A stretch of DNA of 64,000 nucleotides. Source: Camelus dromedarius (taxonomy: Eukaryota). The notes under the pieces were generated by a model, which did no database searches, had not been told where the DNA came from, and was given only the letters and a program-made list of their open reading frames with translations. The stretch is from contig NC_087458.1 of assembly GCF_036321535.1 (NCBI RefSeq), forward strand, positions 7,254,001 through 7,318,000, given 5' to 3'. Shown here piece after piece: positions 1-64,000 of this stretch; within the stretch, counting starts at the first letter, position 1; every line of letters begins with the position of its first letter. The position numbers and the translations under genes were made by a program.

Positions 1-595
1 CTTGGTATATACATTTCGGCACAGTATCATCTGAGGGTAAATAATATATAAATTACCAATGTTAGTAAAATATTAGGAGACAAAAAAAACAGAACAAAAC
101 GATGACTATCACTGCTAGTACACCACTTTCCTGTGGGGGGGGGGGGAATAAAAGAACCAGCTGGTTACCAAAAGGATGAGATAAGGATAACTACCAGGAA
201 CAGGTTGGTTCATGTCTCTGAGGATCACTGAGGTCCACTGTCTGGCCAGGGCACCAAAAGTCTTTCTTCTGAAGCCAAGGGATCAGTAAAGATCCTCATT
301 AGCCTATTCAGTCAAGTCATAACCTCTCACTCATGATGGGAATCATCTTCCCCCAATTTCTGGGCAATACAGGGGTGATGTTAAGGTAGTAACAATAAAT
401 CTGCTTATGATTGAACCCTGCATTGTTGTGGTTCTCTCAGACAGTTCTTTTGGTAATTCTAGGAAAGCAAAGGCAGAGGCATAGAAGGCTGTTGCGCAGC
501 CTGAAGAGCAGACTTCACTTTTAAAACACCTGCCTAGAAGGAGAAGCAGTCTTATTCAGAGGGACTGGCAGTAACAGGAAGCAGCATTTGCCTAC

Positions 596-780
596 CCTGG
601 TCAGATAAGCCTGAGCAAAGGCCAAATCCTTCTGCTCCCTGAGTGGGTCCCGCTCGAGGATGTCCTCATCATACAGCAACAGCAGCTTGGAGGTGTCCTT
701 GCTGGCCCTGGCACGGCTCCCCCGCTTGTTGCGAGCTCGATGATTGCTCCGGCCCTTTCCAGCAGCTTTGACGCTCTCTC
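596..780 (-). CDS. GON4L: GON4L exon 23 ([61 protein letters not shown]); gene continues off the left edge
   Basis: AAG acceptor at 781-783; donor AGG|GTAGGC; 185 nt, phase 1 to 0; peptide matches recalled GON4L just before the PAH domain. Confidence 0.9.
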
Positions 781-1263
781 CTTAGAGTACATGCGAAAAA
801 GACTGTTTCTCTGTCCCTGCAACCCCTACTCTTCCCACTCCACCAATGTACACCCTCCCATCAAAATCCTTCTCGATGTTATGGGGCAATTCAGGAGAAA
901 GGCTGTTGGAAAAATGGTATGAGAGGCACATCTGTCTTTGTGAGGAACAAGCAGTGTTTTCCAAAATAAACACAGCTCTTGGCCTCACATGTGACAGATG
1001 AATTAAGAACCAGTATAAAAATTTACGTGAACCAAATACAAATACAAAGCACCTGATGAGAGTCAAACTGAAAATTTCTGAGCACCGCTCCGCTACAATG
1101 GCACCAGGTTAAACACCTGTTCTGAGGAAGGGAGGCTGGCAGGAGGAGCCAGAGGATCTCCTCTGGAAACTGGCCACCTGGTTTACAAGCTAGCCACTCT
1201 GCACATGTCCCTCAGAAAATGGGGTCACTTGAGACCTGCCGAATACAGGCTTGCCCAACTCAC

Positions 1264-1519
1264 CTGGTGGGGTCCTGCTGGTCTCCACCTCTGGAGCAGT
1301 CTTGGGGGAGGCAAAGGTGGTAGGAGGCTTCTCGGCAGGGTCTCCAATCGCTTCGTCTGTCATTTCATCCTCTTTCTGCAGGCTTTCCATTCCTTCTGCT
1401 TCTTCTTCCTCTTCTTCCTCAGGCTCGGAGTTCTCTTCCTGGGAGTTCTCTTCCTCAGACTCACCCTCCTGGCTCATGCGCCTTTCAGATGCGAGCCAAG
1501 TCAGTTTCTCCATTGTTTC
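1264..1519 (-). CDS. GON4L: GON4L exon 22 ([24 protein letters not shown]...SRTPP)
   Basis: CAG acceptor; donor CCAG|GTGAGT; 256 nt, phase 0 to 1; lies in ORF 1190..1567. Confidence 0.95.
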
Positions 1520-1977
1520 CTGCAAACCACCCCCCAAAGAGTGATCATGAGGCCTGTAATGCCTCACCTAGCACTGACTGCAAAGAGCTTTTGAGGAGGA
1601 ACTGAGGTTAATCATTTGGAGCAAAGGACAGGAGGGAGCAGATGTGTTTTGAAAAGTCCATCTCTACCCTGAAGATAATCTTCCTTTGCCAGGGTCCATA
1701 CTTATGATCTATTTTTTTGATCATTTAAATTGTGCTCAGGTAATTCAATTCAAAGTTCAGATGAGTTTAAGTCAAGTATAATAAGTAAAATTTCACCCTG
1801 TGCCTCTCCTCTCACTTCAATCCTCAAATTCTGTCTCCTAATGCATTCAAAAGTCAAATAAAAATGATCTTAGGACTATGTCGAGTCTCTAGTCCAACAA
1901 GAGAACAGGTGAACTATCAGTAAATTAAACTTATTACTGAGTCCACAAAATACGTGAGAAGATTCCACAACTCTTAC

Positions 1978-3669
1978 CTGGAGTTCCGGGACAGACAGCA
2001 CAGATTCCTCAGAAGCTGATGACATCTCATCTTCCTCATCTTGCGTAAGGTCGTCAAAGTCCTCTTCTTCCTCTTCCTCTGGCCCATCCTTCTCTCCTCC
2101 AGTTTCTGGCCCAGCTGGGGTCCCCACTGACTGACCATCAGCGCTAGACAAGTCTTCGGGCTTCCCTGGGGGGCTGCTAAGCACCATGTCAGGGTCAGCG
2201 CAGGATGAAGCATTCTTTGGGGACCCTTTGCTCATTTCTCCCGAGTTTCCTCCATCAGCAGGCTCTTGAGAAGCTGAAGGGGCTTTAGCTGGTTGACTCC
2301 TCTCCTCCTCCTGCTGCAGGGCCGTCTGTATCTTCACCTCTCCAGCACCGCCTGACTCCTCACGTGGAAAGCCAGTGCCCAATTCCACACAGTGTTCCTC
2401 TTTGATTTCCTGTTCAGGGGATCCACCAGAGATTTCCTCCCAAGAGTCTTTAGGTTCCATCTTGACAATTACCTCTAAATCCCCAGGGGAAGAGTTTAGA
2501 GATTCTTGGATGCCCTGAGGCAGTGGTTCCATAGCCTGCCTCCCCTCCTCTGTTTTCACTATAGTCCAGCCATAGGAACTGCTGTCCGACAATTCTTCCT
2601 GGCACGCTCTGTCGGCCGGTGGAGGCCCTGGGCTGGGCTCCTCTTTGGGGAAGACAGCAGCACAGAGGGGAGAGAGTTCCTGAGGTTCTAATTTGGGTTC
2701 TAGGCCTTGAAAGGCATTTTTCCCCTCAGCCAAAGGACAACTGATGTCCACATTCACTTGGGCTTTCTCTTCAGGGGTGGATGGTACAGGAAGATTCACA
2801 GAGTTGCCAGAAACAATTAAGGGTGGGATAGAGGAGGCCACAAGAGGCTGGTTCAACGGACAGGGGAAGGAAGTGGGGTTAACTAAGAGGGTGGTGATGG
2901 GGATGGTCTGAGGACTCTGGGCCACAGCAGCATTCACAGGCTGGATCATGTTGCAGCCACTGCCAAGGCTCACAACCTTCACAGTGGTGGCAGGGACAGT
3001 GAAGATGACAGGTGCAGAGTGGAGGAGGGGGGCAGTCTTCAGACAGAGAGAGGTCTTGGCCCCCTTTCTCTTTGAGCCCCTCCTTTTCACACAGGGCTTT
3101 CGAAACTTAGAAGGACCAAGTGAGGGCAGCATTACCTTGGGCACAGGGGCAGAGGGGACCAGGGTCTGGGGCTCAATCAGAGGGAAGCTGGTCTTGGTGT
3201 CAGGGGGTGTAGCAGGCAGTGCTGCTGGAGTCTCAAAACTATCGCCCCCAGCGACCCCCGGCAGAGTGCCACCTGGCACTTTCTGTAAGACAGTGGCTGG
3301 CTGGATCATGTGAGGAATCCCGACCACCGTTTTGCTCGGAGGGGCTTCTGACTGAGTTGACCTAGCCGGTGTCTTCCCAGGGCCGGAGCTAGGTTGGAGA
3401 GAGGGGCTGGGTCTGATAAGGAGGGGCTTCAGGGCTGATGACCGCTTCTGTCTCCAGGCTTTCCTGGAAAAACGATTGGCAACTGGCTTCAGTTTCAGGA
3501 CTACACCCTTAGGCAGCAGCAGTGGGTACCGAGTTTCACTCCCCAGTTCTGAGCTGCCTTTTCCGAGGCCTGGGTCTGAGCTGATCTCCGTGGTTCCGGT
3601 CACATTTCCTACCTCTCTGGCACCATCAGCTATGAGCCGCAGCTCCTCTTGGATGGATGGCAGACTGGC
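1978..3669 (-). CDS. GON4L: GON4L exon 21, large exon ([10 protein letters not shown]...SVLSVPELQ)
   Basis: TAG acceptor at 3670-3672; donor CAG|GTAAGA; 1692 nt, open frame, phase 0-0; core of ORF 1876..3603. Confidence 0.95.
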
Positions 3670-4063
3670 CTATTGGGAACAAGAACACTCTGATGCAGCA
3701 CGTGCCAGAACTTGGTAAAAAATCATAGGGCTTTCGAGATGCAAAGGACCTTTTCAGGACAATCTCTAGACATCACTTCAAGAAGGATTTTTCTGCACAA
3801 GATCAAATGTCTACAAAGACTGCATTCCAACTGTATACTCTAGAAGCTCTTCCCTGAATCTCCTTTAGGAAACTATCATTTTAACCTTCATTTTTAAAAG
3901 GTTATAGAATCACCTGGGGGAAGAGTGGAGAAGGAGTAGAGGAAGGGTGACTGAAGATTTCTCAAGGCCTAGTTCTACAACCAAAGCATCAGAGGTGCAA
4001 AGTAGCCTTTGATGTTTCTGGTGACCTTCTGCTTCTGACACACTTTGAGGAGGAAGACTGTAC

Positions 4064-4180
4064 CTTTAACCAGAATGGAAGCCGGTGTTCTTCCCTTTCC
4101 ACAGGTGGCTTCCACTGATGTGGCTGGATCTCTTCACAGCACTTCATTAACACGGGCAGCTGTTTGGTCTTCTTATAAAA
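4064..4180 (-). CDS. GON4L: GON4L exon 20 ([39 protein letters not shown])
   Basis: CAG acceptor; AAG|GTACAG donor; 117 nt, phase 0-0. Confidence 0.95.
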
Positions 4181-4268
4181 CTGAGCATGAAGAAATAAAG
4201 CATGAGTTACATTCATTCCAGAAACAATGCCCTCTGTCCGGCTCGGGGGCGAGGTAGGCAGTGGTTTA

Positions 4269-4287
4269 ACACACACACACACACACA
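4269..4287 (-). repeat. (TG)9 dinucleotide tract in GON4L intron 19
   Basis: ACACACACACACACACACA on the plus strand. Confidence 0.9.
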
Positions 4288-7200
4288 TTCATCCATAAAA
4301 CAGATACATGAACAGCATGTGCTGAATGCTTCTGCATTTCAAATTAACTACTACCTAATTAATGAAGATTTTACAATTGCTCAGTATCTTCTGACGCTCT
4401 CCATTCTGGTCAGCAGGAAGGGAAAAATTTTAAGTCACAGAGAAAACAATGCAAATGGTCATTTAAAATTTCCTCCTGCTCAACAGATGCAATGAAAGTG
4501 ATTAACCTTCATCCTGGCCACATGGAAACTTCCTTTTAAGCAAATAATGGCGTGAAGGACATTAAAAGGGAAGGGAAAGAAGAACAGAGAGACTGAGGCA
4601 GTTCAGTTTTAAGAGTAAACAAAGGGAAACTGAACTTACACTGACAGTATGCACCCAATCATTCAACATTTGTTGAGTGTCTTCTGCTTCCCAGGCACCA
4701 TGCTACAAGCTGAACATACAAGTAAAGAAGCAATTCCTGCTCTCAAAGACCATACAGACTAATGGGAGAGACAACCAAGTAGACCAATAATAGCATTTTG
4801 TATCAAAAAGTATAAAGACGTGCACAAGAAAGTGACACACAACTCACAGCTGAACAATAAAGATTTCTCTGGAGCAGGCGCAACTATAGATGAATCTTAA
4901 CGGACACTCTGCTATATGAGGCAGAATATACTTCATGTTCATTATCATGGACATGTTTAATGAAGCACAAAGAGATGGTCTGGCCACAACAACTAAGGAA
5001 TGAGGAGAGACTTCAGGAGACAAGTCAGAGGCAGGCAGGACAGGCCATCTGTGCCATGCCAAGCAGTCTGAACCCTACGCTGAAGGATTACATGCAGGTG
5101 GCTATGGCAGCAACTCGCAGGACAGAATAAACGGGAGCCAGAATTAGACACCACTTAGAAAACCACTGCATTAATCCAGGTGTGACGGAGGCCTGAACTA
5201 GCCAGTGGGCACCCCAGCAGGAGACAGAAAACTGAGAACTTGGTGACAGACAATGGTGGTGATCAAGGAGGAGGAGTCGAGGAAACTCCTCAGTTAACGG
5301 GCTGAGAAAACAGCTAGGCAGTAACATCATTCCCAAAGAACAGATCAAAGAAGGGAGAGTGGGGGGAGGGGAGCGGCGGCAACAACTGGAAGGTGCAGAA
5401 GGAGACCCAAGTTCAGTGTGAGGAGTCAGTGAGGCAACCGAGGTGAGACTTCCTTTAAACAGGTGGTGACACTAAGCTGGAGCTCAGGAGAGAAATCTAG
5501 ACCAAAGATACAGATTTGAAAATCACAGAGACAGATAATCGCAAAAATCATGAAACTGGGCAAGACCACACACAGAATTTATCACGGAACACTGACGCTG
5601 AGGGGAGAGCGGGGCAGGAGTGCATGAAGGAGCAGCTTGAGGTAAGAGTCCTGGTATCACAGGACATCAGGGGACAGGAGTTTGAAGAAGGAATGAGTAA
5701 ACTACGGTTTTAACTGCAAAGTTAAATAGGATAAGAGCAGAAAAGAATCCACTCAGTGGCCAATTAGGAAATAATCTGAGATCTTTGTGGGGAGAACATC
5801 CACACTTCGACAGGTTCAACACTTAAGGGCTGACTTACTGTGAAAACAGGCAGCTTAAACGCATCCATTTGGCTTTGTCCCCTCTTAAAACCCCGTGAAA
5901 ACAAACAAACAAAAAAGGAATTTTTTAAAAGGTAAAAGCCTACAAAGAGAGAGAAAATGAGAGAAAAGATAAAAGCAACACAAATTTCAAAGCTAAAAAG
6001 ACATGTTGCCATAAAATTGTAAAACACTGGAGAAAAGGAAAAATCCTACTTGTTGCCAGAGGGACACAAAAAAAAGAGATATCACACAAAGGTCCAAGAG
6101 ACCAAAGGGCACCAAATTCCTAAACAGCCAGCACTAGAAACTACAAGAAAATGGAGCAAGGCCCTTAAAATTTTCTAATAAAGTGATTTTCAACCTAGTG
6201 TTTAAACCCACAGAAGTGGGAGATCCAAATACAGACATATTTCAAACTTCTGATTCTGAATAATTAGAGATTCACAGCAAGTTGCAAAAATAGTACAGAC
6301 CGGTCTTATGTGTCCTTCACCCAGTTTCCCCCAGTGGTAAGATCTTAAGTCGCCTAGTAACAACACTTACACACACAAACCAGGCATCCAGTCAACTAGG
6401 AAACTGACTCTGGTCATGTCATGTTATGACAGACCCTGAATACAGTTTAACTCTAAAAATGTGTTTCTCAAGCGCTCTTCCTCAGAATGCTACTAGGATG
6501 TGCTCCACTAAAACAAGGAAGTAAAGCAGACATAGGGTTCAGAATTAAGAGGATCCAACACAAGTAAGAGGCAAAATGAGTCCCCAGGATGATGGGGCAG
6601 AAAAAGCCCAAGAAGACATCAGGGCCACAAGCCTAGAGAGCAACCTGGGTAGAGCGGAACAGCCTCACAGGGCTCTGGGAAGCATTTCTTCAGGAGGATG
6701 AAGAAGACAGCAAAACACCTAAAATATCTGAACACACTGAAAACAGATTTAGAAAACTGAAGTCGACTTTAATGTTGAACGGGTACAAATACATAATAAG
6801 ATCAAGTCCCACCAACCCTCCAAAAATGCAATTTTAACTCCACGAGAAACAAAATATTCATCAGGAAAAGCAAAGTAATCATGATACACTACACAGCTCA
6901 GCTGTGGGAAAATTTACATAGTATTCATCATGGAAACTCCAAATACAATCTAGCCAAAATTGTGATATAATTACAGTGAGAAAATTGGACCTTCCACGGT
7001 TTACATTTAATAAATAAAACCTAAATCCATAACATCAAATAACAATTATAAGAATGCTATCTGGATGTGAAGTTCAATATGCCATCCCCTCAAAAACCTT
7101 GGTTAGCAGGAAGTAGGGAGGAAAATACTGGTTTTCATGACAAGCCTCAAAGAACCATCTGACTCTTTAAACTGTTTCAACTATTTGCCTCTTTAAAGTG

Positions 7201-7574
7201 TACACTTTTATGACTTTGACATAAATATTTAAATAAAAAGAGTTAAGGAGAAGGATAAAGTGGCTGCTGCCTGTCCTTTGAAGAAGGTTAGAGTGAAAAA
7301 AGAAAGAGTGAATGGCTAGAGGGAAACAGGTTTGAGAAATATTAAAAAATATGAACCATTGTATATTTAGGGGCAATATCCATAACTAAGGAAGAAGACG
7401 ACACTTCACAGGAAAAGAATGGATCACTGTCCCTGAAAGGCAAGAGGGTGATTAATCCACTGTGCAGGTGGGAAGAATTAGCCTCAGCTAAAAGCCTATT
7501 CATTGTGACCAAGAAGAAAACCGAATGGCTGCACCTCGCCGAGGTACCCAGGGGCGCATGCAGGAAGCACTTAC

Positions 7575-7725
7575 TTTAATGATGTTGTCAGGAGCTCTTT
7601 TCATGTTGAGGTTCTTGATTCTCATTGTCAGTTGGTGTGCAGTCTTGCAAGTGAGAAGGTACTTGCTGATGAGAAGCTTAGGAAACTCAGTCCCTTCGAA
7701 GTGCTTTAGCCCTAAAGCTAACAAA
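7575..7725 (-). CDS. GON4L: GON4L exon 19 ([24 protein letters not shown]...PDNIIK)
   Basis: CAG acceptor; AAA|GTAAGT donor; 151 nt, phase 2 to 0. Confidence 0.95.
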
Positions 7726-8872
7726 CTGAGAAAGGAGCAATGACACTCAGTCACAGTCCACAGTCCACCCTGCTGAGAAGCCTCCCAGACGAACTCCATC
7801 CACATCCCATAATGCACTTTTTCTGCGTCTAATTCTTGTACAACTTAATGGCAAGTCCACAGAAAATTTCAGGTATTTACTGAGCGCTACTAAGTACTGT
7901 ACGAGTAAGACTCCATGGGGAGTGCACAATCAGGTGGGAAGAGGAAACGCTAAGCGTAAATCCCTCACAAGTATCGGGACATGATGCGCTTTATACTCAT
8001 AATATAAGTGAAGTTTGAAAGGAAGGAGAATAATTCTAATAAACAAATAAAAAATGAATAACGGGCACCACATCAGGCACATTAAATCGGCACCAACACT
8101 ACCTCCCAACAAAACATTCAATCACCGTTACGCGTGTATGTGTGCTCATGGCGGTGCGGCCGTGCATATCAAGAGCTATAAAAGTGGTCACGACCTTTAT
8201 CCAATAATCTCACTCTTGAGAATTTACCCAAAGGGATAAACTCAAAAGATTTTTAAAGGCTCTACACACGAAGATCGTGGGGAAGCCTCATTTACAGCTA
8301 AAACAACCGGGGGTGGGGGAGTGGCAAATTAAAAGACTATCTCAGGGCCATTAGTATTTAAATATTAATCATAGGGCTTTAAAAGACAATATACGGAAAC
8401 AAACAAACAAAAGGACAAAATTAAAGCACAGAACACAGGAAAACAATTTCAAGAAGACGTTAGGTTAGAAAAAGCAAATCCAAAGTACACTTAAGTTGCC
8501 CATAATTACGTAAGACGCACAAAAAAAGAAAAAATCATTCATCTTGGGGTGATTTAGGATAATGGATCAAAAAATTGCTTTCTTTTGAAATATTTCCTCT
8601 AACATTATTATGAAGTTAGTTTTTACAATAAATGAAAGAAACCATTTAAAATGTTTCAAAAATGCGCATGTCATTCCCTCAAAGAGCAGGGTTTGGCACT
8701 GCTGCAACAGGCACACACAGAGATCTGTGCCCATCTACACTGCTTTCCTTCTGGTCCTGTGCACCCAGTCTTTATTATACATGCCTTATTACCCCTAAGC
8801 TCCTCAAAAAAAAGAACTCGGTCTTCTCCTTGGGATATTTCGTGCTTTTGTTCCCTTACTATAAATCCTTAC

Positions 8873-9017
8873 TTGTCCTCAGCCTTGGTGAAGAAACTCT
8901 TATCCTGGGGATTCTTTGCCTTCAGAGAACACACTGGAAGTAGCTCTGGATACATGAAAACCTTGCTTGTGGCTAGGGTCCAAGCTACTTGCTTTGGCAA
9001 ACAGGGAAATTCATAGG
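8873..9017 (-). CDS. GON4L: GON4L exon 18 ([47 protein letters not shown])
   Basis: CAG acceptor; AA|GTAAGG donor; 145 nt, phase 1 to 2. Confidence 0.95.
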
Positions 9018-10465
9018 CTGTAAGGAAAAAAATCTGTGATAAATGACATTCTGTAACAAAAGAGGGCTTCACAAAAGCTCTGAATCTGTTTTTGCATTTA
9101 GATAGAGCTGCCCCTACCTAACTCGGTGCCCTCCCACCCAAAGTTTCCATAGTCTTTCTCAGTCTAACATACACCTTCTGAAAGAAGTCCCATTCACTGT
9201 TATTAAAAGTTCATTCTCTTATTCTTTCCTAGGTGGAACACTTAACACACTAAGTAATATAAATGCTTACAAAGCACCTTGTAATACCTGGCACACAGTG
9301 TATGCTCAACAAATTTTTACCTCCTTCCCCCTTTAAATCCTTGAAAGTTAAGTGACCTTCAGCGATTCTTTCTTCCAGGATAAGATTCCAACTTCTTTAA
9401 TCTACCTCACAAACCTGGTACTCCAAATTTTATTTGATTTGGCTCTTACTTAACTTTCATTAAGTTCTCCTACATTCCTCCTGAGGTTCTCATCAAAAAG
9501 CCATAAAAAGAATGAGACAATTCAGTCTCATTCATTTCTGTCTTGCTGTCTAAGCCTCTCAATTCCAGGCACTTCTGCTTTTCCAGAGTTAAGCACTATA
9601 ATATCCATTATGTGTGCTTCCATAAGTGTTACCTTTATATACCCAGAAGAAAAACACAGGGTGCTCTATGTGTAAGTTATTACTATAAGTTCAGTGTTAA
9701 GTTTTCATTACCAACATATAACTAATAAAGTAGTTGGAGATCAGTGTCCATGACTTAACGCACCAAAATCCAACTATATTCAATTTAATTGGAAGAGTCA
9801 GGAATTTAAAATCAAGTCCAAAGACAAACCCAAATCCAGAGCAAACCACAACTAATTTGCTGAACCATGAAACAAATCAGAAGCAAATACCTGGTTTAAA
9901 AAAACAGCAGATATTTTCTCAAAAAATACTAAACCAATGCAAGGTAAAAACCAAAGCTGCATAAACATTTCTTTAAAATACTGAACGCGGCAAATGTACA
10001 TCATCTCTAATTTGTTCCTACCTCCCAAATCAACATGTCACTCAAAATGGAGATGTCACTACAATCATTACAGGAAATAAAATGATCCTAATAAAGAAGA
10101 GAGTAAAAGCCTAAACACAACCTGACTTTACCACCTGACTTCCATCTTTATCAGTCTGTCTTGACCTGACGCCTAATGCTTACCCTCACATCTAAGTCCA
10201 AACCTTAGCACCGAGTGCCACCTCTCTACCCTCCACAGCCGTGTCCTGTCCACTGCCTCCATCCCTTACTTAAGTCCTAGTATTATCATCTAATTCTAGA
10301 ACTTGGATAATGAGCACAGAGGGAGGATACAAGACAGAAGGAAGAAATTACAAATATCCTATCTCCTCCAACCTCAGGAAACTATCCTTAAGAAACTATC
10401 TGCGGGCTAAGACTCCCACTTCTCCTTGTAAGTTAAAACTTCAAGCGGACACATCTGCCCCCTAC

Positions 10466-10637
10466 CGGTCTTCTTGACAGTTTTACGAGGACTCCAGTCA
10501 ACGCTGACATGTGTGTTGAAGTCTTCAATGAGCTGCATAGCTCCCATCAGGTTACAGGGTTGGAACAAGGTCTGAAACTTGGGGTTGAATTGATGATGAA
10601 GGGCGATGGAGCTTTGAGCAAAGGTTCCCAGCTCTTT
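10466..10637 (-). CDS. GON4L: GON4L exon 17 ([40 protein letters not shown]...VKKT)
   Basis: CAG acceptor; G|GTAGGG donor; 172 nt, phase 0 to 1; found by manual translation. Confidence 0.93.
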
Positions 10638-11586
10638 CTGGGAAAACAGGACACAAAGGAAATCTAAGTTTCAGACAATTAATACCAGCAGCCCTTAGCC
10701 TCTGAGTGAAAAACTGTCCTTCCTATAACAGGATAGAAACAAGTAAAATTCATCATAAAGTCTTTCACAATTAACATTATTCTATTAAGACCGCTCTTTT
10801 GCTAAGTCCTTAGAAATTCGGGGATTTGTGAAGCACTAATTTGTTCTTGTTTTATTCTCAGTCTGAGTGTTCCTCAGCCTTTTGGACATACGACGTAGGC
10901 CCCCAACTAGAATTAAGGTTCTCAAGAATGAGAGCCATTACTTAAAATAGAAAAATAAAAGAGAGAAAAGAAATTGTTTTGGGTTTCTCTGAATAACACC
11001 TAGAACAAAGTACTTCTCATGATCCTCTGAACAATCTGAGACGGAGATACACCATGCTGACTATCCAAGGACGCTTAGACTACTAGCCAACATACTCCTC
11101 AAACTCCAAAAAGACTTACCCAAGAGGCAAAGAATATCATCTTTACGAGCCCTGAAGTTCAGGGGCAGTTTTTATAGAATTTAAAATTTTGAAATTAAAA
11201 GACCTCCCTCCAAAAGATTTCAAAATGTCATGAGCGATATTAATTTTATACATAAAACACTGATAGGATCCTTATAAATATTTAATAAATTCAATAAAAA
11301 GAACAGAAGTACTAAAAAACCTAAGATGGGTAGCTCTAAAGGTGAGGAAGAGAACCGAACGAAAAAGTAAGAGGGATTGTCTAAAGAAAACTGAATACAC
11401 TCTCCATCCTTTCATGGAAATCAGTGGCTTACGTTCACTCAGCAAACGCAGGAGCCATACAAACAGCTACCAAAACATGCAGGAAAGAAGAATAAATGTA
11501 GCTTATGATGGGGAAGAGCTGTGAGAATGACTTCCAAACTAACTGCATACTCAATTCCTTAGAGTTAGGGATATTTGAAACCTTAC

Positions 11587-11673
11587 AAGAAATATCTTTG
11601 TGGTACTGGCCTCCGAACTGAGACTGGGGTTGGAGGTGGCGAGAAGGTGAATTTGCGTCAAGAGTTGAACATG
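11587..11673 (-). CDS. GON4L: GON4L exon 16 ([29 protein letters not shown])
   Basis: CAG acceptor after polypyrimidine tract; CTT|GTAAGG donor; 87 nt, phase 0-0. Confidence 0.93.
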
Positions 11674-12202
11674 CTGGAGAGGGAAAGAAAATAATACAGT
11701 GATGTGTTATGATGTTGTCATTTCAGGAACTCAGAAGACCATACTAAGATGTAAGCACTTTTATCATATATGTTTTGCTTTCTAGAGAGACTATGAGAAC
11801 AACACAGTATCTTGGTATGAAGTTTTTTCTCAGATATGTTCCCCTTGAGCAAAATAACAGAACCAGAGGAAGTTTAACCTCAAGCCAGAGGGACTTAGAT
11901 TAGAAAGAAGAAAAAACTACTCTGGCAGTAAGGCTGTTAAATTTAGAAGGGATTGCTAAAGATTCTTTGAAATCTGTAATTCTGAATACTTTCAGGGTGC
12001 TTGCATGCACTCTTACGTGAGCCATAAGGACACGAACATGATAACCTTTCAAGATCCTAACGGATGATGTGAAGATCCTGTGGTCTGTGGTTTCCATGGT
12101 TATTAAGACACCTATTTCTGACTTTTGTAAACCTGCTAATTTTTGGCTTCAGAGTCAAGCCAATGGATGATCCAGCATTAACATTACAGAGAAGAGTCTC
12201 AC

Positions 12203-12404
12203 CTGTTGCATCTGCTGCTGGAGTCTCCTCCTCTGTGCTGGGTCTAGAATCAGAGTCTGATGAACTTTCTCACTCTGGGGCTTAACCCTGTCTACTACCT
12301 CCTGCTGCTGTTTGGCTGAAGATTTCTTCATCTTCGGCTGTTCAAGTAGCTCCTTCACTGTGCGATGCTGCTCATTTAGCAAGTTGGCCAGTGGTTCCTC
12401 AAAC
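12203..12404 (-). CDS. GON4L: GON4L exon 15 ([20 protein letters not shown]...RLQQQMQQ)
   Basis: TAG acceptor; CAG|GTGAGA donor; 202 nt, phase 2 to 0. Confidence 0.95.
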
Positions 12405-13097
12405 CTACCCTCAAAAGGAGATGACTGAATGTGAGTATTTCCCTAGGTCCACAACACATCCAATTCCTTCTAATGGTGGACTAAGAGAGTATGAATGACT
12501 TCCATCTACTCACTTGCCTAAATATGAACACGTTATCATAACCCCAAATCCATTCTTGCTGATGAATCCATTTTCCCACTGGAACCATTCTCAACCCATC
12601 AGTCAAACTAGAGGCACAGACTCATCTTTGATTCTCTGTTTTGCTCTTCCCCACATGTGACCTGGCACCAAGATCTGACCACGCTTCTAGAGGAGCAGCT
12701 CTGGAACCTTCCACTTCTCTCCTCCGCCACCGCCATTGCTCTAGTAGAGCTCCCTGTTATCGTTCACCTAGACTTAACCCCAGCTGCTTTTCTGGGCTCC
12801 AGAGATTTCCATCCTCCCAACTCCGCTTCTTCAGGGGATGGCTAATCTCTAGATTTCACTTTAGTCAACAGACAAACTCCTAGCCTATACAAATCTTCTC
12901 CCAAAGTTGTTAGCATAGATTCAAATAAGATGATTTCAAATTGTCCCCTTCTAAAATCATTCCTGTAAATAATATACAAATGAAGGGGACAATAAACAAA
13001 AATCTAAGAGCAGGGAAATGTCTGCATTCAAGGAGCTACTGGGAACCCATCATTTCTGCATCACACTGATATCTACTTTAATATAGGACTTGTTCTT

Positions 13098-13325
13098 TTT
13101 TTAATTTATTTTTTTAATTGAAGTACCATCAGTTACAATGTGTCAATTTCTGGTGTACAGCACAATGTCCCAGTTGTGCATATACATACATATATTTGTT
13201 TTCATATTTTTTTTTATTAAAGGTTATTACAAGATATTGAACATAGTTCCCTGTGTTATACAGCAGAAACTGTTTTTTAAATCTATTTTTATATATAGTG
13301 GCTAACATTTGTAAATCTCAAACTG
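13098..13325 (-). mobile_element. 5'-truncated lineage-specific L1 3' end
   Basis: T-rich tail on plus strand; L1 3'UTR-like sequence; near-identical TSD GGACTTGTTCTT / GGACTTCTTCTT. Confidence 0.7.
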
Positions 13326-15187
13326 GGACTTCTTCTTAATGGTGATACAGAATCTTCTCAAAGCACAGCATCTGCTCTCTCATTTACCTATTACTCCCAT
13401 CCCAGCCTAGCTCCTCCCATTCTCCAACTCTTATCCATTTGGCTGCCCTGCCTTCCTTTTGTAAAAAGTCAAAGACCAAACAAATAAAGTCAAAGACCTT
13501 CTAGCATGAAGTAAGAAGGGGATGTACTAAAATACATCATAGCTTATGATGAATAGTGATCAGATGGCTCAAGTATTACCCTACTACTCTCCATGGAAAT
13601 ACCTTCTTTTAGCCCTCCGAATTCCTCCTCCAAGTTTTTTAACCCTACCCTCTCACCCGTACCTCCTGAGAGAGAATCCGTCCAGGGCTGAAGTAAAAAT
13701 CCAAATACCTATCATGCTAGTTCTGAGGTAGAGGCAGAACAAGACACTGAAGTGATTAAGCATGAGCTGATACTCTATGCAAACAGGGTAAGACCTGCTC
13801 AAGTAGCTATGACTGGCAGGTTATCCTATTTCAAGAAATCCTCTATATTGTAGCAACTGTTAAAATGATAATAATGTTTTTCAAGAGCCTGTAGGGATAA
13901 AGATAATGTTTCCTCTCAAAATATTTACTGCAAGTATGGGCACGCTCACGATGAAAACCTAAAGTCATGGGCCTGTCCTCTGTACAAGTTTACTGAGAAC
14001 TGAAAACTCTTTTGATGCACCATTAGCAGAGGAACAGAAGAACAGAAGCATGAAAAACGTAGATAATGCAAAAACAGCCTGCACATGATTTTTAAGTATT
14101 TCTTGGACAGTCGATAAACAGAGCACAGGTAACTCACTCTCCTCGTGATAGTTTATTTAATTGAAGATTAAGCTAGGTTTGCATTTCCAGCTGCAAGAGA
14201 AGCAGCAGCAGCCCAAGCAGATCAACCAAATACCAGAAGATATTCATGAACAAGGATTTTAAGTAGTTACAATAGAGTCCCAAATTTTAAAAATTCACAC
14301 ACAGAGTTAATTAGTGGAACTGAAATATGTTTACAGATCAAATTTCAGTATAATAAGTTCCCAAGAGGAGTGGTTCCTTTCTGCTACACTAGAATTTTTT
14401 TCTATGAAACATGGCTTGAAATAAGTGGGTCAGATACAGACTAAGAAATCTTGAAAATGTTCTCAAGAAAAAAGTAAGTATATGAGGTAGTAGTAGTGTT
14501 ATTAACTCGATGGGGCGTAATCCTTTTACAATGTATACATATATCAAATCATCACACTGTACACTTTCAATACCTTACAACTTTCCTTGTCAATTATATC
14601 TCAATAAAGCTGGGGGGGGAGGAACTTTAGATTTTTGTTGTAGTTATATTATGGTATTTACTGTAATGGAGTATAACTGATATTTCTGGTTTTTATACAT
14701 TAATTAGTATACCTTGTCTTTTTCACTAAATTGTAAATTCCCTGAAGGTCTAGCTTTCAGCTGATCCAAAGCTCTCTAGCTGGGTAATGCTGTTAAGTCA
14801 CAACAGAGGACTAATTAGAGGCTATTGGTCTCTTAGTTTTGCTTTGTTCCACCCACAACACAAATCATACCCTGACATCCAGCCAGTCATCTAACAATAG
14901 TATGCTGCTACTTAGAATGAATAACAATGAAGTACTGATGAATTATGCAAACTCATCACAAAAATAGGGGGGAAAAAGCCTCTATTTTTCTGGGTGGGAA
15001 ACAGAAATGCCAGCTTATGTGAAGAGAGCAGTACCTACATTTCAGACTCCAGGACATTACTGCAGGTGCTTCATGGTTTGCTCAATTAACGCCTTAGTGA
15101 CTATCAAACTTTCATTAACATTTACTAGACATTAACGGCAAATAGAAGAACAAAAGGGACATACTAAATATTATAATTTGCGGTAGT

Positions 15188-15335
15188 TTCTGTGGCTGGC
15201 CACATAGAAGCTTACACGCCTCTCCAGCACCATTCACCTGGAGAGGCTGCTATGGATGCCAGCTACTGCTTTTTCTCCTTTCCCAAACAGATACAGCTTG
15301 GTCTATAGCTGCACTGCCCCATAATAAGGAGACTT
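15188..15335 (-). ncRNA. SCARNA26: Box H/ACA small Cajal body RNA, SCARNA26-like (~148 nt), in GON4L intron 14
   Basis: Hairpin-H-hairpin-ACA architecture. 5' hairpin TCTCC/GGAGA plus TGCAGCT/AGCTGTA; H box AAAGCA (15272-15267); 3' hairpin GCTGGC/GCCAGC, CATAG/CTATG, GCCTCTCCAG/CTGGAGAGGC; ACA (15193-15191) followed by 3 nt. 5' pocket complements recalled U4 snRNA around U79. Name from recollection that human SCARNA26A/B lie in YY1AP1/GON4L introns. Confidence 0.88.
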
Positions 15336-15492
15336 ATTCACTTGCCACCTGACACCCTGCCAGGGCTCTGCTTCCTTATATCAGTAACAGCACATAGTCA
15401 GGGACGGAAAACTGCTAACCACAATTTCTGAAAACCTTTTTAGACATACACTTTTCCTCCACTGTAAATCTCAAAATCTTTGGCTAGCCTAC

Positions 15493-15596
15493 CGTAGGGC
15501 TTGAGGGGTATTAAAGTTAGGCCGAGGCTCAGCCACACGTTCCTCCTCTTCTAGGCCATCATCTTCCATGTTGGAGAATCCCATCTCATCTTGAAA
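15493..15596 (-). CDS. GON4L: GON4L exon 14 ([35 protein letters not shown])
   Basis: CAG acceptor; CG|GTAGGC donor; 104 nt, phase 0 to 2. Confidence 0.95.
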
Positions 15597-16187
15597 CTGT
15601 GGGGAAAAGGAAAGGAAGGATATTCCTGGGGAATGGGCATGCAGAAGTCATGCCAGCAGTGAGAAGGAAAAGTGAAGACTACAACTTATAGGACTTCAGT
15701 AATGCTGGCAACACAGAAAGAGTTTGCATCAGGACCGCTCTCACTTCAGGGTTCCCACAATTCCACACATGGGGAGACTGTTATGCCAGGAAAAAAGTTT
15801 CTCAACCTGTCAACTTGCAATGATAAGGACAGATCATGGATAACTCAAAATGTTCAAAATATCTTTTGAGAGACAAACTTATGAGAAAGGTAAACTATCT
15901 GTGCTCAGAATAATCTAAAACTAGTTTGTAACCTTTAAGGATGCACCAAATGACAGGCCATCCAAAAGTTTCCAAGGAAAATTTTATTAAGAATAACCTA
16001 CATATGGATAGTCAAAATTTATTATTTAGCAAAATTCTCCTACCACTATATTCTCTCCTATGTGGACTAAAAGGGAAATTTGCTTGGTCAGACCTTCTGG
16101 AGAGAAGGTCTCTGAGACCAAACATCAGAGCTTGCTGGAGATTCTACTTTTCCCATCCTGAGTTCTCATTCAAAGATCATTACTCAC

Positions 16188-16228
16188 AGTTTCAAACAGC
16201 TCTTCCATCAGTTCATTCACTTCCTTTT
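16188..16228 (-). CDS. GON4L: GON4L exon 13 (KEVNELMEELFET)
   Basis: Poly-T tract plus CAG acceptor; ACT|GTGAGT donor; 41 nt, phase 1 to 0. Confidence 0.93.
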
Positions 16229-16599
16229 CTGAAAAAAAAAAAAAAAAAAAGCCAAACAGTATGTTGTTAGCACAAATCTGTTTCATATTGCAATAGAAGG
16301 AATTCCAAGAAAACAATGAAAGTTGTTTTCAGCAAGGCGTTTGAGAAAATCTTCATATCTATCCATCATGCATTCATCCATTCAAAAACACTTACTGATC
16401 ACCAACTACATGCCTCAAACCCTGTTATAGATGCTTGGATACATGACAGAACTTTACTCTCATGAAGCTTAAATTCTTGTGGGAAGACATACAAAAATGA
16501 GAGCTAGATGATTTTATAAGAAGATAAATTCATAGTTTGTGGTCTATCGTCATGAATGGCATCAAGAGTTAAGTCTCCAGTAGTGTATCATAGGACCCT

Positions 16600-16960
16600 A
16601 ACTTTAGACCTGAACTATCCAGCAATCCCATCATCGACCTAGAATACCCAGAAAACACACTTATCAACTCTGTAAATGATATAAAGGCAAAAGGAATTGT
16701 CAGACCAACTAATGACAGATTCAGAATTCTAGGTTTTTCTCAAATTAATTGGATGGAACATAATGGGAATAAATTTAAAGTCTCATTTTTAGGATTTTCA
16801 AAAATCAATTTCTTAAGTGCACAAAAAGGTGACACGGCTCGAAAACAATCTGAAAAAGATCTAAATGTTTTGGTTGATCTTAAGTTCAGTATGATACAGC
16901 AGCTCCAGAAAAGTGTCCACACCAAGAAGGTAAACATGTCACTGAACCAGAAGAGTGTCT
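16600..16960 (+). mobile_element. L3/CR1 LINE ORF2 remnant (probable 3' continuation at ~18160-18300)
   Basis: ORF 16753..17010 contains EKDLNVLVDLKFSMIQQ, resembling the CR1 ORF2 motif EKDLGVLVDxKLxMSQQ. Confidence 0.6.
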
Positions 16961-17029
16961 CTGTTCAGTATCTTAAGGACTGTGATCATTTCTCTAAAAG
17001 CCCTTCTTAAGAGGGCATTAAAAAGCTAA

Positions 17030-17945
17030 AATCCAAATGTTGGGGACGACGTGGAGCAACTAGAACTCTAATAAGAATGTAAAATGGAAAGGCACTTGGG
17101 AAAAAGGTCTAGCAATTTCTTAGAAAACTAGGTATACATCTACCCTATGACAATGATTCCTCCCATAGATAGCTGACCGAAAAGAAGTGAAACATTTGTC
17201 CAAAAACCTTGCACAAGAAGTTCAGAGCTATTTTTATTCAAGATAGCCAGAAATTAAAAAGCCCACGTGTCCATCAGTACCTGGGGATTGATAAAAAATA
17301 GATAAACAAACTGGTATATTTATACAATGGGATCCTACTCAGTAATAAAAGGAAGAAATTAATGACAATATACAATACGGATGAATCTCAAAAACATTAT
17401 GCTAGGTGAAAGAACAGAACACGTACTATATAATTCCATTTACATGAAGTTCTAAAAGAGGCAAATCTAATCTGTGATAGAAGAAAATGGAGCAGTGATT
17501 GCACCTGGGGGGATGGTGTGGGGACTGACTTGGAAGGGGCAAGAGGGAACTTCCTGCGGTGACAATTCTCTTTCTTGTTAGAGGTTTGGGTTACACAAGT
17601 GCAGGCATGTCAAACCTCACTGAATGGTACACTTAAGATTTCTGTAATACAATGAGTATACATTTACCTAAAAAGGGAAATTATAAACAAATATTGAGCT
17701 CTAATTCATGATATGCATGCTGAAATGCTTAAGAGTGAAGGTACTGATGTCTACAACTCACTTTGAAGTGCATCAAAACAAACAAATCCATGGATTCATA
17801 GATGGACAGAGAAGTAAATGGATAGCTAGATGATAAAGCAAATATATTAAAAGTTAACTAGAGAAATTAGGTGGTAGGTATGTGGATACCCACTATACAG
17901 TTCTTTCAACTTTTCTATATGTTCGAAAAGTTTCACAATAAAATG
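17030..17945 (+). mobile_element. Old L1 (L1MB/MC-like) 3' region
   Basis: L1 3' motifs (GTGTCCATCA, TATACAATGG..TACTCAGTAATAAAAGG, GGATGAATCTCAAAAACATTATGCTA). Confidence 0.7.
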
Positions 17946-18771
17946 AGGGAGAAATTTTTTTAAAAATAAAAACTAGAATCCGGAGGAGGGTAACCTGGGT
18001 GCCGAAATCTGGGAACTCTGGCATTTAGAGAACTGAAGAAACTTAGTATGTTTAACATAGCACAGAAAAAAATGCAGGAAAAGAAACACCTTTTACTATG
18101 CACACTTGGGAATAAATTATATATTTTTTTAGCAACAGAGGACAAACAGAGAAATATAAAAGGTAAGATTCAGGCTCAATAAGGAAAATGTTAATTGAGG
18201 AAGTGTTCAAGAGCAGGATACACTGTCTGCAGAATTGATGAACTTGTCACTGGAAGTATCCAAACAGAAACTGAAAGGCCACATCAGACAAGCTGTTAAC
18301 AAATGCTCAAGTGGGAAGAAAATATATGTGACCACAGGAAGCTTCCCAAACACTGTGATTCTATGCTTTTATATTTTTTAATTTTTATCATCCAAGTGAG
18401 GATAAGTCTTCTTAAAGGGATTATAATTAAACATGATAACATAAGACAGAAGAGAACAAGAGGGAGAAATAAAATTAAAATGCTATCCCAGTTTTCACTT
18501 ATAAACACAGAACTCCAGGAGTAGAAAGAAGATACTTCATTCAGGAATCCCAGAAAAGTTCACTATTTGATTGGCAAATATTGTCGGCCCCATGCAAAAC
18601 ACCAGCTCTAAGGCAATAATGCAAGATCTATGAGAAACTCACAGTCAAGGGGAGGAGACAGATACTAAATAAACAGTTATGAGAGAGATGAGTATTTCAA
18701 AGGACATATAAAATAGTATGGAGTACAAAGCAAGATCAATCCTACTTGAGGAGGAGCTCCCTGAGAAATCA

Positions 18772-21700
18772 CAGTTGACTCTTGAACAAGAAATTGAACT
18801 GTGTGGGTCCACTCACACACAGATTTTTTTCAATAAATACATTGGAAAAATTTAGGAGGATTACAGCAATTTGAAAAACCCTCAAACTACAGAGCCTAGC
18901 AATATCAAAATTTTAAGAAAAAGCTAGGTGTGTCATGAACGCATAAAATACATGTAGCTATTAGCCTATTTTATCATTTACTACCATAAAATATATCAAA
19001 ATCTATTACAAAAAGCTAAATTTATCAAAATTTACACACACACTACAGCCCGTAGATGGTGCCATTCACAATCAATAGAAAACGCAACCAAATGTTAAAA
19101 TGCAGTATTAAATCATAACTGCATCAAATGAATTGTGGTACACACTGCCCTACTGTAATCATTTCATATGATTATACCTCCTGTTGCTACTGCAGGGAGC
19201 TCAAGTTTTGCAAGTATCTGCTTAAAACATCTCTGCCTGAGTAGTCATGTCTCCAGTAAATTGCATATTGTTGTAGAAAGTGATCTCTTGTGCTTCTTGA
19301 GTATTTTTCGTGTTTAGTGCAATACCATAGACCTTGAATAACACTATGGGACCCACACAAAGTGATGCTGGAAGTGGTCCCAAGAAGCAAAGAAAAGTCA
19401 TGACATTACAAGAAAACACTAAATTGTTTCATGTGTACCACAGGTTGAGGTCAGCAGCTGCAGTTTCCTACCATTTCAAGATAAATGAATCCAGCATAAG
19501 GATCGTAGTGCAAAAAAAAAAGAAGTTTGTGAAGCCATAGCTGCAGATATGCCAGCAGATGTGAAAACCTTGCACTTTCTGTGAAACACCTTTTATATCT
19601 CATATTAAAAANNNNNNNNNNNNNNNNNNNNNNNNNNNNNNNNNNNNNNNNNNNNNNNNNNNNNNNNNNNNNNNNNNNNNNNNNNNNNNNNNNNNNNNNN
19701 NNNNNNNNNNNNNNNNNNNNNNNNNNNNNNNNNNNNNNNNNNNNNNNNNNNNNNNNNNNNNNNNNNTTGCTAATTTTAGAAAGAGGTTTGGCTTCAAAAC
19801 CGTCAAGATAACAGGAGAAGCAGCCTCTGCTGATTNNNNNNNNNNNNNNNNNNNNNNNNNNNNNNNNNNNNNNNNNNNNNNNNNNNNNNNNNNNNNNNNN
19901 NNNNNNNNNNNNNNNNNNNNNNNNNNNNNNNNNNNNNNNNNNNNNNNNNNNNNNNNNNNNNNNNNNNNNGTAAGGAAGAGACTTAGCACCAGGATTTAAG
20001 GCAGGAAGGGACAGGCTAACTCTACTGCTGTGTGCAAATGCAGTTGAGTTTATGACCAGGACTGCCCTTGTCAATAAAGCTGCTACTTGAAGGGAAAAGA
20101 TAAACACCAGCTGCCAGTGTTTGGTTGTACAAAAGAAGGCCTGGATAACAAGAACCCTTTTTCTGGATTGGTTCCATCCATAATTTGTCCCTGAAATCAG
20201 AAAGTACCTGGCCAGTAAGGGGACTGCCTTTTAAAGTTCTTTTGATATTGGACAATGCCCCTGGCCACCCAGAACCCCATGTGTTCAACATCAAAGACAT
20301 CTAAGCGATCTACTTGCCTCCAAACACATCTCTAATTCAGCCTCTAGATCAAAGGGTCATAGGAACCTTTAAGGCTCATTATACACAGTAACCTATGGGA
20401 AGAGTTATCAACACTACAGAAGAGATCCGAATAGAAAGAATGTCATGTAAGTCTGGAAGGATTACACCATTGAAGACACCATCATTTTTACAGAAAAATC
20501 CATGAGAGCCATCAAACATGAAGCAATAAATTTCTCCTGGAGAAAACTGTGTCCAGACATTGTGCATGACTTCACGGGATTTACAACAGAGCCAATCAAG
20601 GACATCATGAGATGGTGGATATGGCCAAAAAATGATGAGGGGNNNNNNNNNNNNNNNNNNNNNNNNNNNNNNNNNNNNNNNNNNNNNNNNNNNNNNNNNN
20701 NNNNNNNNNNNNNNNNNNNNNNNNNNNNNNNNNNNNNNNNNNNNNNNNNNNNNNNNNNNNNNNNNNNNNNNNNNNNNCAGCAATGCCAGAAAACAAACTG
20801 ACATTAGACAATCTGGCAGAAGGGTTCCAAGTATTCAAGATGGTTTTCGACTTCTTTTACATGAACCCTTNNNNNNNNNNNNNNNNNNNNNNNNNNNNNN
20901 NNNNNNNNNNNNNNNNNNNNNNNNNNNNNNNNNNNNNNNNNNNNNNNNNNNNNNNNNNNNNNNNNNNNNNNNNNNNNNNNNNNNNNNNNNNNNNNNNNNN
21001 NNNNNNNNNNNNNNNNNNNNNNNNNNNNNNNNNNNNNNNNNNNNNNNNNNNNNNNNNNNNNNNNNNNNNNNNNNNNNNNNNNNNNNNNNNNNNNNNNNNN
21101 NNNNNNNNNNNNNNNNNNNNNNNNNNNNNNNNNNNNNNNNNNNNNNNNNNNNNNNNNNNNNNNNNNNNNNNNNNNNNNNNNNNNNNNNNAGGTAATAAAC
21201 TTATCTGTTGTGTACGTTTATCTCTGGGAAGACCTAAAACTTGTACGGCAAGAACTGTATGAATTGTTTTTGTGTCATCACCATTGCCACTGCCTAATTA
21301 TTCATCATGTAGAACATCACGTGCCAGACTTGTACTGAAGTGGACAGCCTGTCCTTACTTAGGCATAAGATGAGTGATATTTAATATAAAATTAATAATG
21401 TGCTAGTTTTCTTACTGATTTATAGCTTTGCTTTCAAAGAATTACATTACTACACAGTATTTCTCACTAATTAGAGAAAACATCATCAGGCTATCATCAC
21501 ATTTTTTAAAAAAATGTAACAATGATTCTAATCCTGTACATGAATATACCTGTAATATTGTACGCCATAAAACTTTTATAACCATTCATTAGTATATAGG
21601 CTAGGCTACTGTGAAGCAATAGTACTGATTACACTAGGACACCATCAAGCAATCATACTGCTGCTTCTTCATTATATGAAGAATGAATTATTACACCTGT

Positions 21701-22146
21701 AAATAAAGATTTCTTTTTCACATTATCCTTCCATTTTTGATATCTAGCGTTAGTAATATGTATATCTACAGTGTTTTGTATCATTTAAGATAATACTGAT
21801 GTAGATACTGACAGATGATTCATCTTGTAAACAGACAACATAAACTTACAGTATCAATAAATACAGTACAAAACTGTAAATATATTCTCTCCCAGGATTT
21901 TCTTCTCCTCCCCTCAACCACTTAGGATTTTCTTAATTACATTTTCTTTTCTCCAGCTTACTTTATTCTAAGAATACAGTATATAGTACAATTTACATAC
22001 AAAATATGTATTAACTATTTTATCAGTAAGCATTCCAGTCAACAGAAGGCTATTAGTAAAGTTTTTGAGGAGTCAAAACTTTCAGTTGGATTTTCAACTG
22101 TGCAAGAGTTTGGCACCCCAACCCCTAAGTTGTTCAAGGTCAACTG
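18772..22146 (+). mobile_element. Near-complete decayed Tigger2-family (pogo-like TcMar) DNA transposon
   Basis: TIRs CAGTTGACTCTTGAACAA and TTGTTCAAGGTCAACTG followed by TA; broken transposase from ATG 19346 (KKQRKVMTLQE; GLPFKVLLILDNAPGHPEPH at 20221-20280; YLPPNT..IQPLDQ). Confidence 0.88.
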
Positions 22147-23514
22147 TATCTGTAAACTAAAGAAAGTACAAACAAAAGGGGAAGGCAAGTGTATTCCAGG
22201 CTGAGACCTGAACTGAAATGAGGTCTACTTTTCTGCTTCAAGCAGAAAACATTTCATTACAAGCACATTTCACTGTGGCCAAGTCGCTCATTGAAAGACT
22301 CTTCCCCTGGTTTCTGACACAAGACTTTTGATTTTTCTCATATTTTCCTAGACCTTTCTTCACCATTTTCTCAAAGCCTAAATCCTTAAGCCTTTTCATT
22401 CTACACTTTCTCTTTGATTCCTGGTGCTTTCCTTTGAATACTTCCTCTAAACTTAATTGTCATAACATACCAAAATAAATGGAAGATTTTCATAAAGGAA
22501 ATGGCATTCTAATCCTAAAAACAAGATGAAAGATGAAATAAAACAATAAAATAGAACAAAAGTCCTAAAGGATTATGTTTACATAATTCTCTTTGCACAA
22601 AGACGTGCGTTATTTAGGTACATAATAAACACTTTGGGTTGCTTCTAAAGCTCTCTTCATAACCTGATCAAGAGCCAACATCTTACCTTCACCAGGCTGT
22701 GTATACTATCCCATTACAGGGTCAGGCGCACACTCAGTAAAAATCAATAGTTCCTGAAATACGTTTTCCATCATTGGCAAGCTGGCCAATGAAATAATTT
22801 TTAAACAAATGACTCAAACCAAGTCAACTTATTTAACTGTTTTCTATATCTCCATTTTTGACAGATCAAAACTCAAATCCGGGGCTTCTCCATGAACTGA
22901 ACACTACTCATCTCTTCCTACCACCCCTCACACACACAACTAACCCAAACCACTTACTATTTTCCAAACACAGTTACTGTCATTTCACAGTTCTGTGGTC
23001 TGCAGATCTCCTTCTATCCGCAATATCCCTCTCTGCCTCCATTCACCAAAAAGTTCTTATGGCTCCTTCAAAACTAAGATAAAACATCTCATTTTGTGAC
23101 CCCTTCCATAACCCCTCCCACCCTACTTCATACCACACACGAGGATATCATACCCTCTTTTAGGCCTCTTAGTGTGCCTTATACACAACCTATTAGAGCA
23201 CCCATCAGCTTACAGTGTAACTTTTTCTTTTTGTATCAGCCTACAAGGCTGATGTCTTATTGGCAAAGACCACGTCTTATTCATTTTGGTATCCTAACTA
23301 CAATCGCTGCCAAATTCTCAATGCATGACTGTGGAATGTATAAATGAGCGACTGACAGGCTTCTTGAACATAAATGTAAATTTAAAGAATTAGAAAAATC
23401 AATGGGTAGGAGACGCTTCAATGTGCTGCAAACTCTACCCTCAAAAATCTGCAAAGTTTACAAAGGTAGATGTGGAGGAGTCAAGAGCAGGACTTATAGT
23501 AAACACGGACTCAC

Positions 23515-23616
23515 TGGTGATTCTCACTGCCCGGTCAGTGCGGAAATCCTCGGTGTCTGGTTCGTCAAGGTCATCCAGGAAATTATATTCTGGATCGTCG
23601 TCATCATCTGCCTCAT
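23515..23616 (-). CDS. GON4L: GON4L exon 12 ([34 protein letters not shown])
   Basis: TAG acceptor; CCA|GTGAGT donor; 102 nt, phase 1-1. Confidence 0.95.
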
Positions 23617-23710
23617 CTAGGGAAAAAGAGACTTATTCTTAACTCTGTACTCTATATGAAAATTTAAGATTTTCAGCACCGTAAGAATCTATTCCAATAA
23701 TGAACATTTA

Positions 23711-23743
23711 ATCGCTTCTCAGCCTTTTGGCTAAGATCAAGTG
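23711..23743 (+). pseudogene. 3'-truncated U2 snRNA retrocopy (U2 nt 1-33)
   Basis: ATCGCTTCTCAGCCTTTTGGCTAAGATCAAGTG is 32/33 identical to recalled U2 5' end; perfect 16-bp TSD CAATAATGAACATTTA at 23695-23710 and 23744-23759. Confidence 0.93.
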
Positions 23744-24391
23744 CAATAATGAACATTTATTAAGTTTTTAAATAACTTGCTGTTTTTCCCCCTCAGTGTC
23801 TTTGCACAGATCATTTCCCACAGCTGACTCATCTCACCTGTTCTCTCCAATATGTCAAGTTCCTTCCTTCTTTCCAAAAAGACTTAAATCTCTCAAAATG
23901 CAGCAAAAGCCAGAAAACTGAACATGTAATTTATCTCAGTAATCCCACTTAGAGCAGTGCATCTCATGAAAATAGTATTTTGGTGAAACTATTTATACAA
24001 AGGCATTGATAGTGAAAAAAGAAATGACTCTAATATACATATAATATATACACATTATATAATGACCATAATTATGATTCCTTAGTATAAAACAGTATAT
24101 ACATATAGAATGTAAACATTCCACACATGTTCAGTACATGCATGACAAAGTGCAACACACTATAATACAGACACAATACTCATAAGTACGAATAATAAGA
24201 CTCAGAAATAACAAAAAATGTTAAAAAACATTTGTTATGTCAATGTATTGAAATATGGGTATTCTTCTCCCTCATAATTTGCTCTAACATTGATACTATG
24301 ATGTCTTTTCAATTCCTAAATAAAAATTGTGGAGTCATTAAATTATAGAATCGTTATTGTAAGGTGATATTTTTCCTGGGGCAACTTTAGA

Positions 24392-24527
24392 TCAGTGCTG
24401 TCTAAGAGAACTTCCTGCAATGATGGAAATGTTCTACATATGCCTGCTCTACAACAATGGTAGCCACTACCCACAAAAGACAACTGAGAATTTGAAATGT
24501 GGTTAGTGTAACTGAGGAACTGAATTA
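24392..24527. mobile_element. MER3-like hAT MITE
   Basis: CAGTGCTGTCTAAGAGAACTTCCTGCAATGATGGAAATGTTC...GTAACTGAGGAACTGAATT resembles recalled MER3. Confidence 0.65.
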
Positions 24528-27500
24528 AACCAAAAAAAGTCTACCAAAAGAGAATAACTAAATTCCTTACCACTATGCAGCCATTAAACAGGAGAGGGAG
24601 AGCTCTATGTATCACAACAGGAAAACGTCTAAATTATATTGTTAAACGAAAGAAGCAAGTTGCAGATGCAGGACAATATATATAATGATTCCTTTCATTA
24701 AAAAAAATTGTTATTTGAGATAAATATGTAATTGATTGAAAACACCAGAAAATATCTAGAAAGAATTAACAAAGACTAAAGAATAGAACTCTTAATTTTC
24801 ACTTTCTGCCTTTCCATAATGTTTTAATTTTTCATAATAAATGAGTATCATTCATTAAAAATAAAAATACACATTTTTTATTCATAATCACTGGAAAATT
24901 TGTACCAATAAACCCCAAACTAAACTGATATTCTTTAGTCAACTTTTCTGTTTATAATATGTGAATTTGCACTGTTTATACAGAGCTACTTAAATGTGAA
25001 GTCTTTTTTATCCATCTGTGGGTTTATCTCCCCAATAAAAATGTTTTAAATCCTTAGGCATGGAATCCTATCTTCCTAATCTCTCTAGTACTTTCCATAT
25101 ATGTCTCTTTATAGCAGGTTCTTTAGAAATACTGCTGAATAATAAAAGTTCTGGGAAAAGCCTGTAACACATGGATAGTGTATACAGGTTTAGATCCTCA
25201 TATGTATAGGTGCAAAAACTACAACAGACAGTTTCTGCCCACACCATAAAAATGGGTCAGCCAATATTCTCAGGGAATCCCTTTGGCAAACATGTTGAAA
25301 AATCTTTTGGAAAGGTTTCTTCTGAGTTCTGCTTAGCTTTTAGCATCTTGGTTGTGGAACCTGCCCTCTGGGTCTAATTATTTTTCTGACGGATTAACAA
25401 TGTCAGCATCTACCCAGCTGATCTCAATTTGGTGTACCCTCCAGTGCGGTCTTTTAATTATTTTTGCAAATGAGATTCTCACATTTAATAATATGTAGGA
25501 ACATGTGAAAATAGTTAGCCACATAATGCTACAAAAATAAACCAGCATATGGCTGAAGTTTGGTACTGGGATCGCTAGCATCATTTCCTATTTACCAGCA
25601 CTCAGTAAATTCAGCTAGTAGATCTGGAGATCCAAACCTACCCTATTCACTGGCTTTGTGTTTTCTTTTTTTAATCTGTCCTAATAAGTTAGAAACAAAA
25701 AAATACTGTTTTGAAGAAAGGGGATTTTCACCCTCCCTACGAACCATTGTTCTATTTCCTCAATAGACCCTTATACGCTCTTATTTCTCCCAGACTAGTA
25801 GTTTCCAGCCTTTAGGATACATAAGAGTGAGATTCCCAGACAATAACCATTAGAGATTCTGATTCAGTAGGTATGGAGTGAGGCCCTGGAACCTGTACCC
25901 TTAATTAACACCACCCAGCACATACATCCTTATACTCCCTGATTCTGATTCAAATTCTAGGGACCGTATTATGAGAAACACTGCCTTGGACTCAAAATCC
26001 TGACTGCCAACTCTGGCCTTTCCTCCCCAATAGCTAGCATCTCAGCTCTTTCAACCAAGGTGATAACAATCAGGGTATCAAATAAAGCTGCACTAATAAA
26101 GCAATGGGAACCTGACTTAGTTACTGTCAATATTTTGTCTTAGCTTAGGTCTAAGGACAAAATGCAAAGCTTGCTTATGAAGAGTCATACTCATTTAAAA
26201 ATTGCTTTAATCTCCCAGAGACTTTTTTTTCCCCCAGAGACTTCTTTGATTGAGACATGCTCCTAGACTATTATGTTGGCTTTCAAATACTAGCAGTATA
26301 ATAAACTGATTCTATAACACTAAGCAACACAACGAATTTCTCTGAGATTTCTACAAAATGGATAGAATTATCTTTGTCCCTATTCATTCCCTTCTGCAGA
26401 GATTTTAAGTCTTAGTGTCAGGGACCTCAGGGCAGGCTGACAGAAAAAGGAAGTGTCAATAAATTAACTTTAAGAGAATTATAAATCCTGGAAAAAATGA
26501 CACGAAAAAAACCTTCATGTGTATAGATATGTACATTTTTCTGGGGATTGGCTGCATAGCTTTCATCAAATTCTCAAAGGGGTGAGTAATGAAAAAGCCA
26601 GAAGCTTAGACTCCTATCAGAAAGACTAATGGAATAATATATCAGTTGTCAATCATTAAGGAATTGACTTTCTCGTTAATATTGACTCCAGTTCCTGAGT
26701 TGATGACTCAGGTGCAAATTTCATCTTTTTCTCTTTCATACAAGTTTGTGCATTTTGTGACTTATTAGCACTTCTGCTAGAGAAGTGGGTGGAAAAGGAC
26801 AAAAATGCTAAGATTCAAACCAATTTGCTTCTTGTCACCTGCCTTCTCTAAACGTCTAGGGAATTTAAATTTAGGACTAAAATTCTTGCTATTGCCACAT
26901 TAATGTGGACAACTAAAAGGTAACGACATATTTGAAAACTCTTAGAGATGCATATCAAACTATTATCAGTGATCCCTTTTGGGTATGAAACTGTCATCAT
27001 GGGGAGGGGCTTTAATAGTTTTCTTTATACAATATTTTGTTTCGTTATATCAAGCATGTATTACTCATAATACAAAAAAAGAAAAAACTCTGAGGATATA
27101 CTCTACAGAACCCATTATACATACTATCTTACTGTCACATCCACCCATCTGCCTCCTCTCCTATCACTTTGTCAAGTATTTTTCAAAGGTCCATCTCAAT
27201 TACCACTTTTACATATGGCTATCTCTGATCATACTAAACAAGAATTCTCTCTCCCTCTTCTAAAACCTTAGAACAGCATTTATGCCACTTTTACGGTGTA
27301 TCTGAGTTTATTCAACTTCATTCATCTGAAACATATCATGCATCTAACAATGGACCAGGCACCATTCATACATGTTTACTGCCTAACAAAATGATTCTGT
27401 TCCTTCATCTCTCACAGAACCTAGCACAATGCCTTGTAAAAGGAAAGTACTCGATAAACATTTGCCAAATGATATGCAATATAATTATCAAAAGCTTTAT

Positions 27501-28985
27501 AAGGTAAATGTAAGGACTTCTTTCATTCACTGATCTTGATTTATTCTTGGCCATATCTACCCAAACATTTACTCAGTCTATTTCCATCCAAACTATATGT
27601 TCTCTTATTTATCTTAAAGCATTATTCTTTTCAACACAAAAATCTTTTGGTAGTTGTTCTTAGAAGACAGGAAAAAGAATAAAGATATGCTCTGTAAGTT
27701 GTTTGTAATTAACATTGATAGGAAAGGATCCGATTCAGAAATAGGAAAGACTATGGCTACAGATTAGGGTGAGATAGTGGGTGACTCTGTTCCACATAAA
27801 AATGCAAGTAAGAGTTTGACCTTGGTTCAGTTTTACACTTTTTTTTTTTAAAGTGTGAGTCTTCCACAGCACAACTAGTAAGAATAGCCTGGTCACTCCC
27901 CACTGAAGAGAGTCAAAAGGAAACAACAATAACACAGTTGCTTTGATTCCATCAAAAGAATATGACATCATCTGGAATTACTACAAACAAAGTCAATCTC
28001 TTATTTCCTCTAAATCTAAAGAAACATTGCACAAAATTATGAATGGTGTCTGATTTCCACTATAACATGCGTTTTAAAAAAATCACCATGACAACTTCAG
28101 CAATGTTTATTTCACTGTTTCAAAGTAAGAACTTTCACTTATATTCTAAAACAAATAAGGGTTGCACCGTGTATAACTGTAGTCAACATTGTTTTTGTCT
28201 GATCAACGTTCCTTCCCTACCCCTGGAAATACTATCACTTCTGGGTAACTGCCTACTCCAAACACACTATTCTATGAGGTGCTGCCAGTCACAGGACTCC
28301 ATGCTGAAACAGTCTCCCTAGCAATCCCATGCAATACCAACAGGGTGGGCATGTGATCAAACCAAGCCAACTGGAGTTGTTCCTCTAGATTTTTCCAACT
28401 GGATCCTGTAGGAGAGAGTCCTTCTGATGTGGGGACAAAGCAAAAAGTAAATGATGTGCTTATGACCATAGTTCCAGCCTTGTAGAAAAAAAATAGGTTT
28501 GAGAATGGAGTTGACTGACAAAAAGAAGTAGCGGTAACAGCTGCAGAGAGGGAGGTGGGCCTGAACAGTGCCTCACTTCCACTGCAGGTTTTTCTGCTCT
28601 TCCCAAAGCCTGGTTTCTTTTGACTGACCTTCAGCAACTGAGAGTCAGGATTCTTTCACTTGCATCATGAAGACCCTTAACTAACATGATAGCCTGTGAG
28701 TGAGTCCATACACTCTCATGAAATCATATATAAAATTATGTGTGCATTTATGGTTCATGGGAGGAAACTTAGCATTCAAATGATTTCCCAAAAGACTGTA
28801 AAACAGAAAAAAGGGAGTGGTGGGTGGAGGGGGGAGAAGAACATGTCCTCATTTAGAGTGAACTGTTAAATGCAAAATTAAATCAACTAACCCAAAACAC
28901 CCCTTCTTTAAGCTTTTAACTAATGAAAATTTTACCACAAAGATAATGGACAGAGTAGATAATAAATGCAAACAAAGCCACTGAC

Positions 28986-29178
28986 CTTCATTCCCCACAT
29001 CATCATTCATGAGTCCCCCCAGCCACATCTTCCAGTCCTCATCATCTGCTGTGTTGGGGTCATACATGTCGGGGGTGATATCTGGAGCTCGGAGCTCTGC
29101 CTCTAGTTGCCCCAGGGGAACATCTTTCAGAGGCATCTTAGAGCGAGTTCGGAATGCAATGAGACTGTCATCCATGGG
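28986..29178 (-). CDS. GON4L: GON4L exon 11 ([23 protein letters not shown]...LMNDDVGNE)
   Basis: TAG acceptor; AAG|GTCAGT donor; 193 nt, phase 0 to 1. Confidence 0.95.
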
Positions 29179-29371
29179 CTAGCCAACAGAGAAGGAAAAA
29201 ACATATCACTGAATGCCTACTGCTTTCAATTTCTCCAAACTTCATCATATCCTATGTGCTTCTCTTCTTAGCTTAAACCACAAGGTCTCTTCTCTAAATA
29301 ATTTGGATTTATTACTCTTTGAGAAACTTTAAGGACAATAACATCCGTTTTAAAACCAACATTCCAGGAAC

Positions 29372-31010
29372 ATTTATAACAGCTTTATTAAGATATAATT
29401 TACATACCATAAAACTCACCCTTCTAAAGTGTATAATTGAGTGGATTTTACTATATTCAAAGAGTTGTGGGACCTGATATCACCACTATCTAATACCAAA
29501 ATGTTTTCATCACCCCCAAAAGAAACTCCCTCCATTCCCCTGAGCAGTCACTTCCCATTCTGCCCTGCTCCCACTCCTGGATAACCACTAAATTTCTGTC
29601 TCTATGGATTTGCTTATGCTGGACATTTTATATAAAAAGATTCATACACTTTATGCGACCTTTTATCTCTGCCTTCTTTAACTCAGCAAAACATTTTCAA
29701 AGTTCATCCATTTTGCAGCATGTATCATTACTTCATTCCTTTTTATTGCAAAATAATATTCCATTATATGGATATACCATATTTAGTCATCCATTTATCA
29801 ACTGATAAAAACTTGGGCTGTTTGCATTTGGGGGCTATTACAAATATGCTGTTATGAACATTTGTGTACACACTTTTGCATGGACATATGTTTTCTTTCT
29901 TTTTTTTTTCTTTTTTTGTTTTTGTTTTTTCGTTCATATGTTTTCAATTCTCTTGGAGTGAAATTGTTGGGTCATATGGTAACTATGTCTAACTTTCTGA
30001 GCAACCACCAAACCATTTCCCACAGTGGCAACACAGTTTTACATTCCCAAAAGCAATATGAGGGTTCCACATTTCTTCACATCCTCGCCAGCACTCAATA
30101 TTATCCATGTTTTTTTTTATTATAGCTATACTAGTGGGTGAGAAGAGGNNNNNNNNNNNNNNNNNNNNNNNNNNNNNNNNNNNNNNNNNNNNNNNNNNNN
30201 NNNNNNNNNNNNNNNNNNNNNNNNNNNNNNNNNNNNNNNNNNNNNNNNNNNNNNNNNNNNNNNNNNNNNNNNNNNNNNNNNNNNNNNNNNNNNNNNNNNN
30301 NNNNNNNNNNNNNNNNNNNNNNNNNNNNATACAAGACCCTTATCAGATAGGTGATTTGCAATTATTTTCTCCTGTTTTGTGGGTTGTCTTTACTTTTCTG
30401 ATATATCCTTTGAGACACAAAAGTTTTTAATTTTGATGAGGTCAAATTATTTATTTTTTCATCATTTGCACTTTTGGTATTATATCTAAGAAATCACTGC
30501 CTAATCAAAGGTCACAAGGATTTACTGTTTTCTTCCAAGAGTTCTATACTTTTAGCTCATACATTTAGATCAATGGTCTATTTTCAATTAATTTTCATGT
30601 GTGGTGTGAGCAAAGGGTCCAACTTTATACTTTTGCGTGTGGATTTCCAGTTGCACAGCACCATTTGTTGAAAGACTATTCTTTTCCCATTAATTGGTCT
30701 TGGCACACTTGTCAAAGATTAACTGACTACAGTTTAAAAGTTTATTTTTAGACTCTCAATTCTGTTCCATTGATCTGTATGTCTATTCTTATGCCAGTAC
30801 CAGACTGTCTTGATTTCTGCAACTTTGTCATAAGTTTTGAAATCATTAAGTACAGACCTCCAACTTTGTTCTTTTTCAAGACTGTTTTGGTTATTCTGGG
30901 TCCCTTGCATTTCCATGTGAATTTTAGGATTAGCTTACAATTTCTGCAAAAAACAAAGCAGCTAGGACTTGGATAGGGATTGTGTTGAGTATGTAGATCA
31001 GTTTAGGAAG
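29372..31010 (-). mobile_element. Old L1 fragment (3'UTR plus end of ORF2), with an N-run at 30149-30328
   Basis: Minus-strand peptide [30 protein letters not shown] matches the L1 ORF2 C-terminal motif. Confidence 0.85.
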
Positions 31011-31109
31011 TTATCCCTAGACTACTGCAATAATATCTTAATAGATTTCTGTTTCCTCTCTTGCTCTCCTATAGTCAATTTCCCAAACCTTAACCAAAGG
31101 GACATTTTT

Positions 31110-31318
31110 TTTATTGAAGTGCAGTAGATTTACAATCTTAGTTTCAAAGCAATTCAGCTATACTTATACATACACATATATTTTTTCTTTTCAGATTTTT
31201 GCCATTACAGCTTATTACAAGAAATGGAATATAGTTCCCTTTGCTACACAGTAGGTCCTTGTTGTTTATCTATTTTATATATAGTACTATGTATCTATTA
31301 ATCCCAAACTCCTAATTT
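31110..31318 (-). mobile_element. 5'-truncated L1 3' end
   Basis: Perfect 17-bp TSD ACCAAAGGGACATTTTT at 31093-31109 and 31319-31335. Confidence 0.75.
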
Positions 31319-32570
31319 ACCAAAGGGACATTTTTAACATCAGTCAGAAAATAACACAAAAGATTTCCTAAATGTTAAAATAAAATTAAACTCTTTATAA
31401 TGGTTTTCCCAAAACCCTCATGATCTAGCTCTTGCCTAGCTCTCTGACCTCATTCCTACTACTCTCTCCCATGATCCCTATACTTCGGCTAGTTTTTGTC
31501 CCTTGAACATGTCAAGACTGTTCCCATCTTAGGGACTTTGAATGTGCTGTTTCCTCAATATGTAATACTTTTTCCCCAGATTTTTTAGACACCTGGCTCC
31601 TTCTCATTCAGATCTCAGTTCAAATGTCATCTCTCTAAGGAGGACTTTTTGGAGCATCCTAGGTAGAGTACTCTCACAGGCACTACCTTATTTCCTTGTT
31701 TTTATTTAGTTTATAGCACTTACCACATGAAATTATTAATGTGTTCATGGTTCCTCTCTCTCCAGCAGACTATAAGCTCTAAGAAGAAAGACCCTCTCTG
31801 TCTTGTACACTGCTATTCCCCAAGTTCAATCATTCAGTATGTGTAGGAATAAATGGTAATATAGAACACTATTATACCCCAACACTATTATTCTTTCACT
31901 CCAAAGCAGGGTGATTAAATTAAATGGCCCTTTCATATCTGTTTTATTCAATATTCTGTTTTTAAAGCCTAGGACTGACATATTTTTCACTGACCTAGAA
32001 GACTGATGGGGAAAACCTGAACATTAAAAAGAACTGGCTAAATGATGGAATTTAGAAAGTCATCATTTGACAATGACTACAGTAAATAGCAATGACTGTT
32101 CCAATCAATAATAAGCAATAGATGCTAAAATTAGTGGGTGAAAAGATGTTTGGCCTCAAAGATACATACTAATTAATTTTAAAATGGAAAAGTAATAATT
32201 TTACAGTAAGGAAATCAAGCAGACACCACCATAACCATATGATCAAAATTAACATGACAGAAGCCATGTTCCTCATGATATGAAGCACTGAAAAGGACCC
32301 ATCACTTCTGTGGTAAATCTGTTTATGGGGAAATATCAGAAAAATCAAAATTGAAAAACATTCTGTAAAATAATTGTTCTATATGGTTCAAAAATGTCAA
32401 GGTTATAAAAGACAAAGATTAAGAAACTGTTTTAGATTAAAAGAGACTAAGAAACAAGGTAACTAAATACAATATGTAAATCCTAGATTGTCTCTCAGGT
32501 CAGAAAACAAAATTTTTTTCTTTTGCTTTATGTAAATAACATTATTGGGAAAATTGGTAAAAACCAAATA

Positions 32571-33483
32571 AAAACTTTTTAAAATTGAAGTACAGTTTTA
32601 AAATTGAAGTACAGTTGATATACAATATTATAAAAGTTACAGGTGTACAATATAGTGAGTCACAATTTTTAAAGGTTATATTCCATTTAGAGTTACTATA
32701 AAATATTTGCTATACTCCTCTTGTGTCAGCTGTGGGTCTGTCATGCATGGCTTTTATTGCATTGAGGTATGTTCCTTCTATGCTCACTTTTGGGAGAGCT
32801 TTTATCAAAGATGGATGTTGAATTTTGTCAAAAGCTTTTTCTGCATCTACTCAGATGATCATATAGTTTTTACTCTTCAATTTGTTAATGTGGTATATTA
32901 CACTGATTTAATATTGAAAAATCACTGCATCCTCACCCTGGGGTAAATCCCATTTGATCATGGTGTATGATCCTTTTAACGTATTGTTGGATTTGTTTTG
33001 TTAATATTTTGCTGAGGATTTTTGCATCTATGTTCATCAGTGATACTGGCCTGCAACTTTCTTTTTTGTGTGTGCTATCTTTGGTTTTTGGTATCAGGGT
33101 GATGCTGGCCTCACAGAATGAGTTCAGAAGTCTTCCTTCCTCTGTAATTTTTTGGAATAGTTTGAGAAGGACAGGTGTTAAGTCTTCTCTAAATGTTTGG
33201 TAGAAGCCATCTGATCCTGGACTTTTGTTTGTTGAGAGCTTTTAAATTAGTGATTCAATCTCATTACTGGTAATTGGTCTGTTCATATTTTCTGTTTCTT
33301 CATGATTCAGCCTTGGGAGATTGTACCTTTCTAAGAATTTGTCCATTTCTTCCAGGTTGTCCATTTTTTTTACTGGCACATAGTTCTCTGAAGCAGTCTC
33401 TTATGATCTTTTATATTGCTGTGGTGTTGGTTGTAACTTCACCTTTTGGTACAATCAGTACCAAACTGACAAATTTAACCAAC
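32571..33483 (-). mobile_element. L1 insertion joining an ORF2 RT-region segment directly to the extreme 3' tail, nested in an older L1
   Basis: ORF2-like sequence at 32725-33445; L1 3' tail at 32580-32720; flanking TGGTAAAAACCAAATAA / TGGTAAAATCCAAATAA duplication. Confidence 0.65.
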
Positions 33484-33942
33484 TGGTAAAATCCAAATAA
33501 GGACTTTATATAATATTACATATCCTCATTTTCATAACCAATGTCCTCAATTTGGGGAAATATACACTGAGGTATTTAGAGGAAAAAGAGCATCACGACT
33601 GTAACATACTTCAAAGTGATTCAGAAAAAAAAAAAATATGTGTACAGAGAAAGAAAGGAGAGAATGATAAAGCAACCATAATACAAGTTAATATTTGAGG
33701 AATCTGGCTGAAAGCTGTACCTATGTTCCACATTTTAAAATGCTCTCTGTCACATACTTTATTCACTTCTTAGGACCTGCCACTGTCACATAAAATAGTA
33801 CAAAATAGAGTACCAAGGACTAACAACTTTGTAATTCTTACTTATATCAGAATTTACCATCTTCCTTTCTCCTTCCCCAATCTGAGCAACAACCAAATTA
33901 CTCCATTTGACTTTCTCAGTAATTTAGAATTATAATGTTTAC

Positions 33943-34113
33943 CTGGAAAGAATCCATGCAGACCGGACTGGAAGCCAGCTCCTCATCTACCGCATGTAAC
34001 TTCTCCATGAAAGTACTATCCTTGGTCTGCTTGGGCTTTGGGGGAGGCGGGGGCCCCATGGGCACTACCTCAGCACTGATGTGCCTGATGGCAGGTGTGG
34101 TGACTTTCTCAGC
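33943..34113 (-). CDS. GON4L: GON4L exon 10 ([29 protein letters not shown]...CMDSFQ)
   Basis: CAG acceptor; CAG|GTAAAC donor; 171 nt, phase 0-0. Confidence 0.95.
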
Positions 34114-34673
34114 CTGATTAAAAGAGGCAATTATGTTAAAAAATGAAAGGGAGGGGAAAAAATGAGCGAGAAGAGAGAAGCAAGTCTATCATATGCTAGT
34201 GATCTTCTCTTCCCATCTAGAAAGAGGCATATAAAAACAAAGGCACTGTTGACCACATTAATCTAATTAGGTTTTATCCTACTTCCAACAAAGCCAGGAA
34301 GACACTACTTAGGTTACCAAAAGTGGGAAATATAATATAAATGGCCTTAGAACGGTATTAGAAAACACATATGAAAAAGAGAAGCGTAGAAGAAAAGCAA
34401 TTCTGTCATCACTCATATTTGGTCCCTTAATAAGAATTCAGAAATCTCTCGTCACTAAGTTACAGTATTCTCTCAACTGTTCACTAATTTAAGGGACTTT
34501 GAAATCAACTGGTTAGTTACAACCGGTCACAAATACCAGGAAGATAATGGCATGATTATTGATCTTCAATTATGTTTGACAAAGGGTGAGAGCTCAGAAT
34601 CACCATAAATAAATTATCTATTTATACAGTTGAATAACCTACTTACACAGTTATCTCTACTTTACCTCTTTAG

Positions 34674-34813
34674 NNNNNNNNNNNNNNNNNNNNNNNNNNN
34701 NNNNNNNNNNNNNNNNNNNNNNNNNNNNNNNNNNNNNNNNNNNNNNNNNNNNNNNNNNNNNNNNNNNNNNNNNNNNNNNNNNNNNNNNNNNNNNNNNNNN
34801 NNNNNNNNNNNNN
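34674..34813 (-). CDS. GON4L: GON4L exon 9, inferred to lie inside this N-run (expected ~120 nt, SLLESDVES...GILSE-like)
   Basis: Recalled GON4L has ~40 aa between exon 8 and exon 10 peptides; I found no candidate elsewhere in 34114-35704; a T-rich tract (GATTTGTTTT on minus) runs into the 140-N block. The exon sequence itself is not visible. Confidence 0.6.
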
Positions 34814-35704
34814 AAAACAAATCCAGTTCACTTTCACATCTATGCCCCTACCTCATTCCACTAAGTTTGAACTATCTCAAGAGAATGAATCACAAAACAC
34901 CAATCACTGAATCGGTCAGAGTAAGAGAAAACAAAATTTAAATAAAAGCTTAATTTTCTAAAGGTGGGAACAGGGATCAGATCACTATCCTCATCAGCAG
35001 TGCAAACTCTGTAAAATTGTAAGGCACTAGTTTAAAATCATTTAACATCAAGTCAAAGAACACAGTAAGAAAGAGAATATTACATAGCTATGAAAATGAA
35101 CAAACCACAGCTATAAGTAACACTATAAAGGAATCTCAAATGACTAACGTTGAACCAAAGAGGGGAAAAAAATCACACAAAAGCATACACTATGGTTCTA
35201 CTTACACAAGGTTCAGAAACAGTAACAAAATTGAACTATAGTGTGTAGAGCTGCATATTTAGGTGGTATAATGATAAAGAGAGGCAAGGAAGTAATTACC
35301 AAGAAGTCAAGATAGTGGTTATCTACAGGGGAAGAGAAGTGATTGTGATTAGGAAGGGCATATAAGAGGAGTCTGGCAATGTTATCTTTAATGACTCTGA
35401 AGGAAGTTTCATGAGAATTAGCTTTATAATTATTTAAGCTGTATTTTTTATTTTTATTCTATGCACAGTTCTGCAAGTCATATGTATGTAAAATATTCAT
35501 AAGATGTGAAAAAATTAAGGGAGCATGAAGAAGAGAAAACACCTCACATTCTTGGATTTATGCTAAGAAATGAGTAGAAAAAAGATCTGTGTTTCAAAGC
35601 TCTCTCTAGAACAGGCGACATTACTAAGGAAGCAAAGTACACTGTCATACTGAGTCAAATTTTTTCTATATTACCAACTAACACTCCCAGGGGTAACCAC
35701 TGAC

Positions 35705-35800
35705 CTCTTCAGCGGTCTCATCCTCCTCTTCATCATCTGGCTGGTACTCCTCATCAGAGGAATCGTCGTCTTCAAGGTGGATATCCACAAACTGAGGAGG
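35705..35800 (-). CDS. GON4L: GON4L exon 8 ([32 protein letters not shown])
   Basis: TAG acceptor; GAG|GTCAGT donor; 96 nt, phase 0-0. Confidence 0.95.
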
Positions 35801-36114
35801 CTACATAAGCACAATTACAGAAAGAAATGAAATGACAGAAAACACAAATCACACGTATTTGGAAAATAAGGGGAAGAAAGTAGAGCAGGAGAAAAAAGAA
35901 ATCCTAAGAGCACAACAAACAGCTAAAGCAAATTATAAGAGGCAAGAGTTAAAAAGATCCCTAGCATGAGAGTCAAACCTAAGAGTAAAGGAATGAAAAA
36001 AAAACAAAGCTGGAATTAAAATGAAAACACAGGCCCCCAAAAAGTTAACAAATAGAAAGGTTTCAAAATGATGTCCTCCCAGAAAAGAGTAAGAATTACA
36101 GCTTCCAAGTTTAC

Positions 36115-36165
36115 CTTAATTTCATTGGCCTTCTTAATTGGTGAAATATTCCATGTTGGAATTAC
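36115..36165 (-). CDS. GON4L: GON4L exon 7 (VIPTWNISPIKKANEIK)
   Basis: CAG acceptor; AAG|GTAAAC donor; 51 nt, phase 0-0. Confidence 0.93.
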
Positions 36166-37481
36166 CTGCCAACAAAGAATGAAAATAATTAACTTCTCTT
36201 AATTGAAATAGGCTATCTTCCATTTTTACTTCTTTACCATCACAAATAGCCATCAGACTGACATGTAGCTGCAGTGATCTAAGGGTACTGATTATCCCCA
36301 AGGACACACTTGCAAATATTTATCAGTGCCTGAGAGAAGAATTTCACTTCATTTCATCAGCATTTCTGCCTTAAACCTAGTTAGATTCTGTATTATCTGT
36401 AAATGGACAAAGTGTCTGTCTTGTCTACCTTATATCACAGTTTGGGTTCACATGGAATAATGAATGTGAAAAACTATTTGTAAACAACAATGGTACACAA
36501 ATCTAAGATATTATAGGTGACAGGAGCCTTTTGCCGTCAGTATTTTTTTAATCAATTATTTAAATCCACCGTAAGTATGCCTCCAAAAACTCAGCCATGA
36601 AAAATTCTGAGGGAAGGATTTAGAGGTGAAGTGCCAAGTTGTACACAACTCATCTTCAAACAGTACAGGAAAAAACAATAAGTAGACATAGAGAGATATA
36701 AAGCAAATATGTCAAAATTTTGCAATTGTTAAATCTAGACAGAACCTAGATTCACTGTAAAATTCTTCCAACTTTTTGTGTGTTTTAAAACAATAGAGTT
36801 GACAGGGGAGAAGTTTTCTTGTTTGTTTTTTTTCTTTTTAAGAGACGCTAGCTTTTGGTTTATTTGAAAATAGAAAATGAATCGAGCCCCAAAGACCACA
36901 CCCAATGTGGTCAGAGACAGCCAAAGAGCAGCCCTGGCAGGGTGATGAGGGGGAGAAGTTTTTAAAAGAATTCTTTAAAACCTCTTCCATACTCCTGACA
37001 AAATGCCATTAGAGTGTATAATTTCTTGACCATCTAATTATGAACCAATCAAAATCATCTTATGAACAAAATCCAGTAAGTCATTAGGTTCTGTTTCTAT
37101 AAGAAGTCTGAGGCCCTCCACATCTCCTCAGCCCTGCCATGTTCTGGCTACTTACCTAGCTCTGTGTAGCCTGGCCCAAAATAGGGTAAAGGGAATGATA
37201 TGATTCAGGGCCATAACCCTTTCATCTTTGTTTCTGACCCAATCAATGTCCTTACTATCAAATCCATCAGGAAGCAGTCAGTCTATTAAGCATTAAGAAG
37301 CAAGAGACCTGGACTCTAATCCTTGTTCTCCCACATAAACTACAGTATGCGTTGTCCAACTTCTCTACAACTATATACATGGTTGGTAAACATAGTCCAG
37401 AGCCTGATTTGGATCTCCTTGGGGTTTTTTTAGAAACAATTATGGAATTAATGTTAATTATATTCTATATGTCAGGCTGAC

Positions 37482-37580
37482 TTCACAGAACTTCTGTCTC
37501 ACTGATGGCTGCTTTCATCATAGCTGCCACATGCTCATTTGTGATTACTTCCTGGAGAAAGATAAAATTTCATTTAACTA
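37482..37580 (-). pseudogene. Partial duplicate of GON4L exon 5 with its upstream acceptor region ([20 protein letters not shown] then VL*), in intron 6
   Basis: 55/60 nt identical to the first 60 nt of exon 5 (39244-39185); about 25-28 nt of upstream intron also conserved; intact CAG acceptor at 37552-37554; TGA at 37485-37483. Confidence 0.9.
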
Positions 37581-37713
37581 GAGTTAGTCAATGAGACCAA
37601 AAAAAAAAAAAAAAAATTACAGATGCAGCTGTCAAAAAAAACCAATGCACAGGGGAGCAGAATTTGCCACCCTAAAATATGTTTCTTTGGCATTAAAAAA
37701 AAAAGCCATTGTA

Positions 37714-38070
37714 AACTTAGGCTGCATCAAGGGGAGATACGGTATCTGGAACATTGAGAGGATAGCCTAAATTTAATCTGTACTAGTTAAACCACATCTG
37801 GATATGGATACACTTTTAAAAGGATATGGACAAACCAGAATCATATGGAAGAAAGAGATCATATTGGTGAAGGTACTCAAAGTCTTGTCATATGAAGACC
37901 AATAAAAATTGGGGGATACTCAGCATCAAAAAATGTTATGGGGGAGGGTATAGCTCAGTGGTAGAGTGCATGCTTAGCAAGCATGAGGTCCTAGATACAA
38001 TCCCAGCACTTCCTTCTAAAAATAAATAAGTAAATAAACCTAATTACTTCCCCTCCCCAAAAAAAACCCA

Positions 38071-38106
<36 letters not shown>

Positions 38107-38440
38107 CTAATTACCTTCCCGCCCCCCAAAAAATATTATGAAAAGATATACTGGTTTTCCTCAACTAGAGGAAAGGTCATGCGGAAGAAGAACAGCCATG
38201 TCTTCCATAGGGCTGCAAGGAACAGAATCAGACAGACAAATACTACAATATGCATTTTAGGTCTACGGGCCAAATATTCCTTACTCTCAGAGACAGAATG
38301 GACTCCAGCAGGGCTGTCACCTGCCTTGTCACAGAAGGTAAGTACAAGCTGGACAAATGCTAGTTAAGCAGATATAACATGGTTCCCAGCGTCAAAGGGC
38401 CTGCTGTACCAGTATGCTTCAAAAGTCTTCAAGTGGTTTT
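37714..38440 (+). mobile_element. L3/CR1 remnant interrupted by a SINE
   Basis: CTGCATCAAG..ACCACATCTGG..AAGGATATGGACAAAC..GTCATATGAAG resembles CR1 ORF2 3' sequence; right boundary uncertain. Confidence 0.5.
37940..38128 (+). mobile_element. tRNA-derived SINE (camelid Vic-1-like) with (AATC)9 and a duplicated tail
   Basis: A box TAGCTCAGTGG; degenerate B box; TSD AAAAAATGTTATG / AAAAAATATTATG. Confidence 0.8.
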
Positions 38441-38940
38441 CACATCTTAGTGTGCAAAAGAATGTACTGTTATGTTTTTAGCAATGCGCATTCCCTGGCC
38501 CTACCCACGGGTCCCGATTCCTAGGTTCCCGATTCCTAGGTTCGGGGTAAGCTCAAGCATGTGCATTTTTAATAAGCACTCCTGAAGGACCTCACACCAG
38601 GGGGATCTTGATGCAAGTGGTCCCTGGGACATAATTTGAAATATACTACTTTAAACACTCTGCCACATACCTCACAACATGAATAGAAAACCTGACCTCA
38701 CTCATCGCTCTCAACTATTCCAAATGGTTATCTACCTAGCACTTCCAGAAAGCAAATAAAATAAAAATAAACTATGTTAATGATTTCATACATTTTGTCT
38801 CTACATGTCTACTTGTCTTTTACAAATATTTCTTCAAGGAGGCAAACCCAGATCGTGATAAATCTTCCCTATATTTTTTTTCCTGGAATTAGATATTATT
38901 TACAAAGCTAAACAAACAATAAAGAAAAAACAACACCCAC

Positions 38941-38991
38941 CACTCCTTTTTCCACCACTTCCTTTAGTTTAGAGCGTGTCATTTTGGGCTC
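38941..38991 (-). CDS. GON4L: GON4L exon 6 (EPKMTRSKLKEVVEKGV)
   Basis: TAG acceptor; GTG|GTGGGT donor; 51 nt, phase 0-0. Confidence 0.93.
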
Positions 38992-39169
38992 CTAAGAGGG
39001 AAATATCAGAAGAAAACAGTCAATAAAAATATCGAGTGATTCTTGGGTTTTGCGATGCTAACCTTGCCCCCAACTGTCAAATTATTTACAAACTCCCAAG
39101 TGATCCCGCACACTTAGCCAGTTTCAGACAGCTCTGTTTCATGACATTAAAATAACAATAACTACTCAC

Positions 39170-39244
39170 AAACATGGGCATATCTTCTGTCTCGCTGATG
39201 GCTGCTTTCATCATAGCTACCACGTGTTCATTTGTAATTACTTC
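39170..39244 (-). CDS. GON4L: GON4L exon 5 ([25 protein letters not shown])
   Basis: TAG acceptor; TTT|GTGAGT donor; 75 nt, phase 0-0. Confidence 0.95.
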
Positions 39245-39880
39245 CTAGAGAAAGATGAAATTTCACTTAATCCAACAAAGATGCATCACCTAGATAATAC
39301 CCATCTTTCTCTAATCCTTGTAGACTTATGTAGAGGATAAATGAGAGCTAGATACTCATATGGCTTCAGATTAGGGTAAAGCAAGGCAACTGAAAGCAAA
39401 GAAGCTTCTTTGCTTTCAGTTGGAGAGAAGTACACAGCTTCAACCAATGTAGCAGCAAACAGACCAACCTTATTGGTGGCTACTAAGAACAGGAATGGCT
39501 CACATAAAAAGAGATTCTTAAGCAAAACGGTAATAAACAATAAAGCCTTTATAAACAGCCGCATTGCTACATATCAAAGAATATGTGCAAAGTAGTGTAA
39601 GCTGTTAAGTGCGCATCTTTTCAGACACATCAGCCCACAAAAGAGAAAATCCACAACAAACATTATCATCTTCAAATCTTCTAAACAATACAATAAACAA
39701 TCAAATCAGTGGAAGGAAGCAGAGTAACAGTTTATCTTCCCAATTAAGCTCTTTACCATGTTTTCAGATTTCAAACTTGTGCTGAGTTTAAAGAGAAAGC
39801 TGTCTTAAAATGTTAAGTATTTTGCCACAGGTAACTCACAAAATTAGTAATTCATACATCAAGAGTCAAGAATTTCCTAA

Positions 39881-40015
39881 GGGGGAGGGAATAGCTTAGT
39901 GGTAGAGCGCATGCTTAGCATGCATGAGTTAGCATGCATGAGGTCCTGGGTTCAATCCCCAATACCTCCTCTAAAAATAAAGAAATAAATCTAATTACCT
40001 CTCCCCTCCAAAAAA
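39881..40015 (+). mobile_element. tRNA-derived SINE (Vic-1-like) with an internal 14-bp tandem duplication
   Basis: A box; B box GGTTCAATCC; TTAGCATGCATGAG twice; TSD AAGAATTTCCT. Confidence 0.85.
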
Positions 40016-40084
40016 AGAATTTCCTGAATATTGGAAATGGAAAAAGTTCCATTCCAATTACACGGCTGCCCCAGCCTTACTCAC

Positions 40085-40278
40085 ATGAAGGATGTTTCGC
40101 ACGTTGACTGCTGTTAGGTTGTGCTGCTTGGCCCCGTCCTCTAAGGTGCGGTCAAGCACGTCATCCAGCTTCAGGTCACAAGCCAAAGTGCCTTCTTCCT
40201 GACCCCGTCCATCTCTTTTCCTCTTGGTACCCTTTTTCTTTTTCCGTCTTTTCTCATTTTCTTCACTGTCTTGCTCTT
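40085..40278 (-). CDS. GON4L: GON4L exon 4 ([23 protein letters not shown]...NVRNILH); basic NLS-like stretch
   Basis: CAG acceptor (tandem CAGAAG); CAT|GTGAGT donor; 194 nt, phase 1 to 0. Confidence 0.95.
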
Positions 40279-40470
40279 CTGCAAATAAACCGAGAACATC
40301 ACCAGAATCTGCACAAGCAACTGTTCCCGGAACTTAACCCAAAAAGCCAACAGTGAAAGAAAAACAAGTTGCCAGCTATCTGGCCCTGGAAGTCAAAGAA
40401 GACTCTGATATGACAGTGGTAGTAATGGTGGATGTGGTACCATTGTCAGAGTAGTAACACCTAACATCAC

Positions 40471-40705
40471 TGAATATTCATTTTAGGTCAGGCATTCCTC
40501 TATACGCTTTATAAATATTAATTCACCTACTCCTCATAACAACCCTATGAGGTAGGGACTATTATTTTTCCCATTGAACAAAGGAAGAAAATGAGGCAGA
40601 AAGATTAAGAAACTTGCCCAAGAGCTAGTAATGACAGAGCCATGTTTGGAAGCCACACACTCTAGCTCTAGAACCTGCTGTCTTACTTATTACTCTACAC
40701 TGCCC
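40471..40705 (-). mobile_element. MIR SINE; further probable MIRs at ~40715-40870, 51420-51590, 51625-51820, 53590-53800, 56990-57175, 58905-59075, 62535-62735 and 62885-63060
   Basis: MIR core motifs (CCTCAGTTTCCTCATCTGTAAAATG-like or its reverse complement). Confidence 0.65.
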
Positions 40706-41557
40706 AGATAATACATCAGAAACCCTGGGTCTGTGTCCCAGATTGACAAATTAACTGGGTAACCTTGGCAATAGAATCTTATTTTTTTCTTTGTAAAATA
40801 CGAATACCTGCCCATCAGGGATGTCATGCAGATTAAGTAAAATAATATATATCAAAATGCTTTACAACCAGTATTATACAAACATAATTTATCATTATTA
40901 TTAGACTATTCAGTCTAGAAAAGAGAAAAACAAGGGGCAAGCCAATAAAAATCCACTCTGAACCATACAAAAAAGGGGGGGCAGGGGAATGAAGTACCTC
41001 TATTCTACAAGAAAGGAGCACAGATATAACCAGACAAAAGGAAAAGCTTCTTAATTATAAGAATCTGGTAAGTCTTGAAGTAGATTATCATGCAACACCA
41101 AAATGAAGTTCTCATCTCTGACACTATTTGGTCTGCTATTGTCTGAAAACAAAGGATTAGAGAAGATTAACATCACAATGACCTTGGTTTAAAAAGACTT
41201 TATGACTTTCAACGTGCAGCCTGGCAGCATTTACTCAATGAAAAATTATTAGTAACTTTAAACAATTGCTTTTGCACTTGTGAACATATATCAAGAATTT
41301 GGTAAGTGTTTACAATTTTCAATCTAATAATTCTCCTTCTTAAGGAAATAAGTAGACATGTAAAGACCAATAACCAAGTTATTCATTTCAATATTAGTTT
41401 TTCTATTTTAACTGAAGTATAGTCGGTTCACAATGCATTAATTTCTGGTGTGTAGCATAGTGACTCAGTTATACATACATATTCCTTTTCATATTCTTTT
41501 TCATTATAGCCTACCATAAGGAACATTATTTTAGCAAAAATATGGAAAACACCTAAA

Positions 41558-42023
41558 TGTCTATCAAAAGAAGAAAAACACACAATCTAAAAGGTACAAG
41601 TTATGTTTTATTTAGGGACCTTACTGAGGACTATAAGCTGGGAGACAGCCTCTCAGATAGTTCTGAGGAACTGCTCCGAAGAGGTAAGGGAGAAGCCAGG
41701 ATATACAGAAGTTTTTGATGAAAAAAAAAAAAAGATCAGTGCAAATCACAAAAAAAATAGACATCTCAAGTTAATAATTTTAGTGCTTTTCTATGCATGG
41801 GAAGATGCAAGAGTCTGGGCTCACTGAAATTATTCCTCAGTTAATCATCTTAACTATCTAGGGCCAGTATCCTATTTTTCTCCATCCTGAATTCCCCTCA
41901 GGGCACACACACCAGAGGAGTCTACGTGGCTGATGGCTTGATGGCTACCAACATTCATTGTTTACTGGAATGGCAGGCAATATCTGCTGTTTACTGAAAG
42001 GGCAGGCAACACTTTTGTCCACG
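41558..42023. mobile_element. Probable solo LTR (ERV1-like) inserted into an L1 remnant
   Basis: ~465 bp starting TG and ending CCAC(G); resembles recalled cetartiodactyl ERV1 LTRs; internal ~30-bp duplication near one end. Confidence 0.55.
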
Positions 42024-42109
42024 TGGCCAATATGAAAGAATGGTTAAGTGAACACTAGTACATCCACACACTGGACTGTAACTGAGCCATTAAAAATTGT
42101 CTTTTTACA

Positions 42110-42200
42110 GGGGTGGATATAGCTCAATGCCAGAGTGTGTGCTTAGCATGCAGGAAGTCCTGGGTTCAATCCCCAGTACTTCCATTAAAAAAAAAAAGAA
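42110..42200 (+). mobile_element. tRNA-derived SINE (Vic-1-like)
   Basis: A and B boxes; A-rich tail. Confidence 0.8.
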
Positions 42201-42575
42201 AACACGTCAAAGACCTATCAATAAAGGCGAATTAAACTACAGAACATATATACAATGGAATGGGGGAAAATGTATTAAGAAAATGAAAAATAAAGCTATG
42301 AACATGTATAACTTTAAAAACTTAAGGCAATTTATTTAAGCAATTTGAGAGGGACAAATTAAAAATGTCTACAAAGAGTTTCTAAAGATATAGAAAAATG
42401 TTTGATAATGATTTTTAAGGAAAAAAAGGCAGAATTCAAACATACACATTTTACATTTATGGAACCTAAACAAAAATGTGCTGCCTTGAAGTATATCCCA
42501 ACAAAGTGATAGATGTAAAAGAAATATAAAACTCTAAAAAGTATCAGAAATTGATACAACATTGTAAACTGACTA

Positions 42576-42580
<5 letters not shown>

Positions 42581-42622
<42 letters not shown>
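42581..42622. repeat. (AT)21 microsatellite at the tail of a short L1 end
   Basis: Read directly from sequence. Confidence 0.9.
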
Positions 42623-42625
<3 letters not shown>

Positions 42626-43633
42626 CACAAAAAAACTCTAAGAAGTATCCAAAAAGAGATAAGGCCCTTTACTAATGGTCATTTGAGAAAGCAGCAAAAG
42701 GAGAATTATATAGCATAATACGTAACAAAGCTTTCTAAAAACCTTTGTATACATATCTTTTCCCGAAGTCTCTCTTCTCACCTCATTTACCCCTTTTCTC
42801 CATAAACTCCAAAACTCTTCTCTCTCTTCACCACTCTTGACTCTTCTCTTCACTCCTCCCTTCCCTCTTACATCCTTTCTCATGTAGAGCAATTTAGACA
42901 GTTCTTGGCTTCTGCCATTCACCTTTCCTTCCTCATCTTATCAGCACTTTAACAATGACCTGGTCCTTGCAGAGCAAGAAAAGGATTTCTGACACCTGAG
43001 GAAGTTCAGATTGAACATTATATTCAAATCCTATCATATGGTTAGTAACACTGTTAATTCCAAAACTGACCCTGGGGGGAAAAAAGTTCGAAAGACACAA
43101 GTTAAAACTATTAATACCATACTAGAAATAAAAAAGATTGTTATTAACTAAAAATTAACCTAAATAAATAAATAAAATCTTTACAAAATTTAGACCTATA
43201 AAAAGTAACCAAAATTCATAGAAATGAAGGCCAAAAAAGGAAATTTACAATGGAAGCAGCTAAAATTCATGAAGTTTTATACAGATAGTTGATAAGGAAT
43301 CAAATTGTCTTCTAAAACAGTGCTTTTCAAACTATCTGGGGCAAAAAACTAGTTTTGTTTTTGACCAATCCATTATAGACTCATATTTCTATAAAATAAG
43401 AATATAGCCATAATGTCAAATGTTACAACATTTTTAAAGTTTTACTCTCAGTTTCCCTGAATTATTTTGTTTCAAATCAGGAACAAACAGTTCTCAAACC
43501 AGCACTGGTTCTCAGGCCACACTCTCAGTAACACTGCTTTAAAATATACACTGAAAAACTTCAAAACAAATACAATAAAGACAAATACAAAAAATAATTT
43601 AAGAGAATTGTAAAGAAAACTTATAAAATTAAG

Positions 43634-43862
43634 ATGGGGGGTGGGAAGGGACAGACTGGGATTTCAAAATGTAGAATAGAAAAACAAGATTGTACTCTGT
43701 AGCACAGGGAAGTATATACAGGATCTTGTGGCAGCTCACAGAGAAAGAGAATGTGACAATGAATGTATGTATGTTCATGTATAACTGAAAAATTGTGCTC
43801 TACACTGGAATTTGACACAACATTGTAAAATGACTATAACTCAATAAAAAAATGTTAAAAAA
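43634..43862 (+). mobile_element. 5'-truncated lineage-specific L1 3' end
   Basis: Ends ACAACATTGTAAAATGACTATAACTCAATAAAAAAA (poly(A) signal plus tail). Confidence 0.75.
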
Positions 43863-44974
43863 TGGAAATAACAAAATTCACTGCAGAAAGTATCTTTTTC
43901 TGGAAAAATTATCAGAGGTAGCATAATTCCCATTTAGAATGGCTATCTTATAAACAAAGAATCAAAGTAATCACTGTGAGGTTAAATCATCCCATCTAAT
44001 TACATCCCCTGAAATCATATCACACATATTTCTCTTCTGATTTCTAATTTTACTGCTAAGCTTATTAGGGAATGTGTGTTATAAAGAAAATCTAACACAT
44101 TCTAATACACTGCACAGACAATGCAGAAAAGAACAGATAATTTTGAACTATTTCTTTCTCTGTTTTAGAATTAATCCTTCATCTTACTTTTAAAATATTG
44201 GGATACCACTGATCCTAAGAATTCTAAAGAGTTGAAATTAAAATATTAAAAAAAGGAAAGCACTCTATAAAAATCAGGCTAAAATAGATAAGAAAATTTA
44301 ATTTTTCCTTCCATGATTAAGATAGGAGGTAGCTAAGATACTCGCTGAGAAGTAGACTTAATGATTTAAGCACTAAAAGTAAAATATACTGTAAATGTAC
44401 TATAAAGTGGATGATGTCAGTAAAGATATAGGTGGGTTCTCTAATATCTAAATCACCAAAGTTGCTTTGATGTATGAAAACAGTTGCTTAACAGCCCTAT
44501 CAAAAACACACGAAGGACTTCTGGATCTGGCCACCGCAATGCATTTTTTATCAGATGAAACCTTTCTTCTTGTGACTGTGAAACTATACAAAACTATAAA
44601 ACTACATAAAAGCAGAATAAAATATATACAACAGTTTGAAAGCACTGTAGAACCACCTCTACAGAAGTGATAAGGAGCTGTGATCTTTCAGAAAAGCGAA
44701 GCACATAAGGAGAATCCAAGCTGAAAGCATCATTTTTTCTTGACTAAGAAGCCAGAGATTTGGAGCTACCAAAGCAGCTGAGATTGGGGGAAAAATTCTG
44801 CAGAGGAGGAAACAAAGGGAAAATGAGCCACAGAAGTCTCTGTTCAAACTTACGACTATGGTAAAAACTTTTTTTTTTTAAAACCTCGAGCAGGGAGTCA
44901 TGAGGTCTGCTGTGAATTGGGAGGGGCAGGAGAAAATGTCAAACATGAGTTTTATATCTCTTGCCATGGTTTTT

Positions 44975-45243
44975 TCTTTTTTTTTTTTTTAATTTAAGTG
45001 TAGTTGATTTACAATGTTAGTTTCAGGTATATATGCAACATACATATATAGTTTTTCTTTTCAGATTCTTTTCCATTATATGTTATTACAAGAAATTGAA
45101 TATAGGTCCCTGTGTTATACAATAGGTCCTTGTTCTTATATCTATTTTATATATAGTAATGTGCATCTGTTAATCCCAAACTCCTCATTTATCCCTCCCT
45201 CACCCTTTCCCCTTTGATAACCGTAGTTTGTTTTCATAGTCCG
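44975..45243 (-). mobile_element. 5'-truncated L1 3' end nested in older L1 sequence
   Basis: Same tail family as 13098-13325 and 31110-31318. Confidence 0.65.
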
Positions 45244-45655
45244 TGAAGGACTATGGTTAACCCTTAAGCTGTGCATGCATAGGACAAAACTCCAAGAAAC
45301 CCAGCAGGAGAGAGTCACAAGGGAGATCAAATGTAGAAATTTCTCACTCCACAGCAGTGGGAAGACAAAGGTAGTTCAAGTCGTGGAAAGGAGGCAAAGT
45401 CTTCATTAACAGCACAGCTTTTTTAGTAGTGTTGAAACCCAAGAGGAACCACTCACTAGAAATATAGGCCACAATCCAGAAGTAAATAGAAAGCTGAAAG
45501 AAACTAGCCTTAATATAGCATAAAACCAAAGCTTGGCAGAATTTAAGTGATCCCTCAAAATTATCTGCCTGCCAGAAGAAAACATAACCCTTTTCAGAGG
45601 AAGATAACAATACCAAAGCCTCTAGAATTTTTCATCCACAATGTCCAACATCCAA

Positions 45656-45743
45656 CGTCCTAGGTTCAGTCCCTAGTACCTTCTCTAAAAAATAAATAAA
45701 CCTAATTACCTCCCCTCCAAAAAAAAAAGAGAGAGAGAGTCAT
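45656..45743 (+). mobile_element. 5'-truncated Vic-1-like SINE
   Basis: B box and tail only; 16-bp TSD AATGTCCAACATCCAA. Confidence 0.8.
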
Positions 45744-45775
45744 AATGTCCAACATCCAATGAAAAATTAAAGCAT

Positions 45776-45902
45776 GGGGGGGAGGGTATAGCTCAGGTAG
45801 TAGAGTGCATGCTTAGCATGCACCAGGTCCTGGTTTCATTCCCCAGTATCTCCTCTAAAAATAAATAAATAAACCTAATTATCTCCCCCCCCAACAAAAA
45901 AA
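45776..45902 (+). mobile_element. Vic-1-like SINE
   Basis: A box, degenerate B box, and the family's CTAATTA..CCCCC..AAAA tail. Confidence 0.8.
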
Positions 45903-46535
45903 TTTAAAAATTAAAAGTTAAAAATAATAATAAAAAGAAGTGTTTATTCACTTGCCTGTGTTAAATTTCAAAATAAAAACGTATTTCAAAGAAAATTAAG
46001 GGAGGCCTAATCCTATGACCTGGCAATTCCACCCAACAAAAACTAAGCACATATGTTCACCAAGAGATCTACAGTAGAATGTTCACAGAATCCTACAACT
46101 GCAAACCATCCAAATGCTCAGTAAGAGCTGAATGAAAAAAGAAAATGTAGAATATTCAAACATAATACTATATATCAATGAAAATGAACAGTCTACAAGT
46201 ACATGCAACAATGTAGACCAATTTCATAAACATAATGTTGATCAGGAAAAGGCAATCTCAAAACATACATACATACGATTCCATTCACAGAAACTACAAA
46301 ACAGGTGAACTAACCTATGCTGCTAGAAGTCAGGATAGTGACTATGCATGGGTGGAGTGTTGGTATTTCTGGGTTCTGGTAATAATCTGTTTCTTGATCT
46401 GGTTGCTGGTAACATGGGTGTAATTCAATCTTTGAAAATTCAGTGAAATTGGATATCTTGGGATATGTGCAGTTTTCTGCACATTACACTTCAATAAAGA
46501 GGGGGTTTTTTAGGTTTAAAGAAAAGAAAGCCTAC

Positions 46536-46727
46536 CCATTGGAATAAAGAGTCCACCATCCTCTGTCTCTTCCTCAGTTTGGTGAGCTAGAGTCCTGAGG
46601 GGCTTTTCTTGATGAGACGCAAGGACATCTGGCTGGGATGATTTCCTAGGCTGGGCTGCTGGTTTTGTAGAGTGGCTGCCTGATGACAGTGAAGGCATCT
46701 CCCCTTCAGAATGCATTTGAGGTTTTC
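46536..46727 (-). CDS. GON4L: GON4L exon 3 ([17 protein letters not shown]...GGLFIPM)
   Basis: CAG acceptor; G|GTAGGC donor; 192 nt, phase 1-1. Confidence 0.95.
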
Positions 46728-49129
46728 CTGAAAGAACCACAAATATTGCTCCACACTCTGTCCATTCTCAATTATACTCCATTGTAAAAATTAGTATCTT
46801 GTTACAAAGTACTTTTTAGTTAGATAACTTCATTAATGATGCATATTTTACACAGGTATTCTTCTCTTTTAAAGACACTGTCCTAAGAAAAATACTGAAA
46901 TCAAAGCTCAGGTCCAATTTACTCGTCTGTAATGTCAGGGAAATGAACTAGGTAATTGCTAAGGTCTTTCTAGTTCTAATATGCTTTGAGTTATGCATTT
47001 TTTGCTATGGAAAAATCGTATCCATAATTGTAGGGGGGGTTATATTCCTGATTACTGAGGGATATTTTATAGATGACCAATGACATCACATTTAATCAAC
47101 TATAAATGATATATATTACAAAATGTCCTGAACTTCTGACTCTGCAAATCAATTCTACAGAGCACTAGCGTAAAAATTACCATAAAACTGTAAGTATATG
47201 GTTCTATAGTTCATTAGACAACTTTCTCCTTTCTCATCTCAACTCTTAATGAGTGCTATCTTTCTTTTTTGTAGGGGGGCATTAAAAAGACAAAGAAACA
47301 TTCATGTAATATTATCAAAAGTAAACATTAGAATCAAGTTGTCACAGGAAAAATACATATAGGCTTGTTTATACACAGAATAGATAAAGAGTAAATGCAA
47401 GGAATTGTTAAATAGTGATTGCTTCTGAGAAGAGAACTTGGGGAACAAGAGGACAAAGTAAAAAGATGCCTAACTTCCACTGTTTACTTTCTGTATTTAG
47501 GGATTTCCATGTTTGTGTATTACAGTCAAAAAAATTTTTTTCAAAAAGAGATCAAGTTATTTGTTCCTGAGCTCTTTTCAAAATAGATAGCCTTTATACT
47601 TTTTTGGACTGCTATTTAATCAGCATTAGCCAATTCAACTGGCATATAAATAAGATTTTAAATTGGAGGACCCTCCCCACCTCAACAAAGGAAAAAAGCC
47701 TTTATTTTCAACTAAAGTATGAATCAATCTTTAAATGTATTTACCCTCAATCTTACTTCTTTTACTTCTGGAGCCCACGATTACTTCACAATGTCAAAAG
47801 GTGATAGGCTTTGGCTTTAATAGGGACTGTAATAGGGACTGTTCAACAAAGAATTAAATCCTAAATCCATCAAATCAAAAGTTCCTCCCAGGCAAATTTC
47901 TTATAAGAGGGAGGAACATCAAACAATAGCACAGCAGAGCTTCCTCATTTAATCAACAATCTTTAATAGTTTTTAGAATTAATGTCTAACATTTAAAAGC
48001 TGAACTGACACAAACGATTTTTCTAAACAAACATATCTAAGCAAAATACAGAAGGTCAGTTTGGAAGGCAGAGTTTCCATTGATACTTTTACTACCTAAA
48101 ACATTTGGAACTACTCCAAAAAGTTTCTCTATATAGAGAAAATATTATTTTTCTTTGCATCCTTTTCTTTCTCTGACCCCATCACATTGCTTCTCCATTT
48201 AATTCCCCTCTCACAGAACCCCTTAGGATCCCACTCTTCCTTTCCTCTATCAATGTGCTAAATGCGAAAGGCTTTCGAAAGAGAAGTCAAGAAAGGTAAG
48301 AGATGGAGAAGGAAAAGCCTTATTCAGAGCTTATATGTTACTTGTTTACTGCCAGCCTAAGAACTATTCACTGATAAAATGAAAATAATTAGCTGAGAAC
48401 TATAAAAACTAACTAATTATAAGCTAAAAATCTGCCTAAGTTAATCATTTTTAAAAAGCAAAGAAAGGAAAAAAAGGCCTAATTAGAAATTAGGGTATGT
48501 AAATCAATTTTAAAAGAATAATTAAAACTCTGAGAATAAACACCAACACAGAGAAAGGTTTAATCATTAGCACCTACAGTCTAGAAATATGATTTAACAG
48601 TGTATATCTGTAGTAACACAATGCGGATACTTTTAAATGACCCAGATGTTTTTTTCTGGTCCCCGCTCCCATATAATCACGATCAAAAGACTAAAATGTT
48701 ACTTAAAAAAAAAGTAACAAAAAGAATATGCACTAAATTATAAAAGTAATTACTCTCAGTAATAAGATTATGGGTGATTTTATTTACTTCTTTCAACTTT
48801 TCAATATTTTCCAAAATACACATATATGAATTTTCAATATTCCTTCTTTCTTCCTTTCTGCTTTTCATGTTACATTTCTGTGTGGCAAAAAAAAAGAAAA
48901 GTTACTTGGGGGATAGACACTCATAATGTATTTCTTTTACTGGCATTACTTGAATATACAGCTAATTGAAGAACGAGGTAGAATAAACTTTCAATTATCC
49001 AGTTTAATGAGGGGTAGTAGTATCACAGATAATTCTAAAAAATAAATATTTACTTTATTTATCTACACTTGGATATTTGTAAATTGACTATTAAAAATAT
49101 CTCCAGATTCCACTCCTCAATAGCTGAGT

Positions 49130-50160
49130 GACTTTGAACCCCTACTTAACTATACATTCTTTCTCTAGCACTTTTAATCCTGCATTTTCCTCCAGTTCCT
49201 CCTGTCTTCATGTCACAAATACAATCGAGCTTAAAGAAAAAAAATTCAGTAATCTTGCTGCCCCTCTAGCTATTTCCCATTCTCCCACTGCACAAATTAT
49301 CACTGGTGCTTTCATCCCTCCCTCGGTAATTCCATCATTTAATTTCCTTTTCCCCAAAAAACTCTAAGTCTATTCCTGATCAACAACCTTCAAATGTAAT
49401 CTTTTCTCAGGCATCATTATATCTCCTTTGTCACTAAATTTTCAATAAAAGACCTATTCTTCAAACTGTCCTTCCTCCTTGATGTTCACTATCGCTTCTC
49501 CAGTTTCTCCTTGTCTATCATCTTCTTTCATGTTCCTTTCCATGAAGAAGAACCACAACCAACACTTCAAATAGTTCTTACCAAACTTCAATCTCATATT
49601 TCTGTTCTTCCTTGATGGCCCCAATGTCACCTCACTCCACATACCTAAGCTGAACTCATTTCAACCCCTCAAATACCTTCCCCATGGAGGCATGCTTCAC
49701 CATCCCCCACTCCAGATATCTTAAATGGTATCAGTCTGTGAGCAACAGTAGTTCTTTCTTTGTAATGTCTCTAAGATAGACCCTTTCTTCTCTATTCTTC
49801 CTGCCAACATCCTATACCAATACTTCATAAGGTCTCAAGGGCATAACAGCAAGGCTCGGTATAGTAATCTGGATCTATCCTTTCTCTCTGAAGCCCTGCT
49901 CCCCTCCCACACAAACACTATTCCACTTCCACTTCTTCACCCCAATCCATCAAATCCCATCAATTCCTCAAGTTCCAATTTCAAAAACCCTAATCACCTG
50001 TACCACATGCTCTAGCACTTACTCACATGCTGCCTTACACTGCTCCAAATGAATTATGTGTTTATGTCTTGTCTTTCCAATTAGACTATAACCTTTCTAA
50101 GGTTAGAATTATGCCTTCTGCTTATTTATTAATTGGTTATATTCTACAGGAAAAATTCAA
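49130..50160 (+). mobile_element. L2 LINE remnant; further probable L2 pieces at ~22850-23350, 31400-31850, 59400-59710 and 59960-60260
   Basis: Pyrimidine-rich degenerate L2-like sequence ending in TTAGACTATAA..TTTCTAAGG-type 3' motifs. Confidence 0.5.
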
Positions 50161-50749
50161 ACACTTAAGCATGAAAAATAAATTCCTTCACAGTCTAAAC
50201 CCAATCTACCACTCTGAAGTCATCTCTCACTGCCTCTTCCAAGCAACTATGTCACCATCCTCTTCTGCCTCTGTGCCTCTGCTCAGACTGTTCTTGGCCA
50301 AGATATCCCAGGCCACCATTCTGTCAAGCCACAACTCATTCCTCAAGTCCTATGGGCAAATTATGTGATCTCTGAAGAGCCTTACCAAATGTCACAGGCA
50401 ATAGTCTCTTCCTTTAAGCTGCTGCCCCTCCTCAAGCCCTTTATAAATGCCCACCAAATCACAAAGGGCCACACATAATTCATCCCTCCAGAAATGATGA
50501 AAAGTTAAGAGAAAGGAAAGAAAAGGATACAGAAGAGGACCTAGGAAACGGGAGTGGAGAAGAAAGTTGCTACCGATTCATAGAGTTCACTGAGGACCCT
50601 TACAAGAACCATAGCTCCAATTCCGTTCCAAATCAACATTCCCTTTCAGAAACACTGTTTTGTAAAGGCACTGCAGAGGATGCAATAACAACAGAAAAGG
50701 CAATGGTACTGACAAGGAAAATATAACCTAAAGACCTTCAATATCTTAC

Positions 50750-51254
50750 CTCCTTCTTCCTTGACTTCTTCGCTAGGCTCTCCTGAAAGAGGCTCCTTTG
50801 TGATAGGATGATCATCTCTGTCTTCTTGGGTAAATGGCCCAGGCCTGAGTATAATTTTCTTCCCTCTCCTTGAGCTAGTGGCCTGGAGTTTTCCTTTACC
50901 AATATGTATATTTAGGGGCTGGGAAGACTCCAAGGAAGGTAGGGTGATTCCCTGAGAGATGGCCAAATCAACAGCTTCTAAAACTGGTGCATTTGTGTCC
51001 TGGGTGAGCACACGAGAGTCTGAAGGTGGGTCCTCCACACCAAGCTGTTCTCCTGCATCCTGTACAGACTGTTCTTCAAGGCCAGCTGCTCTGCCATGAC
51101 TTGGAACCCAGGACAGTGACACTGACCCCAAGTCTTTAACGTGGTCCAATTCTGGCTTAACAGCTGACTCTAGGTCTAAGTCATCCTCCTCCTGGTTGCC
51201 CTGATGCTGGGGGGAGTCTGTCAGTGTAGTTCTTCTCTTTTTACAGGGCAACAT
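50750..51254 (-). CDS. GON4L: GON4L exon 2, coding part (MLPCKKRRTTLTDSPQHQG...EEVKEEG); exon begins at 51280 with 26 nt of 5'UTR
   Basis: ATG at 51254 with A at -3; CAG acceptor at 51281-51283; G|GTAAGA donor; 505 coding nt. Exons 2-23, with a 120-nt exon 9, sum to 4902 nt (1634 codons) in frame. Confidence 0.95.
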
Positions 51255-52899
51255 TTTGCAAGTCCCACTTCTGTTCCATTCTGAAAGGATAAAAGCAAGT
51301 TCTTATCACATTCACATTAATTAATGATAATAATATTTCCTCAAATATCTTTTCATTTATTCATGTTCAAACATGAACACAGCATTTTACACCAAATGCA
51401 CAATCTCCCCACCAGGTGGGAGCTGAGAGAGTGGTTAGAGTGCCTGAGTTCAAACCCTAACTCTATTACTGATTAGTATGTTATCTTGGCTGAGTGACTG
51501 ACAACCTCTCTAAAGTTCTGTTTCCTCAACTGTAAAAAATAATAATTGTTCTTACTTCGTGGAGTTGTTACCTGAATTAAATAGTAAGTGATTAGTGTTA
51601 GTTACTTTTATTACCATCAGGAAGGCAGAATAACATGATGCTGAGAGCAAACTGTGGAGTCAAACTATCTGGATTTGTTTCCCAAGTCAGCTTCTCTGCA
51701 GCTTTGTGACCTTGCAAAAGTTACTTAACCTGAAACTCAGTTTCTTCTGCTATAAAATGAAATAAAAATAGCACCTACATCATTAGATAGTAATTTATTA
51801 CATCAGTAAATGTTTACTATTGTTGCTTTTATAAACAGGTATTTCCATTAACAGAAACAAGCCAAAAGCAGGGTTTGGTTGTTTAAAAAGGTTAGGCTAT
51901 CTTAACAGAAATTTTTCGTTGAAAACAAGAAAGAGATTCTTAGTGTTCTCAATACTATGTTACTTCTGGACTCTTGGCTTCATATCCAGTCATCACTACT
52001 TTAAGGGCAACAATAACCTAAACTGGAGAGTATTTTATGTTTGTATAGCACCTGTTTGCAAACCTCTTTTATAGTACTTATCACTTTTTTGATGGCTTCT
52101 TGTCTCGTTTCCATTTCCATCCCCCTACACTGTGTGCTTTCTGAGGGAAAGGACCCTTTCAACTAGTACCTCTTGTACTCTTCAGCAGTATCTGCTCTAT
52201 TGTAGATACTCAATAAATACTCCTCAAATAAATGAATGAATTAAAGAGGGCATGAACTTCCCATTCTGTGCTTCATTCTATGCAGCTTGGACCAAGAGCA
52301 TTATATAGAAACCGACTGCATCTTTCTGCCCCCCTCCTCAAAGTTTACTCTCCATAAAATAGGTCCAAGAATAGAATAAGCTGCCTTGTGATACAGTGAG
52401 TTCATCACTGACAATGTTCAAGCAAAGCCTGAACGTCCATCTATCAGGGCACTAGATGAAAGCTTGGACTAGACGACGGCAAAATAGAGTTCTTTCTAAG
52501 AGTCTGAACCTTATAGTTAGTTTTAAACCTCCCTCATATTCAGTTTCTCCAGGACGCTAGGAGAAATCCCCCTGCCCCTGCCAAATCAACTGATATCCTT
52601 ATACTGGTAATTAAAGCTCAATAAGGACGTGAAATTCCGCTGATCCCTGTGAGGGAGGGTGATAAGAGAGAAAAAAGTAGAGTGGGAGTAGTTTAGGAGA
52701 GTCCTATACTTCACAGACAAATTACTGAGGTCCAAGGAAAAGAAAAGAGGGAAGGGGAGGGAAGGAAAGAAAAGGAAAAGAAAAGAAGCTACTATTCAAA
52801 GTCAGCAGCGTGCAGGGATCAGCCCTGAGCACTTCAAACACAACAGTGGCTCTAAAGAGGGCCCCCTTTGGGAACTGGAGTCAGACCAACAGAGTGAAT

Positions 52900-53330
52900 G
52901 AATGCAAATACGGAGGCAGCCCCAGCGAGGACCCCTCCTGGGAAAAGCTTTCACAAAGGGGTCCTAACTGCGCCTTTCACCCCGGCGCCGAGCGCTGGCC
53001 CAAATCCCCGCTCTCAGCTATTCACCTTCACTCCCCTACCTCTGTCATGCACCCCGCGCCAGCCCTCAGACCCGACCGCCTCAGCCCGGACATCCTTCGC
53101 CCGGACGTCCAGCGCCCTCCTGCTTCTTCCCGCCCCACCGTACTCGACCCAGTACCCTCACCAGCCGGCCCGATCCCGCGGAAACTCGGCTTCTGTACCA
53201 CCGGAAGTCAGCCAACGGCAGCGAGTGACGTGCGCGCCCCCGCGTCGCTGTGCGCGGCGTCAGGGCGTCAGGGAGCATGCGCCAACCACAGGCGCCATCA
53301 CATTTTAGGGCGGAATGAAGCCGAAGGGTT
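52900..53330 (-). promoter_or_regulatory. GON4L CpG-island promoter
   Basis: Dense CpG; ETS site CCGGAAGT at 53201-53208; TGACGT CRE-like at 53226-53231; NRF1-like TGCGCGC and GCATGCGC at ~53231-53283; GGGCGG at ~53308. Confidence 0.75.
53162..53215 (-). other. GON4L: Putative non-coding exon 1 of GON4L (5' end approximate)
   Basis: Donor CTG|GTGAGG at 53161 inside a CpG island, just downstream of ETS/CRE/NRF1-like motifs. Confidence 0.55.
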
Positions 53331-54324
53331 GGTATGTCAGTTATTGGCAAAAAAATTTAAAGGAAATACCTCGCTTTCTCTGTCCGTGGAGCTATCCTAT
53401 TCAAATCAAAACTGGGGTTGAGGTTCGGTGGTTTAATTTGACAACTTATCCTCGCCGCAAGACACCTAGAATACAGGACCGAAGAAATGGAGAATTCGTA
53501 AAATTTCAAAAAGAGGAATCCTTGCTTTACAAATAGTGCAGTTTCCTGAATGAAGGTAAGGCAGTCTTGGACTCAATCCATAGTAATTATTCATATCTGT
53601 ATAATACTCTGCATTTTACAAAATGCTTTCACTTTATCAGAAGTGATTTAATGTTCACAATAAACCCTATGGGGCAATAGGTATTATTACACCTTCCAAT
53701 TTACACAGGACAAATTTTTGGCTCATCTGGGTAGGTGATTTCACAAAGATACATAGCTATCAAAAGGAGTCAGGTTATCCTAACTAGCTTCTAACGTATT
53801 AATCCAGTGCCCAGGAAGGTGCCTGGGGCATAGTCGATGTTCAGTAAATTCAATTTATGTGTTCTGAATAAATGAATGACTCTAAGAACCATGTTCTTTC
53901 CAGTTTTCTAGAAGGACAGAATGTCAAAGCTGGAAAAATACATTCAACTCTCCCACTTTACAGGTGAACCACCAACAAATATTTATGCATTTAAATAATC
54001 TATTTGACCTGATTCTGTCTGTAAACAGAACCCGACAGGATGAAAGTACCCACAGCCAAAATAGAGGGTGAAATTGAAGTGCTCGAGGAGATAATCGCCA
54101 GCAGTCTGGCTCTAACCTGAATCACCCTAACTCTTCCAGATGCCAAGGAAGTCTCTAGAAGCTTGGAGTTTCATCTGTGTCCTGCTTTTGAATCTACAGA
54201 ATACACAGATCTGTTGATTTGCTCTTTCTCTTTCACACCCCTAAGCACAAGCACCTTTAAGCACTTGAAGCTTTTGAAAAGAGAAATATCCAACACTTAC
54301 TAACTTTGACATTCTTCATTAGTC

Positions 54325-54445
54325 TCTGGGGTTTTTTTGTTTGGGGGGGTGGTATTTATTTATTTTCCTAGTGGAGGTACTGGGGATTGAACGCAGGACC
54401 TTCTGCCTGCTAGGCACGCACTCTACCACTAAGCTATACCCTCTC
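54325..54445 (-). mobile_element. Vic-1-like SINE between the GON4L and SYT11 promoters
   Basis: Reverse complement shows TATAGCTTAGTGGTAGAG...GTTCAATCCCCAGTACCTCC. Confidence 0.8.
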
Positions 54446-54839
54446 TCTAGTCTTTGTTTTTAAAGTTTTAATTTACACACTACAAAACCCATCCGTTGTT
54501 TTACTTATACAATTAAATTATTTTCAATAAATCTTCAGAGATGTGCAACCATCACCAGGTTTTTGTCTTTAATCAGAGCTTCTGAAGTTTAAGAATTTCC
54601 ATAATAATCTTTAGTGGTCTCAGAAATGCCTAACAATAATGGCAATTGATACTGAAATGTAGGCAATATAGAATGTTGTTTTTTCCAAAATCCTGGGCCC
54701 CCTCTGGCCCAGAACATTCTGCTGCTATATTAAGCCCAGGAACCCGGAATCACAAGATCTATAGGCTCTTATATGCTAAAGTACCTACACTTCTTAGGCC
54801 TCCGGGTTTTCGCCTTATAGACTCGCAGCCCATCAGTGG

Positions 54840-55000
54840 GCGGGATCTGATTCTCAGGAAATCTTGGCGATGGGAGGGGTACCCTCCCAGAGATCTTCCG
54901 GAAAGGGGCGGGGCTTGCCTTCCGGAACTTTTCGGACAGAGGCGGAGTCTTCTGCCGAGGGCCGTTCGGAAGAAGGCGGGGCCTACCTCGCATCAGGACC
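54840..55000 (+). promoter_or_regulatory. SYT11 core promoter (CpG-rich, TATA-less)
   Basis: GC boxes (GGGGCGGGG, GGCGGGG); two TTCCGGAA ETS-type palindromes at 54896 and 54920; immediately upstream of the ATG-free 5'UTR. Confidence 0.7.
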
Positions 55001-55224
55001 AGTCTGGCTGCACCTGCATCCTTAGCTCAGAGCATCCCTGGAGCATCTTAAGAGGCGACCGCAGCTGGCAACCGGGGATCAGACCGTCGCAGGAGGTGTC
55101 CGCCGGACACCTTCCCCCTCCCCTGACCTAGCGCTCTGCAGCGGCGGCCTCGGTACTGACCGGAGGTTCCCAGAGTTGTCTGACCATTGCAAAAGCATTT
55201 ATCGCAATAGCCTCTGATTACGAC

Positions 55225-55258
55225 ATGGCTGAGATCACCAATATCCGACCCAGCTTTG
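55225..55258 (+). CDS. SYT11: Synaptotagmin-11 exon 1, coding part (MAEITNIRPSF)
   Basis: GACATGG Kozak context; peptide matches recalled SYT11 N-terminus; G|GTAAGT donor; 34 nt, phase 1. Confidence 0.93.
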
Positions 55259-57633
55259 GTAAGTAGAATCTGGCAAACTAAGTCTGGTGTAGGCGAAACC
55301 GTTGCAAAGCCAACAGCTGGGCAGAGTGAAGCCCAGATCAGGGCCTTCAAGTGTCGCCCCCTCTAGAAGCGGGCCTGTGGTCGTGGGTAGCGGGCGGAAG
55401 ATAGCAACTGAACTTGAGCTATGGGCTGCAGGGGCTGGTAAGGCCAGAACCACACAGAGGGTGGGAAGGACCAGGATGCTAAAACCTTGTATAGTGCACA
55501 GTCAGCACTGCTGGAGGTGAGAAATAGCGAGCTTGCAGAGGACCTGAATCCCTCCTTCTGGGGGAGGAGAGGTGAGGTAGGCCGAGCCCCCCCCCTTGGG
55601 ACACGCAGGGCGGTGCCCCTTCCTCCCCCTCCCACTCCTCAGGGCTGCGGGGGAGGGAGGTGGCAAGGGGGATGGGGCATCAAGATGGCAGCTTGGAGAC
55701 TGTGGGATGTGTGGCTGACAGCCAGGGGGAGGCGGCGGCCTCTGGGGAAAGAGAGGTGCGGGGGTGAGGAGCAAAAAGGAAGCCACTCCTTAAGCCGGTC
55801 AGCTGGATGCTGAGGCTAGGAGGCCCTGCAGTTTCTATTCTGCATCGTAATGGTGGGGTCCGTCCGATGCTACCAAATGGCGCTTGGCGCTGCTGGGCTG
55901 GAGGATGACGTGATGTCTATTTCTGGGCCTCCTGGCAGTGCCTAGGCTCTTCTTCCCGGGTCTTTGTTCCCCGTTTCCCTGGTATGGCTTTTCAAAAAGG
56001 GGGACTCACCCGCGCTGGTGCTGGCGGGGGCCCGATCCAGGCCAGGCCTGAGGGGGAGGGGCGAAAAAGGCCGAGCCCGGGGGAGGCCGCTTTGTGTACG
56101 GGAGAAAGCATTACGTCATCTCGGAGCGGCTGGTCCCTGACCCAGCCCTACGGGCTCCAAGATCAGTTACACTCCCTGGAGCAGAGGGTGGGGTGGAAAA
56201 TAGGGAAGCAGATGGGAAAGAAAAGCTGGAGAAGCAAGTTTTTCCTCTTGAGAGATTCCTCCAAAATGTGCTTGGGTAGCAAACTTCCTGTGTTATGCTT
56301 TCCTGGCCCGAAAATAAAAAAGAATTGCCCTGCTTCTCCCTTAGTTCTACCCCAGTTTGAATGAGAGAAACCAATGAGAGTTGCTGTCGGCCTAAGGTTC
56401 CTTCATATTCCTTAAGAGATTCTATCTCGCAAACAATCCAAAAGGTTTGAGCATCCAGACTCCAGTGTTTAGGGTGGGGCCACAATCCAACTAGGAAATG
56501 GCTTTTCTCACTCCCAAGTAAGAGGTTTATGGAAATGAACAGAACCCAGTGTGCTCTATCCCTTCAATGCCAGGAAGAAGACATCAGATCAAACAGATCA
56601 CACCCATTAACTGCTTTTCCCACTGATTCCCCAAGGCTGAATCATGATTATATTTCTTTCTTCCATCTCACCTACTGCATCTTTTTTTAATGTATTTTTA
56701 TTGAAGTATAGTCAGTTTACAATGTTTCACCTACTGCATCTTTGAGTCCTAAATTTCCAAAAGAGATGCCCCTTTTGTGATCACATGAGCACCTCATGAT
56801 TTTCTTCCTGGTCTTTCTTTTTTTTTCTTATGCCTTCTTACCAACATTTTCTTTCCTGTCATTGCAGTTCCAGATTCCTTGGAAGGTTAGATGGTGCAGA
56901 GCATAATATGTGATTTCATTTAGAGGGACTATTAGTGGAAAAAAGAAAAGAAATTATAAAGGCCTTTTACATACTACATTTTATTTAATCCTTACAAATA
57001 CCCTTCAGTGTATTCATTATTATATATATTTGCCAAATGAGGAGACTGAGCTGAAGGGAGATAAAAATAACTTGGCTGAAGTCAAACAAACTAGTTAGGG
57101 TAGTGTTAGGCTAGAATCTAAACCAATTTCCAGTTGATGCCAAAGTTCATTTTCATGTCACTGTATCACACTGGCCTATTTGACAGGAAAAGGCTGTTTT
57201 AGCAAAGGAAGTGTCAATAAGCAGGACTGGTCAGGGGCTGAAAGAGTTGGACAAAGCCCAGATGTGTCTTGCAGAACTTTAAACCCACACAGAGTCTCCT
57301 ATGCAGAGAACCACCACTTCTGACTTTTTCCCGTCTCATAGAGTACTTCATTTCAAACTCCATAGCCCTTGAGAGATATACCAAGCCAACACTCAATTAT
57401 CCGTGACGTTGGAGGACAAAAGGAGCAAGCAGCATGGGTCACTGCAATTTACAACTACTCGAAAACATTCATTTAGCCATTAATTCCAGCTTCCTTTTCC
57501 CACCACACTTTTGACTAAAGCAAGACATAGGGTCCTGAGTTTCACTATCTCTGATTTTTCTAGTTCACTGCCTTGGGTGTGGAGGAGAGAAGTGGGAATT
57601 AAGAAACACTAAAATGAAGAAGAAAGTGGAGCA

Positions 57634-57760
57634 GGGGGGAAGGGTATAGCTCAGTGGTTAGAGGATATGCTTAGCATGCACAATGTTCTAGGTTCAATCC
57701 CCAGTACCTCCATCAAAATAACTAAATAAATAAAGCTAATTACTTACCCCCCCCCAAAAA
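57634..57760 (+). mobile_element. Vic-1-like SINE in SYT11 intron 1
   Basis: A and B boxes; family tail. Confidence 0.8.
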
Positions 57761-60700
57761 AAGCAAAAGTGGGAAACAGGGTGGAGGAGAGTGCCTAGAT
57801 AATTCGCAAGTGGATTCATCTGTTTCTTCATCTCTCCTGAAACATAAGAATCCTTCATATTCTCTTTTACCCATTCCACCCCTGTTTTCTAGCAGTTAAA
57901 GTTGAGGCAGTGGGATCTCTCAAGATCACAGAATAAATCTATGGTAGAGCCGAAAGGATCTCTCAGATGTCTCCCAACCTGGGCCTTTCAAACTCCCTTT
58001 CAAATCGTTCTCAACAATAGAATTGTCTTGGTAGTTCCCTGTTTTTCTCTTCTCACAGAGAGAATCTCTGTTCAGTTTTACTAAGCAGTAGCGGTTTTCG
58101 GGAGAGTCCCTGACTGGCAAACGGAGAGCCACTTTTTCAAATTGTACCTATTCTGACTGACAGTTGAATCCAATCAATTGTTCAAACAAATATTTACTGA
58201 GCTCCAATTAGACGCAAGAGACTAAGGGATTCAAAGACGAACAGGATGCTATTTCTGCCCACTCTCAAGGAGCTTACTGCCAAGTCTGCTCCCATTTTGT
58301 GAAACCTCTCCCTAACAGCTCTTATTTCACTTGCTACTCTGAGAATAAATGCTCTTATTCAGTATGGCCATGGACATGGTCACTTTGGTTTATTTTGTTA
58401 ATGGCTTTACTCCTAATCTATATTATTTCAAAATGTAACCACTTATTTTCTTACATAGTCCCATCTTTCAGAGAACCATGGAATGTTTGAGGCAGAAAGA
58501 ATTTCAGAGACATTTAGTCCAATTCCCATGGGTGAAATCCCTTTTAGAATATGCCTGACCCATGGCAATCCAACCTGTGTTTGAAAGTTTTCAAATTTAA
58601 AGTATAAAAATTAATTAATTTTGAAAAAGAAAGTCTTCAATTGAGATTCACTGCCTCATGAAGCAGCCTGGGCCACTGTGAGGCAGTTCTTACAATAATT
58701 TGATTCTAACTCTGAGTCAAAACCTGTCTTGTAGCCTGTACGCACTGGTGTTAGACCTGTCCTCCAAAGTAAAATCAAATCAGACCTCCTTCCAGAAAAA
58801 TGCCTTTAATTATTGAAGAAGGTTATTATTCCTAGAACCCTTAGCTCCTCATTTGATCTGGTTTTCAGGTCCTCCACTATTCTGCTTATCCCTAATGTAG
58901 AGACAATCTGGTGTCAGGTAGACCAGAGTTTAAGTCTCATCACTGCCATTTGCTACTCTCTGGCCTAGGGCAGATTTGAGTCCCCAGGTTCCTCAGTTGT
59001 AAAGCAGGGATATTAATGATACCTATTCAATGAGATCTTTGATTCAGATGGAGAAAGCTCTAGCACAATGCCTGGCAGGGATGTCATAAATGTACGCAAA
59101 AAATAGCAGTAAATATTCTTGTACACAATAGAACACTCCATGTGTGTTGTGATCAGTGCAGATAAAATGACACTCCCCCTCCTATGATATGGATGTTGTA
59201 CTCATGGTATAAGTTGGTATTAGCCTAATTATACTCCAAGCTTGGTGTCACCTCAACTACTAAGTTATTTTCACTCAGATTCATCATGTAAGGTCTCCCA
59301 TTGCCTATTAATAGATTTTAAAGGCCAGATAGAATTTTACATTTATCCCTGTTATATGTAATCATATTGATCTCAATCTCTTTTTCCAATCTGTGGATAC
59401 TGTTTTGAGTTACTAATTCATTTGTTCACTGAACACTTACTATGTGCCACGTGGTTCCAAGATCTAGGAATATAGCAGTGAACAGTCAGTATTTTTACTA
59501 AGCTTATCTAGTGAGGAAGGACAGACAAATATATGTTGGGGGTAATAAGTGCTGTGAAGAAAGATAAATCAGGGTGATGGGGATATTATCTCACTTGAGG
59601 CAGTCAGGAAATGCTTCTCTGATAAGATGAGTTATGAACAGAGGCCTGCATTTTGTGAGGAAGTGAGCTGGCAGATACCTGGTGGAAGGATGTTCCAGGA
59701 AGAATCTGGAATATGCTTGAATCACATTTATTTCCTTAGTTCTTCCTGCCGTACCCAAGCCTTCCCTAAAAAGTAATGTGGATAACTATAGGCCGTATGT
59801 AGATCTTTAAGGCCTAAACTCAATTTGGCTTCAGTGAATTTAAGGGGGAGAAAAATCCCCAGACCTAATTATTTAAGTCAGGAGCCCAATTTGTGTAGGG
59901 GAAGATAAGACTAGAGGAAGGGAAGGGAAAAAATGTGTTTCTCTTTAGTTACTTGTTTACTCAACAAATATATGTTAAGTACCTGCTAGGTGTTTTTAGT
60001 GCTGAGGATACAGAAATGAACAAAAGAGACAAAACCTATGTCATTATGAAACTTACATCCTAGTGGAGACAGACAATAAATAGTAAAATTATATGTGTAT
60101 TTATATATATTCTTGTGGGGGGGTTGGGGACAGAGAGAATATGACAAGCCATATGGAGAAAATGAAGAGAGCCAGGAAGTGTGGGTCTCAGGGGTGGAAA
60201 CGGTTACGTTTTTAAATAGGGTGGTCAGGGAGGATCTTACTAAGAAGGTGACAGTTGAGCAAAGATCTGACATTTTCCATAGTCCCTGTTTCTTCCTATG
60301 TAAAATACTTGTATTTTAAATACCTGGGAGCTGAAATGTGGAACATATTTTAAAAGTACCTAGACCCAGAGTTCTTCTACTTCTTACCACCCACTCGTTT
60401 TTACCATACTTGGGCACACTTCCAAAACCATCAAAAGTCAACCCCACATCCTTCCACCCCACCTGTCAGTCAGTGAGTCAACACAGGCCCACTGTTGCAA
60501 ACCCTGCGCTGAATGCTGTGGAATATCCTCCTGAAACCAGACACAGCTCATGCCCTTGTGTAACAGTTGAGGTGAATGGGTTCCCATGTAAAAAGGTGAC
60601 CTACAGCATTTACCAGGCAGCTTTATGTGAAAGACAAATCAGTATGAGCAAACCAAGTCCATAAGCATTGAAGGAAGGCCAAGAAAAAACAGGCAGTCAG

Positions 60701-60963
60701 GTGGAGCGCTTCAGGGAAGGCTTTCTAGAGAAGACAATATTTCATCCAAGTTTGGTTGAAAGGAAGAGCCATGCATTGATTGGAAAGGATAGGTGAGGGC
60801 ATCTCTAAGACGGGGGAGTAGTTCATAAGCCCAGATGAGCAAGTTTTGCTTTGGAGGCCAGGCTGCAGATTAGCATGGCTCCAGCACAGCCACTAAGCAG
60901 GGATGCTCTGGACAGGGCATTGAGGTCCACCAGCCTTGACATGTCTCTGGTCTCCACCTTCAG

Positions 60964-61790
60964 ATGTGTCACCAGTGGTGGCCGGCCTCATTGGGGCCTC
61001 TGTGCTGGTGGTGTGTGTCTCAGTGACCGTCTTTGTCTGGACATGCTGCCACCAGCAGGCAGAAAAGAAGCACAAGACTCCACCATACAAGTTTATTCAC
61101 ATGCTCAAAGGCATCAGCATATACCCAGAGACCCTCAGCAACAAGAAGAAAATCATCAAAGTGCGGAGAGACAAAGATGGCTCTGGGAGGGAAGGTGGAC
61201 GTGGGAACCTGTTGGTGGACGCAGCAGAGGCTGGCCTGCTGGGCCAAGACAAGGGTTCTAGAGGACCTAACTCTGGATCTTGTATAGATCAGTTACCCAT
61301 CAAAGTGGACTATGGGGAAGAACTGAGGAGCCCCATTGCGAGCCTGACCCCCGGGGAGAGCAAAACTACTTCTCCATCATCTCCAGAGGAGGATGTCATG
61401 CTAGGATCCCTCACCTTCTCAGTGGACTATAACTTCCCGAAAAAAGCCCTGGTGGTGACAATCCAGGAGGCTCATGGGCTGCCGGTGATGGATGACCAGN
61501 NNNNNNNNNNNNNNNNNNNNNNNNNNNNNNNNNNNNNNNNNNNNNNNNNNNNNNNNNNNNNNNNNNNNNNNNNNNNNNNNNNNNNNNNNNNNNNNNNNNN
61601 NNNNNNNNNNNNNNNNNNNNNNNNNNNNNNNNNNNNNNNGCAGGACCTGGTACTGCACTTCCTCGTCCTCAGCTTTGACCGCTTCTCCCGGGATGACGTC
61701 ATTGGGGAGGTCATGGTGCCGTTGGCTGGGGTAGACCCCAGCACAGGCAAGGTACAGCTGACCAGGGACATCATCAAAAGGAACATCCAG
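60964..61790 (+). CDS. SYT11: Synaptotagmin-11 exon 2: transmembrane segment, Cys39/Cys40, linker and C2A domain (61500-61639 masked)
   Basis: CAG acceptor; CAG|GTGAGG donor; 827 nt, phase 1 to 0; DVSPVVAGLIGASVLVVCVSVTVFVWTCCHQQ...LGSLTFSVDYNFPKKALVVTIQEAHGLP...DRFSRDDVIGEV; frame kept across the N-run. Confidence 0.96.
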
Positions 61791-64000
61791 GTGAGGAGAA
61801 AGAGTGTGTTGGGGAGGGATGGTAGGTTGGGGGAGAGAAGGGGACAAATGGCAGGGGGAGGGGGTGGGATAGTTGGCAAAGAGAGGCTGTTGAGAGGAAG
61901 CTCTTGGCTATCAGTGTTAGGCAGTGGTCAGAGTAAGACAGACAGCCTGGCTGGTTAGATCTCCAAGAACACCTCCTCCAAGTTCCTAAGGAAAGAAAGG
62001 CAAGTATCTTCTGAAATTTCACTTAGTAGTGGGCATCCTGATGCCATATCCAGCTTGCTTGGAGCAGGCTGGCTCACCAGTCCTAGACCCCATCACATCA
62101 TGGATGTGGGGGCCAATTTCTTCTCCAGAATAACGTGTGATCCTCTTCTAGTGCACTTAGTTGTCACAGCTGAGAAGCTCTGAAAGTAGTTCAGTAACTT
62201 CCCCCTCAGCTTCCCTTTCCCAACAGAAACTTAGAGTTGTGTAAGTAGTATCATGTATATGACTTCTGATAACCATTTTATAAATGCAGCTTAATAAATG
62301 ACCTCAGCCTTTGGGCCCCTCATCTAGGCCCAAGCCTTTACCATGGACACCTCTCCCTTCTCTGTTCCCCTTCTCCTCCCCCACTGTCCTCCCTGTTTGC
62401 ATTTAAAGGGAGATGAGAGCCCTTCATCCTACCTTCTCTCCACTAGGCCAGCATTGGCTCTCGAGTTATAATTTTAGGGATGGAAGAATGGTAACGCCAC
62501 CCCGACTAGTTCATTTATTCCTTCCTCAACTGGGGAGGCAGCGTGGTTCTGTGGTTAAGCACTAGGGCTCTTGAGTCGGACTGCCCAGCTTCACGGTCCA
62601 GCTCACCACTTTCCAGCAGTGTGATATGGGTGAGTCCTTCACCCTTCTAAGAGTCTATTTCCCCATCTGTAAAATGGAGCTGATCATATTGCCTTCCTCA
62701 CAGGTTATGAGGATCAAGTGAGAGCATACACCTGGCATATGATTGCCCTTGTGGAGATTTACTTTAGTGGAAGAGAAAGAAATAAATCTTGGCAATTCTC
62801 ATATAGTGAGTGTGGTAGGTGCTATGAAGGAAGTTGTTGAAATTTTAGAGTTTCATTCCTTTTTCAGGATTTAACATAAATGGTTGATAGCAAGGACTTT
62901 GAAATCAGACCTGCATTTGAATCTGAAGTCCACCAGCAAAGTGACCTTGAGCAAGCTGCTTAAATTCTCTAAGTCTCAGTTTCTTATAGGAATTAAGATG
63001 ATGATTTTACTTAGTCCATAGCACTTAGTAAACCTTCAGTAAATAGTAACCACTATTATTATTATTATTTCTATTATTAATAAAGTTTGCTCTATGGGAG
63101 AGATAATGTGGTTTGTAGATATTTCTATTTTGTTTTGACAAAGTGAAGGAAGAGAAGGGAGGCCCGGATCCACGGGGAAGAGGGTAGAAGGTTCAGAAAG
63201 GATATCAGAGCCACTAAAAACAACTGCACATAGAGCCCTGCCTAGAGGTGCCTTACTTATGTCGTACTGCCTCTTCCACCTTCAAGCCCACGCTGGACCC
63301 AATGGGGAGGCGGGAGGCTCAGAACTGGACAGAGGCTTCCAGGCCAGCAGGGCTGAGTGTGCAGTGAGCTCCCAGGAGGGTTTGGCCACTGAAGGAGGAC
63401 ACTGTGCTGTGCCAGGTTGGGGATGGGAGGCAGGCAGCAGTCCCCCTGGAGATGTGTGCCTACCCTCTCTGCTGTGTAGTAGGCACCTGTCCCACTGCAG
63501 CCAGCCTCGTCATGCCATTACCCAGAGAACTGCTGTTGCCACGTGGCACACTCAGCTCTACCTCACAGGGACCAAGGGGAGTGCAAACATTTTAAAGACT
63601 ATTAGAGGCCTTTGGTCAGGGCATAAACACTGGTCCATTGCTAGAATACAGTACGACATCCGAGAGTCCCACACAGCAGGAGCTGTCGTGTAGTCTGAGC
63701 TTGGAGTCAGAGGCCCAGACAGAAGCTGCAGTAGTGATCTGTTTCATCCCCCTCCATCCCTTCCCCTCTCTCCATTTCTTTTCCTCCCGATTCTGCCAAC
63801 CCACTTCCCTAATTCCCAACTCCCCTTTATAGCAGCTCCAGTGTCTCCTTCCTGCCTTCATCTAGTTCTTAGGGGGGTCCTTTCTACCACAGCCTTCCCT
63901 GTAGCACCAGCCTTGGTAAAGCCACCAAGTAGCTGGACTCCTCCAGATGGCTCGTACACTCGCAGCCCACAGCTGAGAGTGGAGCATGGCTCTGTGCCAA

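What the first reader, a model, noticed from the sequence alone, without database searches (positions are those of the whole stretch)
37482..37580. Duplicated GON4L exon 5 in intron 6, splice-ready, with mostly synonymous divergence
Seen: a copy of the first 60 nt of exon 5 plus ~25-28 nt of its branch/polypyrimidine/AG region lies 1.7 kb downstream, between exons 6 and 7, with no accompanying exon 6 copy that I could find. There are five differences in 60 nt: four synonymous (ATT/ATC, GAA/GAG, CAC/CAT, AGC/AGT) and one V>A. Phase 0 matches exon 6. Three possible donors follow: GAA|GTTCTG (60 nt, in frame, giving an e5-e6-e5' repeat), CT|GTGAAG (65 nt, frameshift) and A|GTCAGC (70 nt, includes TGA; GTCAG starts two real donors in this gene). 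Inference: either a regulated poison exon or a repeat-extending cassette. Caveats: two synonymous changes are CpG-type transitions, the real exon accumulates only synonymous changes, and n=5 is too small to prove selection.
Basis: partly seen in the sequence, partly recalled or inferred. Interest (0 to 1): 0.72.

Follow-up and report, generated by a model that had tools for sequence, protein, structure and literature searches.

The report
Decaying exon-5 copy in GON4L intron
A roughly 95-base piece of a GON4L coding exon, with its upstream splice signal, was copied into a nearby intron before the laurasiatherian mammals diverged; it looks like an ordinary leftover pseudo-exon, though nobody has yet checked RNA reads to see whether it is ever spliced.

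Summary
On the minus strand of a camelid GON4L gene, 92 nt at 37577-37486 match 39270-39179 without gaps (82/92, E 4e-25). That is 26 nt of acceptor region plus the first 60-66 nt of exon 5, copied into the intron between exons 6 and 7. No exon-6 copy exists.

The functional reading is not supported.
- **Age:** the copy is also in alpaca, gray whale, jaguar, a horseshoe bat and a mole, so it predates the laurasiatherian radiation.
- **Decay elsewhere:** jaguar lost the acceptor AG, mole lost all three candidate donor GTs, and bat has frameshifting deletions and a stop. Pig, guinea pig and tree shrew have deleted the site.
- **Synonymous pattern:** three of the four synonymous differences arose in the constrained real exon. 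The copy's own camelid changes are one synonymous and one V>A.
- **Donors:** all three proposed donors score below every real donor I scored in the gene; the in-frame one is the weakest.
- **Annotation:** none of about 300 retrieved GON4L proteins contains an exon 6→copy junction.

In camel plus whale the copy changes about three times slower than its flanks (p≈0.01), so a lineage-restricted poison exon is not excluded.

The parts
37486..37577 (-). 92-nt copy (e5'): 26 nt of acceptor region plus 66 nt of exon-5-like sequence
   Evidence: Ungapped 82/92 match to 39179-39270, E 4e-25
37552..37553 (-). Acceptor AG of the copy (ttttatctttctccAG|G), as good as the real exon-5 acceptor
   Evidence: Retained in camel, alpaca, whale, bat and mole; mutated to GG in jaguar
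37492..37551 (-). Exon-like 60 nt reading [20 protein letters not shown]
   Evidence: Five differences from real exon 5, of which only two arose in the copy
37583..37590 (-). Branch-point-like TGACTAAC about 33 nt upstream of the AG. It lies outside the duplicated segment, preceded by a T18 run at 37599-37616
   Evidence: The motif is shared by camel, alpaca, whale, bat and mole. Branch-point function is inferred only
37476..37491 (-). Three overlapping weak candidate donors: GAA|GTTCTG (60 nt), TCT|GTGAAG (65 nt), GAA|GTCAGC (70 nt)
   Evidence: PWM scores -4.3, 0.3 and 2.7, against 4.6-12.5 for real donors. All three GTs are lost in mole; the region is changed in bat
37250..37255 (-). Downstream donor-like ATA|GTAAGG, which would give a 296-nt pseudo-exon
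   Evidence: PWM 6.0. Use is inferred, no RNA evidence
37150..37155 (-). Consensus donor TAG|GTAAGT, which would give a 396-nt pseudo-exon; specific to camelids
   Evidence: PWM 11.0. Whale, bat and mole have GA and jaguar has GG at the GT
39170..39244 (-). Real GON4L exon 5 (75 nt), source of the copy
   Evidence: Its protein sequence is invariant in 9 mammals
38941..38991 (-). Real exon 6 (51 nt, phase 0 to 0); no copy of it exists
   Evidence: Skipped in alpaca isoform X2
36115..36165 (-). Real exon 7.
   Evidence: Coordinates only; no letters were sent to any search tool afterwards
37937..38065 (+). tRNA-derived SINE upstream of the copy; it resembles the SINE at 39878-40016
   Evidence: Rfam tRNA, 34 bits. 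This is repeat-family resemblance, not part of the duplication

Best explanation
This is an old, small intragenic duplication. A patch of about 95 nt (roughly 35 nt of the exon-5 acceptor region plus the first 61 nt of exon 5) was copied into the exon 6-7 intron of GON4L shortly before the laurasiatherian mammals diverged. Because the patch ended inside the exon, it brought a good 3' splice site but no 5' splice site.

Since then it has behaved as a non-coding pseudo-exon. It drifts at the intronic rate in carnivore, bat and mole lineages and has been deleted in pig, guinea pig and tree shrew. It is still nearly pristine in the slowly evolving camelid and whale lineages.

In the camel it most likely contributes nothing to the protein. 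At most it is a cryptic 3' splice site that gives rare transcripts carrying a premature stop, which nonsense-mediated decay would clear.

Shown: the duplication, its minimum age, its decay pattern and the weak donors. Inferred: the patch-insertion mechanism and the absence or rarity of splicing.
For: - Duplicate confirmed, with no homology beyond about 96 nt in whale or jaguar.
- Orthologous copies in alpaca (98.9%), gray whale (94.4%), jaguar (88.5%), Rhinolophus bat (82.8%) and Talpa mole (82%).
- The inferred ancestral copy equals the inferred ancestral source over the shared part.
- Splice signals are not conserved: jaguar CAG>CGG, mole has lost all three donor GTs, bat has 2-nt and 3-nt deletions with a stop.
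- The site is deleted in pig, guinea pig and tree shrew.
- Lineage-specific substitution rate in jaguar+bat+mole is 31/249 in the copy against 779/5238 in flanks (OR 0.81, p=0.32).
- Parsimony steps per site are 0.48 for the copy against 0.06-0.09 for real exons 6 and 7.
- 12 non-synonymous against 7 synonymous changes in the copies, while the real exon is invariant at protein level.
- All candidate donors fall below all real donors scored.
- No exon 6→copy junction in about 300 GON4L proteins and fragments, including RNA-assembly-derived ones.
Against: - In camel plus whale the copy has 5 lineage-specific changes where about 13.5 are expected from flanks (OR 0.35, p=0.012).
- Camel-whale identity is 94.6% in the copy against 82-88% in flanks.
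- The 60-nt body is among the 0.4% most conserved intronic 60-nt windows in a 6-species alignment.
- The acceptor, a branch-point-like motif and a T-run are intact in camelids. Camelids also have a consensus donor 396 nt downstream.
- Four runs of unknown type (study P11) hold the copy's words without being holders of the surrounding 3.4 kb. This is an unchecked lead.
- No RNA reads were examined.
Confidence: 0.7

Rival explanations
1. Lineage-restricted poison exon. In camelids, and perhaps whales, the inherited acceptor pairs with a donor that arose locally (65-nt, 70-nt, or the camelid-specific 296-nt and 396-nt options). Inclusion introduces a premature stop, and NMD then lowers GON4L output in a regulated way.
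For: - Slower evolution of the copy in camel plus whale (OR 0.35, p=0.012).
- Intact AG, polypyrimidine tract and branch-point-like motif.
- All versions except the 60-nt one carry or cause an early stop.
- Consensus TAG|GTAAGT at 37155 in camelids.
- Study P11 runs hold the copy's words but not the surrounding intron.
Against: - The nearby donors are weaker than every real donor scored in the gene, and the whale lacks the strong downstream donor.
- Pig, also a cetartiodactyl, has deleted the region.
- Splice sites are lost in jaguar and mole.
- No annotated or assembled product carries it.
- p≈0.01 rests on 5 substitutions, and the body has no CpG.
Confidence: 0.17
2. In-frame cassette exon. 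The 60-nt version inserts 20 residues (a second [19 protein letters not shown] unit) between exons 6 and 7.
For: Phase 0 on both sides and an open frame in camel, alpaca and whale.
Against: - It needs GAA|GTTCTG, the weakest candidate (-4.3 bits, 19th percentile of intronic GTs).
- The frame is broken in bat, and there are 4-6 non-synonymous nucleotide changes in jaguar and mole.
- No isoform with two MMKAAI motifs in any mammal retrieved.
Confidence: 0.02
3. Similarity kept up by gene conversion from the constrained real exon, or a non-exonic role such as a decoy 3' splice site or intronic splicing element. Either could explain the slow change in cetartiodactyls without the copy being an exon.
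For: - Camel and whale copies look near-ancestral.
- A strong acceptor without a partner donor is the anatomy expected of a decoy.
Against: - The camel copy lacks the camelid real-exon changes (ATT, CAC, AGC), and the whale copy lacks the whale real-exon changes (GTA GTC, GACGGAG). So there was no recent conversion.
- The homology tract of about 95 nt is short for conversion (own knowledge).
- A decoy role is contradicted by AG loss in jaguar and by three independent deletions.
Confidence: 0.08

Closest known systems
Unannotated intronic copies of neighbouring exons (tandem or intragenic exon duplications; Ivanov & Pervouchine 2022, PMC9013439; Letunic et al. 2002 as cited there)
   Same: It is an exon-derived segment lying in an intron of the same gene, not annotated and not a transposon. 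PMC9013439 reports 4,027 such intronic targets in human genes, only some of them with RNA support.
   Different: The copy is partial (acceptor plus 80% of the exon, no donor). It is not adjacent to its source, since exon 6 lies between them. Its splice signals have decayed in several orders.
Conserved poison exons coupled to NMD (for example SCN1A 20N and the ultraconserved poison exons of SR-protein genes)
   Same: It is an intronic exon-like element whose inclusion would bring in a premature stop.
   Different: Known conserved poison exons keep both splice sites and are often more conserved than the coding exons (own knowledge). Here the sites are lost in jaguar and mole, and the rate is near the intronic rate outside camel and whale. 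Inclusion has not been shown.
Mutually exclusive or cassette exons born by exon duplication (for example SCN alpha exon 5a/5b, 10.1101/2025.08.16.670673)
   Same: Origin by duplication of a coding exon within the gene.
   Different: Those copies are full length, keep the frame and are under protein-level constraint. This one is truncated, has no competent in-frame donor and shows no protein-level constraint.
Pseudoexons and cryptic exons activated by deep-intronic mutations (PMC8819188)
   Same: There is a good 3' splice site in an intron with only weak or distant donors. A single donor-creating change could activate it, and camelids already carry a consensus donor 396 nt downstream.
   Different: No activating variant or aberrant transcript is known here.

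Membership tests
Intragenic exon-duplication relic (pseudo-exon) | Significant sequence similarity to an exon of the same gene, located in an intron, on the same strand | tested here: met
   82/92 ungapped, E 4e-25, same strand, between exons 6 and 7
Intragenic exon-duplication relic (pseudo-exon) | Not explained by a transposable element or low-complexity sequence | tested here: met
   The only other match in the window is the source exon. The nearby SINEs are separate elements
Intragenic exon-duplication relic (pseudo-exon) | Evolves without exon-like constraint (splice-site loss, indels, near-intronic rate) | tested here: met
   AG lost in jaguar, donor GTs lost in mole, frameshifts in bat, deletions in pig, guinea pig and tree shrew. 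Rate equals flanks in three lineages. Exception: slower in camel plus whale (p=0.012)
Conserved poison exon (alternative splicing coupled to NMD) | Splice junctions to the flanking exons observed in RNA | not testable with these tools
Protein databases show no junction product
Conserved poison exon (alternative splicing coupled to NMD) | Both splice sites conserved across species | tested here: not met
   Acceptor lost in jaguar; donors lost in mole and changed in bat; the strong 396-nt donor is camelid-only
Conserved poison exon (alternative splicing coupled to NMD) | Inclusion introduces a premature termination codon upstream of later junctions | tested here: met
   The 65-nt version shifts the frame to an immediate stop. 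The 70-, 296- and 396-nt versions contain TGA
Conserved poison exon (alternative splicing coupled to NMD) | Sequence conservation above the intronic background | tested here: inconclusive
   0.48 steps/site against 0.66 for 200 nt of immediate downstream flank (about 0.77 for the average 60-nt intronic window). Significant only for camel plus whale
Duplication-derived coding cassette or mutually exclusive exon | Open frame and protein-level purifying selection in the copy | tested here: not met
   Bat is frameshifted with a stop; 12 non-synonymous against 7 synonymous changes; dN/dS about 0.43, p=0.08 against neutral
Duplication-derived coding cassette or mutually exclusive exon | Competent in-frame donor and presence in protein isoforms | tested here: not met
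   The in-frame donor scores -4.3 bits. No isoform with the insert in about 300 proteins

The most novel reading that the evidence does not exclude
A patch duplication of exon 5 gave GON4L a ready-made 3' splice site. In Cetartiodactyla (camelids, whales) this site has been recruited, with locally arisen donors, as a lineage-specific poison exon that tunes GON4L dosage through NMD. It would be a dated example (about 80-90 Myr, own estimate) of a poison exon born from a truncated exon copy, kept in some orders and decaying in others.
Probability: 0.13. Interest if true: 0.45.

Novelty: new member of a known kind. Interest (0 to 1): 0.2.

Why it matters
As it stands, it matters little. Unannotated intronic exon copies are common, with thousands in human genes (PMC9013439), and this one shows the expected decay.

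Its modest value is as a worked example. Five "mostly synonymous" differences between an exon and its copy say nothing about selection on the copy until the changes are polarised with outgroups. Here three of the four synonymous changes belong to the constrained source exon.

It also marks a strong intronic acceptor in a dosage-sensitive chromatin regulator. Biallelic GON4L variants cause a growth disorder (PMC13212936). In species that retain the acceptor, it could be activated by a single donor-creating mutation.

Tried and rejected
- **Second look-up of sequencing runs** on the 65-nt exon-like body. Only 3 sampled words. The holders came from the same intron-rich studies, plus study P11 of unknown type. 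This is not interpretable without laying reads.
- **Protein searches for an exon 6→copy product** in three length ranges. None found. Sensitivity is low for rare NMD isoforms.
- **Dating outside Laurasiatheria.** Gibbon and aardvark gene ranges were too long to fetch. Tree shrew and guinea pig have deletions across the site. The fox and the alpaca X4 proteins were not on record. The fallow deer look-up timed out twice.
- **Metagenome scans** for the copy-specific junction sequence found nothing.
- **Larger-duplication hypothesis** (exon 5 to exon 6 block, or including the SINE). Rejected: no paralogous similarity beyond about 96 nt.
- **Recent gene conversion.** Rejected by lineage-specific changes that the copy and source do not share.
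- **Rfam scan** of 36200-39400 found only the SINE's tRNA head.
- **Literature.** No paper links GON4L to a poison or cryptic exon at this position.

Full report
**What is there**

The window is a camelid GON4L locus on the minus strand. tblastn with Camelus bactrianus and Vicugna pacos GON4L proteins gives 97-99% and 96% identity. SYT11 lies downstream on the plus strand.

The exons around the finding are:
- exon 4: 40291-40085
- exon 5: 39244-39170 (75 nt)
- exon 6: 38991-38941 (51 nt, phase 0 to 0)
- exon 7: 36165-36115

A 92-nt ungapped direct repeat joins 39270-39179 to 37577-37486. It has 82/92 identical bases and blastn E 4e-25, and it occurs nowhere else in the window. It comprises 26 nt of the exon-5 acceptor region, the AG (37553-37552) and the first 60-66 nt of the exon. 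After GAGACAGAAG the two sequences part.

There is no second exon 6. The tRNA-derived SINEs upstream of both copies are independent family members, and the DNA between SINE and exon copy does not align.

**How old it is and how large it was**

I fetched orthologous GON4L loci through the look-up of encoding contigs. The copy sits in the same intron in these species:

| Species | Locus and position | Identity to camel copy |
|---|---|---|
| Alpaca | L003 14675-14766 | 98.9% |
| Gray whale | L004 25597-25686 | 94.4% |
| Jaguar | L008 24991-25075 | 88.5% |
| Rhinolophus bat | L005 8819-8898 | 82.8% |
| Talpa mole | L007 14845-14933 | 82% |

So it predates the common ancestor of Laurasiatheria.

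Whale, bat, mole and jaguar keep about 7-9 more nucleotides of source homology upstream (TTGCATAAAG...). Camelids lost these through a 5-nt deletion. The original patch was therefore about 95 nt.

In whale and jaguar there is no paralogous similarity beyond this patch. The inferred ancestral copy is identical to the inferred ancestral source. This fits a small templated insertion shortly before the laurasiatherian radiation, not an eroded large tandem duplication. The mechanism is inferred.

Pig lacks the region. Guinea pig and tree shrew have deletions or replacements spanning the site. Whether the copy ever existed in Euarchontoglires is therefore open. The gibbon and aardvark loci were too long to fetch.

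**Is it kept as an exon?**

The splice signals are not conserved:
- Jaguar changed the acceptor CAG to CGG and lost 2 nt of the pyrimidine tract.
- Mole changed all three candidate donor GTs (GAAATTCTATGAAATC).
- Bat has 2-nt and 3-nt deletions in the body, which give a frameshift and a stop, and a 3-nt deletion in the donor region.

Real exon 5 encodes the identical 25 residues in nine mammals, with synonymous changes only. The copies carry these protein-level changes:
- V>A in camelids
- K>Q in whale
- four amino-acid changes in jaguar
- five amino-acid changes (six non-synonymous nucleotide changes) in mole

Across the copy lineages I count 12 non-synonymous and 7 synonymous changes. That gives dN/dS of about 0.43, with p=0.08 against neutrality before allowing for transition bias.

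Polarising the camel differences with outgroups shows that ATT (Camelus), CAC and AGC (camelids) are derived in the real exon. Only GAA>GAG and GTA>GCA arose in the copy.

**Rates**

In a six-species alignment the parsimony load is as follows:

| Region | Steps per site |
|---|---|
| Copy | 0.48 |
| Immediate downstream flank (200 nt) | 0.66 |
| Average 60-nt intronic window | about 0.77 |
| Real exons 6 and 7 | 0.06-0.09 |

Lineage-specific substitutions in jaguar, bat and mole occur at the flank rate: 31/249 against 779/5238, OR 0.81, p=0.32.

Camel plus whale show 5 changes where about 13.5 are expected (OR 0.35, p=0.012). Camel-whale identity is 94.6% in the copy against 82-88% in flanks. 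This is the one observation that points to constraint. It rests on few sites in a CpG-free stretch, and pig, another cetartiodactyl, has deleted the element.

Recent gene conversion does not explain it. The copies lack the derived changes of their own species' real exon.

**Splice competence in the camel**

The acceptor is as good as the real one (ttttatctttctccag against tttcatctttctctag). About 33 nt upstream sits a TGACTAAC motif, with a T18 run beyond it.

I scored donors with an approximate 5' splice-site matrix recalled from memory. It is useful only for ranking. The results are as follows:

| Donor | Score (bits) |
|---|---|
| 60-nt candidate (in frame) | -4.3 |
| 65-nt candidate | 0.3 |
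| 70-nt candidate | 2.7 |
| Twelve real donors of this gene | 4.6 to 12.5 |

The candidates lie at the 19th, 61st and 79th percentile of the 149 GTs in the intron.

Better donors lie further downstream: ATA|GTAAGG at 37255 (6.0 bits, giving a 296-nt exon) and a consensus TAG|GTAAGT at 37155 (11.0 bits, giving a 396-nt exon). The second is camelid-specific.

Every version except the 60-nt one meets a stop at once. If the acceptor is ever used, the product should be an NMD substrate. This is an inference.

**Expression evidence**

None could be obtained. 

The run searches show the following:
- The RNA-labelled holders of this region carry most of the intron as well (share about 0.6), so they say nothing about splicing.
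- Four runs of one study of unknown type (X33-X36) hold the copy's three sampled words without being holders of the 3.4-kb stretch. This is a lead only.

About 300 GON4L proteins and fragments, including products of RNA assemblies and all listed camelid isoforms, contain no exon 6→copy junction and no second MMKAAI motif in any mammal. This is weak negative evidence, because NMD isoforms are rarely assembled or annotated.

**Verdict**

The most likely reading (about 0.7) is a relic pseudo-exon about 80-90 Myr old (own estimate), created by a partial copy of exon 5. It decays neutrally in most lineages and is merely well preserved in slowly evolving camelids and whales.

A cetartiodactyl-restricted poison exon remains possible (about 0.15-0.2) and is directly testable with junction reads. 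The in-frame cassette is effectively excluded.

Unannotated intronic exon copies are a known and common class (PMC9013439), so novelty and interest are low.

Noticed in passing
not in window; proteins P0172-P0174, P0178, P0180, P0184: Camelids (alpaca, Bactrian, dromedary and wild camel) have annotated 'YY1AP1' proteins of 761-894 aa. The one compared, Bactrian camel P0174, is 93-97% identical to camel GON4L residues 631-1331. YY1AP1 is described as a primate-specific partial duplicate of GON4L (PMC2231382), so this suggests either an independent camelid duplication or an older one.
   Followed up: partly
window 38941-38991 (exon 6); alpaca protein P0179: Alpaca isoform X2 skips the 51-nt exon 6 in frame (DMPMF|VIPTWN). 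Isoform X3 (P0185) starts at the MMKAAI methionine inside exon 5. This implies annotated alternative splicing around these exons that does not involve the copy.
   Followed up: no
protein P0053 (Spinachia spinachia GON4L-like isoform): This stickleback protein repeats about 350 residues, including the exon 5-7 region, twice (MMKAAI at 152 and 504). It is either a large internal tandem duplication or an assembly or annotation artefact.
   Followed up: no
window 37286-37485 and 36960-37185: The intron downstream of the copy holds several blocks that are 80-85% identical to camel, averaged across whale, jaguar, bat and mole, which is as conserved as the copy itself. The whole intron evolves slowly, and this tempers any claim from the copy's conservation.
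   Followed up: partly
I did not examine it.
   Followed up: no
window 19612-21189, 30149-30328, 34674-34813, 61500-61639: There are seven N runs of 134-319 nt. The one at 34674-34813 falls where a GON4L coding exon is expected (protein residues about 372-425 have no match).
   Followed up: no
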